A stretch of 64,000 bases of DNA from Octopus vulgaris (lineage: Eukaryota): assembly GCA_951406725.2 (NCBI GenBank), contig OX597818.1, positions 123,566,001 to 123,630,000 of the forward strand, written 5' to 3'. Below the pieces are notes generated by a model, which saw only the letters and a list, made by a program, of their open reading frames with translations, ran no database searches and was not told the origin of the DNA. Every line of letters begins with the position of its first letter. The first letter of the stretch is position 1. The translations under genes were made by a program, and so were the position numbers. Below are positions 1 to 64,000 of the stretch, one piece after another.

Positions 1-245
1 TTGTAACTAATAGTGATAAACATGTAAAGGCAATTTACTTAATATTTATTTTTCACTGACGTTATTACTGTTATTTCTTTACTTTCTGCAAACAAAATGC
101 ACAAAAATGTTACACGTTTGCATTACGTTATAGGACGTTACCTTATACATTTTTACAAACCAAGGACGTTATAAAGACCTCCTTGACCCAAGTTAAAGAA
201 GGGGTGCGTATTATACACAAGGGCGGAATATACTCGATGATTTAC

Positions 246-249
<4 letters not shown>
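1..249. mobile_element. Right end of a pogo/Tc2-like DNA transposon
   Basis: ...GGGTGCGTATTATACAC...TATACTCGATGATTTACGG|TA terminus. Confidence 0.45.
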
Positions 250-285
<36 letters not shown>

Positions 286-345
286 CATACATACGTACAT
301 ATATATATATACATATACATATATACATACATGTATATATACACA

Positions 346-419
346 TCACGTGATCACGTGACCGACCAGACCATCAGATGTTGTTACACATCGCTGGTCA
401 CAATGCGTTCGCATTGTTT
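346..419 (-). mobile_element. Family E short retroposon, 3' part
   Basis: Identical to the 3' 74 nt of 42281-42397. Confidence 0.75.
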
Positions 420-995
420 CTTCGTGTTCGCCACCACAACCTCGCTTAGGCTTAGCAGCCCTTCCGGTTTGTTTTCACTTTTCTGTTTTTGTCCCCATTT
501 TGACCCTCCACAAGATCTCAAATTTTATTCAATTTGCTATGCGGGAGCAACTGTTTTATCGAAGGTGCATCTTGTCGAGAATTGCTCGAAATGCGGACAA
601 GAAAAACAGCCAACAGATGAAGGGTCGTTCCTTGTGTTGCTTGTCTTGTATTCCATTTGTTTCTTTCCTTACTTGCAAAACAAGCCCTTATTCCCTGTCC
701 ACGTACTTCGTATTATTTGTCGTTTATGTTTTGTGACGTCCTGTACCCACATATGGATAATATATATATATATTATTTATTTATAATATTTTGTGATTGA
801 ACGCCACGCATCCTTTTCAAAGTAAATTTTATCTTATATACAAATATATACATACACACATGGATGTATGTAATTATATACATACATATATGTATGTATA
901 CATACATATATATATATAGAGATATACATACATATATATACGTATATATACAAACATATATGTATATATGTACATATATATATATATATATATAC

Positions 996-1039
<44 letters not shown>

Positions 1040-1040
1040 A

Positions 1041-1084
<44 letters not shown>

Positions 1085-1107
1085 ATATATATATATATAT
1101 ATATATG

Positions 1108-1148
<41 letters not shown>

Positions 1149-1197
1149 TATATACACATACATACATATATATATATATATATACATATATATATAC

Positions 1198-1288
<91 letters not shown>

Positions 1289-3068
1289 CAATTTGAATTG
1301 AAAAATTAAATTCTCTAAATACAAATCCCCCTTTCAAAAAAAGCTGATGCAAGTACATCTGTGTTTGGGGAAAAAAGAACCCCATTTAATTTTTTTAATG
1401 TAATGAAAGCATTTTTGGCGGAATTGTTCTAACAATTTAAAATGCCTTTCATAATAAGTAGTCTCAACTGTTGGCGAAAAGTGTATAGGTTTTAGTTGCA
1501 ACATAATTTCAAATCCTTTGATGTTATATACTATTTCATAACTTCAAACATTTTGTATTGTGTATGATCTAGAAATTACGCTAGTTTAAATAGATAAAGT
1601 TTTTGAAAGTACGTTTATACTCGTGAGAGCAGTCAACTGGGTGAATAAAATAGCGAGATTGTAATATTTGGATAAGGGAAGCAGTGTCGATTTAGATGCT
1701 ATTTAGGCTGGATAAAGATAATATATTAGGCGTCGTAAAATAAGAATTCTTTTTTTTTTTTTTTAGAATATTCGTTTAATATTTTGTGATATTTTGTGTA
1801 TGTAAATGTTTTAAAATAAAGTTTAAGAAAATTTTTGTTATAGGTATGAAAACTATTTTACGAAGGACTAACTCCAACGACATCTTTTTTCTGTTTTTAC
1901 GTGGCTATGAATTGCTTTTTATATATATATTATTTCTGAAAGTGTCTATGAAGGTAAAATGTTTGGAAGAGAGACCATATAAGTGTAAGAAAATATTCTT
2001 AAATAAATGTTTTTGATATTTTATAGTTGATTAGAAAATTGAAGTATGTAGGAGTATAATTCTCATGGGGACAAGTGGAATTAACAGGGCTGTCTGGAAA
2101 ATTGCCAATATTGAAAGCAACCCCTTTCTTTCTCTTTTCAGAGCTTTCTCTCCTATTATTTACTCTTTCTTTCCTTTTTCGCCCGTTTAAGTAACAACAT
2201 AAAAATGATATATTTAAAACGTGTGTCATTATAATTTCCTAATTCGAAAGACAGAGTTACAGTAATAGAGAATATTTTCAATCTCATAACCTTTTTCCCT
2301 CTGTGCGTGTGTGTGTGTCTGTCTGTCTTTCTGTCTGTCTGTCAGTGTGTGTGAATCTTTTATGAGGTTTGAAAATATTCTTAATTAACATAATTTTATT
2401 TTTACCTTTACTTTTAAAAGTATACATACAAATATGTGTGTTTATGTATTATAAACAGGTATTCTCACGTTACGACTATCTCAGATTACGAAATATCGCG
2501 CTTTCGTAAATTGTAAATTTCAGAACACGTTCTGTAATTTCGCCATTACGGAAACTTGCATAAAATTAACAATATATGACTTACACTTCCTTCTTAGCCA
2601 AAAGGTTGTCGCTTTTCCGCATTTTAACCTAATTTCAACTCTAGCTAAAATTTTGAAAAAATATGTATTTATCTATCTACGTGTGTGTGTGTGTGTGTGT
2701 GTACAGACCCGCATATATATATATACACATATACATATACACATATACATACATGCGCGCGAAGAAACACACACATACACACACATACATACAAGCATAC
2801 ATACATACATACATACATACATGCATGCATGCATACATACATACATACATACATACATGCATGCATGCATACATACATACATACATACATACATACATAC
2901 ATACATACATACATACATACATACATACACGAACACCAGTATTAATCATTTTTGCCAGCTGAGTGGAATAAAAGCATTTGAAGAGAAATATGTTAAAAAT
3001 AAGGGTTGTAATATTGTAGTGCTAGAAGGCTCTTATCACAGTAGTCAACATCTAGTAGTCAAAGGTGA

Positions 3069-3673
3069 GGCGGCGAGCTGGCAGAAACGTTAGCACGCCG
3101 GGCGAAATGCTTAGCAGTATTTCGGCTGCCGCTACGTTCTGAGTTCAAATTCCGCCGAGGTCGACTTTGCCTTTCATCCTTTCGAGGTCGATTAAATAAG
3201 TACCAGTTACACACTGGGGTCGATATAATCGACTTAATCCGTTTGTCTGTCCTTGTTTGTCCTCTCTGTGTTTAGCCCCTTGTGGGTAGTAAAGAAATAG
3301 AAATAGGTATTTCGTCTGCCGTTACGCTCTGAGTTCAAATTCCGCCGAGGTCGACTTTGCCTTTCATCCTTTCGAGGTCGATGAATTAAGTACCAGTTAC
3401 GCACTGGGGTCGATGTAATCGACTTAATACGTTTGTCTGTCCTTGTTTGTCCCCTCTATGTTTAGCCCCTTGTGGGTAATAAAGAAATAGGTATTTCGTC
3501 TGCCGTTACTCTCTGAGTTCAAATTCCGCCGGGGTCGACTTTGCCTTTCATCCCTTCGAGGTCGATGGATTACGTACCAGTTACGCACTGGAGTCGATGT
3601 AATTGACTTAATCCGTTTGTCTGTCCTTGTTTGTCCCCGCTGCGTTTAGCCCCTAGTGGGCAATAAAGAAATA
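3069..3673 (+). mobile_element. SINE family C, head plus three tandem ~185-bp bodies
   Basis: GGCGGCGAGCTGGCAGAA head, GAGTTCAAATTCC B box, and the conserved GCCTTTCATCCTTTCGAGGTCGA..AAGTACCAG core repeated three times. Confidence 0.88.
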
Positions 3674-6130
3674 ACTGTGTGAAGGTGAATTAATGTGAGT
3701 ATTAGAGGTACTAGCTTCTGTCTTATAATTCGTCATCAATATCTATTTGAAAGGCGAAGAACTTATCGAAAACTGTTCGATCTTTATACCATATCATCTC
3801 TTTGTACAACTCACTGTAGAAACTGAACTTATTGTAAGCTCCCCTTGTAAAGTCTATATTATGTTAACAATTAAGACTGTTATTAGCAAAAAATTGCAGA
3901 CCTATAAATGCCAGCCCTCTAGCAATATTCTTTGTAGTCAGTTTAAGTGGAGTTGGTGAAATATCCGCATTCTCATCTACATTCTCAGTTTGAATTTATT
4001 TTTGTGTTTACATTTAAAGCCGAATTCCACAGCTACAATTATTACATTTAAGTTCGCTGCTGTTACTGTTGTTACAGTGTTTGTTTGGTAGATGTTAGCA
4101 ATTTACCCTCTTAACATTGGTGTTATTACTACGAGTTTCGTTACTGTTCAACTCAATCAGTAATCAGGTTTTAACAAATGGTACACTTTCACAAACGGTT
4201 GTTTTTCCTATCTTTAACTATTAGAGTGAGATTGGGAGAAATTTACACCATTATTGTTGAAACTACAACTGTTAGATATTTTCTTTCGAATGATATTATT
4301 TTTAGTCCAAATTTAAGTTTAGAGATGTTATCAGCTGTGTTAGGCGTTCTGGAGTATAAGAGTAAAGTTATCGAAAATTTAGTGATACCGAACAGTGAAA
4401 CAGTTGAGATTCTATTGGCCAGAAAGGGTGGTTTTTTTTCAAATCATTTCATGTGATGTTTTAGCTCTGTTAGTTTTTTTTTGTTTTTTTTTTTGTTTTA
4501 CAAGAGAAGCATTGAGTATTATACCATGCGATATTTCGTTTACTACTTTTTCTTCCATTAATTTTAATTTTGAGGATGAGATGTAAAATATCCTTTTTCG
4601 GATGTAAAATATCCTTTTTCGGATTAGAAACTACGCAGAATGACAACGAGAAACATTGCTGCGAAAAGATCCTTTAAATCCGAAGCCGTTAGTTATTATT
4701 GTTATCATTATTGGTATTATTATTATTTGAATTGTAATTACTGCTTCGTGTGCTATTGCTAGTATGACTATTAATTATATCTCTAGCATTGCTAGTAATT
4801 TTATGTGCAACATTTAATTGGGGCTTACGCTAATACTTTCAATTATCTTTCTATTGCTAATAGTTATAGGTCCATGTTTAATTCTGATTTTGTCATTACC
4901 ATCTTTCATCACACTATCATCATGCTTTGAGTTAGCGTTTCTAAGGAATTCAATAAAATTATGTCCATTTATCTTTGCTTGTCTTCTTATTATACTTCTT
5001 TGGGGTATCGTTATTTGGAGAATTAGTCCTATGTTTAACGTTATTTAAATTTTCCATGTTATAATCTGTCTTCGAGTGTTCACTATTTGAAGATAAAGTG
5101 TTATTAGTATTTAGTTCCCTAGGTTTATTTATCCTCAGAGTTAGGTTTAAATAATTGATGTCAGATGTACACGTAGGCTATTTTTCTTTGAATCAACTGC
5201 ACATCTTTTTTAGTGGTCCATTATGATAGTTGATATTATTTTGGAATATTTTGTCTTTAGCTGACAGTTTAAAGATTTTAATGAAAATATTTCTAATTAG
5301 ATTATTGATAATATATTTAGGAAGATTAGATGATTTGTGAATGCAGTGTAGGATTTTAAAATTTGTACTATGGTTAGTATAAGTTGATATTAATGACGAG
5401 AATTACATCTAGAACAGTTACACTTTTAGTGATCATTTCCAAAGAATTAAATTAAACTTTTTGAAAACTCCATAAAGACCCTTGCAAAACCGTTCCAAGG
5501 CTGAAGAGTTAGAGTTAGTTACAACATAAACAATCCTTCACCATCTTCTCGGAATGCACCCTTTAATTGGTATCATAGAAATAAACCAACGAATTCTCTG
5601 GCTTGGTTGGAATCGGAAGATTACTTCAATGTACCAAATCCATCATCATTTTTGAAATCGGGAACAGAATTTAACTCTTCTTATCTGAAAGCTACATATT
5701 AATACTACAGTACCTTCCTATCTACGATTTGTGTCGTGCTAGAGGAAGTAACTCAAATAGAGTAAAGATACACTATTGATAGTTACGGTACTGGTGGCGA
5801 TGGATGCACTAGTGGTGAGGTTGTTAATAAGAGTTAATGTAATAAGACAGACAGACAGAAGAAAAGTCAGTATTCACATAAGGGAGACAGAAAAAGCATA
5901 AAAGAAAAAGAGAGAAAGTATTCCAGAGAAAAGAGTATAGAAATGATAATGGCAAACGGTTGTGGTGGCAGTGGTGACGATGTTTATTTGTTGTTTGTGT
6001 CAGCCACATTTTTTGGTAGTCGTGGTAATGGAGTCGACGATATTGCTCTACAAGGCGACGGTTTGAATAAACTGATTGAATAAACTGGTCGGCATTTGAA
6101 TATTGCTTTATAGAATGCCTATTGGAAGAC

Positions 6131-6517
6131 TGGAGGCGCAATGGCCCAGTGGTTAGGGCAGCGGACTCGCGGTCATAGGATCGCGGTTTCGATTCCCAGA
6201 CCGGGCGTTGTGACTGTTTATTGAGCGAAAACACCTAAAGCTCCACGAGGCTCCGGCAGGGGATGGTGGTGATCCCTGCTGTACTCTTTCACCACAACTT
6301 TCTTTCACTCTTACTTCCTGTTTCTGTTGTACCTGTATTTCAAAGGACCGGCCTTGTCACTCTCTGTGTCACGCTGAATATCCACGAGAACTACGTTACG
6401 AGTACACGTGTCTGTGGAGTGCTCAGCCACTTACACGTTAATTTCACGAGCAGGCTGTTCCGTCGATTCGGATCAACCGGAACCCTCGTCGTCGTAACCG
6501 ACGGAGTGCTTCCATCC
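6131..6517 (+). mobile_element. tRNA-derived SINE family A (tRNA-Arg-like head)
   Basis: A box TGGCCCAGTGG, B box GTTTCGATTCC, (TCCA) tail. TSD ATTGGAAGACTG at 6121-6132 and 6518-6529. Four near-identical copies in the window. Confidence 0.9.
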
Positions 6518-7163
6518 ATTGGAAGACTGCTGAAACAGCATCGAACCATTGCTTTGCATCGTAAACAACGACAAATTTTTTGGTTAAACACATCCTGTCT
6601 ACTGGAGATTTAACAATCAAGTTGACTTTCTCAAATAACACTACATCTCCGCGTAACGCACATATACACACTGAGAAATGCCATTCTGTGCACGTTAGCA
6701 CCACCCCATCTCCAAAACACATACTGCTCATCAACCAAATCCACTCATATATTAATGTGAGTTTGCGTGTGTAATAAAGTTGCGTGTATGTGGTAAATGC
6801 AACATACAGAATCCATAATATCTACTACCATTTTTGAAGCATAGATCTGTTTTTTCTGTAAATAACACCGCTTTTCACGTAATTTTTTTCCTCTTACCTT
6901 TTTCTTCAATGTTCTTCACAGCAGACCACTGTCTGAAATGTTGAAGCTTTACTTCCCTCTCACGATGTAATTCTATACGCTATGCACTTGTTTATTGATT
7001 GTTTGTTTGTTTTTTGTATTGTTGGGTCTGTCGCGAGACAGTTCTGGAGATCCTATCATATGCTGATCCAGAACAATCAGATTATCACAAGTTTCATACA
7101 AAATATATTATAATTCTCATGGGTTTAGTACGAATTAAAGATTTGTCATTGAATACAGTATAA

Positions 7164-7576
7164 GGCGCAGGAGTGGCTGTTTGGTAAGTAGCTTGCTAAC
7201 CAACCACATGTTTCCGGGTTCAGTCCCACTGCGTGGCATCTTGGGCACGTGTCTTCTGCTATAGCCCCGGGCCGACCAATGCCTTGTGAGTGGATTTGGT
7301 AGACGGAAACTGAAAGAAGCCTGTCGTATATATATATATATATATATAAGTGTGTGTGAATATGTTTGTGTGTCTGTGTTTGTTCCCCTAGCATTGCTTG
7401 ACAACTGATGCTGGTTTGTTTACGTCCCCGTCACTTAGCGGTTCGGCAAAAGAGACCGATAGAATAAGTACTGGGCTTACAAAGAATAAGTCCCGGGGTC
7501 GATTTGCTCGACTAAAGGCGGTGCTCCAGCATGGCCGCAGTCAAATGACTGAAACAAGTAAAAAGAGTAAGAAAAG
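7164..7576 (+). mobile_element. SINE family B (tRNA-like head, internal (TA)n(TG)n, CR1-like 3' end)
   Basis: GGCGCAGGAGTGGCTG...GGTTCAGTCCC head, (AAGAGT)-rich tail, TSD AGTATAA at 7157-7163 and 7577-7583. Confidence 0.88.
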
Positions 7577-7611
7577 AGTATAACTAAATTACTTCCGTTT
7601 TCTATTAATAG

Positions 7612-7745
7612 GACCAATATTAACGAAACCTCAGGTCCAATGACAGATCGTAAGAAAGCAGACGCAGCAGAAGATAAGCGTAATTACACTCGTCCGAAGT
7701 CCTTTATATACGATTTATGTATTCTTGGTCCTATTGATGTCGTAG
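7612..7745 (+). CDS. Internal exon of a cyclic-nucleotide-binding-domain-like gene (TNINETSGPMTDRKKADAAEDKRNYTRPKSFIYDLCILGPIDVV-G)
   Basis: Pyrimidine tract + AG acceptor (ttccgttttctattaatag), strong donor G|GTGAGT at 7745/7746, 134 nt open frame. The final G completes a Gly codon with the first GA of the exon at 20520, giving DLCILGPIDVVGDIEVL. Confidence 0.8.
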
Positions 7746-8324
7746 GTGAGTTGTCCTTTTAAATTGTATTTGTAGGGAGAGTTATATATACACATGTAGT
7801 TACCATAATATTTTTGTTCATGTGTTGAATTAGTAACGCTACAAATGTGACGTTGATGAAGGTGTCTTAGGCCAGGACAAGATTCAACGGAGTAAGATCT
7901 TTCATCAGCGCGACTGTATAGCTTAATTCATTTTATTTAAGCTATCTTCCTGAGATAATCGTGAATCTGAGACAATCTCATACTTCTTTGCTTGTGACTA
8001 AATTAGAAATCGATATGAATTAGTATCAAAATTATTTATTCAAAACATTTAACATAAAATTATGATGTAACAGAGAGCTTGTGATTTGTTTGACATATGC
8101 TTCAATACTAAAAGTGACAAGTTTGTTGTGGTGTGGAAGCGTTCATCTTGAATATTAAATTACTCGTTGGAATATACCGCCCTGGATCAAAACTTTGAAT
8201 ACACTGATAAATGTAAGGTTTTATACTGTAATTGATGATGTAAATGAAAACAAAGAATGATTTTTAAAACTAAAACAGGTAGATAACCAGAGAGCACTTT
8301 ACAAGGTACACATATCAATGTTAT

Positions 8325-8672
8325 CACTTTGATCACTTTGACCGACCAGTCCGTCAGGCGTCCATTTGACACCGCTGGTCACAGCACGCTGTCCACTCCT
8401 CTCTGGATCGCGCCTTTCTCATCCACGTGACCCCAATCGTCCTCTTGAAATCGTCACTCCACCGTCGTGGTGGTCTTCCGGGTGGTCTTTTCCGCTTGGT
8501 ATCTCGTTGAGAGAGCACATAAATAGCAACATCATCAGAAAGAAGTCCGGCGTGAGAGATATCATCGCAGAGTATACTCGCAGCAAGTATAGATGGGCTG
8601 GACACGTCGCCCGGCTCACCGATAATCGGTGGACGCACGCAGATGTCGAGTGGTACCCGCGTGAGCGGAAAA
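8325..8672 (-). mobile_element. RTE-clade LINE 3' fragment with inverted 5' part and 13-bp TSD
   Basis: The minus strand 8354-8496 encodes KRPPGRPPRRWSDDF...W. The plus strand 8497-8672 encodes the preceding ...RWAGHVARLTDNRWT...WYPRERK. Tail (CAAAGTGAT)2; TSD ATATCAATGTTAT at 8312-8324 and 8673-8685. Confidence 0.9.
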
Positions 8673-8709
8673 ATATCAATGTTATATCACTAAATATTTA
8701 ATATGGTAA

Positions 8710-9400
8710 CCTTTATACTGCAGAATTCGGTCATGCATACTTTTGACCAAATTTTTGCTGTAATTTCCGAAATTGTAATCCGAAATTGATGAAGTATAAT
8801 AAGCAGTAGTTTTCTTTTCTATATAATTGCATGTATTTACGATAGTATTGTGTGTATTTACTCAATATAGTAACATCATTAGCTGCTTTCGTGCATTTTG
8901 CAGAATAACAATGTATACCGTCTTGGAAGAATATAATGCAATTATAGATGGTCATATAAGTAGAAACACTTTTCTTCAGAGTACCTAGATAATATTTTGA
9001 GTTAATGGAGACATTATCCAAAAACAAACTCTTCCATTTGCAGAAATGCCCCACCCCATTTTCTAATAGTTAGGCATCACTTGATTCCTGAAAATGTGTG
9101 CATGGGATGTAGCATGAGACAAAATTACTTACTGGCGGTTTCGTCATTAAACATTGCTTTAAGCCAATCCCTCTTAGTTCAATTTTTACGATCTCAGATA
9201 AATTGCGGTTGATCCTGGATGTCTTTCAATGATAAGCCTGTTATATTTTCACGTTGAACGTTTTTCTGCTGCAAAACTAAGTCTTGTTACAAATGATGTC
9301 TTATTGTCTAAATATTGCATTTTGTTGAAGCCGGCAGAGTTATTGTAGATGTAAAAAGAGGTATTGTAGATGTAACAAGACAATAAATCGTATGATCAAA
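8710..9400 (-). mobile_element. Highly decayed Tc1-like transposase relic
   Basis: INSKYY...L...IFFQDGIHCYSAK resembles the Tc1 FQQDGAPCH region. Boundaries are approximate. Confidence 0.45.
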
Positions 9401-10235
9401 TTTGAAGAGTTGTGGCTCGAGGGCTTTCTAATTTGCTAAATGATTTGTATCCACCTATCAGACAAAATAGAGACCAAACTATCAAGATCCACCAAGAAAT
9501 ATATTCAGCTGGATTGATATCTGCCTAACACGAATTCATTATGTAAAACAAAATTACAGTCCCTTTACTCAGATGACAATTCTATAGACCTATAAAATAT
9601 AGCAGTACCCTGTAGTATTTCATATGTCAACTAGATATGAAACAATAATTCATGATTCGTATTTCATACTGCCTAAATGAAATTATTTACAAATATCAAG
9701 TAGTTATATAGTTTTTATTTTATATATGACACATTTAGTAAAATACTTTTATTCAGGCTTTTGACCAGGACAGATACAGTTTATACAAGGATAACAATCA
9801 GTACATGATGTTAGTGATGACAGCATTAAGATTCTTTAATACATAGGTGTTTGAGTGTTGTTTCGTCTAGAATACCTTTCCTTACATATATATTCATAGT
9901 TTTCCGGTTTGTAATAACCTAACATTTATCTTTATACTGATTAGTCATTAAATAATAAATAACTTTATTAACCAGATGTTTCAATTTATATTCAGTCATT
10001 CAAAGCACACTTTTAGAGAGATTTTTTATTTGTGTTCATTATATTAATACACGATGTGTTATGACATCTGCAGCTGTTATACAGTCTTGAAAATTTGTAT
10101 ACAACATTGTTCTTTGTTTTAGTATTAAAATTAGTCTTCTTAAAATTTGCAATATTTTTAGTAGTTGCTTGTCTGAACTAAAAGAAACTTACACTTCATG
10201 ATCACCTACAGCCATAAATTTGATACGAAGTATAC

Positions 10236-10495
<260 letters not shown>

Positions 10496-11077
10496 TATTT
10501 TTTCTTTATTGACCACAGGGGCCCAAATATATTGTGCAAAGTATATGATATTAAAAGTGTTACAAAAAGGGGGAAGTACGAATATAATAAATGGAATATT
10601 TAGGAAAATCATAATACAATTTATTAAAACAGGTTAAAAATTTAATGCACAATACATAAATAGAACAGAAGAAGCCACCCAGGGAATATTAACACACCCG
10701 ACGACTTTCAATACTTATCTTTACGACCACTTCCTACGGCTTGCTACATTCATAATTGACCATTTTGGCCAAAATGCAAAAATCCCATGTTTCACCTATT
10801 GATAGATTATAGGTGTGTTTTCCATAATTTCTATCGTAACATATCGAGGTTATTCTTACCGTCAATCAGCATAGTAATTTTCTTGCTCTGCTTCGTATCT
10901 TTCAGCAAAATTCATCCCAATTTTGTTACTGATTTGGATAACAGTAAAGCTGGTGTGCCCCGAGGGGACAGACATGTTCTACATTCTGCTTACTTTTAGT
11001 CCGAGGTCATTCATAATTTTATTCTGCCTTCTTTCTGTTCTTTCTATTTCAAGTGGTATCTCCCTGAGATCCTCGGG

Positions 11078-11406
11078 GATCCCCTTCAGTCATGAATGAC
11101 CATGGCATTGCACCTACAAAGTTATTCTCCGAGGCAGAAGTCCGGGCAAGGTTGTTTATGGAAGACCAGCAGTCGCCCATACATACCAGCCTCCCCTCTC
11201 CACGCCACCGATGTTACCCAAGGGAAAGGCAAAGGCCGATACAGCTTGGTACCAGTGACGTCGAAACTCATTTCTACAGCTGAGTAAACTGATGCAACGT
11301 GAAATAAAGTGTCTTCCTCAAGAACACAACACGCAGCCCGGTCCGGGAATCGAACTCACAACCTCACGATCGTAAGCTCGACGCTCTGACCACTGAACCA
11401 TGCGCC
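11078..11406 (-). mobile_element. tRNA-derived CORE-like SINE (family D)
   Basis: GGCGCATGGTTCAGTGG...GAGTTCGATTCCC head followed by CORE-like GTGTTCTTGAGGAAGACACTTTATTTC...CAGCTGTAGAAATGAG. Confidence 0.78.
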
Positions 11407-12438
11407 CTGAGCTTCTAGTAGTAAACATTAAACAGTTCCTAGATTAACGAACAGTTTTATAGCTGCGTATAACTTCTATGTTCTAAATAATCGAAATGAA
11501 TCACTTTATCTGCTATTTTATCATTTCCGTCTTTCTTGCAATCAGTTTAAAAAGTCTATAAATTGGTAATTTGCTATTCGAAATATAGTGACTGGCTCCT
11601 CTTCCTACGTTTTAGTCTGTTATTATTTTATGTATTTTTTCTTCTGAAACCTTTTTTTTATTTCTTCACTGTCTTCTGGAGTTTTCCTTTGCGTTTTCTG
11701 TCCTTCAAATTGACGTCTGACGATGGCGGTTTGGCACTATTGCTAGTATCCGAGCGAGCTCAAACAGATTCCATTTTTTTTCTTTTCATTTTTGTTACTG
11801 GGACAGAATACAAAAGTGGTTGTGATTTTTTTTGTCTTTTACAACAATATCCGGCTTATTAGCTTTGATGATTCTGTCTGTAAGTACAAGAAAGTCCCAA
11901 AGAGTCGTTACACTTTTCCCTTCAGCTAGAGTCTCACGGTGGTGCTTACACCACTTGTCAACAGTTTTGATTTTTATAATGCTAACATATTAACCAGTGT
12001 AGATACTGGTCAACTGTCATATTTTGATTGTGCCAAAACTTTAATTCCAGATATTAAGTCGTCCACTGTTTCAATCTCTTCCGGCACTTTGGATCTACTT
12101 CATTTTAGTTCTGGGTCAATAAGCTTTCATCTCGAGCAGCTACGATGAAGTTTTTACTCTCTACCTTTAGCTCTGGGCTTCGTAATGGTCAACATCAGAT
12201 TGTTTGCCACTGGCCACACATTTACCATACAGAGGTTTCTGCCCCATCTAGTTGCCAACTGTCCATGCAATTTTTTCTTTGCCATTAATTTTACTTTCTT
12301 TACAACAACAGTTGTCACATTATACTTGTCACATTAGGTATACACATTATACCTAATTCTAGCAGGTGGTGCTATTAAGTTAGACTATCTTTGGTGGAAA
12401 CATATCTAAATTTTATGTAAGTTTTATATAGATATATG

Positions 12439-12484
<46 letters not shown>

Positions 12485-12511
12485 AGAGAGAGACATATAT
12501 ATGTGTATATA

Positions 12512-12554
<43 letters not shown>

Positions 12555-12713
12555 TATATATATATATAATGTATATAATACATATATAATATATATATAT
12601 AAATATAATGTATAGATATATATATATAGAGAGAGAGACATATATATGTATACATATATATAAAGATATATATATATATAAAGATTATATATATAATATA
12701 TATTTAATATATA

Positions 12714-12766
<53 letters not shown>

Positions 12767-15618
12767 TATTATATATATATAAATATATATATATATAAAT
12801 ATATATAAATATATATGTATAAATATATATATAAGAGAGAGATATATATAGAGAGAGAGGGGAGAGAGAGACAGAGACAGGGAAGAATGATTATTTAAGT
12901 AAATAACTTATGGCTTTCGCAGATCAATCATAAGTAAACATATCGGCAGAATCGATTGATTTGTGTCTAGAACTGAAAAGGGACCCAAAGAAAGACGACA
13001 CTTCACCATTTATTTAAACTATGCTTATGATTGGCCCGTATCAAATTTCTGTTAGTAGCTGGATATTTACTTAGTTGTTTATGCCCTACAGGTCAACCTT
13101 AATGCTAGATTTAAATCAAACCATGACCATCCCGGTTACATCATCTCACGTGCAATTGCTTTCTTATTTAAATAGTAGAGTCTGATTAGATAAGAAAGCA
13201 ATGGTGTTTAAATGATAGAGTGTATGTAAAATTTGGTTCTATTTTAATCAAGAAGAGAAGCTTAGTTGGCGACCCCGGATTTTTTTTTTTGCTTCTATTA
13301 TTTTAAACTATGCAGTAAATGGATTTACAAAAAAACAAGATTTTAAAATCAGTTTAACTATGAAGCCACTTAATCTAGAGTAATATTTTTTTAAATCATT
13401 TAAATTAGCAGCAAAAATAAATTCGAACTTCACGTGATTGTTTAAAGGGAAGAAATATAAACTGTCACAAATACTGAATTGATTTTACTAAAGTTTGGTT
13501 CCAAGACATTTGATGGTATTTTCCAATTCACAGATTAACTAATTCTCCCTTTTCAATTTTAGATTAGGGTAATTTGAATGAATGGGTGGTTATATTCAAG
13601 AGAAACACGAAACCGCTAATCCAACTATTTTCTCTAGTTGAGTTGCTTAATTTATCATCCATTTCCATAAAGTTGTATATTTCTTGTTCGAAAAATCTAA
13701 AAAACATTGATAACATTCACTCCTTACTTAGTCAAGGAACTTCCCAACAATAATAAACCAGACTTCTAGACTCAGATTCAAGCCCTATACAAAATTGTTG
13801 AACTGTTGATGGTTCTGTCTTGGTCTTATTAAAACAATGCTTGAAATTTCAACAGGATTTTCTAATTTTAGTACTTTGGTACGAATTTTCCGGATAATCT
13901 GATGCAATAAACCGATCCTTTTATGCAATGAACAATTTAAAATACTTTTTTGCAAAATTTAGAGCTGCTAATTCTGATTTTAAGAAAAGGAATAGCGATC
14001 TTAGGTTATGATATTGTAGAGGTTACATCTCTTGATATGCTCATGAACAGTTCAAAAGAGATACTGAGCTTTATTCATGTGGTTTATTTCTTTATAGATA
14101 TATTCTTTAATAGAATGAAAACAAATTCTTCAGTAAAATTAAGGTTCTCGAATATGAATTGCAAATTTAGCTGAATCTGGATCATCTGTAGTTTCGTCGG
14201 TGACCAGTGAAAACTAACTGAATTTAGATAATTTTCTGCCGACTTAACTATCATATCGGCAACAATTTCTTTTACAAGAGAGCATCCTTCGTCGAATTTA
14301 TCAAAATTGCTTTTGGATTGTGTAACAACTTTTTTCGCTTACTCTATAACTAGGGTGCACAATATTTTTGAGATCTCTATGCCTTGTAGCAAAAGCTTAT
14401 TCATGTTTCTTAAGTGTTTCAATTTTAAATTTTCTAATACTTCGCTTAAAACTCATAACAGCCAAAAAGTTTGGCCGTGTAAGGCTGTTCAACGTGAATT
14501 TTCTTAAATGCTAAGAGGAACTCGGAAACTATTAAAAGCACTTGTCTGTTCTTTTTTTCACTTCAGCAATGAAGTAATCATACACCCACTTATACTGGAA
14601 TTTTCTTCTTCCTTCGGAAAGTTTTCTCTTTTTTTTTTTGATGAAGCTATTTAGAGAGTTTATTTATAATTAAAATGAAAAATTTACAGAACTTAACGAA
14701 CTTTGTAAGAATGCTCTCAATTAACCCAAAGGCTATCATTCTTAAATTACAAATTATTGAATATCAATGCAGCGTAAAAATTTGCTTGAATCGAAAAACT
14801 AAGTTACCTGAAATGGTTATATGCATATTTGTATTTTTCATTTGTTGATAATTCGGAGAATCAACTATCTCCATGTAAAAGAGGGTGTTAGTGAACGAAA
14901 GAAAGAAAATTATTCAAAATTAACAGAATTGGACCTAAAGATTGCGCTACAGAATTTTAATAAAATCTTTTAACACGTATCACACTAAATGTCATAAACG
15001 GGTTACATTTGGTCCAACTGTTACAGGTTGCCTAAGTCTGCTCTTACAAAAGCATTAGCCAAATCTTCTGCTCGTCTTGAAATCATCACTGACAGTGATG
15101 ATGAACTGTCACGTTGGTCTTTCTAGTCCAGGATACAGTGTCTGAAAATGAGTAGAAAGTTATGGCTTATAATTCAAAGGAACAGCTTTGTTATATGCTG
15201 TACAATGCTTATTTTACGTTATGTGTACACGTGTCTCTGGAATACCCTGCCGCTTACTCGTTAACTCAAGGAGCAGTTTATTCAGTCGTCCGAAACGCTG
15301 AATACTTATCGACGAAACCGATGGAGATCTATTCATCCGTATCACAAATTAAACACGTGAATCTAAACTGCGTTCGTTTTTCTGAGCTTTCCTTCTATTT
15401 TTTATTTTCTTTCTTCTCTTTCCAGTCTCTCCTGTACTACCTCCAGTGTCCGACAAAGGACTATGTTTGAAAAGTTATACTCTAACTCCATAAATATTTT
15501 CCTTCTTTGAGTTTCAACCGAATAATATTAACTATGAGACTCCTTTGAACTTTTGGTGTTTTTAATAATTTGTATTTGCTTTGCTACATACATACACACA
15601 TACATACAGACAGACATA

Positions 15619-16045
15619 TTGAGTCATCCCATAAATAATGCGGTATTTTTTTATATATTCCCTTTAATTTTCTACAATGCTCTTCCTTCTATCTGGTAGA
15701 CTTGCAAGGCTGCTCTTCCAAAATTCACTTGTCCGTAACGAAAAATACTCCTCCAGTACTGTTCTGACCTCGTCTACAGAATTCATATTTTTTTCCATCC
15801 AAATGATTTTGAAGACTGCAGAATAAATGATAATCAGATGGGGACAATGTTCGGTGAATATGGTAGATGGGGCATCGTTTCCCATTCAAACTGCTCCAGC
15901 CTTTGGAATGTCATCCTCGCTGTATGTGGCCGAGCATTGTCCTGATGGAAGAATACCTTTCGTCTTGAGACCAAAGATGATCGTTTTATTCTAGCACTGA
16001 CTTGAATGACTGGTTGAATGACCAAATCCAAGCTTCTCTGCTAGT
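15619..16045 (-). mobile_element. mariner transposase 3' relic with terminal repeat
   Basis: FFHQDNARPH...WETMPHLPYSP...; terminus TA|TTGAGTCATCCCATAAATAATGCGG. Confidence 0.82.
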
Positions 16046-16145
16046 TCCTCAACAGTTACGATGGGATTTTGTTCCACCAGGGTTAGCAGTACGTCCTCGT
16101 TGAGCTCTACAGAACGTCCAGAACGTTATATAAATATATATATAA

Positions 16146-16224
<79 letters not shown>

Positions 16225-16474
16225 TATATATTAGATTCAACTTACGTTGAATGTCAACCGACAAAGTTTGCTTTTGAAGCGTTGAGATGTATTGAAAGAT
16301 ATAGATAAGGAAATAATTTTAATATCAAACGCAGCATAATGCTATTAACATAGCATGAACAGAATAAACTATCCATCTCGGAAGTTCAAAAGTTCGAGGA
16401 ATATGGAATTACTCCTGTTCCGGAGTTGTGGTACTTGTCATAGAATCCAGTTAGGAGGCAAATAACCGAAGATT

Positions 16475-16897
<423 letters not shown>

Positions 16898-16921
16898 ATA
16901 TATATATATATATATATATAA

Positions 16922-17294
<373 letters not shown>

Positions 17295-17951
17295 ATATAG
17301 GGGGGGGGGGGTTACAAGAGAAGGAGAGAGTTTACTGAAGCTGGAAAAATTCAGAAACTGTTACTCTGAGTTTCACATTACCAATCATCAGAAAGTAGTG
17401 ACTTTTCGGGGCAATAAAATGATGCTTAATAGTTCGTAGATAATTAGTTGCCAGATTATCAAACAAAAAACTAATGCTCATTTCACGAGATTTGGTTATT
17501 TGATGTCTGTGTTTATGTGTATGGCTACAAGAATGGCTGCTGCGATTAGATAAAACCATAAATTTTTTGCTCAGTCCCACTGTACAGTAACTCATTGTGT
17601 AAATATGTATAGGCGCAGGTGAGGCTATTTTTGGTAGGAATTTTGCTTCCCAACCTGTGGTTCAGTTCTATTGCGTCACAAGTGTCTTCTAATATAGTCT
17701 GCGGGTGGTCAAAGCCTTGTGAGTGAATTTGTTTAAATAACGATCTTATCCTTATTTATATAAAGTTATATATTTATTTCGTCATTATATTCTCTGCGGT
17801 GATATATTTGACCATATCGCACGAGGAGCTTAGGCGGGCAATTTAAGCTGGTCGGGTGCATACGTGCATATATATGTATGTATACGATCGTATATGTAAG
17901 TATTCGTGTGTTGTATATATATTTTTATTTTTGTATTTATGTACTGTGTAT

Positions 17952-18009
17952 ATTCCACTGAAGAGGCAAAGCATTTTTTATGCAGAGTCAGAAATCCGAG
18001 ATCTAGAAT
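17952..18009 (+). ncRNA. Degenerate hammerhead motif
   Basis: attcca-CTGAAGA-ggc...gtc-a-GAAAT-ccgag-ATC-tagaat. Confidence 0.4.
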
Positions 18010-18148
18010 TAACCAGTAATATTTTTTACTAGTTTATTTTGTCTTTTTGTCTTCTCTCCTGGTGCTGTATGTCTTTTGATGTGGTTTTAGAGTCAAATTT
18101 TGGCTGCTATTTCAAGCGTGTTGGTAGCTCTTAGATACCCTAAGTTTT

Positions 18149-18182
<34 letters not shown>

Positions 18183-18885
18183 CATATATATATACATATA
18201 CATATATATACATACATTTTACACCTACATATACATACGTACACACAAATATGCATACGCAAACACACATACATATACACATTCATACACGTTTATATGC
18301 GTGTATATGGTCGCATGTATTACCGAGAGAAGATGGAAGAGCCTAAATGAAGTTTTAACTTGTCCTCACACACATTAACTCTCTCACTCTCTCTTTCTCT
18401 CTCTCTCTCCCTCCATCCCTCCTTCCTCTGCTCTTTCTCCATCTTTATTTATAACTCACTCTCCAAAAGCAATATGTTTATATATATATATATACTGAAC
18501 CGTCATATTTCAAACTAGAAATTATGCTGTATAACACTACAATCATTCGTTCACGCTTCCACTTTTTCCAGCCTTGTCATGTCTACATATATAACATGAA
18601 CATCCTAGCTGTATTAGTTATACTGATACTGTATCATTACAACGGTTCTTGGCCAGATATCTACATTTTCACACAGTCTATCAATTAGCAGTCATTTTCT
18701 TCAGCTTGCTATTCCAGATACAGCTGACTGAAATAAAGCATATGAATATTTTCTTCCTATTTATATCATTTCTTTGCCAAAACACCATTTATTCCGGTAA
18801 TTTTCTTGTTAGTAGAAGCAAAAGCAGCTGCCCAGTATCCTAGACAGTTTAACGTATATGTATGTTCATATATAGGTGTGCAAAC

Positions 18886-18932
<47 letters not shown>

Positions 18933-19000
18933 TACATACATACATGTATGTATGTATGTATGTATGTATGTATGTATGTATGTATGTATGTATGTGCATG

Positions 19001-19037
<37 letters not shown>

Positions 19038-19189
19038 ACATAAGCATTCATACAATTTTACGCTCACATACACACACATGCATACATACACACACATATA
19101 AATACATATATAGATATATATGTATATACATATGTATATAGATACACATATATACTTATACATATATATGCACACATATAGAAAAATAC

Positions 19190-19495
<306 letters not shown>

Positions 19496-19967
19496 ATATA
19501 CACATATATATACATTTACGTACATCAAGTTATTCCAACCCATAATAGCACGAGGATGATGATGATAATAAATCCAGACAATTTTTTTAAAAATAACTTT
19601 TATTAACCAACTTTTCATCTTGTATTGAAAGAACCAAACCGTTGTATAGATGTAAACAGTTTTTTCTTCTTTCTTTCTTCCTTCTTTCTTTCCTTCTCTT
19701 TTCCATTGACACACCTTTCAGATACACAGGCACACACACAAACACACACATACACACACACAAAAGAAAACTCTCTCTCTCTCTCACTGGACAATGATGA
19801 TGAGGATGATAATAAGTCCAATTTTTTACAAGCAATGTAAGATTCTCTTAAACTTAGTCATTCCCAGTCGGGAATTTATATAGAGTGTAGCAGATTCAAG
19901 GTTTGTATTTTACTCTCTATTTGTATCACATCGAAACTAACTATGACTTAATTTTTCCTCTCACACC

Positions 19968-20019
19968 GTCTCCGATGAAGGGATATTATTAATTAATATC
20001 CTAGAAACAGCTGTAAGAC
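19968..20019 (+). ncRNA. Minimal hammerhead motif (CCGATGA core variant)
   Basis: gtct-CCGATGA-a-gggatatt attaatt aatatcct-a-GAAAC-AGCT-GTA-agac. Confidence 0.62.
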
Positions 20020-20245
20020 CTGCTATCTATAAATGGTCTAACATCTATACAGCCTTGGTTTTTTTATCTCATTACGCAAAAAATTCTTATATACATACGT
20101 TGACATAGAACCAGCGTTGAACCCTTTATTCGCAATATTACCGAATCTGAAACGTAACTATGGTCAGTCTATAGCACTTATTCAGTATTACCTGACACCT
20201 TTGGGTCTGAATGACACCATTATCTCTTATAACCTCAACTTCACG

Positions 20246-20369
<124 letters not shown>

Positions 20370-20519
20370 GAGATTAAAGTGCCTAAAACCTTAACACCAA
20401 AGATATAGAGCATTGCCTTGAAATGTTCTTCTATGGGTTTCTTTCTCTTTCTCTCTCTATCTCTCCCTCCAGTTGTAATTTCAAGTTTGAAACATTTTTC
20501 TTTATATACTTTTTCACAG

Positions 20520-20977
20520 GAGACATTGAAGTTCTCATGGACTTAGACAAGTTCTTTTATACTGCGACATGTGCCGAAAACTGCGAACTTTTACATTTAG
20601 AATATGGAGCTTTTGACTCCTTCTTTAACAGACGTCATCGTGATAGCCGACAGCGCTTGTGTGACCGCACTAAGTTAAAGATTGAACAGCAATTGCGCCG
20701 TATGCCACCCGGCGCCGTTCCACTAATGACGAGTGTAAGACTGCGTCTCGAGAAAACCAAGTCACAACTTATGCAGGCCAAGAGAAGACTCAAAGGCAAA
20801 GATTTGGTACCTGTCAGGAAAATTGTCGATTTACCTCGGGGTCCAATCATTAATAATTATGGGCCGGGAGGACTTTTCTACATCATAGCTTTACAGAACA
20901 GACATGTTTGGGAGGCAGCAGCCGAAAGGGAAATGGCTCAAAGACACGAAGCATCTTACAAACAGGTATCACTTCAG
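20520..20977 (+). CDS. Internal exon of the same gene (GDIEVLMDLDKFFYTATCAENCELLHLE...PRGPIINNYGPGGLFY...)
   Basis: Acceptor ttttcacag|G and a non-repetitive open frame (part of ORF 20423..21061). The G-x-x-E...T..C....ELL.L pattern resembles the C-terminal half of a cNMP-binding beta-barrel. The donor is ambiguous: CAG|GTATCA (20965) or CAG|GTCAGG (20977), both phase 0. Confidence 0.78.
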
Positions 20978-21516
20978 GTCAGGTTTAACTTTCTAAGTAA
21001 TCGTTGTTTCAGATATGTATTTATATTTCAGACCGCGCGAATTTTCAAACCAATGATATGAATTGTGGATTTTGATTTTCATATATTCTCAGGAAATCGA
21101 CTAACAACACTTGAACCGTTGGTTCAATAGATATATATATTCTCAAATATATATACAGATTTATACAATGCAAACACAATAAGACAGCTTTCGGGAAGCT
21201 TGCTAAGGCTATAGCTAATCACTCCCTCAAGTTTACAATGCAAAACACACATGCACACATCCATCATAGATAGATAAGGAAATATCGCCCATGGTTAACG
21301 TATACGCAAATACCAAGAAATATATAGTATTATATGTATGAGAAACATTGCTATAAATTTTAAATCTATGTCTATCTAACGCTATTATAGGTCTGCAACC
21401 ACTTATATTGTTGTTGTTACTGCCAGCTATCCATATTACCGCGGATAATAATAACAATGATAATTACAATATAAATATTCACTCCTGAATATTTGCCCTC
21501 TCTCTCTCTCTCTTCC

Positions 21517-21577
<61 letters not shown>

Positions 21578-21683
21578 GTATGTGTGTGTGTGTATGTATG
21601 TATATAAATATCTATATATATAAATATATATATATATGTAAATATATATAATCAAAATATGCAACAAGGATATCCAGAGGTAA

Positions 21684-21770
21684 TGCAGTACGATTGTTTC
21701 ATGCAACTCTATTTAATTAAACAATGCAATCATTATATCAATTTAAAATTTAGAGTAATCCTCAGCTGCA
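21684..21770 (-). ncRNA. Minimal hammerhead motif, inverted partner of 21841-21927
   Basis: Reverse strand reads tgcag-CTGAGGA-...-GAAAC-AATC-GTA-ctgca. Confidence 0.65.
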
Positions 21771-21840
21771 TAAAGACATAGAATTTAATTTAATTAAATG
21801 TGTCCATCTGTTCTAATTTAATTAAATTCTAATGTTTTTG

Positions 21841-21927
21841 TGCAGCTGAAGATTGCTCTACATTTTAAATTGATATAATGATTGCATTGTTCAATTAAAT
21901 GGAGTTGCATGAAACGATCGTACTGCA
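21841..21927 (+). ncRNA. Minimal type-I hammerhead ribozyme motif
   Basis: tgcag-CTGAAGA-[long imperfect helix II]-GAAAC-GATC-GTA-ctgca: 5-bp helix I and a palindromic helix III loop. Confidence 0.72.
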
Positions 21928-22088
21928 TTACCTCTCGATATCCCTGTTGCTTATTTTGATTTTAATCACCTTACTTTCAAATTGTATGGATGATATCATA
22001 CCAAATTCTAGTGCCTCAACATAAGTACCATATTTATTTGAATGTAAGATAGATAGATAGGTAGATAGATAGATAGATAGATAGATAT

Positions 22089-22186
<98 letters not shown>

Positions 22187-22877
22187 ATATTAGGGAGTAT
22201 CACTCCAAACTTACAAGGAAAAGTTCAATTTAGTATAGTTTAGTATTAAATTAAATTTCACAATTTAAATATGTAATATATATAAATTAGAGAAAAACCA
22301 CTATTATGTAATCCAAACAACCACGGATTAAATTTAAATTTAATTGTAATTATAATTGAAGTTATAGCCACGAAACGTACGTAGTCTTTTTGTTTATTAT
22401 ATACTATTTATTTATCATTATGTACTTTTTGTGATCTATGTTTTATCATATATTTTATTTTTTCTATATGATATGGTTTATGGTTTCTATATGATGTGGT
22501 TTATATAACAGGGAAGGTCAGCCGTTTCGAACAGGGGAGGTCAGCCTATTGGAAGGTTATAATGGACACAGGTTCGTGTGTCACATAGCTAGCTAGAGGC
22601 GATGACCTCTTGGAGCTAATCAACGGAAGCATACATCCTATATTACTGGACTGCCATATTAGTTTGGTGATAACACTCAATATCCAATACCGCTGCCATA
22701 GTCTCCTTAAGAGAGATTTAGAAATGTTAATATTTCTATTTTTGAAAACCAGTAGATGTATTCCACTGAATTTAGATAAATAATCCTTCGAACAGACGGT
22801 TAGTAGCTGTTGGGTTCGGCTGCTATGCATTGATAAAGGGCAAATACCTTGAAACCAGTCTGCAGATGCCTGACCAG

Positions 22878-22925
<48 letters not shown>

Positions 22926-22993
22926 TATATACATATGTATACATATATATATATATATATATATATAAATATAGACAAAAATATACATATATA

Positions 22994-23035
<42 letters not shown>

Positions 23036-23059
23036 AATATATACATATATATACATATA

Positions 23060-23122
<63 letters not shown>

Positions 23123-23492
23123 GGAATTCACAAGAAGACAAACGACGAAGACAGGTGGTGTATAAGACAAACATACATACAGATATATATATATAAATAT
23201 ACACACATATATATATACATATATATACACAAACATATATATATACATATATATAATTCATATATATATACAAATATATATAATACATATATATACATAT
23301 ATATATATACATAAGTATATATACATATGCATATATATATACATATACATACATAGACATATATACATATATATACATATACATACATATACATATATAT
23401 ATATTTCTTTCCTGAGCATCCAATAATACTATATTTGTTCCACGTCCTCGCGTTGTTGTGTTTTTTGTGTTTTCTTGTTTGGATTAACTTTA

Positions 23493-23737
<245 letters not shown>

Positions 23738-24451
23738 TAAACTTACTTAGAAATGCATTCGTGGCGTTGAATCATAATAATTTAAATGATATAAATTATA
23801 TATACATACATATTCGTTACCTGGCAGGTAATAATGGATGTATCTTAATATATTGCATATAGGGTATTAAACACACATGCACATGCATAAAGATAAAGAG
23901 ATGGCTTGTGATGCTTTATCTTAAATTTTTGGGTTCATATTAAGATTATTTATCAAAAGTGAATTTAAAATTCATTTGATGAAAGAAAATATGAAATTCT
24001 ACAACATTTATCTTTTAATATTATACTTTCTAATAATTAAAATTTATTTACATGCTTTGTGGAATGTCCTCTATAAAGAACGTTCCCAGTTAAGATTGTG
24101 TTTTAACATTATGCTGAGTCTTTCTGACTGACTTGCAGGAGATTTTGTAGTCATTTATAGAAGGTCGAGTAACCTCATAAAAGTTTTCATAGTTGTAAAT
24201 ATTTGTAAGCATTTTCGTAACATGTGGTTCGCAAATAAAGTCAAAATGATTTTTCTTTTTATAATTATATTCTCCTTAATGTTAACATAAGTGTGGTATC
24301 TTAGCAAAAACTCTCTTGTACATATACAAAGTGGTAAATAGTAAATTTCAGTAACTTATTTTTAATCACGACAAGATGTTTTCGTGACTTCTTTGAATTT
24401 CGCAAAAGGTGTGTATCAACAAATCTTTAAACTAAAAATATTATGTATATA

Positions 24452-24937
24452 TGATTGATTGATTGATTCTAGTTTCAGCTCACGAGCTGTGGCCATGCTG
24501 GGGCACCGCCATTTGGTGTTGCTACATGGTTTTACTTCACGAATGCTTTTTAGCAATTGCCATTTGGTGCATGAGAGAGTTCGATGCAGCTGCCCTCATC
24601 TGCACCTCCTGCCGTGAAGTTGGTTCATCTGGGACACCTGACAGGAAGAGATCCAGTTTCATTTTAAAGACATCTGCATCCACCCCATGCAGGTCTCTTA
24701 GGTGTTTCGGGAAGATATTGAAGAGCTGTGGGCCTCGGAAGCCCAGGCTATCACAGTATCTTGTCCTACATCTTGATGGCAAATTTGGAGTCCTAGGCAC
24801 CACGCAGTGGCCCAGTTCTGGCATTTGTGTAACTCTCGATGCCAAAGTTTGGGACAAGTCCTTCCAGGATCTTCCAGATGTATATTATGGCATATCTTTC
24901 TCGCCTACGCTCCAAGGAATAGAGTTTTAATCTCTCT
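24452..24937 (-). mobile_element. 5'-truncated CR1-like LINE 3' end (related but distinct family)
   Basis: Translates to ...SLGFRGPQLFNIFPKHLRDL...FKMKLDLFLSGVPDEP...SNSL, homologous to the end of the 31.4-kb ORF2. Ends in a (TCAA)n tail. Confidence 0.85.
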
Positions 24938-25181
24938 ATATATAATTTAAATAATGAGGGTTATAAGTTTAATAGTAATTTAATTAACATCAATTTAATA
25001 CTTGTAGCCTAGCATATAGAAAAATAGGAAAATTCAGAGAAAATTTGTTACATGCGTATAATAAGGGAATTGAATAAATTCACTGAATTAAAAAAAGAAA
25101 TTCTCTACATAAATTACTTGAAAACCATCACAACATCAGGATAGTGTGACGAACGTGGAAAAGGACTCTTATTATAATATA

Positions 25182-25404
25182 TGAGGAGGTGGGGATAGTG
25201 AAAAGTGCCTGGCTTTAAGGGTTTCACGAAAGGCTTGGCTGGAGACCCAACCTTTCGAGTTCTTTTACAGGGCTTAGAAAAACTGAAGAGCCGCTGTAAT
25301 AAGCGTGTGAATTTGAGAAGGAAATATGTTGTATAAAATCATAATTAACTGATCCACTAGTGTTTGCTTTTACCCAGAGCCAGGAACTTTTCAGCAACCC
25401 CTCA
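25182..25404. mobile_element. mariner-derived MITE
   Basis: Imperfect TIRs TGAGG...TGAAAAGT.CCTGGCT with a TA TSD. A related partial copy in the opposite orientation lies at 46015-46180. Confidence 0.68.
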
Positions 25405-25822
25405 TAGATTCTGATCATTCTTTTGCATAGTTGTTTTATCACCTTAATGCTTTTTTCTTTACATGAATATTCTTCTGCATCTATTTTAACAGCTCGAGGA
25501 AATAGGCTTGTCACAGAGAAGGACATTGACTGCTTTAAGTACAGCATTTAAATTGAAAAGGGAAGACAGCACCTTAGGTTCTTGGTTCAAACCGAGTGAA
25601 ATGTTCGATACAATTAATGAAGTTATTTTTGATTGGTACGAAACTTTGGAAGAAGAATTACAAATACCGTTCGGGAAATGCAATTTAGTGTTGGAGGGGC
25701 CTGAGTAAGTATAATTGTTTTTTTTTTTAAATATATATTTCTTTTGTATAATACAAGTGCACAATCATAGCCGAGACGTTAAGAGGTTTGCTTTGCAGCC
25801 ATCTGTTTCGGGTTTAGTTATT

Positions 25823-26223
25823 TTCTTTTTTCTTCTTTTTTCTAGCACTCCGTCGGTTACGACGACGAGGGTTCCGGTTGATCCGAATCAACGGAACAGC
25901 CTGCTCGAGAAATTAACGTGTAAGCGGCTGAGCATTCCACAGACACGTGTACCCTTAACGTAGTTCTCGGGGATATTCAGCGTGACACAGAGAGTGACAA
26001 GGCCGGCCCTTTGAAATACAGGTACAACAGAAACAGGAAGTAAGAGTGAGAGAAAGTTGTGGTGAAAGAGTACAGCAGGGATCACCACCATCTCCTACCG
26101 GAGCCTCGTGGAGCTTTAGGTGTTTTCGCTCAATAAACACTCACAACGCCCGGTCTGGGAATCGAAACCGCGCTCCTATGACCGCGAGTCCGCTGCCCTA
26201 ATCACTGGGCCATTGCGCCTCCA
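25823..26223 (-). mobile_element. SINE family A
   Basis: TSD CGGGTTTAGTTATT at 25809-25822 and 26224-26237; A-rich tail. Confidence 0.9.
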
Positions 26224-26300
26224 CGGGTTTAGTTATTACATCATGAATGAAAGAGGTAGACGAAATATATATGTGCAGAATCCTCTTCTCCACACATATG

Positions 26301-26354
<54 letters not shown>

Positions 26355-26961
26355 ATGTATGTATGTACGGACGCATGCGTGTTTGTATGTATTAGATTAA
26401 TAGGGGTGTACTAAATACTGTATATAATCTTTCTTCAAATTTCTCCAACTGAAAGAGGGGAAAAATGTCTTGCAGAAATTGTGAGCAATTCTGCTCAAAT
26501 AGTGGGTTCTCTGAAGGATTTAAATTCAGCCCTAAATTAAATCTTGGAATTATTTTTCCTTCTCGAACAGAGTTGCTAGCAATTACCACTTGGTGCACTG
26601 TTAACAAAAACGGCACTGAATAAAACCATATTTTCTGTTAACAAAAACTACTCATTTGTTCAACGTTTCACACTTTTACACTACACAAGGCAACACCGAA
26701 AGAAGATAATAACCAATATAGAAATAATTTAGAGCAATAATAAAACCTACATCACATATGAAATACTTTCACTACGATCGGCCCCTTAAGTAGTCCCAAG
26801 GATGGATATCATCTCACTGATTTTAGCTGAGCTCGAATGATATACAACAGCCTGACCAACGACTCTGCTTATACACCGAGATTATGACAAAATATGGTTT
26901 AAAACAAAATCAATATCTTTTGTTTGAATACATTGATCCTAGTCTAGTCTGGTACGTATCT

Positions 26962-27018
<57 letters not shown>

Positions 27019-27023
<5 letters not shown>

Positions 27024-27153
27024 ATCCAAACATGAACAAAGAGAAAACACAACAACGCGAGGACTTGGAACAAGTATAGTGTTATTCGACGCTCAGGAAA
27101 GGAAAGAAAGAAGGAGGATTTAACGTTTCGAGCGGAGCTCTTCGTGAGAAACA
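27019..27153 (-). mobile_element. PLE-like terminal repeat fragment between (TA)n arrays
   Basis: Carries CTCACGA-agagc tcc gctc-GAAACGTTA (mutated hammerhead). A second copy of its 3' part is at 23405-23490 (+). Confidence 0.55.
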
Positions 27154-27344
27154 TATATATATATATATATATACAAATTGAGATAGGGGTTGTAAATGCA
27201 ACCCTCTATGGGATAACATATATCCAATATACTGCTAGTTAAGTACCTAACAAAGTTAATACATAAATGTTAATGATTGCGATGCAATCAATTCATTTAC
27301 TGTATTATATGGGCAAAGGTAAAATGATTTACCACAAATTACTA

Positions 27345-27647
27345 ATACAAGATAAGAAAATGGAGAAATACATCTAAATCAAATATCAATTACCAGATAA
27401 TACTCAATCACATACTTTATTAAACCACCACATAAGAGACTGTAGGGTTAAATATAAAAAGCAGAACAAATCAGTGTACATAAAGGAATGTACATTCCTT
27501 TATGTACACTCCTTTATGTACACTGATTTGTTCTGCTTTTTATATTTAACCCTACAGTCTCTTATGTGGTGGTTTAATAAAGTATGTGATTGAGTATTAT
27601 CTGGTAATTGATATTTGATTTAGATGTATTTCTCCATTTTCTTATCT

Positions 27648-27652
<5 letters not shown>
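27345..27652. repeat. Near-perfect fold-back palindrome (~143-bp identical arms)
   Basis: 27345-27487 is the reverse complement of 27510-27652. An inner perfect 38-bp palindrome at 27473-27510 is followed by a 14-nt direct duplication. Confidence 0.92.
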
Positions 27653-27693
<41 letters not shown>

Positions 27694-27699
27694 TAGATA

Positions 27700-28352
27700 G
27701 ATAAGAAAGTTTGTTTGTGAAAGCACGTGGGTGAATATATAAGAAAATAGTAAAGAGTGAAAAAACGACAGAAGGCTTAAATGTTAAAGAATATATATAT
27801 TTGCGTCAATATGTCTGGAGAATATTGGAAAAATTTTTTCCCTTCTTATAATGACATAATTTTATAATTTTTAAAGAAAGACCGGTTTCGCATTTAGCTC
27901 TTCAAATTTCTTGCGACGTAATGTTTATCTTTAATAGCGTTATCCTTGTTTTTTTGCTACGGAGAGTTCTAAATAAGGGAAGGTAGTGCGTGATTTCTTC
28001 CGGTGTAAGGGAGATAATCGCTTAAAAATTTTTTTTCTTTTTTCTCTTAGTGTGAATTTCTCTGTATTATTATGTTTGGATAGTTGAGTCTGGGTTTGTA
28101 CTTTTCAATGAAGAATGTTTCCTTGTTTAGTCTAATTTGTGTTGATGATCTGAAAGCACATTGGTAAAATGGAAAGATTAAAAATTGTGGTTGTAGTTGC
28201 TTTGCGCATTTCTCAATGTGCTCACTAAAAGGTATCATTCTATATTCTGGGAATGCAATCTGTTGTCGATGCAGTGTGCATCTACGTCTGAGTGATAGTC
28301 CCGTGGACCCCACGTAGTCTTGGTGGCAGCCCGAGCATTTTATGACATAAAT
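27700..28352 (-). mobile_element. Penelope-like element 3' part: GIY-YIG endonuclease + 3' terminal repeat with hammerhead motif
   Basis: IYVIKCSGCHQDYVGST...RRRCTLHRQQI...EHI..C...RLNKETFFIEKYKPRLN is a PLE GIY-YIG domain. Bounded by (TA)n. Confidence 0.88.
27874..27912 (-). ncRNA. Minimal type-I hammerhead ribozyme motif (C3 mutated)
   Basis: aagaaa-t-TTGAAGA-gc taaat gc-GAAAC-CG-GTC-tttctt, about 135 nt downstream of the GIY-YIG stop on the same strand. Confidence 0.65.
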
Positions 28353-28369
28353 TATATATATATATATAT

Positions 28370-29153
28370 GTAAGATATAAATATATGCATATATGCATAT
28401 ATACATACATATATGTACATACCTACATATATATGTATATATACATGCATATATGGGTACAGGACATCAAAAAACGTTGAACACAATGAGAAACGAAAAC
28501 AAAAACATAGAAAACGAACTTTTTTTGAACAACAAAACGACAAACAGAAAAACAAGACATGCAACATAAAGAATATTCCCTTTCATCAGTTGTTCCTGTT
28601 TCATCTACTACGCGTTACGAGAGTAAGGACAATACGCGACTTCGTTGAAACAGTCTTTCCCGCAATGCAAATTAAATAAAATTTGGGAATTTTTGCGGAA
28701 AGTGAAAGTGGTAACAAGAGCAGGACAGTGAAAACAAGACAGTAAGAACAAACGGTGAGGGCTGTTAAGCCCACCATCCGCAAAAAATCCCAAATTTTAT
28801 TCAATTTGCTTTGCGGGAAGGACTGTTTCAACCAAGTCGCGTATTGTCCTTACCCCCGAAACGCGGAGTAGATGAAACACGAAGAACTGATGAAGGGGAA
28901 TATTCTTTATGTTGCATGTCTCGTTTCTCTGTTTCTCGTTATTCGAAAAAAGTTCGTTATTTATGTTTTTGTTTTTGTTTTCGCTTCTCATTGTGTTCGA
29001 CGTTTTTTTTTTTGTTGATGTTCTGTACCCATACATGCATGTATATATACATATAACATATATATGTAGGTATGTACATATATGTATGTATATATGCATA
29101 TATTTATATCTTATTTATATTATTATATGATCGAACGCCACGCATCCTTTTCC

Positions 29154-29158
<5 letters not shown>
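28370..29158. repeat. Large imperfect inverted repeat (~330-bp arms) of a dispersed repeat family
   Basis: 28370-28699 mirrors 28777-~29115. A diverged copy of the family lies at ~425-820 (shared aaattttattcaatttgct.tgcggga and gaacgccacgcatccttttc). Confidence 0.85.
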
Positions 29159-29197
<39 letters not shown>

Positions 29198-29533
29198 TTT
29201 CTACTATAGGCACAAGGCCTGACATTTGGTGAGAGGGGACCATATGATTAGATCGACCCCAGAACGCAACTAGTACTTAATTTATCCACCCCGAAAGGAT
29301 GAAAGGCAAAGTCGACCTCGGTGGAATATATATATATATATATATTAAGTATTACTTAATAAAAGGGTTCAGCAAAGATTTGCTTAACCACACACCGAGG
29401 TTTTGAAATAGCAGCCAAAAATCTTAGCTATTTCTTCTACTTTAAAAAGGGACTCCTAGAGAAACCAAAATACTCGAAGATAATTCACACAAGCAGAGAG
29501 TAAAGCAACGAAAATCAATCAATATCTGGTCAT

Positions 29534-29615
29534 CCATGGACGCGCGTTTCGGAATTAGGTTTTGCATAAAGAATGTAAAATTATACTTTACTAACCATTT
29601 TCTTCATCAGCATGG
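29534..29615 (-). ncRNA. Minimal type-I hammerhead ribozyme motif
   Basis: ccatg-CTGATGA-[partly disrupted helix II]-GAAAC-GCGC-GTC-catgg, with the canonical core and a GUC cleavage triplet. Confidence 0.7.
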
Positions 29616-29832
29616 CATTCCACTATAATTCGAGGGTACTAGAATAGTTGAATATATCTTTCCACCTAACGGTATCAGACAGATCATATTCAGTGTTAGT
29701 ACCGCCGAATTCAAAATATGAATGAGGTCCGCTTAGCTTCCCCCGCCCGTCCGCGTGTGTCTTCAAGTAAACTACTACAGGAAAAATCTGCAGTTTGTTC
29801 TCGGGGAGAGATTAATTAATTTTACCCCTTGT

Positions 29833-31035
<1,203 letters not shown>

Positions 31036-31187
31036 TTAATCGTTATTAATATTTAATACGAAGTAGGTGGCGAGCTGGTTGAATCGCTGGATGTCTTCAA
31101 GTAAACTACTACAGAAAAAATCTGCAGTTTGTTCTCGGGGAGAGATTAATTAATTTTACCCCTTGTTATTATATATATATATATATA

Positions 31188-34641
<3,454 letters not shown>

Positions 34642-34666
34642 GTATGTATATATATATATATGTATG

Positions 34667-34701
<35 letters not shown>

Positions 34702-34801
34702 GTATGTATATATATATATATGTATGTATAGTATATATATGTATATATATATATATATGTATGTATATATATATATATGTATGTATATATATATATATAT
34801 A

Positions 34802-35162
<361 letters not shown>

Positions 35163-35402
35163 ATATATATTATATATATATATATATATGTATATGTATA
35201 TATGTATATATATATGTATATGTATATATATATATATGTATATATATATGTATATATATATATGTATATATATATGTATATATATATATGTATATATATA
35301 TATATGTATATGTATATATATATGTATATATATATATGTATATGTATATATATATGTATATATATATGTATATATATATATGTATATATATATATGTATA
35401 TG

Positions 35403-35436
<34 letters not shown>

Positions 35437-35472
35437 TATGTGTATATATATGTATGTATATATATATGTATG

Positions 35473-35517
<45 letters not shown>

Positions 35518-35568
35518 GTATATGTGTATATATATATGTATATGTGTATATATATATGTATATGTGTG

Positions 35569-35602
<34 letters not shown>

Positions 35603-35648
35603 TATATATGTATATGTACATATATATATATATATTTATATATGTATA

Positions 35649-35688
<40 letters not shown>

Positions 35689-35723
35689 TATATTAATCGT
35701 TATTAATATTTAATACGAAGTAG

Positions 35724-36590
35724 GTGGCGAGCTGGTTGAATCGCTGGAACTTTGGGCAAAACGTTCAACGGCATTTCTTTCGGTGTTCAAATGCTGCCGA
35801 GTTTGAATTTACTTTTCATCTTTCCGGGCTCGATAAAATAAGTACCAGTTGAATGCTGGTGTCAACGGAATCGACTTACCCCATCACCCCAAATTACAGG
35901 CCTTGTGCCAAAATTTCAAATCAATATTTAGTATGGAGAAGACAGCAATCTGGCAGAATCGTTAACACGTCAGACAAAATGCTTAGCGGCTTTTTGTCCG
36001 TGTTCACAATCAGAATCCAAATGCCACCGAGGTCAACTTTGCCTTTCATCCTTTCGGAGTCGATAAAATAAGTACCTATTTCTTTACTACCCACAAGGGG
36101 CTAAACACAGAGAGGACAAACAAGGATAGACAAACGGATTAAGTCGATTATATCGACCCCAGTGAGTAACTGGTACTTATTTAATCGATCCCGAAAGGAT
36201 GAAAGGCAAAGTCGACCTCGGTGGAATTTGAAATCAGAACGTAGCGGCAGGCGAAATACCTATTTCTTTACTACCAACAGGGGGCTAAACACAGAGGGGA
36301 CGAACAAGGGCAGACAAATGGATTAAGTCGATTATATCGACCCCAGTGCGAAACTGGTACTTAATTTATCCACCCCGAAAGGATGAAAGGCAAAAATCGA
36401 CCTTGGCGGAATTTAAACTCAGAAAGTAACGGCAGACGAAATACTGCTACGCATTTCGCCCGGCGTGCTAACGATTCTGCCAGCTCGCCACCTTTCGATG
36501 AAATAAGTACCAGTTGAAAACTGGGGGTGATGTAATCGACTTCACTCCTCTCCTGGTATTGCTAGCCTTGTGCCAAAATTTGAAATCAAT
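35724..36590. mobile_element. Cluster of family C SINEs, including an antisense dimer (36077-36492) nested in a sense copy
   Basis: The host core is interrupted, with TSD TCGAT(A/G)AAATAAGTACC at 36060-36076 and 36495-36511. Confidence 0.82.
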
Positions 36591-36632
36591 AAATAATACG
36601 GAGCTATATTTTGATAATCATCTTCATTTCAG

Positions 36633-36776
36633 GCCTCCCCAATTCTGGATGTAGGAACAGACAGAAGAAAGAAATGTAAAGGAAACGGAAGAATTTCTAT
36701 GGCAACTTCAATTCTGCAAAACTTCTCAAAGGAAATAAAATTTGCATTTTTGAAATTAATCAAATTCCTTATTTAA
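36633..36776 (+). CDS. Candidate terminal exon of the cNMP-binding-like gene (ASPILDVGTDRRKKCKGNGRISMATSILQNFSKEIKFAFLKLIKFLI*)
   Basis: Acceptor tcttcatttcag|G, phase 0 matching the previous donor, 47 codons to TAA. It lies in unique sequence among SINEs. No homology evidence. Confidence 0.4.
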   Translation, partial: ASPILDVGTDRRKKCKGNGRISMATSILQNFSKEIKFAFLKLIKFLI

Positions 36777-37318
36777 ATTTTTTCTACGTTTTCTCTTTAA
36801 ATCGCATATATATAAAAGCATGTTTCATTTATCTGTGAATGAATGTAATATTAGTTGATCAGACACACACACACATACACACACATGTATATAGACACGC
36901 GCAAATACAAAAACATACACATAAGAAGTCCGATTGGCAGAGGCTTTACTGATTCGAATAAATTGCCTTACAGTAATGGTTCCGGCTCGCTACACTGCAA
37001 GTTCAAATCCCACTATCAACTATAGTCGAATCTTCTCTCTTCCGGCATGAATTTCTTTCTTCTGGAAGGAATCTGATATTGTCGGACGTGGAAATGAATG
37101 GGCTGTATCAGATCCCAGAATGCTAAAGATACGCACGTGTCACGTTGGCGCCCCTACAACAATTAGATGGTCCAAGTTATTTTCATATATATTTAATCGA
37201 ATTTTTTTGTTAAAATTTTTCTAAGTGAACTTAATCATTGGTACAGATCGTCTTATAATTACTTGGTAGAACAGAGCTGACATGTTGAGTTATATTGCCA
37301 ATAGCTAAAATTCAACAA

Positions 37319-37535
37319 GGCGGCGTGCTGGCAGAAACGTTAGCACGCCGGGCGAAATGCTTTGCGGTATTTCGTCTGCCGTTACGTCGTTCTGATTTTA
37401 AATTTCGCAGAGGTCGACTTTTCCTTTCGTCCCTTTCAGTGTCGATAAAATAAAGTACCAGTTGGTACAGGGGTTGATGCAATTCACTTACCCTCTCCCC
37501 CGAATTTACTGGCCTTGTGTCAAATTTGAAACCAA
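37319..37535 (+). mobile_element. SINE family C (variant 3' end)
   Basis: Same head and core with a ...GGCCTTGTGTCAAATTTGAAACC end. Confidence 0.8.
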
Positions 37536-38104
37536 TAGTTAAAGTTTAACAACCGGCGAAATAATAACTTCTCATGTCGACTATATGTATTTTTTCTCAA
37601 ATTTCAGTTGACAGAGAATTGTGACAGAAGTGTTTGCGTTTAATTAGGCTAAAGAGCATGCATTTGTAAGGTGTCTCACAGAATCAATTGACTTTCCTGG
37701 TGAATCTAAACAGGATAGTGAACTATCTTAACGGAAGCCAGTCTCCAACATCATATTAATATCAAAACAAATGCAAATAAAAAAAAAAAACGAGAATTTT
37801 GGTTGACATTTTCAAACTAAAATTTTATTCGTTTATAAAGCAATGTTAGGTTTCCTTTCCCTAATAAAATGACATGTCCATTTATAAATCAACGATAGAC
37901 ATTGTATAAACACAAATAGGTAACAGACTAGTTTTCTCTAAAATATGCCAACCTAAGGTAATAAAAATCAATAATTTTAGATTTTATACAGGCATAGTTT
38001 CATTCACCATGAACACGTTTTTACTAGTTCAGTAAACAAATGAGGTGGTATTTTTGGCATAAATCCCAGATACTTTCTTTTTCACGATATTGGCACTACT
38101 AATA

Positions 38105-38440
38105 TTAGTTTCAAGTTTTGGCACAAGGCCAGCAATTTCGGGGGAAAAAGTAGGTCGATTACATCGACTTCAGTATTCAACTGGTACTTATATTATTGGC
38201 CCCAAAAGGATGAAAAGTAAAGCTGACCTCGGCGGAATTTGAACACAGAACAAAGACGGACAAAATGCCACTAAGCATTATTACCTTTTTCTCCCCTAAG
38301 TCGTCAAGCTGGCAGAATTGTTAGTACGCTTAGCGGCATTTTGTCTGTCTGTATGTTCCAAGTTCAAAACTCGCCGAGGTCAACTTTGCCTTACATTTTT
38401 TTCGAGATTGCCGGCCTTGTACCAAAATTTGAAATCAATA
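38105..38440. mobile_element. Head-to-head pair of family C SINEs
   Basis: Minus copy ~38105-38280 and plus copy ~38300-38440. Confidence 0.7.
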
Positions 38441-38698
38441 TTACTTTGGTTTTTGTAGGAGTTTTGCAAGTTTTTCGTGTGTGAAATCGCGTATTAAAGT
38501 AGATTCTGTGTATTGGGAAGAACATTTTGTCAGTGCGTGTGTTTCTCATTGGCAAAATGATCCTGTCAAGATACACCGATATTACTATAATTCAGCAGAT
38601 CAATATTACTAATATTGTTTGATTAATCAGGAAAATAATTAAACAAAATGATATAACAGAAGCTTTAAACAAAAAAGTTAACATTGATTCAGATATGT

Positions 38699-40903
38699 TC
38701 AATTGTTCAGTTCTTTATCATTATTATTGAAACTATCCAAAAATAACATAGCATCATGGATTTCTTGGACAACCTTAATTTGTTTGATCGCCACATTGCA
38801 GTAGTCTGAGTAGGTTTTAGACTGGTCTTGACATTTGTAAGGCGTAAACCAGGTGTCATGAAATGACTGCATCTGCATTTCTTTCGCAGATTGCAAATAA
38901 ATCTCAGCTCTATCCAAATTTCCCATTAAATCTTCAAGGGAATTTTGAAAGTCTTTTATAAACATTTTCTCCGAATGATTTCCTGCAATATTCTGGGAGA
39001 CTGCTTCAGAAGAAGTTCTAAATACTTTACGCAATGACGCTTTCAAATTCGGAAGTAGGTTCTGAAATTTTTTAATAAAATTATTATCAGAAACAGGTGA
39101 TCTTGCGTTTATAGGATTCTTTATTTCGTTACATAGTTTTACATGTGAAGCATTTGAGTCCTGAGTGTTTTGGCTATAGTGACATGACGGTAGTTGACAC
39201 TCAAATATCTGTTTTCTATGCAGCTCTTGCAGTTGCTGCCATAATATTTGGTTTCGAAATTGTATCAAATTATTCTCTCCATTACCGTGACTAAAATTAT
39301 CGGTTTGATTCGCTTGCTTACAAACACATTGGAACGCATTTGGACGACTTACCAAGCACGGAATCTGTTGATCTGCTTTAGCCATAGTTACATAGTTTTG
39401 TACTGGCTTCATTTGTATTTGTCTCGTGTGTTCTTGTATTAACTGAGAATGCATTTCTTTCCAAGGAAAATTTAACCCTTGAGATAAATTATCTGGTTGC
39501 GGCAAAATACAGTTACTCATGACAGCTTTATTCTCTTGGCTTAAAACCCGAGACGTAACCAGGTTTGGTCTTAATGCTAAATTTCCAGAAATACCTGGGT
39601 TTTTGCCAATTTGCGGAGCGGTGAAATTGCCCGATGCCACCGACTGATATCCAACTGTAGTGCATTCCATATACTCTTTGACAACAATAGCTTCTTTATT
39701 AGTTACTGAAACGGCAGCTTTCTTCGTTACTGGTTCGATTGACAAATTAATGTTTGGTAACACACGTTTGAAAGGTGTGCGAGCTGGATAAGGTACACAG
39801 ACACTAAACTGATCTTTAACCATTTGACGTGGTTTTTTATTGATAGGAACTTGCTCTAACTCTTGATCATCTTGCTTTGCAACTAAATCAGGCTGCCAGA
39901 AATTAGACGAACCAGCATTGTCCCCTCTACTATTAGTAGATGAAGAATTCATAAATACGGGAGGCATATTAAAGGACGTCTTATTTCCATATTCAACTTC
40001 GGGTTTTAAATCACCGTTGAATTTTTTCTCATTATCCTCACTTCTTTGAAAATTATTGTTGCTATTGTTATTGTGTTCGATATTTTTTACACATTTTCCG
40101 GATCTAATGAATTGCTCGTTCTGATCTTTTGACACATTATTTAACTTTCCGATCGATTGTGAGTCTGATTTGTGTTCTAACAAATTTGGAACAGCTGTCG
40201 TAAGACTGCTAAAATCTTTCATCTCTCTCTTTTTCTGATACGTGTTAGGATTAGACACATCCAGTAGGACTACATGAAGTGTTTGACTGCTTTCAGGATC
40301 ATCTGACGGGAAAAGTTTCGACTCGGCTAACCCAACATCAGGTAAGGCTGCAGTTTTATTGGCCAAAGTGTTTTGTAATATATTAGGAGCAAAATGCTGA
40401 TTGATTGACTGCATTTCTTCCTTTGTGTTTGCATTTAAGAGAGATATTTCTGTTCGCGAATTATCGATATTCAAACGATCTGGCCGATTTGTTTGCTCTA
40501 CTGAAGGTTCAATCTTATGTTCACAGATACGTTTAGTAGTTATCTCTGATTGTTTTGACTCTATCGCTGTTGGGATCGAAGGATTTTTGTCGACATATGC
40601 TTTCCCATACAATGTTCTCGAGTTTGTTGAAACATAGTTGCTGCTTCTGTCAGTAACCCTGGAATTGTTTAGTGGCTCAGCGATGCTTCCTTGACAATTT
40701 TCCGAAATGGTTTCGTTAATTCGTTCACCAATTGTAGGACTACGAAACCGATCACCAACGGAGCCATCGCTTCCATTATCCTGTTCAAAGCTGTCATTGT
40801 TTCTGTTATTTAATTTAGGAACACAGCCAAGAGTCGATTTACTTAGTTGACAAGATGCGTCCGGGTTTTGCTGTTTATAAACATTCAGTAGCGGCTTCGA
40901 CAT
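38699..40903 (-). CDS. 734-aa uninterrupted ORF: long low-complexity N/S/Q-rich region plus C-terminal Mediator subunit 29 (Intersex)-like domain
   Basis: A 2.2-kb open frame in non-repetitive DNA. C-terminal blocks LLPNLKASL, DFQNSLEDL...LDRAEIYLQSAKE and YSDYCNVAIKQIKVVQEIHDAML parallel, in order and spacing, the Med29 helices as recalled (LIPQLKESL / RFDKCLEEF..CDQLELCL..A.E / YPQYL.VIK.QI..AKDIH.ALL). Minus-strand AATAAA near 37824. Confidence 0.75.
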   Translation of the reverse strand: MSKPLLNVYKQQNPDASCQLSKSTLGCVPKLNNRNNDSFEQDNGSDGSVGDRFRSPTIGERINETISENCQGSIAEPLNNSRVTDRSSNYVSTNSRTLYGKAYVDKNPSIPTAIESKQSEITTKRICEHKIEPSVEQTNRPDRLNIDNSRTEISLLNANTKEEMQSINQHFAPNILQNTLANKTAALPDVGLAESKLFPSDDPESSQTLHVVLLDVSNPNTYQKKREMKDFSSLTTAVPNLLEHKSDSQSIGKLNNVSKDQNEQFIRSGKCVKNIEHNNNSNNNFQRSEDNEKKFNGDLKPEVEYGNKTSFNMPPVFMNSSSTNSRGDNAGSSNFWQPDLVAKQDDQELEQVPINKKPRQMVKDQFSVCVPYPARTPFKRVLPNINLSIEPVTKKAAVSVTNKEAIVVKEYMECTTVGYQSVASGNFTAPQIGKNPGISGNLALRPNLVTSRVLSQENKAVMSNCILPQPDNLSQGLNFPWKEMHSQLIQEHTRQIQMKPVQNYVTMAKADQQIPCLVSRPNAFQCVCKQANQTDNFSHGNGENNLIQFRNQILWQQLQELHRKQIFECQLPSCHYSQNTQDSNASHVKLCNEIKNPINARSPVSDNNFIKKFQNLLPNLKASLRKVFRTSSEAVSQNIAGNHSEKMFIKDFQNSLEDLMGNLDRAEIYLQSAKEMQMQSFHDTWFTPYKCQDQSKTYSDYCNVAIKQIKVVQEIHDAMLFLDSFNNNDKELNN

Positions 40904-42160
40904 TCTCTATCTGTGGGGGTGGGGTATCTGGTTAATTGGTTTGTTTTGCATAAAAGTATTTTCTGAAACAAACACTCGACTTCGACAACAGTATTAACAC
41001 CATCTCCGGAAACCCATCTTTGCAATCTTCTATTTTGTACAACCAAAACAAAACAACTTGGTACTTACTAAATACATTTCCAATACCGAACCAGCTAGCA
41101 GTATTTTTCTTTTCCTCGAATTACCTTTTCATACAAAAGGAGGCTTATTTTTAGCAACAAACAATGTCTGTATCTTTTTTGTTATAATTACATTTAAGGA
41201 ATTGTCAAGCTGCTTCGTTTTTGTATTTCAATATTACATAGGCCATTTTGTAAAATATTACTAAAATACAAAACCAGCAGAAAGATAGCTATATAAGTAG
41301 TGTTACTGGTGGCAATTCCATTATTTTAAGACAGATTAAACCATTTCTAAAATCAGGTAAAAAGGAAATATAAATAATGAGTTACTTATATAAGATGTTT
41401 GCTACAAAAAATATCTAAAGAACATGGTTCGCTTCGTTACTCTGCAGTTATCTACACAAGAAGTATTAGCCGTTCAAGAATTTGGACCTGGAGATCTCCA
41501 TTTCCAGCGACTTCGAGGGCCACCTCCCAGTGGTGTCGGGCGTCAACGAAGAGCCCTCGACTACAACAAGACGACCAAAGTTTTTTTTTCCCAAGGTCTG
41601 GGATCTCCCGCCTCTAAGCCCTAGACCATCACCTAATCACCCTTACCCGTCTTGTTGGCTTAACAACAACAACAATAAGAAGCATTATATAAGGATTCCC
41701 TTTCTTTTTAATTGTGGTAATAACCAATTATTGGAAGGAAGACGAATGTTGTATTGAATAAATTCTACTAATTTTTACTGTTAATATATTAGCCCAGCAT
41801 GGATGAAAATCAAAGTGGTATTAACTAAAATCAGAGATCCGGAACTGGTCATACGTCAAGGTGTCGAAATCTTGTCACCTTGCATGTTTAAGATTTGAGA
41901 TTACAAGACATCATTGGGCCACATTGCAAAAGCAGAAAAGAATTTTGACTGAGTAGAATGAAACAAGATCAAATGAAGTGCACAACGTGTTGTTTGGTTC
42001 TGAAATCGAACGCAATTTTTTTTGTAATCGTTATTCCAACAACCTAACCACTACACCACACGCATCCACACCGAATTAGCAAAATATCTTACTGAGCTAC
42101 CTTTCCACTGCAGCCAAGTAGGAACAAGGTCCTAAAATTATCGAAGAAGAACACCTAGTC

Positions 42161-42236
42161 CAGTGGTTCCCGACAGAGTTTCCAAACCTTTTATTTAAAT
42201 GAGTTCTCCCACGGACCCCTTTTAATATGCCACCCT

Positions 42237-42287
<51 letters not shown>

Positions 42288-42395
42288 ATCACGTGACCGA
42301 CCAGACCATCAGATGTTGTTACACATCGCTGGTCACAATGCGTTCGCATTGTTTTAGCCTTCAAATGACGCCACCCTGCTGGCTAAGCGAGCAGG

Positions 42396-42457
<62 letters not shown>

Positions 42458-42516
42458 TTTGAATTTAGTTCACGGTCCCAGTACTACCTTTGCGGACCCC
42501 AGGTTGGGAACCACTG
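42161..42516. mobile_element. hAT (Charlie-like) MITE
   Basis: TIR CAGTGGTTCCC / GGGAACCACTG and 8-bp TSD ACCTAGTC / ACCTAATC. Confidence 0.82.
42281..42397 (-). mobile_element. ~117-bp RTE-tailed short retroposon (family E) in (TA)n
   Basis: GGCCTGCTCGCTTAGCC...GGTCGGTCACGTGATCACGTGA. Other copies at 19398-19495 (+) and 346-419 (-). Confidence 0.8.
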
Positions 42517-43859
42517 ACCTAATCGGTTACATTGACTTGTGCGCTGAAGTAATGCTTATTTTATCGATCCTAAAAGAATAATAGTTAAAGTCGACTTCGG
42601 AAGAATTTGAACTCGAAACAAACAACGAAAGCAATACCACTAAGCGTTTTGTACGACATGAATAATAATACTTTCAGGTTCTGGCACAAAATTTTATGAG
42701 AATGGGTAAAAGCTGATTACATCATCCTCGGCGCTCAATGGTGCCTATTTTATCAACACATGAAAGGATGATAGGTAAAGTCGACCTCGGAAGAAATGCT
42801 TCTTAGCATTTTTTCCGACACGCTAAAGACTCTGCAAACACGCCGCCCTTATTCACTGTAATTTATCTCAAGGAAAAGTAGATGCACCGTGCAAGACCAT
42901 ACATTGTAGATGAGAGAGGGAATCGATTGCATTGATGATATATTTTATTAATTCGGGACACATTTTATCGGTTCCGGAATTTTATCCTGCTAATTTCGTG
43001 GTCATTGTCTTTCACGCAAAATTTCATAATAATTTCTTAAAAACAGCACGTTATGAGATAGGGAGTTATCAGCCGCGAAGAAATTCAAATAGTTTAGTTA
43101 CTAAACTACATGTAGGGTTCTGCTGCTTCTTCTATAAACTCGTACATCATTAATTAAATTAAATTAAAAACACGTAAATTTCAAACAAATATTGAGACGA
43201 TTGTATAATGTAATGGATATGTCTCAACAACTGCAAGATCTTAAATTTATTCTGGATTAAATGAATTCACCGTAACTTCACTTAAAACACAAAAGCAAAG
43301 TAGAATGGAATTTATATTTTCAATGTTATTCACCCTGCCCACTCCTGACACAGACATACAGATGCCCCAAATTCCCCCCACCCCACCCCCAACAAGTGTT
43401 ACGCGTTAGTGAACAACAATGCAAACAGAAAACTGAAGAACTATTTAAAAAAGATAAAGAGCGTAACTGTGTCGGTGGTCGTGAAAGGAGAAGAGAGTTT
43501 GCCCAAAAACTCCAAATGCGTCGTGGTGAACGAAGAGAGGATCAGGCTAATTAGAAGGACTGGGACAGAAATTGTTGACAAACTTTGTAATGGACTCGAG
43601 TAAGTTGCCACCTACGGTGAACTGTAATGACCTTTATTTTAAGTATGTTTAAAAAGTGTAAATGAAGTGGCTCTGATTGAGGGTTCAGTGGCTTCGTTCC
43701 ATTTCATTATTCACTTTTCATCTTTCCCATTCGTTTTTCTTCTTTTGTCCCCACTTATACGTTTGTCTGCACTTGTATCATTCCTCTATGTTTAGCCTCT
43801 TCTGGGCAATAAAGAAATCTATATTTTCAATTTTATTATTGTTAATTATTATTTGGTTT

Positions 43860-44045
43860 GATTGAGGTTCGTTCTTATTCGTGATTGGATTTATGTGGGT
43901 AGCGGGTACCTGTAACCTTAGGTATCCACAAATTTTCAGTAGTCTTTCAAGTACTTAGAACCTTCCTGATAAGCCTTGCTGTTCCTAAGAGGCAAACTTT
44001 CTGTGGAGCAACGTAAAGGGATGGCACTGTTGCGCGCTGTGTTCG
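43860..44045 (-). mobile_element. Short Dong/R4-like 3' remnant
   Basis: QKVCLLGTARLIRKVLST* matches the C-terminus of the 58-kb Dong fragment. Confidence 0.6.
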
Positions 44046-44299
44046 GATGAACAGAAAGAAAAAATAACATGATATAAAAGCGGATATAGGTGTTGGGAGG
44101 GAAATTGGAATGGGGCGTATTACCACAGTATATGACATATGAGGAAGTGGTGGAAGAATTTGGAATAGATATTCTAGCGGGAACGAAGTTTAAAAGATAT
44201 AAATGAAGCTACTATGAAGAGGGGCAGAGTGGCTTCATTCCATTTTTCATTTCACTTTTCTTGTCATTTTTTTCATACGTTGGTTCTAACTTTTCTCCT

Positions 44300-44585
44300 G
44301 GATGGTGAACGGGTGTGGTCTCCGCTAGCCAGACAAATGTTCCTCACGCTATTGTCCAGTGTCCGGAGATATCTGAAATATGGATTTATGCTGAACACTT
44401 GTCCGGCGAAGGATGAGTACGGCTGTCGACAGAGCCAATTATAAAAATTGACCCACCAGAAGTTTTAACAAACGAAGGTGAGAATTATTTTCTCACGGTT
44501 GTAGCAATAGCGAAAGAGGCAGTGTGGAAGACTAGGATAAAAGGGATTAAGACAGGCAACTTTATCTCCGGCCACGATTTACGAT
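44300..44585 (+). mobile_element. L1/Tx1-like LINE C-terminal remnant
   Basis: The frame reads VPHAIVQCPEISEIWIYAEHL...FLTVVAIAKEAVWKTR (zinc-knuckle H..C and AK..VW..R motifs) with an internal stop. Confidence 0.6.
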
Positions 44586-46521
44586 CTTAGAAAGATGAAA
44601 GGCAAAGTCGTCCTCAGTGGAATTTAATTAAATATCACAGAACTACTAATTTTATATCCTATCACTGATCTTACCATTCCACTGCAAAATTTAATCATTG
44701 CTTTACAAATATTTGCCAATTATTTATATCACACATACACAGTCAAAATTTGTAGTGAGCCTCCACCGGTACTTATTTTATCAACTCCGGAAGAATGAAA
44801 GTCAAAGTGTATATTTCAGCGATATTTCAACTCAAAACTTAGATTTCAAATGTTGCCAAATGTTTCCTCCGACTCTCTGACGACTCTGCTAATTTGCCGC
44901 TCTTAATTTTTTCTAACATCGATAAAAGGCCAGAAACTTGTGGGAAAATGGTAATTCATTAAATTGACGAACGCCTGGTACTTAATCGATCCCGGTAAGA
45001 TGAGATGCAAAGTCATCTTCAGTGGTATTTAAACTCAGAACGCAAAGAGATATAACCAAATATTACAAAATTATTATTTTTCCGTCGTTCCGCCGATAAT
45101 TCTGTTATTCCATTCCAATTGTAATTTCAGTAATACCATTTAGCTATAATTTGAATTCAGTTTGCCCTGGGCGGAGTTTCTTCTACAATATCGTTTGACT
45201 TACTAGAAGAAAGGGCCTAATGTTTCGCAAGTAGCAATTTCCCATTTCTTGACAAGGTGCACATAGATGCACATTCTAGACAGTGAGTGGTTCTCCATCG
45301 GTTCCGATGATGTAGTTGAGTTGTTCGATCAACTGAATTACCTACTTATTTAGATTTGCGTATTAGTGGCTGAATATTTCACAGGTAAAATACCTCTAAC
45401 CTAATCCTCAAGCAAAATTTGGGTAACATAATGTATTACAACTTGCATCTTTGAATCATAGAGACGACCCAGCTAAAGACTTCCCCGCTTGTTCCCATTC
45501 AGACCATTTCACTAAAACAGCTTGGTAAAAAAAACTGCATAAGATACCATTCAGTGAGACTGAATCCGACACCTCAAGATCATAACACTAAGTTCTTAAC
45601 CATTCGGCCATCCTACGTCGTAAGTTTTAGCTAATAATATTCGGTCAGAGTATACAGCTTTGTCACACAACTGAGTTCATAGAGCACAAAACAAATAGCC
45701 ACGATAATTGCATTGTTCTTTGTCAAGTATATTTCATTATCTTAAATGGCTCAGTCCACATAAACTTAAGTAGATGTTGTTGCAAAAGAACTCCCCAATT
45801 CTGTACGCAGCGATAACACTGCGAAACCTTTGGATATTTTGTTGGTGTGCAGTGCTAGTTACAACTTGTCCTTTGAGAAGGATATACTTTATCAAGCAAG
45901 CATAACCTAACACACTTCATGCAGAGTAAGTATACACAAGTCGGAAATAAACTGCGTCAGTCTAGTTTAATCGAAAATAAACTATAACCAAGGTTAAGAA
46001 AAGCAATAATAATACGAGGGTGTGCTGAAATGTTCCTGGCTTTGAGAAAGAGAAAATACAGGAGGATCAGTTGATTATGAGTTTATTCAACATATACTCC
46101 TTTCAGATTTATACACTTATTGCAGCGGCCGTTCAGTTTTTCTCAGCTCTATAAAAGAACACGAAAGGTTGAGCCTCCATTTTATGGTTGGTTGTTATTC
46201 GTCTTTTCACACTCAGCATTAACGGCGGAAGCAACCGAACAGGGGACAGAAGATTCGTAACTGATCCTGTCTGAACTAAACCCCTCGTGCAATAAAATTG
46301 CAGACGTAGCGGTACTTCGTTGTCGCAGAAGAGTGTAATGCACCAACCATCGCAACCAAAGGTCATCCGTCTGTTTGTGGATTAAAGAAGTTCAAATCTT
46401 GACTTGCGCTGAACTTGAAGTTGAAAAACTGAAACATTTCTAACAGTAACCACATATTTAAGTAGACGGGAGGAAATAGAAATATGGTGATTGATCAAAA
46501 TGCATATATATATATACATAC

Positions 46522-46562
<41 letters not shown>

Positions 46563-46948
46563 CAAAGCAGCTAGTTCTAAAATCTCTAAACGAGATATAA
46601 ATTGTAACGGTATTAGACAGTAGTATTTTTTTGCCACTATAACGTGGCTGTTCGATACAGAACTATGTTGCTGTATTTTTACACCAGGAAAACATCTTTT
46701 AATATACATACATACACCCATGCATACAAACGCACGTTACCATGCAGACATTATACATGGACATAGTAATGACATTCATAAGAAATGAAACCGGTATGTA
46801 ATAATGTATTTTTAAAACAATTTGATTTTAATAATGTATTTTGGAATAATTCAGTTAATTACCATAGAAAAAGAATTATTCATTTTTTCATCTTATAATT
46901 TTTTCATCTTATAATTTTTTCTATATATTTTATTTTTTACATATGTTT

Positions 46949-47337
46949 GGGATGGAAGCACTCCGTCGGTTACGACGACGAGGGTTCCGGTTGATCCGAA
47001 TCAACGGAACAGCCTGCTCGTGAAAGTAACGTGTAAGTGGCTGAGCACTCCACAGACACGTGTACCCTTAACGTAGTTCTCGGGGATATTCAGCGTGACA
47101 CAGAGAGTGACAAGGCTGGCCCTTTGAAATACAGGTACAATAGAAACAGGAAGCAAGAGTGAGAGAAAGTTGTGGTGAAAAAGTACAGCAGGGATCGCCA
47201 CCATCCCCTGCCGGAGCCTCGTGGAGCTTTAGGTGTTTTCGCTCAATAAACACTCACACTGCCCGGTCTGGGAATCGAAACCGCGATCCTATGACCGCGA
47301 GTCCGCTGCCCTAACCACTGGGCCATTGCGCCTCCAC
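46949..47337 (-). mobile_element. SINE family A
   Basis: TSD ACATATGTTT at 46939-46948 and 47338-47347. Confidence 0.9.
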
Positions 47338-48617
47338 ACATATGTTTATATTAACTACCAATGAGGGAGAGAAAATGAGTAAAAAGAATGAACAAATCTA
47401 AAAAGCAACTAATGAAAATATTCTAAAAGAACTGATGGCAGTTAGCTCGAAACTTGTCAATAGCCGAGAAAGATACACTACTTTGCTAGAGAAATTTATA
47501 AAGATGAAGAGAGAATAAATTTTAAGTATATTAGTGTGAATTTATGTCGTTTATGCAGAACTTTTGGGAATGTATTCATGAATCAAATATTTCAACAAAA
47601 ACATAGGCAACCGTTATAAGAAATGAGATTATAAATCGGTCAACAATTAAAGCCATATTAGCCACGTTTAAAACAAGAACCTTCATTACTGCATATTTTC
47701 AGTTTGAAATAAGTGAAGATAGTTATAAAGCTGGCATATTCGAAAGATGGATTAATTTAACACCGATAATTCTCGTTTGAAACTTATATATCAAACCAGT
47801 TTAAGACGAATCGGAGCATTTAAAGAGTAGCTCTAGAAACTTGCAGAATCGAATAGAGCTACTATTGACGGAGAAATGCTCATTGAAGTATCCAAGATAG
47901 TACAAAAGACACACTGTTGAAAATATCTGTGAAAAATGGAAAGAAGAATGTGAAAACGAGGAAATTATTTCGCTTCAATGATTAAAGTAAAGTGATAATC
48001 GGTTTTGGAGTTGCAAAAAGAACTTTCAAAAAGATAATTCTTCAGAAAATACATCTATGAAAAATTAAAAACTAAAATAGAATTTTATACAGAATTCGTA
48101 AAACAAACTCAAGATAAATCGAGCTTTAGACATTCATATGAAATACTGAAGTAATTTAACAGAAACGAATCTATGTACAGATTTACAAATCCCTCAAGGA
48201 AATAAAACCAATTGTTGTGAAGTAGAGAAACATCTAAATGGAGGATTAATCAGTTTTCACAACGAGCAAAGAACAATTACGAGAGAAACATGTTCGAAAA
48301 TAATAATGGGAGAAAGGATTTAGAAATGATTAAAGGATAAATTATTTTGGAAATAATTACTAAAGGCTACGTGATTCTGGTGAACTCTATTTGAAATGCA
48401 ATGCAAATCAATTGTGTAGATTACAAAAATTTCCCATAAGCAAGACTATAAAATGATGTCGGTAAAGGATTGTTCCTTGTTTCTTTAAATGTTCTTCATA
48501 CAAATGGTTTAAAATTAACACCAGTAGTGACAAGCCCACCATTTGAAACCCTTCGACAGAATCATTTTTAGGCATTTTATTGAAACCATATTTGCAATAT
48601 ATGTAGAGCAATATATA

Positions 48618-48783
48618 GGCGCAGGAGTGGCTGTATGGTAAGTAGCTTGTTTACCAACCACATGGTTCCGGGTTCAGTCCCACTGCGTGGCACCTTGGGC
48701 AAGTGTCTTCTACTATAGCCTCGGGCCGACCAAAGCCTTGTGAGTGGATTTGGTAGATGGAAACTGAAAAGAAGCCCGTCGTA

Positions 48784-48843
<60 letters not shown>

Positions 48844-49066
48844 TGTGTGTGTTTGTGTATCTGTGTTTGTCCCCCTAGCATTGCTTGACAACCGATGCTG
48901 GTGTGTTTATGTCCCCGTTACTTAGCGGTTCAGCAAAAGAGACCGATAGAATAAGTACTGGGCTTACAAAAGAATAAGTCCCGGGGTCGAGTTGCTCGAT
49001 TAAAGGCGGTGCTCCAGCATGGCCGCAGTCAAATGACTGAAACAAGTAAAAGAGTAAAGAGTAAAG
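48618..49066 (+). mobile_element. SINE family B
   Basis: Full-length match to 7164-7576. Confidence 0.88.
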
Positions 49067-49723
49067 AGAGAGCTACGTAAGAGACATCCGTGTTAAATCA
49101 TCTTCCATGTATAGCAAACGAAGAAACATTTATATCTGAATTTTTGAGGTTAACTTGTCTAAAAATATATCACTTTATATACAAATAAATACGATAAATG
49201 CTCATGCAGAGAAATTAGATTTTTTTTAAAGAGAGGTTATACGTTTTAAATTTGATTTTTCAATATTTTAAATTGTATTTCATGAATATATTCTATAGAT
49301 ATTTATAATATAATATTTATGTATTTATCGATAGAGAAAATTTTAGATTATAATTTAGATACTTATTTTTATGTATTTATTATTTCATAATTATTAGATG
49401 TGAACTTAAATCTAAAAATATTAATAGTGATTATTTGGTTAAATAGTTTAGTAATTAAAATTAAGTATAACTGAGTTAAAGATATTCGATAGTTTATGTT
49501 TTTTTAAGCCAAGTTATATTTTCAAAGATTAATATATATTTCTATCTATTCTTTTACCTTAAAAATTAAATATTTAATATAATAAATGTGTTTTAGAAAA
49601 TAATCCTGTTTTTAGTTTTCAAATTTAGCTAATGGAGTTTTTTCTATAAGAAAAAATATTTTATTTATTTTTTAAATAAATATTGTTTAACTCTATTTGC
49701 TTATTTATTTAACTATTATTATT

Positions 49724-49823
49724 AATCTGAAGATTGACTATAATTTTGAATCGAATTTATTTCAATTGAATTTAAACATAATTGTAATTCGAATTTAATT
49801 GTTGCCATGAAACGTGCGTAGTT
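49724..49823 (+). ncRNA. Degenerate hammerhead motif at the 3' end of a decayed PLE-like region
   Basis: aat-CTGAAGA-ttgactataatt...aattgttgccat-GAAAC-GTGC-GTA-gtt. A related half motif gccac-GAAAC-GTAC-GTA-gtc lies at ~22366-22386. Confidence 0.5.
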
Positions 49824-50027
49824 TTTTTACTTATCATATATTGATCATTCATTTTTATACTTTTTGAGATCTAGTTATATGTTTTATAAAAATATATATT
49901 ATTTGTTATTTATGTTTTGGTTTATGTCCATCACAGTTTGAGTTGCATAATAGTGGTTTTATCTCAAATTTATACTTTATATATATATATATCTATATAT
50001 ATATATATATCTATATATATATATATA

Positions 50028-50405
50028 TTATTTTATTCTTTTATTCTTTTATTGGTTTCAGTCATTTGACTTCGGGCATGCTGGAGCAGCGCCTTTAATC
50101 GAACAAATCGATCCCAGTACTTATTTTTTGTAAGCCTAGTACTTATTCTATAGGTATCTTTTGCTGAACTGCTAACTTACGGGAACGTGAACACACCACA
50201 GACACATAAACATACTCACTCACATATATATACATATATATACGACGGGTTTCATTCAGTTTCCGTCTACCAAATCCACTCACCAGGCTTTGGTCGGCCC
50301 GAGGCAATAGCTGAAGACACTTGCCTAAGGTGCCACGCAGTGAGACTGAACCCGGAACTATGTGGTTGATAACCAAGCTACTTACCACACAGCCACTCCT
50401 GCGCC
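50028..50405 (-). mobile_element. SINE family B
   Basis: Reverse-complement match to 7164-7576 with an internal deletion. Confidence 0.85.
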
Positions 50406-50586
50406 TATATAAATATATAAAAGGATAAACGTTTTTATTTTTCTTTAGCTTTCAGAATTACTACTATTTTTGCGGTTTGAGTTTTGGCTGCTCTTTCAAG
50501 TGAGTCGAATGACCTGTAAGGGTCTTTCCTTAATACTTTGTATATATATATATATATATACATATGTGTATATATATATATATATA

Positions 50587-51608
50587 GAATGAATATGAGC
50601 AAAACTATTACGAGGAAGTCTGGAAGTGGAAGAATCAACAGAAAACTTACCAAAGCTTTTATTAAAGCTCTCAAATCCCAACTCCTAAACGATCCAACCA
50701 AATCCATGAGAAAAATGGCAATTGAACTTGTGGTAGACAACAAGACCATTAGAAATGCAGTAAAATATGATTTGAGGTTAAAATCTTACACAAGAACACT
50801 AAAACACTTGTTGACAACAGCTATGAGGGAAAAGAGATTGAAAAGGTGCAATAAAGTTGCTACATGGTTCGAGAAAAAGTCCTCCATCGTAACGATCTTT
50901 TCAAATCAAAAGATCTTCACTGTCGATGCTGTTCTGAACCACAGGAATGACAGATTTATCACAAAATCGACAGCTGAGGTTAAGGGGACATTCAAAACAA
51001 AACATTCTGCACAAGTTATGGCTTTTGGTGTTGTGGCTTCCAATGGAAAGAAAATGCCTATAAAATTCTACAAACTGATGAAAAGATCAATGTTCATACT
51101 TACTACAAGACTCTTAGATACCAGGTATTGCCTTGGCTTAAAGCAAACTACCCAGATGATAATTATGTATGGACACAGGATGGTGCTCCAACCCACACAG
51201 CTAGAAAAATACAAGATTTCTGCAAATCCAACTTTAGCAATTTTTTGGAATCATGTTTATGGCCGCCTTCTATCCCAGATCTAAACTCTCTGGATTATGC
51301 TATTTGGGGCACTTTAGAACATGCTACCACTAGAACATCACACAACAATGTCGACTCTCTTAACGATACTATTAAAGAAGAATGGGAGAAGTTGTCTCCT
51401 GAATATTTGAGGTACACTTGTGCAAGTTTCAGGAAGCGTGCGGAGGCAGTTATTGAGAAAGATGGAGGACACATAGAATAAAAACATTTTCTGTTATGTA
51501 AATTTTCTTGTGGCATATAAATTCTCATGATTTTCAATAAACTAATTGGTCATACACTGTCTTTCAATCCCTGCCTCAAAATATTGTAAATTTTGCTTCC
51601 CCACCCTG
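50587..51608 (+). mobile_element. Tc1/mariner DD37D (maT-type) transposon, defective
   Basis: Frameshifted ORFs: HTH region, IFSNQKIF (first catalytic D changed to N), WTQDGAP...WPPSIPDLNSLDY with 37 residues between the last two D. Right end ...CCCCACCCTG|TA; left end replaced by (TA)n. Confidence 0.88.
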
Positions 51609-51634
51609 TATGTAAAAGTATGTATAAATATGTC

Positions 51635-51674
<40 letters not shown>

Positions 51675-52078
51675 GATAGATAGATGTATATATGTATGTA
51701 TATATGTATATATATATATATGTAATTATATATATATGTATATATGTATGTATGTATATATATACATGTATATATGTATATGTATATTTTTGTATATATG
51801 TATGCATACATGAAGGTCACTAGCCCCCGTCCACACACTCATACATGCTCTCACATAAACACGCGCATCTTCATTTTGGGATCACCACTACTTTATTACC
51901 TCCCCTTCTTCATATATCTCTCCAGTGTTACCCCTCTGTGCAGCATTCGCCATGATAGATCGCTGGCCACTAAACCTTTTTTATTTTCTCACTTCCCGAC
52001 CGTTAAACTAATACATCTGTTTGTTGTTTACACACACGTCTACTTCTTTTGTTAGTTGAAAATCTTTACTATATATAA

Positions 52079-52139
<61 letters not shown>

Positions 52140-52295
52140 CATATATATGAGTATATATATGTATTCCCATGCTAGCCACTTGATATTATCGGTATTTTAA
52201 ATAACGATCTTATCCTTATTTATATAAATTTATATATGTTTATATGTATATATATATGTATATATGTATATGTATATATATATGTTTATATATAT

Positions 52296-52370
<75 letters not shown>

Positions 52371-52587
52371 TATATGTACATATATGTATGTTTATATATA
52401 TTAGCTATTAAACCTTATTTTATTTTCTAGCCCCGTTTATTTCTCTGCTCCTTTCTGTCGAAGGGTCTAGGCTCTCATTTCCCGACCGTTAAACTAATAC
52501 ATCTGTTTATTGCTTACACACCCGTTTTCGTCTTTTTTTCTTGTAAAGTCTCACTATATATATATATATAAACAAAACTAAATAAAT

Positions 52588-52649
<62 letters not shown>

Positions 52650-52738
52650 TAGTTTTGTTTGTAATCTGCTGAAAATGATATTACTTTGGGTATGCTTTCT
52701 CACAGCGAAATGACGGAAATGATGGACTTATTTCAAAC

Positions 52739-52822
52739 AATCACCTGTGGGATGGATGATAATGCTTACATCTGACCAGTGTATCACACGTGTTAAAATG
52801 TGTCGAAACAATTGTAGTGATT
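52739..52822 (+). ncRNA. Degenerate hammerhead motif
   Basis: Perfect 6-bp helix I aatcac/gtgatt and GAAAC-AATT-GTA, but the first core box has decayed to CTGTGG. Confidence 0.4.
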
Positions 52823-53399
52823 TATCAATATAAATATCGTTTATTCCATTTTGCATGATTTATCAGCTTGTGTGTGTGTTTGTGTGTGTCTGTGTCTGCG
52901 TGTGTATATTTAGACACACACACACACACATACACATTTTTATATATGTATATATAATATATATATATATCTTCGTCTCATTGAATTTTCGATATGGGAA
53001 AATTTATATCCTTCTATGCCAATAAAGCATTATTGTTCCTGAAAGTATCTTTCTACCTTCTTTGGACTTCTCGAAGCTTACTACCGTCCTTCACCTGGAT
53101 CCTTGGATCTTACTTTTACCTGGCAAGATTGTTAGCAAGTCGAGCAAAATGCTTTGCACCATTTAGTTTTGGGGAAAATTTTCAAAAATTTTTCAGGAAA
53201 ATTTTTTTAAACTCTTTCAAATATTTTTTAGGAAAATTTTCAAAAATTTTTGGGAAAAATTTTCAAAAATTTTTGGGAAAAACTTTTGGTGTTCATAAAA
53301 TAAATAGCTGATTAGTGGGGTCGATGCGACCGACTTACCATCTCTCCCTAAATTGCTGGCCTTGTGCCAAAATTTGAAACCAGTATATAAGCCGATATT

Positions 53400-53610
53400 A
53401 AGGCAGCGAGATGGCAAAACCGTTAGTACGCCAGGGAAAATGCTTAGCGGCATTTCATCCGTCTTTACGCTCTGAATTCAAATTCCGCAGAGGTCGACCT
53501 TACATCGCATCCTTTCGGGGTCGATAAGATAAGTATCATTTGAGCAGCGGTTAATCGGCTCACTTCTCCTCCGAACTTGCTGGCTTTGTGCCAAAATTTG
53601 AAATATTGAT
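53400..53610 (+). mobile_element. SINE family C
   Basis: Diverged head and core. Further degraded copies at ~29200-29325, 42530-42850, 44760-45090, 58995-59185 and 62935-63075. Confidence 0.72.
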
Positions 53611-53960
53611 TTCAATACTTTTCTTCAACAGTGGATACAAGTATGTTTCTGTTAGTTAACTACTTTTTAAAGATAAGTGCTTCGGACGATTCGTTCGAGG
53701 CGTTGCCGCAGTCTAATAACTGTCTCAAAAAAAGATAAACGATAAGTACTGTCATCATCACAGAACTATAGAAATGTAGTTGTTCAAAATATACTGCCGC
53801 TGACAGAACGCAGATCACATGATATTGTAAACTATGAAGAAGTGTAGTAGGTTTCGAGTCGAATAAACACGTATGCATTCGCACAAACATACCTGCATAT
53901 ATGTATATCTATATACATAGCTACATCTGTATGCACGCACACACACACACACACACGCAT

Positions 53961-54028
<68 letters not shown>

Positions 54029-54053
54029 GTAGGTAGGTAGGTAGGTAGGTAGG

Positions 54054-54088
<35 letters not shown>

Positions 54089-54205
54089 GTAGGTAGGTAG
54101 GTAGGTAGGTAGGTAGGTAGGTAGGTAGGTAGGTAGGTAGGTAGGTGGATGGATGGACGGACAGACAGTCAGACGGACAGAGAGGTAGACAGACGGACAG
54201 ACAGG

Positions 54206-54252
<47 letters not shown>

Positions 54253-54260
54253 GTAGATAG
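53961..54260. repeat. (GATA)n/(GGTA)n/(GACA)n compound microsatellite; (GATA)n also at 22047-22181 and (CATA)n at 2797-2928
   Basis: Directly visible. Confidence 0.97.
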
Positions 54261-55065
54261 TGTAATCCATATATGTTGTCATATGTGTGTGTATGTGTAC
54301 AGAGACAGAGAGAGACGGAAGGACATACATACATACATACAGACAGATAGACAGACAGACAGACAGACAGACATCATATACAAGCTCTTTTTGTGTTTCA
54401 TCTATTCTCTATCCATTTTTATGTTTGCTATTTTCTGTTTTCTCTTTTCTTCGTGTTACTTTACTCATTTATTAGATTTGTCAAAATGAAAAACAAAAAA
54501 CAAAAAATGCTGACTACAAATAACCGTGTCTATAGGATTTATTTCAAATAGGTTCTTTTTTTTTAATGGAGGCCTATTCAGAAAAGCGATGATATGAATA
54601 TAATCACTTTTGGCAGAGGGAAGAAAATTATATATAATCCATAACCAAATTACATTACATATATACTTTTCGTCCCCGCTTTTTCTTTTGCATTTTTCTA
54701 TGTTGTTTTGTTGTTGCTTTCTGTTCTACATTTTTCAATGGTTGTATCCTACCTATTATTCGTATTGATATCGGTCGTGAAAGCACCGTACTGAAATGCA
54801 TTACTATTTTATTTTGGTATTTCTAGATTATATTAGTTCGACTACTACCGGACGTTTACATTAACATTTGATTTCTGGGTGGGTTATGATGAGTGTGAAC
54901 CTAGCAGGGTGAGAGAAATCAAAGGTATTGCGAAACTGATGAATGTTTCTATAATACTCGGGGCTCAGCTCCATTCTTCTAACTGGACATTGACTTCAGC
55001 GGATTCGAGTCAATGGCGAATTGCTTCATTTAACAGCAAAATCTTCTTCAAACACATAATTTTTC

Positions 55066-55237
55066 ATCTTTTATCTTTTTTTGTTTCAGTCATTTGACTG
55101 CAACCATTCTGGGGCATTGCTTTGAAAACTTTTAGTCGAACAAATCGACTCCAGGCCTTATTTTTTCTTATCCTAGCACTTATCCTATCGGGTGACGTGA
55201 ACACACCATCAACACAAGTTGTCAAGCAGTGTTCAGG

Positions 55238-55278
<41 letters not shown>

Positions 55279-55943
55279 AGGCAGGATGTGTGTGTGTACG
55301 TGAATGTAATTTATGCATGTCCACAAACTAGCACGCATATCGCTCCGATTTTAGGAGGACATTGGTCACGACAATGGCTGTGCTTTTGTCAACTTATTTT
55401 TCCCGAGGCACCCCCGGATAGCGGTAAAAATCGATTTTCACCATAACGTTTACCAATTTACACGTCAGTGAAATCCGTAAGGTTCCTAACATGAGTTAAG
55501 TCCCTTGTCTTGCATATAGATTAATTCACCCTACTACAATGCCTCCGAAAGAAATTAGATTTGGAATACCTAAGCAATCTCAGCGTAGGAAAAGAGAAAG
55601 AGCTGAAGAGACTAACTATCAGCGGACCCATTAGTAAAATATAACTTTTTGGGCCGAAGCCTGGCAATAAGAGCTTGCAGATATTCCGCTACAAAACATT
55701 CAATAATATCGAAGCAGTAACTTTCATAAATCAGGGTGTAATTTTTTAAGACACTTTCTGAACCCAGTCGACGACGGGTATTTCTGCTAGTATATATATA
55801 AATAACGGGCATTTTTTAGTTACTGTCAACCAGATCCACTTACAAGGCTTTGATCAGCCCACCCAAGGTGCTACGCAGTGGGACTGAACCCAGAACCATA
55901 TGGTTGAGAAGGAAGCTTCTCAGTACAAAGCTACACCTGCGCC
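55066..55943 (-). mobile_element. SINE family B split by a Helitron
   Basis: 3' half at 55066-~55258 and 5' half at 55791-55943. Confidence 0.7.
55259..55790 (+). mobile_element. Non-autonomous Helitron
   Basis: 3' GC-rich hairpin ACCC-a-GTCG-a-CGAC-GGGT at 55762-55779, then CTAG|T. No TSD. Internal MPPKEIR...RRKRERAEET remnant. The 5' end is buried in (TA)n. Confidence 0.68.
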
Positions 55944-56448
55944 TTTTCAAGTATTTTTTACGTAATTTGAAACAAAATTATTTCGATGCATTTAGTGCAT
56001 AAATTCAAAACCTTTTTTATATTTTATCCTATAAAGATAAGGGTCGTCTGTCAGTCATCAATGATTACCATCTCAACAACTATGTTTAAGCTGGAAAAGA
56101 TTTTATGAAGAAATCTAGCAATTTAATTATTCATCAAGTCTCCTCTCTCCACAACACCAATGTTTATTCACGGAAAAGGCTACCATTTAAGGTCGAGACA
56201 AGTTAACAGAGGTGTCGTTACAAAGTTTGCTATCATTATGCAAAAAAAACTGGAAGTAATATTGCACAACATCTCATCCGACCTCTAGCAGTTCTGCTAA
56301 TGTATTATCACTCTTTTATTGACCCCGTAACAATAAAAATCAAAGTTGACCCCGATAGGATTTGAACTTCGAGCACAAAGAACGTGTACAAATACTGTAG
56401 GCTATTCGTAATAAAAGCTCCAACAATTTGCTGCCTATAGTTTTAAAT

Positions 56449-56820
56449 CTTTCTCTTTTATTTGTTTCAATCATTTGGCTGCGGCCATGCTGGAGCACCA
56501 CTTTGAAAGGTTTTAGTCGAACAAATCAACCCCAGGACTCATTTTTTTAAAGCCTTGTACTTATTCTATCGGTCTGTTTTTGCCGAACCGATACTTTACG
56601 GGAACGTAAACACACCAACGCCGGTTGCCAAGTGGTGATGGATGGACAAATACAAGCACAATCTCACATACATTGATATATACATATATAAATCCACTCA
56701 CAAGACCTTGGTCGGCCCGAGGCTATAATAGAAGACACTTGCCCAAGGTTCCACCGCAGTGGGGCTGAACCTGGAACCATGTGGTTGTGAAGCAAGGATC
56801 TCTTACCACACAGCCACACC
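56449..56820 (-). mobile_element. SINE family B (older copy)
   Basis: Diverged reverse-complement match. Confidence 0.8.
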
Positions 56821-57612
56821 TAAAAAATATTAATTACTTCTTTATTCAATAAACGAAATAAACTTCTAAAAAAAATTCATTTAGAATTTCAGCTTCATTT
56901 TTCACGTTTTTTCAAATATCATTGTATCATACCGCGGCTCACTTATGTACTGTGTCACACTGTTTTGGGATTACTGTCCTTACTGTTTTTAAAAGGCCCT
57001 CATTAGTTATTGTAGTTCGTGAAAATGCTATTCTTCAAAATATAAGCTGAAGCCACCATAACTTTTATGTATTTTGTTCATTTGAAAGTTACCTCCATCA
57101 GAACAAATTTGCGGTTAAACAACACTCGTAGCAGCAGCAGCAAAATCAACCACACCCTTGAACATGGATAAAATCCGCTAGGATGACTACCTCCACAACT
57201 ACATGGACCTGGTTTTTCTTCAGCGATCCAATAGATTGTGGTCCAAGAGATTTACCACAGTTACAATAATTTATTGAACAGTAACATGTTATTTTTGTAT
57301 TTTATTGGCTTTCAGGGAGAAAGAGCCAAAGTCAGACGCGATGAAATTTAAATGTGATTTTAGTTACTAAACTACCGGTCTAGCTCTGTTGCTTCTACAA
57401 CCAACTCGGTACATCATTAGTTAAAATTAATTAGAAACACGTAAATTTCAAGCAAATTCTGAGACAAGTGTAATGTAATGAATATGTCTCGACAACTACA
57501 AGATATTAAATTAATTCTGGATTAAATGAATTCAATATAACCTCACTTAAAACACAAATTAATTGTGGAATGGAATTTATGTTTTCAATTTGATTATTGT
57601 TTATTATTATAA

Positions 57613-57648
<36 letters not shown>

Positions 57649-57679
57649 CATTATTGTTATTATTATTATTATTATCATA

Positions 57680-57717
<38 letters not shown>

Positions 57718-57758
57718 TGTTATTATTATTATTATTGTTATTATTATTATTATTATTC

Positions 57759-58404
57759 TATGTTTGACTTTTGCTTTATATTTGTACAAGTTGGCTCCAA
57801 GTCTCACCCAGAGACCTCAAGAAACAACAGGGTTGGAAGTTCATGTTGTTGTTATGCCTAGTGTGCCATATATTGGGGGGGTGTACTAATGAATGTCTAA
57901 AAAAAGTTGGGTTTTTGGGGGTTTTTTATAAACCGAAAATTATGTTTGTTTTAAACCTTGAGGTTACATAGAAAGTATTTTGCGTAGGATATGAGCAGTT
58001 CCCATGAGCACTATCTTTTGAATTTCTGCCATTTTGGGGTTTCCTGGTATCTGAGTTAGGTAGCTATCAGCCCCTTTTGCTATCATTCCCAGGGCACCTA
58101 TGACAACAGGTATTGTTTTAGTCTTCAGGTTCCACATTTCGCCGATTTCTATTTCAAGATCTTTATATTTGCTCAGTTTTTGGTAGGTCTTGACAGATAC
58201 GTTTATATCGATTGGGACAGTCATATCAATGAGGAGGCATGTTCTTTGTTTGAAGTCTTTCAATATGATGTCTGGCCTATTTGCATCTATCTTTCTGTCA
58301 GTTTGAATGGGGAAGTTCCAGAGGAGTGAGATGTGGTCATTTTCAAGCACTGGAGGTGGTTTGTGTTCCCACCAGTTTTTTTCATGGGGCAAATCCAGGT
58401 TTTT

Positions 58405-58405
<1 letters not shown>
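57759..58405 (-). mobile_element. Dong/R4-clade non-LTR retrotransposon 3' fragment (restriction-like endonuclease) in (TAA)n
   Basis: ORF 57964..58392 has LLWNFPIQTD...NRPDI...LIDMTVP...KYKDL...IPVVIGALG...QKIVLMGTAHILRK. It is flanked on both sides by (TAA)n, the known Dong target. Confidence 0.88.
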
Positions 58406-58465
<60 letters not shown>

Positions 58466-58860
58466 GGCGGCGAGCTGGCAGAATCGTTAGCACACCGGGC
58501 GAAATGCTTTGCGGTATTTCATCTACCGCTACGTTCTGAGTTCAAATTCCGCCGAGGTCGATTTTGCCTTTCATCCTTTCGGGGGTCGATTAAATAAGTA
58601 CCAGTTACGCACTGGGGTCGACTTAATCCGTTTGTTTGTCCTTGTTTGTCCTCTCTGTGTTTAGCTTCTTGTAGGCAGTAAAGAAATATGTATTTCTCCC
58701 GTCTTTACGTTCTGAGTTCAAATTCCGCCGAGGTCGATTTTGCCTTTCATCTTTTCAAAATCGATAAATTAAGTACCAGTCAAGTACTGGAGTTGATGTA
58801 ATCGACTTGCTCCCTTCCCACAAGTTTAAGGCTTTGTGCTTATAGTAGAAAGGATTATTA
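58466..58860 (+). mobile_element. SINE family C dimer
   Basis: Head plus two bodies with two different 3' ends, abutting (TTA)n. Confidence 0.82.
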
Positions 58861-60133
58861 TTATTGTTATAAAGTCTCACCGAGGTCAACATTACTTTCG
58901 AGTTTGATAACCTCCAAGTACTAGGGTCAATTTCAACAATTAAACTCCTCCAAAGTTGTGATTGTATCTATATAAAAAATAATTCCAGAGCAACAGATTG
59001 GCGGAATTGTTACTGCGCCAGACGAACTGTTTTGTGGTATTTCTTCCGAAGTTTTACGCTATGTGTTCAATTATCGCCGAGGTTGACTTTGGTTTTCATC
59101 CTCTTGAGGTTGATAAAATTAAGTGTAAGTTTTGCACCGGCTTCGCCCTCCCCCCAGAATTGTCAATCTTGTTGCAAAATTTATTTGGCTTGCAGTAGTT
59201 ATTATGGCTTGCAGTAGTAGCAGTAGTAGTGGAGGGGGCTGTCATTTAACCTGATGAGCCATGTTTATAATCAAAGACACTCCATCCCTAAACATTCCAT
59301 CTTCCAGGTGTAGCAGGAACTATGAAAAACAGTAACTAAATCTCCCTCAAATTACAACCGACACTCTTTATTAATTAATCCGAGAATGTTATGTGCTTAT
59401 AACATTTGTAGTATCAACCCAATTGTATGCATAGCTGTCCATTGTCACTTGCACTCAATCATTGTGGACAGTCAGCAACTGATCAGAGCTGAAGTATTTT
59501 CTAATTCTGGGGGATGAAACTTTGTTTTGTGAGATACATTTATAGTAAAGACATATACAGAAAGTTGCAACTAGAGATAGTCGAAGCTTTCAGGTTTAGC
59601 ACTTACAGTGGCTTTCATTTGTCAACATATGGATTTAAAACGGTACCTTTGAAACTTGGCTTTGCTACCTGTATTGAGATATGCTTTTGAGGCCTTTGAT
59701 CATGAAGGCTACATATTTTATCAGGTGTGAGGTATCTGGGATCTAAGTAAATTATGCTTGTGTATGCAATGTTAAGACGGTAGGTGTTCTTTGTTGTGAA
59801 GTGTATGCGGCTCGAAGAAACAGCATAAATATATTGGTAGAAGATTTGGAATGACATTTGGAAACAACTTAGTTGATAGAAGGTGGTTCTGCATATGTTG
59901 CCGCTCATGTAACGTTTGACCAAAGAAATAAGTGACAAATGTAGATCTAAGGCGAGTAAACCAGCTTAAAGATTCTTCCGTTAAACACGGTTCGAGGTTT
60001 TGCTGATATCAAAGGAAATAAAATTGCTTTTTCTTTAGTTAAGAGAGAAGAAAAATAAATAAAAAAAGTGAAACAAAACGGGAGGGGGAAGAGAGATGCC
60101 ACTGGTATGAAATATTGATTAGGAAGACAACTA

Positions 60134-60375
60134 CAGTGTATCCATAAAATCATACTCTTACTCTTTACTCTCTTTTACTTGTTTCAGTCATTTGACTGCG
60201 GCTATGCTGGAGCACAGCCTTTAATCGAGCAACTCGACCCCGGGACTTATTCTTTTGTAAGCCCAGTACTTATTCTATCGATCTCTTTTGCCGAACCGCT
60301 AAGTTACGGGGACATAAACACATCAGCATCGGTTGTCAAGCAATGCTAGGGGGACAAACACAGACACACAAACAT

Positions 60376-60448
<73 letters not shown>

Positions 60449-60728
60449 TACGACGGGCTTCTTTTCAGTTTCCGTCTACCAAATCCACTCACAAGGCTTT
60501 GGTTGGCCCGAGGCTATAGTAGAAGACACTTGCCCAAGGTGCCACGCAGTGGGACTGAACCCGAAAGCATGTGGTTGGTAAACAAGATACTTACCACACA
60601 GCCACTCCTGCGCCTATCATAGTGGAATTTCAAAATTATTTATTGATGTAACTTGCAACACTGTGTAGCATTGCAAATTACTTCAATAAATAGTTTTGAA
60701 ATCTCACCATGACTTTCCGGACACACTG
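60134..60728. mobile_element. Palindromic Tc1/mariner-type MITE interrupted by SINE B
   Basis: TA|CAGTGTATCCATAAAATCAT ... ATGACTTTCCGGACACACTG|TA, and 60617-60712 forms a long hairpin. Confidence 0.68.
60155..60615 (-). mobile_element. SINE family B inserted into a MITE
   Basis: Full-length match; TSD ATCATA at 60149-60154 and 60616-60621. Confidence 0.88.
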
Positions 60729-61144
60729 TATTTGCGACAGCTTGAGCATGTATTGTGTATCATAGCCGCGAGTCAAGCAAAACTTTGTGATTGAAGCAGT
60801 CGCAGGGACAGTTCCTTGAATGGAAAACATACATGATTGCCCAGTTTAACACCATATACCTGACCCTGAGTATAACTTCTGTTCACTTCTGCCAATGTCG
60901 GAGGCCTTGAAAAAGGTCATACACACTGGAATTAACCAATTAAAAATATCTCTAATAGACATGACTCTGCGAAAATCGTACAGATGATTACAGAGAAATG
61001 AAAAAAAAATTGAGAAGAGGTACTTCTTTGTCTCTTTCAGATATTGGAGATGGGTGTCATTGCCTAGTGGTTGTCAGGATAAGAGCGGTTGCTTCTTTTG
61101 GAGACACATAATACGCTTTAACGTCTTGGCACAGATTGAGAGTG

Positions 61145-61527
61145 GAAGCACTCCGTCGGTTACGACGACGAGGGTTCCGGTTGATCCGAATCAACGGAAC
61201 AGCCTGCTCGTGAAATTAACGTGTAAGTGGCTGAGCACTCCACAGACACGTGTACCCTTAACGTAGTTCTCGGGGATACTCAGCGTGACACAGAGAGTGA
61301 CAAGGCCGGCCCTTTGAAGTACATGTACAACAGAAACAGGAAGTAAGAGTGAGAGAAAATTGTGGTGAAAGAGTACAGCAGAGATCACCACCATCCCCTG
61401 CCGGAGCTTCGTGGAGCTTTTAGGTGTTTTCGCTCAATAAACACTCACAACGCCCGGTCTGGGAATCGAAACCTCGATCTTACGACCGCGAGTCCGCTGC
61501 CCTAACCACCGGGCCATTGCGCCTCCG
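61145..61527 (-). mobile_element. SINE family A
   Basis: TSD CAGATTGAGAGTG at 61132-61144 and 61528-61540. Confidence 0.9.
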
Positions 61528-62322
61528 CAGATTGAGAGTGAACATTGTAGAGAGATAAGGATGGATTTAAGAGTTCAACAAGTATTGTGACATAGAGTTT
61601 GACATACTGTTTAAACGTAGCAAAAGTATCATCAGTCATTTTATTGATTTGACAAAAATCAGACATTTTGTGCATGGTGGCCGTACGATTGGTAGCTATG
61701 AAGATCACATCGCTACTAAAGTGGCCATATATGTTATTGCTATTGTGATTCATGATGATGATCTAAGACATTCAAACTGTAAACACCTTACCCCTATTTT
61801 AGACATTGTATATCCACGACTACCTTTTTCTATATAACTTCCAATTTTTCTCGGAGATCGTATGCAACAATGTAGGAGGTATTTTGAAACTAGTCTGTAA
61901 TAGCTAAATGATACCTAATCACAGGAGCCTACAACTGCTCGTCACAAGCTATTTCATTGGCCGAGTCGCTCACTTTTAGTCAACCAGATACTCGCAAACT
62001 CCTTCACTCAGCTCCATACTAGTACCGAGAAAACCGACCACCAGGGATCCCCTTGTTAAATAAGTCATTCAAACATGTGTTAAATTACTCATACAAATCT
62101 TTCTCTCATCTCTGTTATCCTTTTCAATATTTGATTTGTTTCCATTAATGCAACTTTTCTTGCCTGACCGAAAATCACAACAACGAGTATTTATTTCTAT
62201 ATTAAAGTGGGTCTTTCTTTACCTTTTACATTATAAATAGCTTCGTTCTACAGAATTCTAATTCTTGTCATAACCAATCAGCTATTCGCTATTTTATCTC
62301 GTTCACCTTCTTCTTCTTCCTT

Positions 62323-62365
<43 letters not shown>

Positions 62366-63598
62366 ACCCTTTCTCACTCTTTCTCTCTGTTCACAGAAAA
62401 AAGTATTTTGCTATATCTGTATTGAAATTTATTTAATAAGACATTTGAACACATACTGCTATATTATGTTACAAATGAATAATGTATTGTTTACACCGTG
62501 CGCCTTTGTGGTTTAAACAAAGCGCAGCAGGTCATCCAGAGATCGTACATAGAATTAGTTTCTTCAAGTTAACCGATAGATGTTGTGCACGTTGTCCGCA
62601 GCTTTGGTGATGTGACTGCACAACCTTAAATTCGTGACATATACAGGACAAGAGGGAAAGACAGGGGGTTGGTTACTGCAAACTGAACCGATCTTTGCAG
62701 GCATGAAAGTATTTTAGAGCCTGGATTAGCGAACTAGTTAACAAGATTGTCATCAACAACAGGTTGTAGATCTCACTAAAGACAAAAATTAGATAAGCAT
62801 CGAGTTGCTTCTTGCAGTTATTTCGGCTATTTCTTCGACGCGTTTTCTATTTCCTTATATTTTTCTACTTTAAATCATCAAGTCTCATTTTAAAGACAGC
62901 AAGAAGACTGAGCTGTTCTACTACATAACAAAATGTTGCTTTCAAATTCTGGCACAAAATCAGTCGTAAGTTGATTACGCTGGAGGGCATAAGTTGATTA
63001 CATCGACCCCGGTGTGAACTGGTACTTATTTTATCGGCCTCGAAAGAGCGAAAGGTAAAGTCTACCTCGGCAGAAAACATAAAATATTAAAACACAAACC
63101 GTTACGAACACGGGCATTGATATACAGCATTAGGGATGTTTCTAAATATAGAAATAAGATACGTGAAGACAATCAGAGAGCAAATCCACAGACACATAAA
63201 AGATGAGATTAACAGTTTCAGAAATTTCATATTAATTTAAATCTGCGAAATTTTAGGTTCAGGAACAGAAAGTCCATTGGTGGTTTCCATTTAACTTTTT
63301 TCTATTTTCTTTGGTTTCTTTTGGGAATTCCTTCACTCATTCATGTATCTTTTCTTTCTTTTTTCTTTCATTCTTTGTCAATATATTTGTTGGTTTGTAA
63401 CTTTGCTTCCTTCTTTTTTTGTTTTGTTTTTTTGTTTTTTTTCCTCTTCCATTCGCATGTTTACTTTTCATTGAATATTCTCTTTGATTTTCACACTCGC
63501 AATATTCTGATTCTAGAAGATTCACCAAGTAAACAAACGTGTCCAACTAATCCATTGTTTTGGAAACGTTTAGGCTTCAACACAGACACACACGCGCG

Positions 63599-63640
<42 letters not shown>

Positions 63641-64000
63641 TTCCTTCTCATTTTTACTTTCTCTCTCTTTCTCTCTCTCACCCTCTCTCTCTTTCTCTCT
63701 CTCTCTCTCAGCATATATGCACACACATTCCCTCTCTCTTTTACTATTTATCTCTTTCTCCCTCAGCATACATATATATATATATATATATATATGCACG
63801 CGCACGTGTGTATGTATGCATATACACATAAACATATAATATGAGTAGACATGCTTACGTGTTTACTATGAACTTTTAACCTTATTTTGATTAGCGGTCA
63901 TTGGATTAACGCTTTTATATAAGTAGCGGAATTATAACACAGTAATTTCCCTTTGTATAACGGTCTTTTTTCATAGCGTTTTTCAGATAGCCAGATAACC

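What the first reader, a model, noticed from the sequence alone, without database searches (positions are those of the whole stretch)
38699..40903. Intronless, greatly extended Med29/Intersex-like gene
Seen: a 734-aa stop-free ORF in unique DNA whose last ~130 aa (~39090-38702) follow the Med29 helical pattern. Established: metazoan Med29 is a short (~200 aa) Mediator tail subunit, and Drosophila Intersex is the cofactor of female Doublesex. Inference: this is a divergent paralog, possibly a retrocopy, fused to ~600 aa of probably disordered sequence. It could be a lineage- or germline-specific Mediator variant. The homology was judged by eye from memory.
Basis: partly seen in the sequence, partly recalled or inferred. 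Interest (0 to 1): 0.72.

Follow-up and report, generated by a model that had tools for sequence, protein, structure and literature searches.

The report
Octopod second Med29 with disordered arm
Octopuses and argonauts carry a second, fast-evolving copy of the Mediator subunit Med29, joined to about 600 extra residues that are predicted to be disordered; it is predicted to still pair with its usual partner Med27 and likely serves as a swap-in subunit of the gene-activation machinery, in tissues not yet identified.

Summary
38699-40903 (-) is one 734-codon frame whose last ~120 residues pass Pfam's Med29 cut-off (30.6 vs 25.2 bits) and match solved MED29 chains. It is a paralog: a normal 159-aa Med29 lies on another chromosome, 33% identical. 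Long orthologs exist in O. bimaculoides (86%), an unnamed relative (63%) and Argonauta hians (33%); a profile search of 1.84 billion proteins found no other long form. The domain evolves far faster than canonical Med29 (Octopus-Argonauta 47% vs 88%) yet keeps its Med27-facing residues (19 of 26 invariant vs 18 of 52) and is predicted to pair with the genome's own Med27 (0.64, controls 0.00; a like complex is solved, so this may be memory). Residues 1-541 are predicted disordered, with one conserved 20-residue motif. 'Retrocopy' is unsupported: the canonical coding region is also intron-free. Transcription is likely but not shown; germline or sex bias is untested; no closeness to insect Intersex was found. 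No intact duplicate of Med27, Med28 or Med30 was found. Best reading: an octopod alternative Mediator tail subunit, closest in logic to Candida TLO. Not found in the papers searched.

The parts
38699..40903 (-). Single-frame coding sequence of the long Med29 paralog, 734 aa plus TGA
   Evidence: orthologs P0002, P0003, P0014
38720..39088 (-). Med29-like domain (aa 606-728): predicted helices 609-640, 645-686, 698-728
   Evidence: Pfam 30.6 bits; PDB MED29 hits; AlphaFold2 pLDDT mostly 70-91 in the helices; 109-118 residues aligned to MED29 chains
38846..39079 (-). Helices 1-2 (aa 609-686), predicted Med27-binding hairpin
   Evidence: predicted interface residues 610-677; 19 of 26 invariant in four orthologs vs 18 of 52 other positions
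38720..38812 (-). Helix 3 (aa 698-728); in solved Mediator this helix packs with MED28-MED30; weakly conserved here
   Evidence: 3 of 25 positions invariant in four orthologs (Y698, Q708, I715); role from PMC7921410 passage
39197..39280 (-). Gln-rich predicted helix (aa 542-569) before the domain, with a counterpart in Argonauta
   Evidence: pLDDT 62-78; Argonauta helix 382-395; alignment
39281..40903 (-). N-terminal arm (aa 1-541), Asn/Ser/Gln-rich, predicted disordered, no Pfam family above cut-off
   Evidence: pLDDT <50 and no secondary structure (shallow alignment there); composition; Pfam; Atlas no usable hit
40253..40312 (-). Conserved short motif (aa 198-217, core QTLHVVLL) inside the disordered arm; candidate partner-binding motif
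   Evidence: 14 of 20 positions invariant in four orthologs against 89 of 375 overall, permutation p 0.002
38241..41269 (-). Stretch covered by single colinear contigs of two public runs; likely the transcribed unit (ORF plus ~360 bp 5' and 300-460 bp 3')
   Evidence: X1 38409-41269, X2 38241-41262; the runs are only guessed to be RNA

Best explanation
This is an octopod duplicate of the Mediator tail subunit Med29 that gained a ~600-residue, predicted-disordered N-terminal arm and likely works as a swap-in subunit, replacing ordinary Med29 on the single Med27 in some cell types. Shown: two Med29 loci, an intact frame in four octopod lineages, fast change of the domain with the Med27-facing positions spared. 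Predicted: three-helix Med29 fold and a four-helix pairing with the own Med27 N-terminus. Inferred: because no intact second Med27, Med28 or Med30 was found, the variant would plug into the ordinary upper tail, and the arm (with its conserved motif and Gln-rich helix) would project from the tail and contact cell-type-specific activators or condensates, enlarging the short Q/P-rich N-terminus that ordinary Med29/Intersex has. A gonad or germ-cell role is a guess by analogy with testis TAF paralogs.
For: Pfam and PDB matches. Separate canonical gene on C9, 131 bits, 33% identical over 126 aa. Long orthologs: O. bimaculoides XP_052823923.1 86%, unnamed Logan cluster of 5 at 63%, A. hians GAB1604838.1 33% over 577 columns spanning arm and domain. 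The four form one clade, 100/99. Run X6 differs by three indels of 3, 6 and 3 nt in 621 bp, all frame-keeping; pN/pS 0.35 in the domain, 0.42 over aa 536-734 (9 silent, 16 replacement; p ~0.04). Complex with own Med27 1-130: score 0.64 in three runs, best of 3 controls 0.00, contacts agree >=65%, partner pLDDT 64; that mark was reached by 51 of 78 solved microbial complexes and 2 of 108 mismatches, and by 39 of 65 novel eukaryotic pairs and 2 of 126 unrelated ones. The interface matches the MED27-MED29 coiled-coil pairing described in PMC7921410. Interface positions 19 of 26 invariant vs 18 of 52 (Fisher p 0.002). Argonauta keeps the same helix layout.
Against: A MED27-MED29 complex is solved, so the pass may come from memory, and the tool says close cousins of a true partner pass too; no canonical control could be run. 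Interface residues are also the hydrophobic core of the hairpin, so their conservation does not single out Med27. Helix 3 is poorly kept (3 of 25 invariant) and the Argonauta domain falls below the Pfam cut-off (14.8 bits). The pN/pS test used 25 of 31 differences, has no correction for transition bias and is borderline. Among near-identical alleles 7 of 8 ORF differences change the residue, as neutrality predicts (79% expected). No run is on record as RNA and no tissue is known. Nothing shows a protein, a nuclear location or presence in Mediator.
Confidence: 0.55

Rival explanations
1. The protein acts outside assembled Mediator: it binds Med27 (or itself) through helices 1-2 as a decoy or free activator/scaffold, and the long arm carries the main function.
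For: Helices 1-2 are far better kept than helix 3, which in solved Mediator joins MED28-MED30. The arm is four-fifths of the protein and holds the best-conserved block outside the domain. In Candida, free Tlo is put at 10-fold or more above the Mediator-bound form (PMC4335505).
Against: In the three Octopus-type orthologs helix 3 keeps Y698, Y701, Q708, E714, I715 as in canonical Med29, and a third helix is predicted in both models.
Confidence: 0.25
2. It is a slowly decaying duplicate: transcribed, but under little selection, with an arm recruited from formerly non-coding sequence and kept by chance.
For: Stem branch 2.2 changes per site against near zero for canonical octopod Med29; 47 of 101 vs 112 of 128 identities Octopus-Argonauta; 7 of 8 replacement differences among close alleles; Argonauta domain has lost the loop and falls below cut-off.
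Against: An open frame of 669-736 codons in four lineages with 5, 12 and 20 indel events against this protein (P0002 and P0014 are gene models whose exon structure was not seen), across a split given a fossil minimum of ~29 Ma (PMC12682272); conservation is patterned; pN/pS below 1.
Confidence: 0.12
3. It is an Intersex-like cofactor of a Doublesex/DMRT factor in octopus sexual differentiation.
For: Drosophila IX, a Med29, binds DSX-F through C-terminal stretches, and a testis-specific ix isoform is reported in Bombyx (PMC8000406 passages).
Against: The paralogs do not group with the arthropod-type rows (p-AU 0.017); nothing here links the gene to sex; it lies on C5 and no sex-linkage was tested.
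Confidence: 0.06

Closest known systems
Metazoan Med29/Intersex (Pfam PF11568; human and mouse MED29, PDB 7emf_2, 6w1s_X)
   Same: Sequence match above cut-off, three predicted helices (two-helix hairpin, loop, third helix), invariant P618 L620 S623 E657 D664 E667 L670 Y698 Q708 across 16 rows, predicted Med27 pairing.
   Different: 734 aa instead of ~160-220; second copy; only ~30% identical to any canonical Med29 tested, own included; conserved Cys at 663 replaced by Leu in all four orthologs; shorter inter-helix loops.
Candida albicans TLO family (Med2 = fungal Med29 homolog per PMC2475620)
   Same: Lineage-specific extra copies of the same tail subunit, anchored through Med3/Med27; reported as mutually exclusive Mediator subunits with a free pool (PMC4335505, first third read).
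   Different: TLO is a 10-15-copy subtelomeric fungal family; here one old, highly divergent animal copy. The added region is N-terminal and ~600 aa; in Tlo the activation region is C-terminal and short (recalled, not from a call).
Tissue-specific paralogs of general transcription machinery (Drosophila testis TAFs; vertebrate Med12L, Med13L, Cdk8L; nematode Med27 and fish Med30 duplicates)
   Same: A general factor duplicated and diverged while the canonical copy stays conserved; testis TAFs act with Mediator in spermatocytes (PMC4666660, abstract).
   Different: The passages seen of the cross-eukaryote survey (PMC2475620; 12 of 23 places shown) name no animal Med29 paralog, only three in Trichomonas. 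Tissue specificity is not shown here.

Membership tests
Med29/Intersex | Pfam PF11568 above gathering score | tested here: met
   30.6 bits vs 25.2; P0002 42.4, P0003 37.5. The Argonauta ortholog scores only 14.8; 3 of 4 long forms pass.
Med29/Intersex | Two-helix coiled coil, loop, third helix | tested here: met
   Predicted helices 609-640, 645-686, 698-728 (alignment included canonical Med29 rows). MED29 chains align over 109-118 residues at 16-21% identity, Z 8.6-9.1, tied in Z with unrelated hairpins that mostly align 70-95 residues.
Med29/Intersex | Pairs with Med27 through the N-terminal coiled coils | tested here: inconclusive
   Prediction passes, 0.64 vs best control 0.00, but a like complex is solved; not a measurement.
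Med29/Intersex | Short protein (180-200 aa in mammals, PMC7921410) | tested here: not met
   734 aa; orthologs 669-736 aa. So it is a Med29-domain paralog, not the canonical subunit.
Med29/Intersex | Third helix bundles with MED28-MED30; MED15 helices sit between MED27 and MED29 | not tested
Med29/Intersex | Stoichiometric subunit of purified Mediator | not testable with these tools
   Needs purification.
Insect Intersex (cofactor of female Doublesex) | Binds DSX-F / sex-specific role | not testable with these tools
   No expression labels; grouping with arthropod-type rows rejected, p-AU 0.017.
Retrogene | Lost the parent's introns | tested here: inconclusive
   The parent's coding region has none to lose; its UTR exons were not mapped.
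Retrogene | Poly-A remnant and target-site duplication | tested here: not met
   No A-run of 7 or more between the stop and 38402; no flanking direct repeat stands out. Such marks erode in old copies.
Retrogene | Dispersed from the parent, no shared flanks | tested here: met
   C5 vs C9; only two short repeat-like pieces shared with 20 kb of canonical flank. An old DNA-level move would look the same.
TLO-like interchangeable Med2/Med29 paralogs | Paralogs exchange at one Mediator position and carry activation activity | not testable with these tools
   Needs co-purification and one-hybrid assays.

The most novel reading that the evidence does not exclude
Octopods assemble a second, cell-type-specific (most plausibly germ-line) Mediator by exchanging Med29 for a 734-residue variant whose newly gained disordered arm is a built-in activation or condensate module: an animal counterpart of the Candida TLO switch and a Mediator counterpart of testis TAFs.
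Probability: 0.3. Interest if true: 0.75.

Novelty: new variant of a known kind. Interest (0 to 1): 0.52.

Why it matters
Animal Med29 is treated as a short, single-copy structural subunit of the Mediator tail. A long-kept second copy with a 600-residue arm would show that an animal lineage can rewire the activator-facing tail by swapping one subunit. That is known in a yeast (TLO) but was not found for animals in the papers searched. It gives a concrete, cheap test (expression map, Med27 pull-down, one-hybrid of the arm) and a candidate for octopod-specific gene regulation.

Tried and rejected
Expression: no RNA holder listed; none of the 12 holding rows of 24 is on record as RNA. Runs X13 and X18 laid 0 contigs on the domain and 12 same-species rows had share 0.00; contigs cannot show absence, so tissue restriction is not claimed. 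In X1 and X2, 9 of 30 bins of 36500-46500, all outside the gene, had no depth; this fits RNA but proves nothing. Retrocopy marks: none. Origin of the arm: no second copy in the genome, no match in 20 kb around canonical Med29, no Pfam family over cut-off, no Atlas hit. A co-duplicated tail: Med27 one match, Med28 two exon matches at one locus, Med30 two loci of which the second has two in-frame stops; rejected (exon-wise searches, lower bounds; Med15 and Med16 not searched). Dating: the tree puts the paralogs with cephalopod-type Med29 (100/100 against six outgroup rows) but AU tests do not reject an origin before the six cephalopod-type rows diverged (p 0.24) or before the split from Bulinus (p 0.068), and several residues match outgroups rather than octopus Med29; the date stays open. 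Host gene: a scan for further plus-strand exons of the cNMP-like gene gave 15 candidates, none convincing. Fold search by VIA gave generic hairpins at equal Z. Earlier scan notes: none by sequence, place or words. A bacterial promoter scan does not apply to this organism and was ignored.

Full report
Observation. The frame is as described: ATG 40903 to TGA 38699, minus strand, 734 aa, in repeat-free sequence, far beyond chance (about 5e-24). Residues 610-720 pass Pfam's Med29 cut-off (30.6 vs 25.2 bits). The best solved-structure sequence hits are mouse and human MED29 and the four best Foldseek rows are Mediator chains, though none reaches E 0.001 with the full-length model.

It is a paralog. 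The genome holds two Med29 matches: this one (35 bits) and a canonical gene on contig C9 (131 bits). The latter encodes 159 aa, letter for letter the Octopus sinensis RefSeq Med29, so the window is from an octopus of that group. The two domains are 33% identical. The canonical coding region is itself a single open frame, and Drosophila ix is single-exon as well (PMC8000406, passages). Lack of introns therefore says nothing about retroposition. No poly-A remnant, flanking duplication or shared flank was found; the route of duplication is open.

Distribution. A word-based search gave 3 proteins of 5782 candidates: this one, O. bimaculoides XP_052823923.1 (736 aa, 86%, named 'uncharacterized') and an unnamed Logan cluster of five 669-aa proteins on 3.5-3.9 kb contigs (63%). 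A profile search of 1.84 billion representatives gave 11 hits: P0003, Argonauta hians GAB1604838.1 (675 aa, E 4e-59), seven short Med29-type proteins, and two long proteins matching only a low-complexity stretch (profile 366-426), which I dropped. The Argonauta protein aligns at 33% over arm and domain alike, so the fusion predates the Octopus-Argonauta split, for which PMC12682272 uses a fossil minimum of about 29 Ma (passage). No long form outside octopods appeared; the library is incomplete, so that is not proof of absence.

Tree and rate. On 136 domain columns and 16 rows the four long forms are one clade (100/99) on a stem of 2.2 changes per site, attached among cephalopod-type Med29 (P0012 and P0013 are unnamed and called cephalopod-type only from 67% identity to octopus Med29). 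AU tests do not fix the date (p 0.24 and 0.068 for older placements) but reject a place with the arthropod-type rows (p 0.017); long branches weaken all of these. Octopus versus Argonauta identity is 47 of 101 for the paralog domain and 112 of 128 for canonical Med29.

Selection. Run X6, whose residue changes are those of P0002, differs over 621 bp by three frame-keeping indels and 31 substitutions, of which the tool listed 25. Those give 9 silent and 16 replacement changes, pN/pS 0.42 (0.35 in the domain), p about 0.04 without correction for transition bias: weak purifying selection. Against this, 7 of 8 ORF differences in four near-identical runs are replacements, which neutrality would give. 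Conservation is patterned. In the arm one 20-residue block (198-217) is invariant at 14 positions against 89 of 375 overall (permutation p 0.002). In the domain 19 of 26 predicted Med27-facing positions are invariant against 18 of 52 others (p 0.002), while helix 3 keeps only 3 of 25. The Argonauta domain has dropped below the Pfam cut-off but is still predicted to have the three helices.

Structure. AlphaFold2 gives no structure for residues 1-541 (pLDDT under 50, with only four rows there), a Gln-rich helix at 542-569 and helices 609-640, 645-686 and 698-728. This is the layout described for MED27-30: hairpin, loop, third helix, paired as MED27-MED29 and MED28-MED30 (PMC7921410, passages). 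The genome's Med27 (P0029), residues 1-130, folded with residues 598-734 scored 0.64 in three runs against 0.00 for the best of three controls; runs agree in at least 65% of contacts, partner pLDDT 64; alignments were not used. That mark was reached by 51 of 78 solved microbial complexes and 2 of 108 mismatches (eukaryotes: 39 of 65 and 2 of 126). Since the human pair is solved, the pass shows likeness, not that this copy binds.

Partners. Med27 gave one match, Med28 one locus, Med30 two loci, the second an intron-containing 85-94% copy with two stops. So there is no sign of a duplicated tail; the variant would have to use the shared subunits.

Expression. Twelve of 24 listed runs, from six studies, hold the stretch or part of it; none is on record as RNA. 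X1 and X2, guessed to be RNA and only 16-18 million letters in size, each have one contig running colinearly from 300-460 bp past the stop to about 360 bp before the ATG; X8 covers 36938-41515 in several pieces; X7, a 2.2-billion-letter set, holds the domain intact. Transcription in two species is likely, not shown. No tissue or sex is known.

How it most likely works. Shown: a kept, fast-changing second Med29 with spared Med27-facing residues. Predicted: fold and Med27 pairing. Inferred: it replaces Med29 in the upper tail in some cells and its arm offers new contact surfaces, much as the short Q/P-rich N-terminus of Intersex is an activation region (PMC8000406). I put this at 0.55. A Mediator-free decoy or scaffold role is at 0.25, slow decay at 0.12, a Doublesex-type cofactor at 0.06.

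Known systems and novelty. The nearest logic is Candida TLO: extra Med2 (Med29 homolog, PMC2475620 passages) copies that exchange in Mediator and also form a free pool (PMC4335505, part 1 of 3). Testis TAFs are the animal analogy (PMC4666660, abstract and outline). Searches for Med29 + octopus (2 papers, neither on this by title or abstract start), cephalopod + Mediator complex + paralog (0), intersex + Med29 + intron + duplicat (2 general papers) and intersex + doublesex + Mediator + intronless (1 unrelated) found no description; an octopus sex-chromosome preprint does not mention Mediator or intersex (10.1101/2024.12.09.627507, passages). The library lacks most subscription papers and no supplements were read. 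Verdict: a real gene, a new variant of a known kind, interest 0.52.

Noticed in passing
window 20520-20965 (+): Internal exon with clean acceptor and donor, weak cNMP-binding match (Pfam E ~0.03, below cut-off), single copy in the genome. The gene continues 3'; whether the Med29 paralog lies antisense in one of its introns was not resolved.
   Followed up: partly
window 31402-34380 (-): About 990-aa open frame with endonuclease and reverse-transcriptase domains (non-LTR retrotransposon), flanked on both sides by long AT microsatellites.
   Followed up: partly
L017 (G000:C23:47795742-47798015, +): Second Med30 locus, an intron-containing copy 85-94% identical to the one at C23:23.18 Mb, with two in-frame stops in the last exon: a recent pseudogene.
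   Followed up: yes
window 40904-40913 (-) and L001 1975-1984 (-): Both Med29 genes have CAG exactly 7 nt before the ATG, which looks like a splice acceptor; X1 and X2 contigs read through it unspliced in the paralog. May be chance.
   Followed up: partly
window 39095, 38919, 39135: All six laid runs that cover these places have a 3-bp insertion at 39095 and other letters at 38919 and 39135; the two residue changes and the extra residue agree with the O. bimaculoides protein, so the window's haplotype carries the derived states.
   Followed up: partly
L001 (canonical Med29): The O. vulgaris database model CAI9727648.1 has a different last ~20 residues from the genomic frame, which matches the O. 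sinensis and O. bimaculoides models; an alternative splice or a mis-annotation.
   Followed up: no
P0014 (Argonauta ortholog): Lacks about 160 N-terminal residues of the Octopus form and has a ~110-residue Asn/Asp-rich tail after the domain.
   Followed up: no
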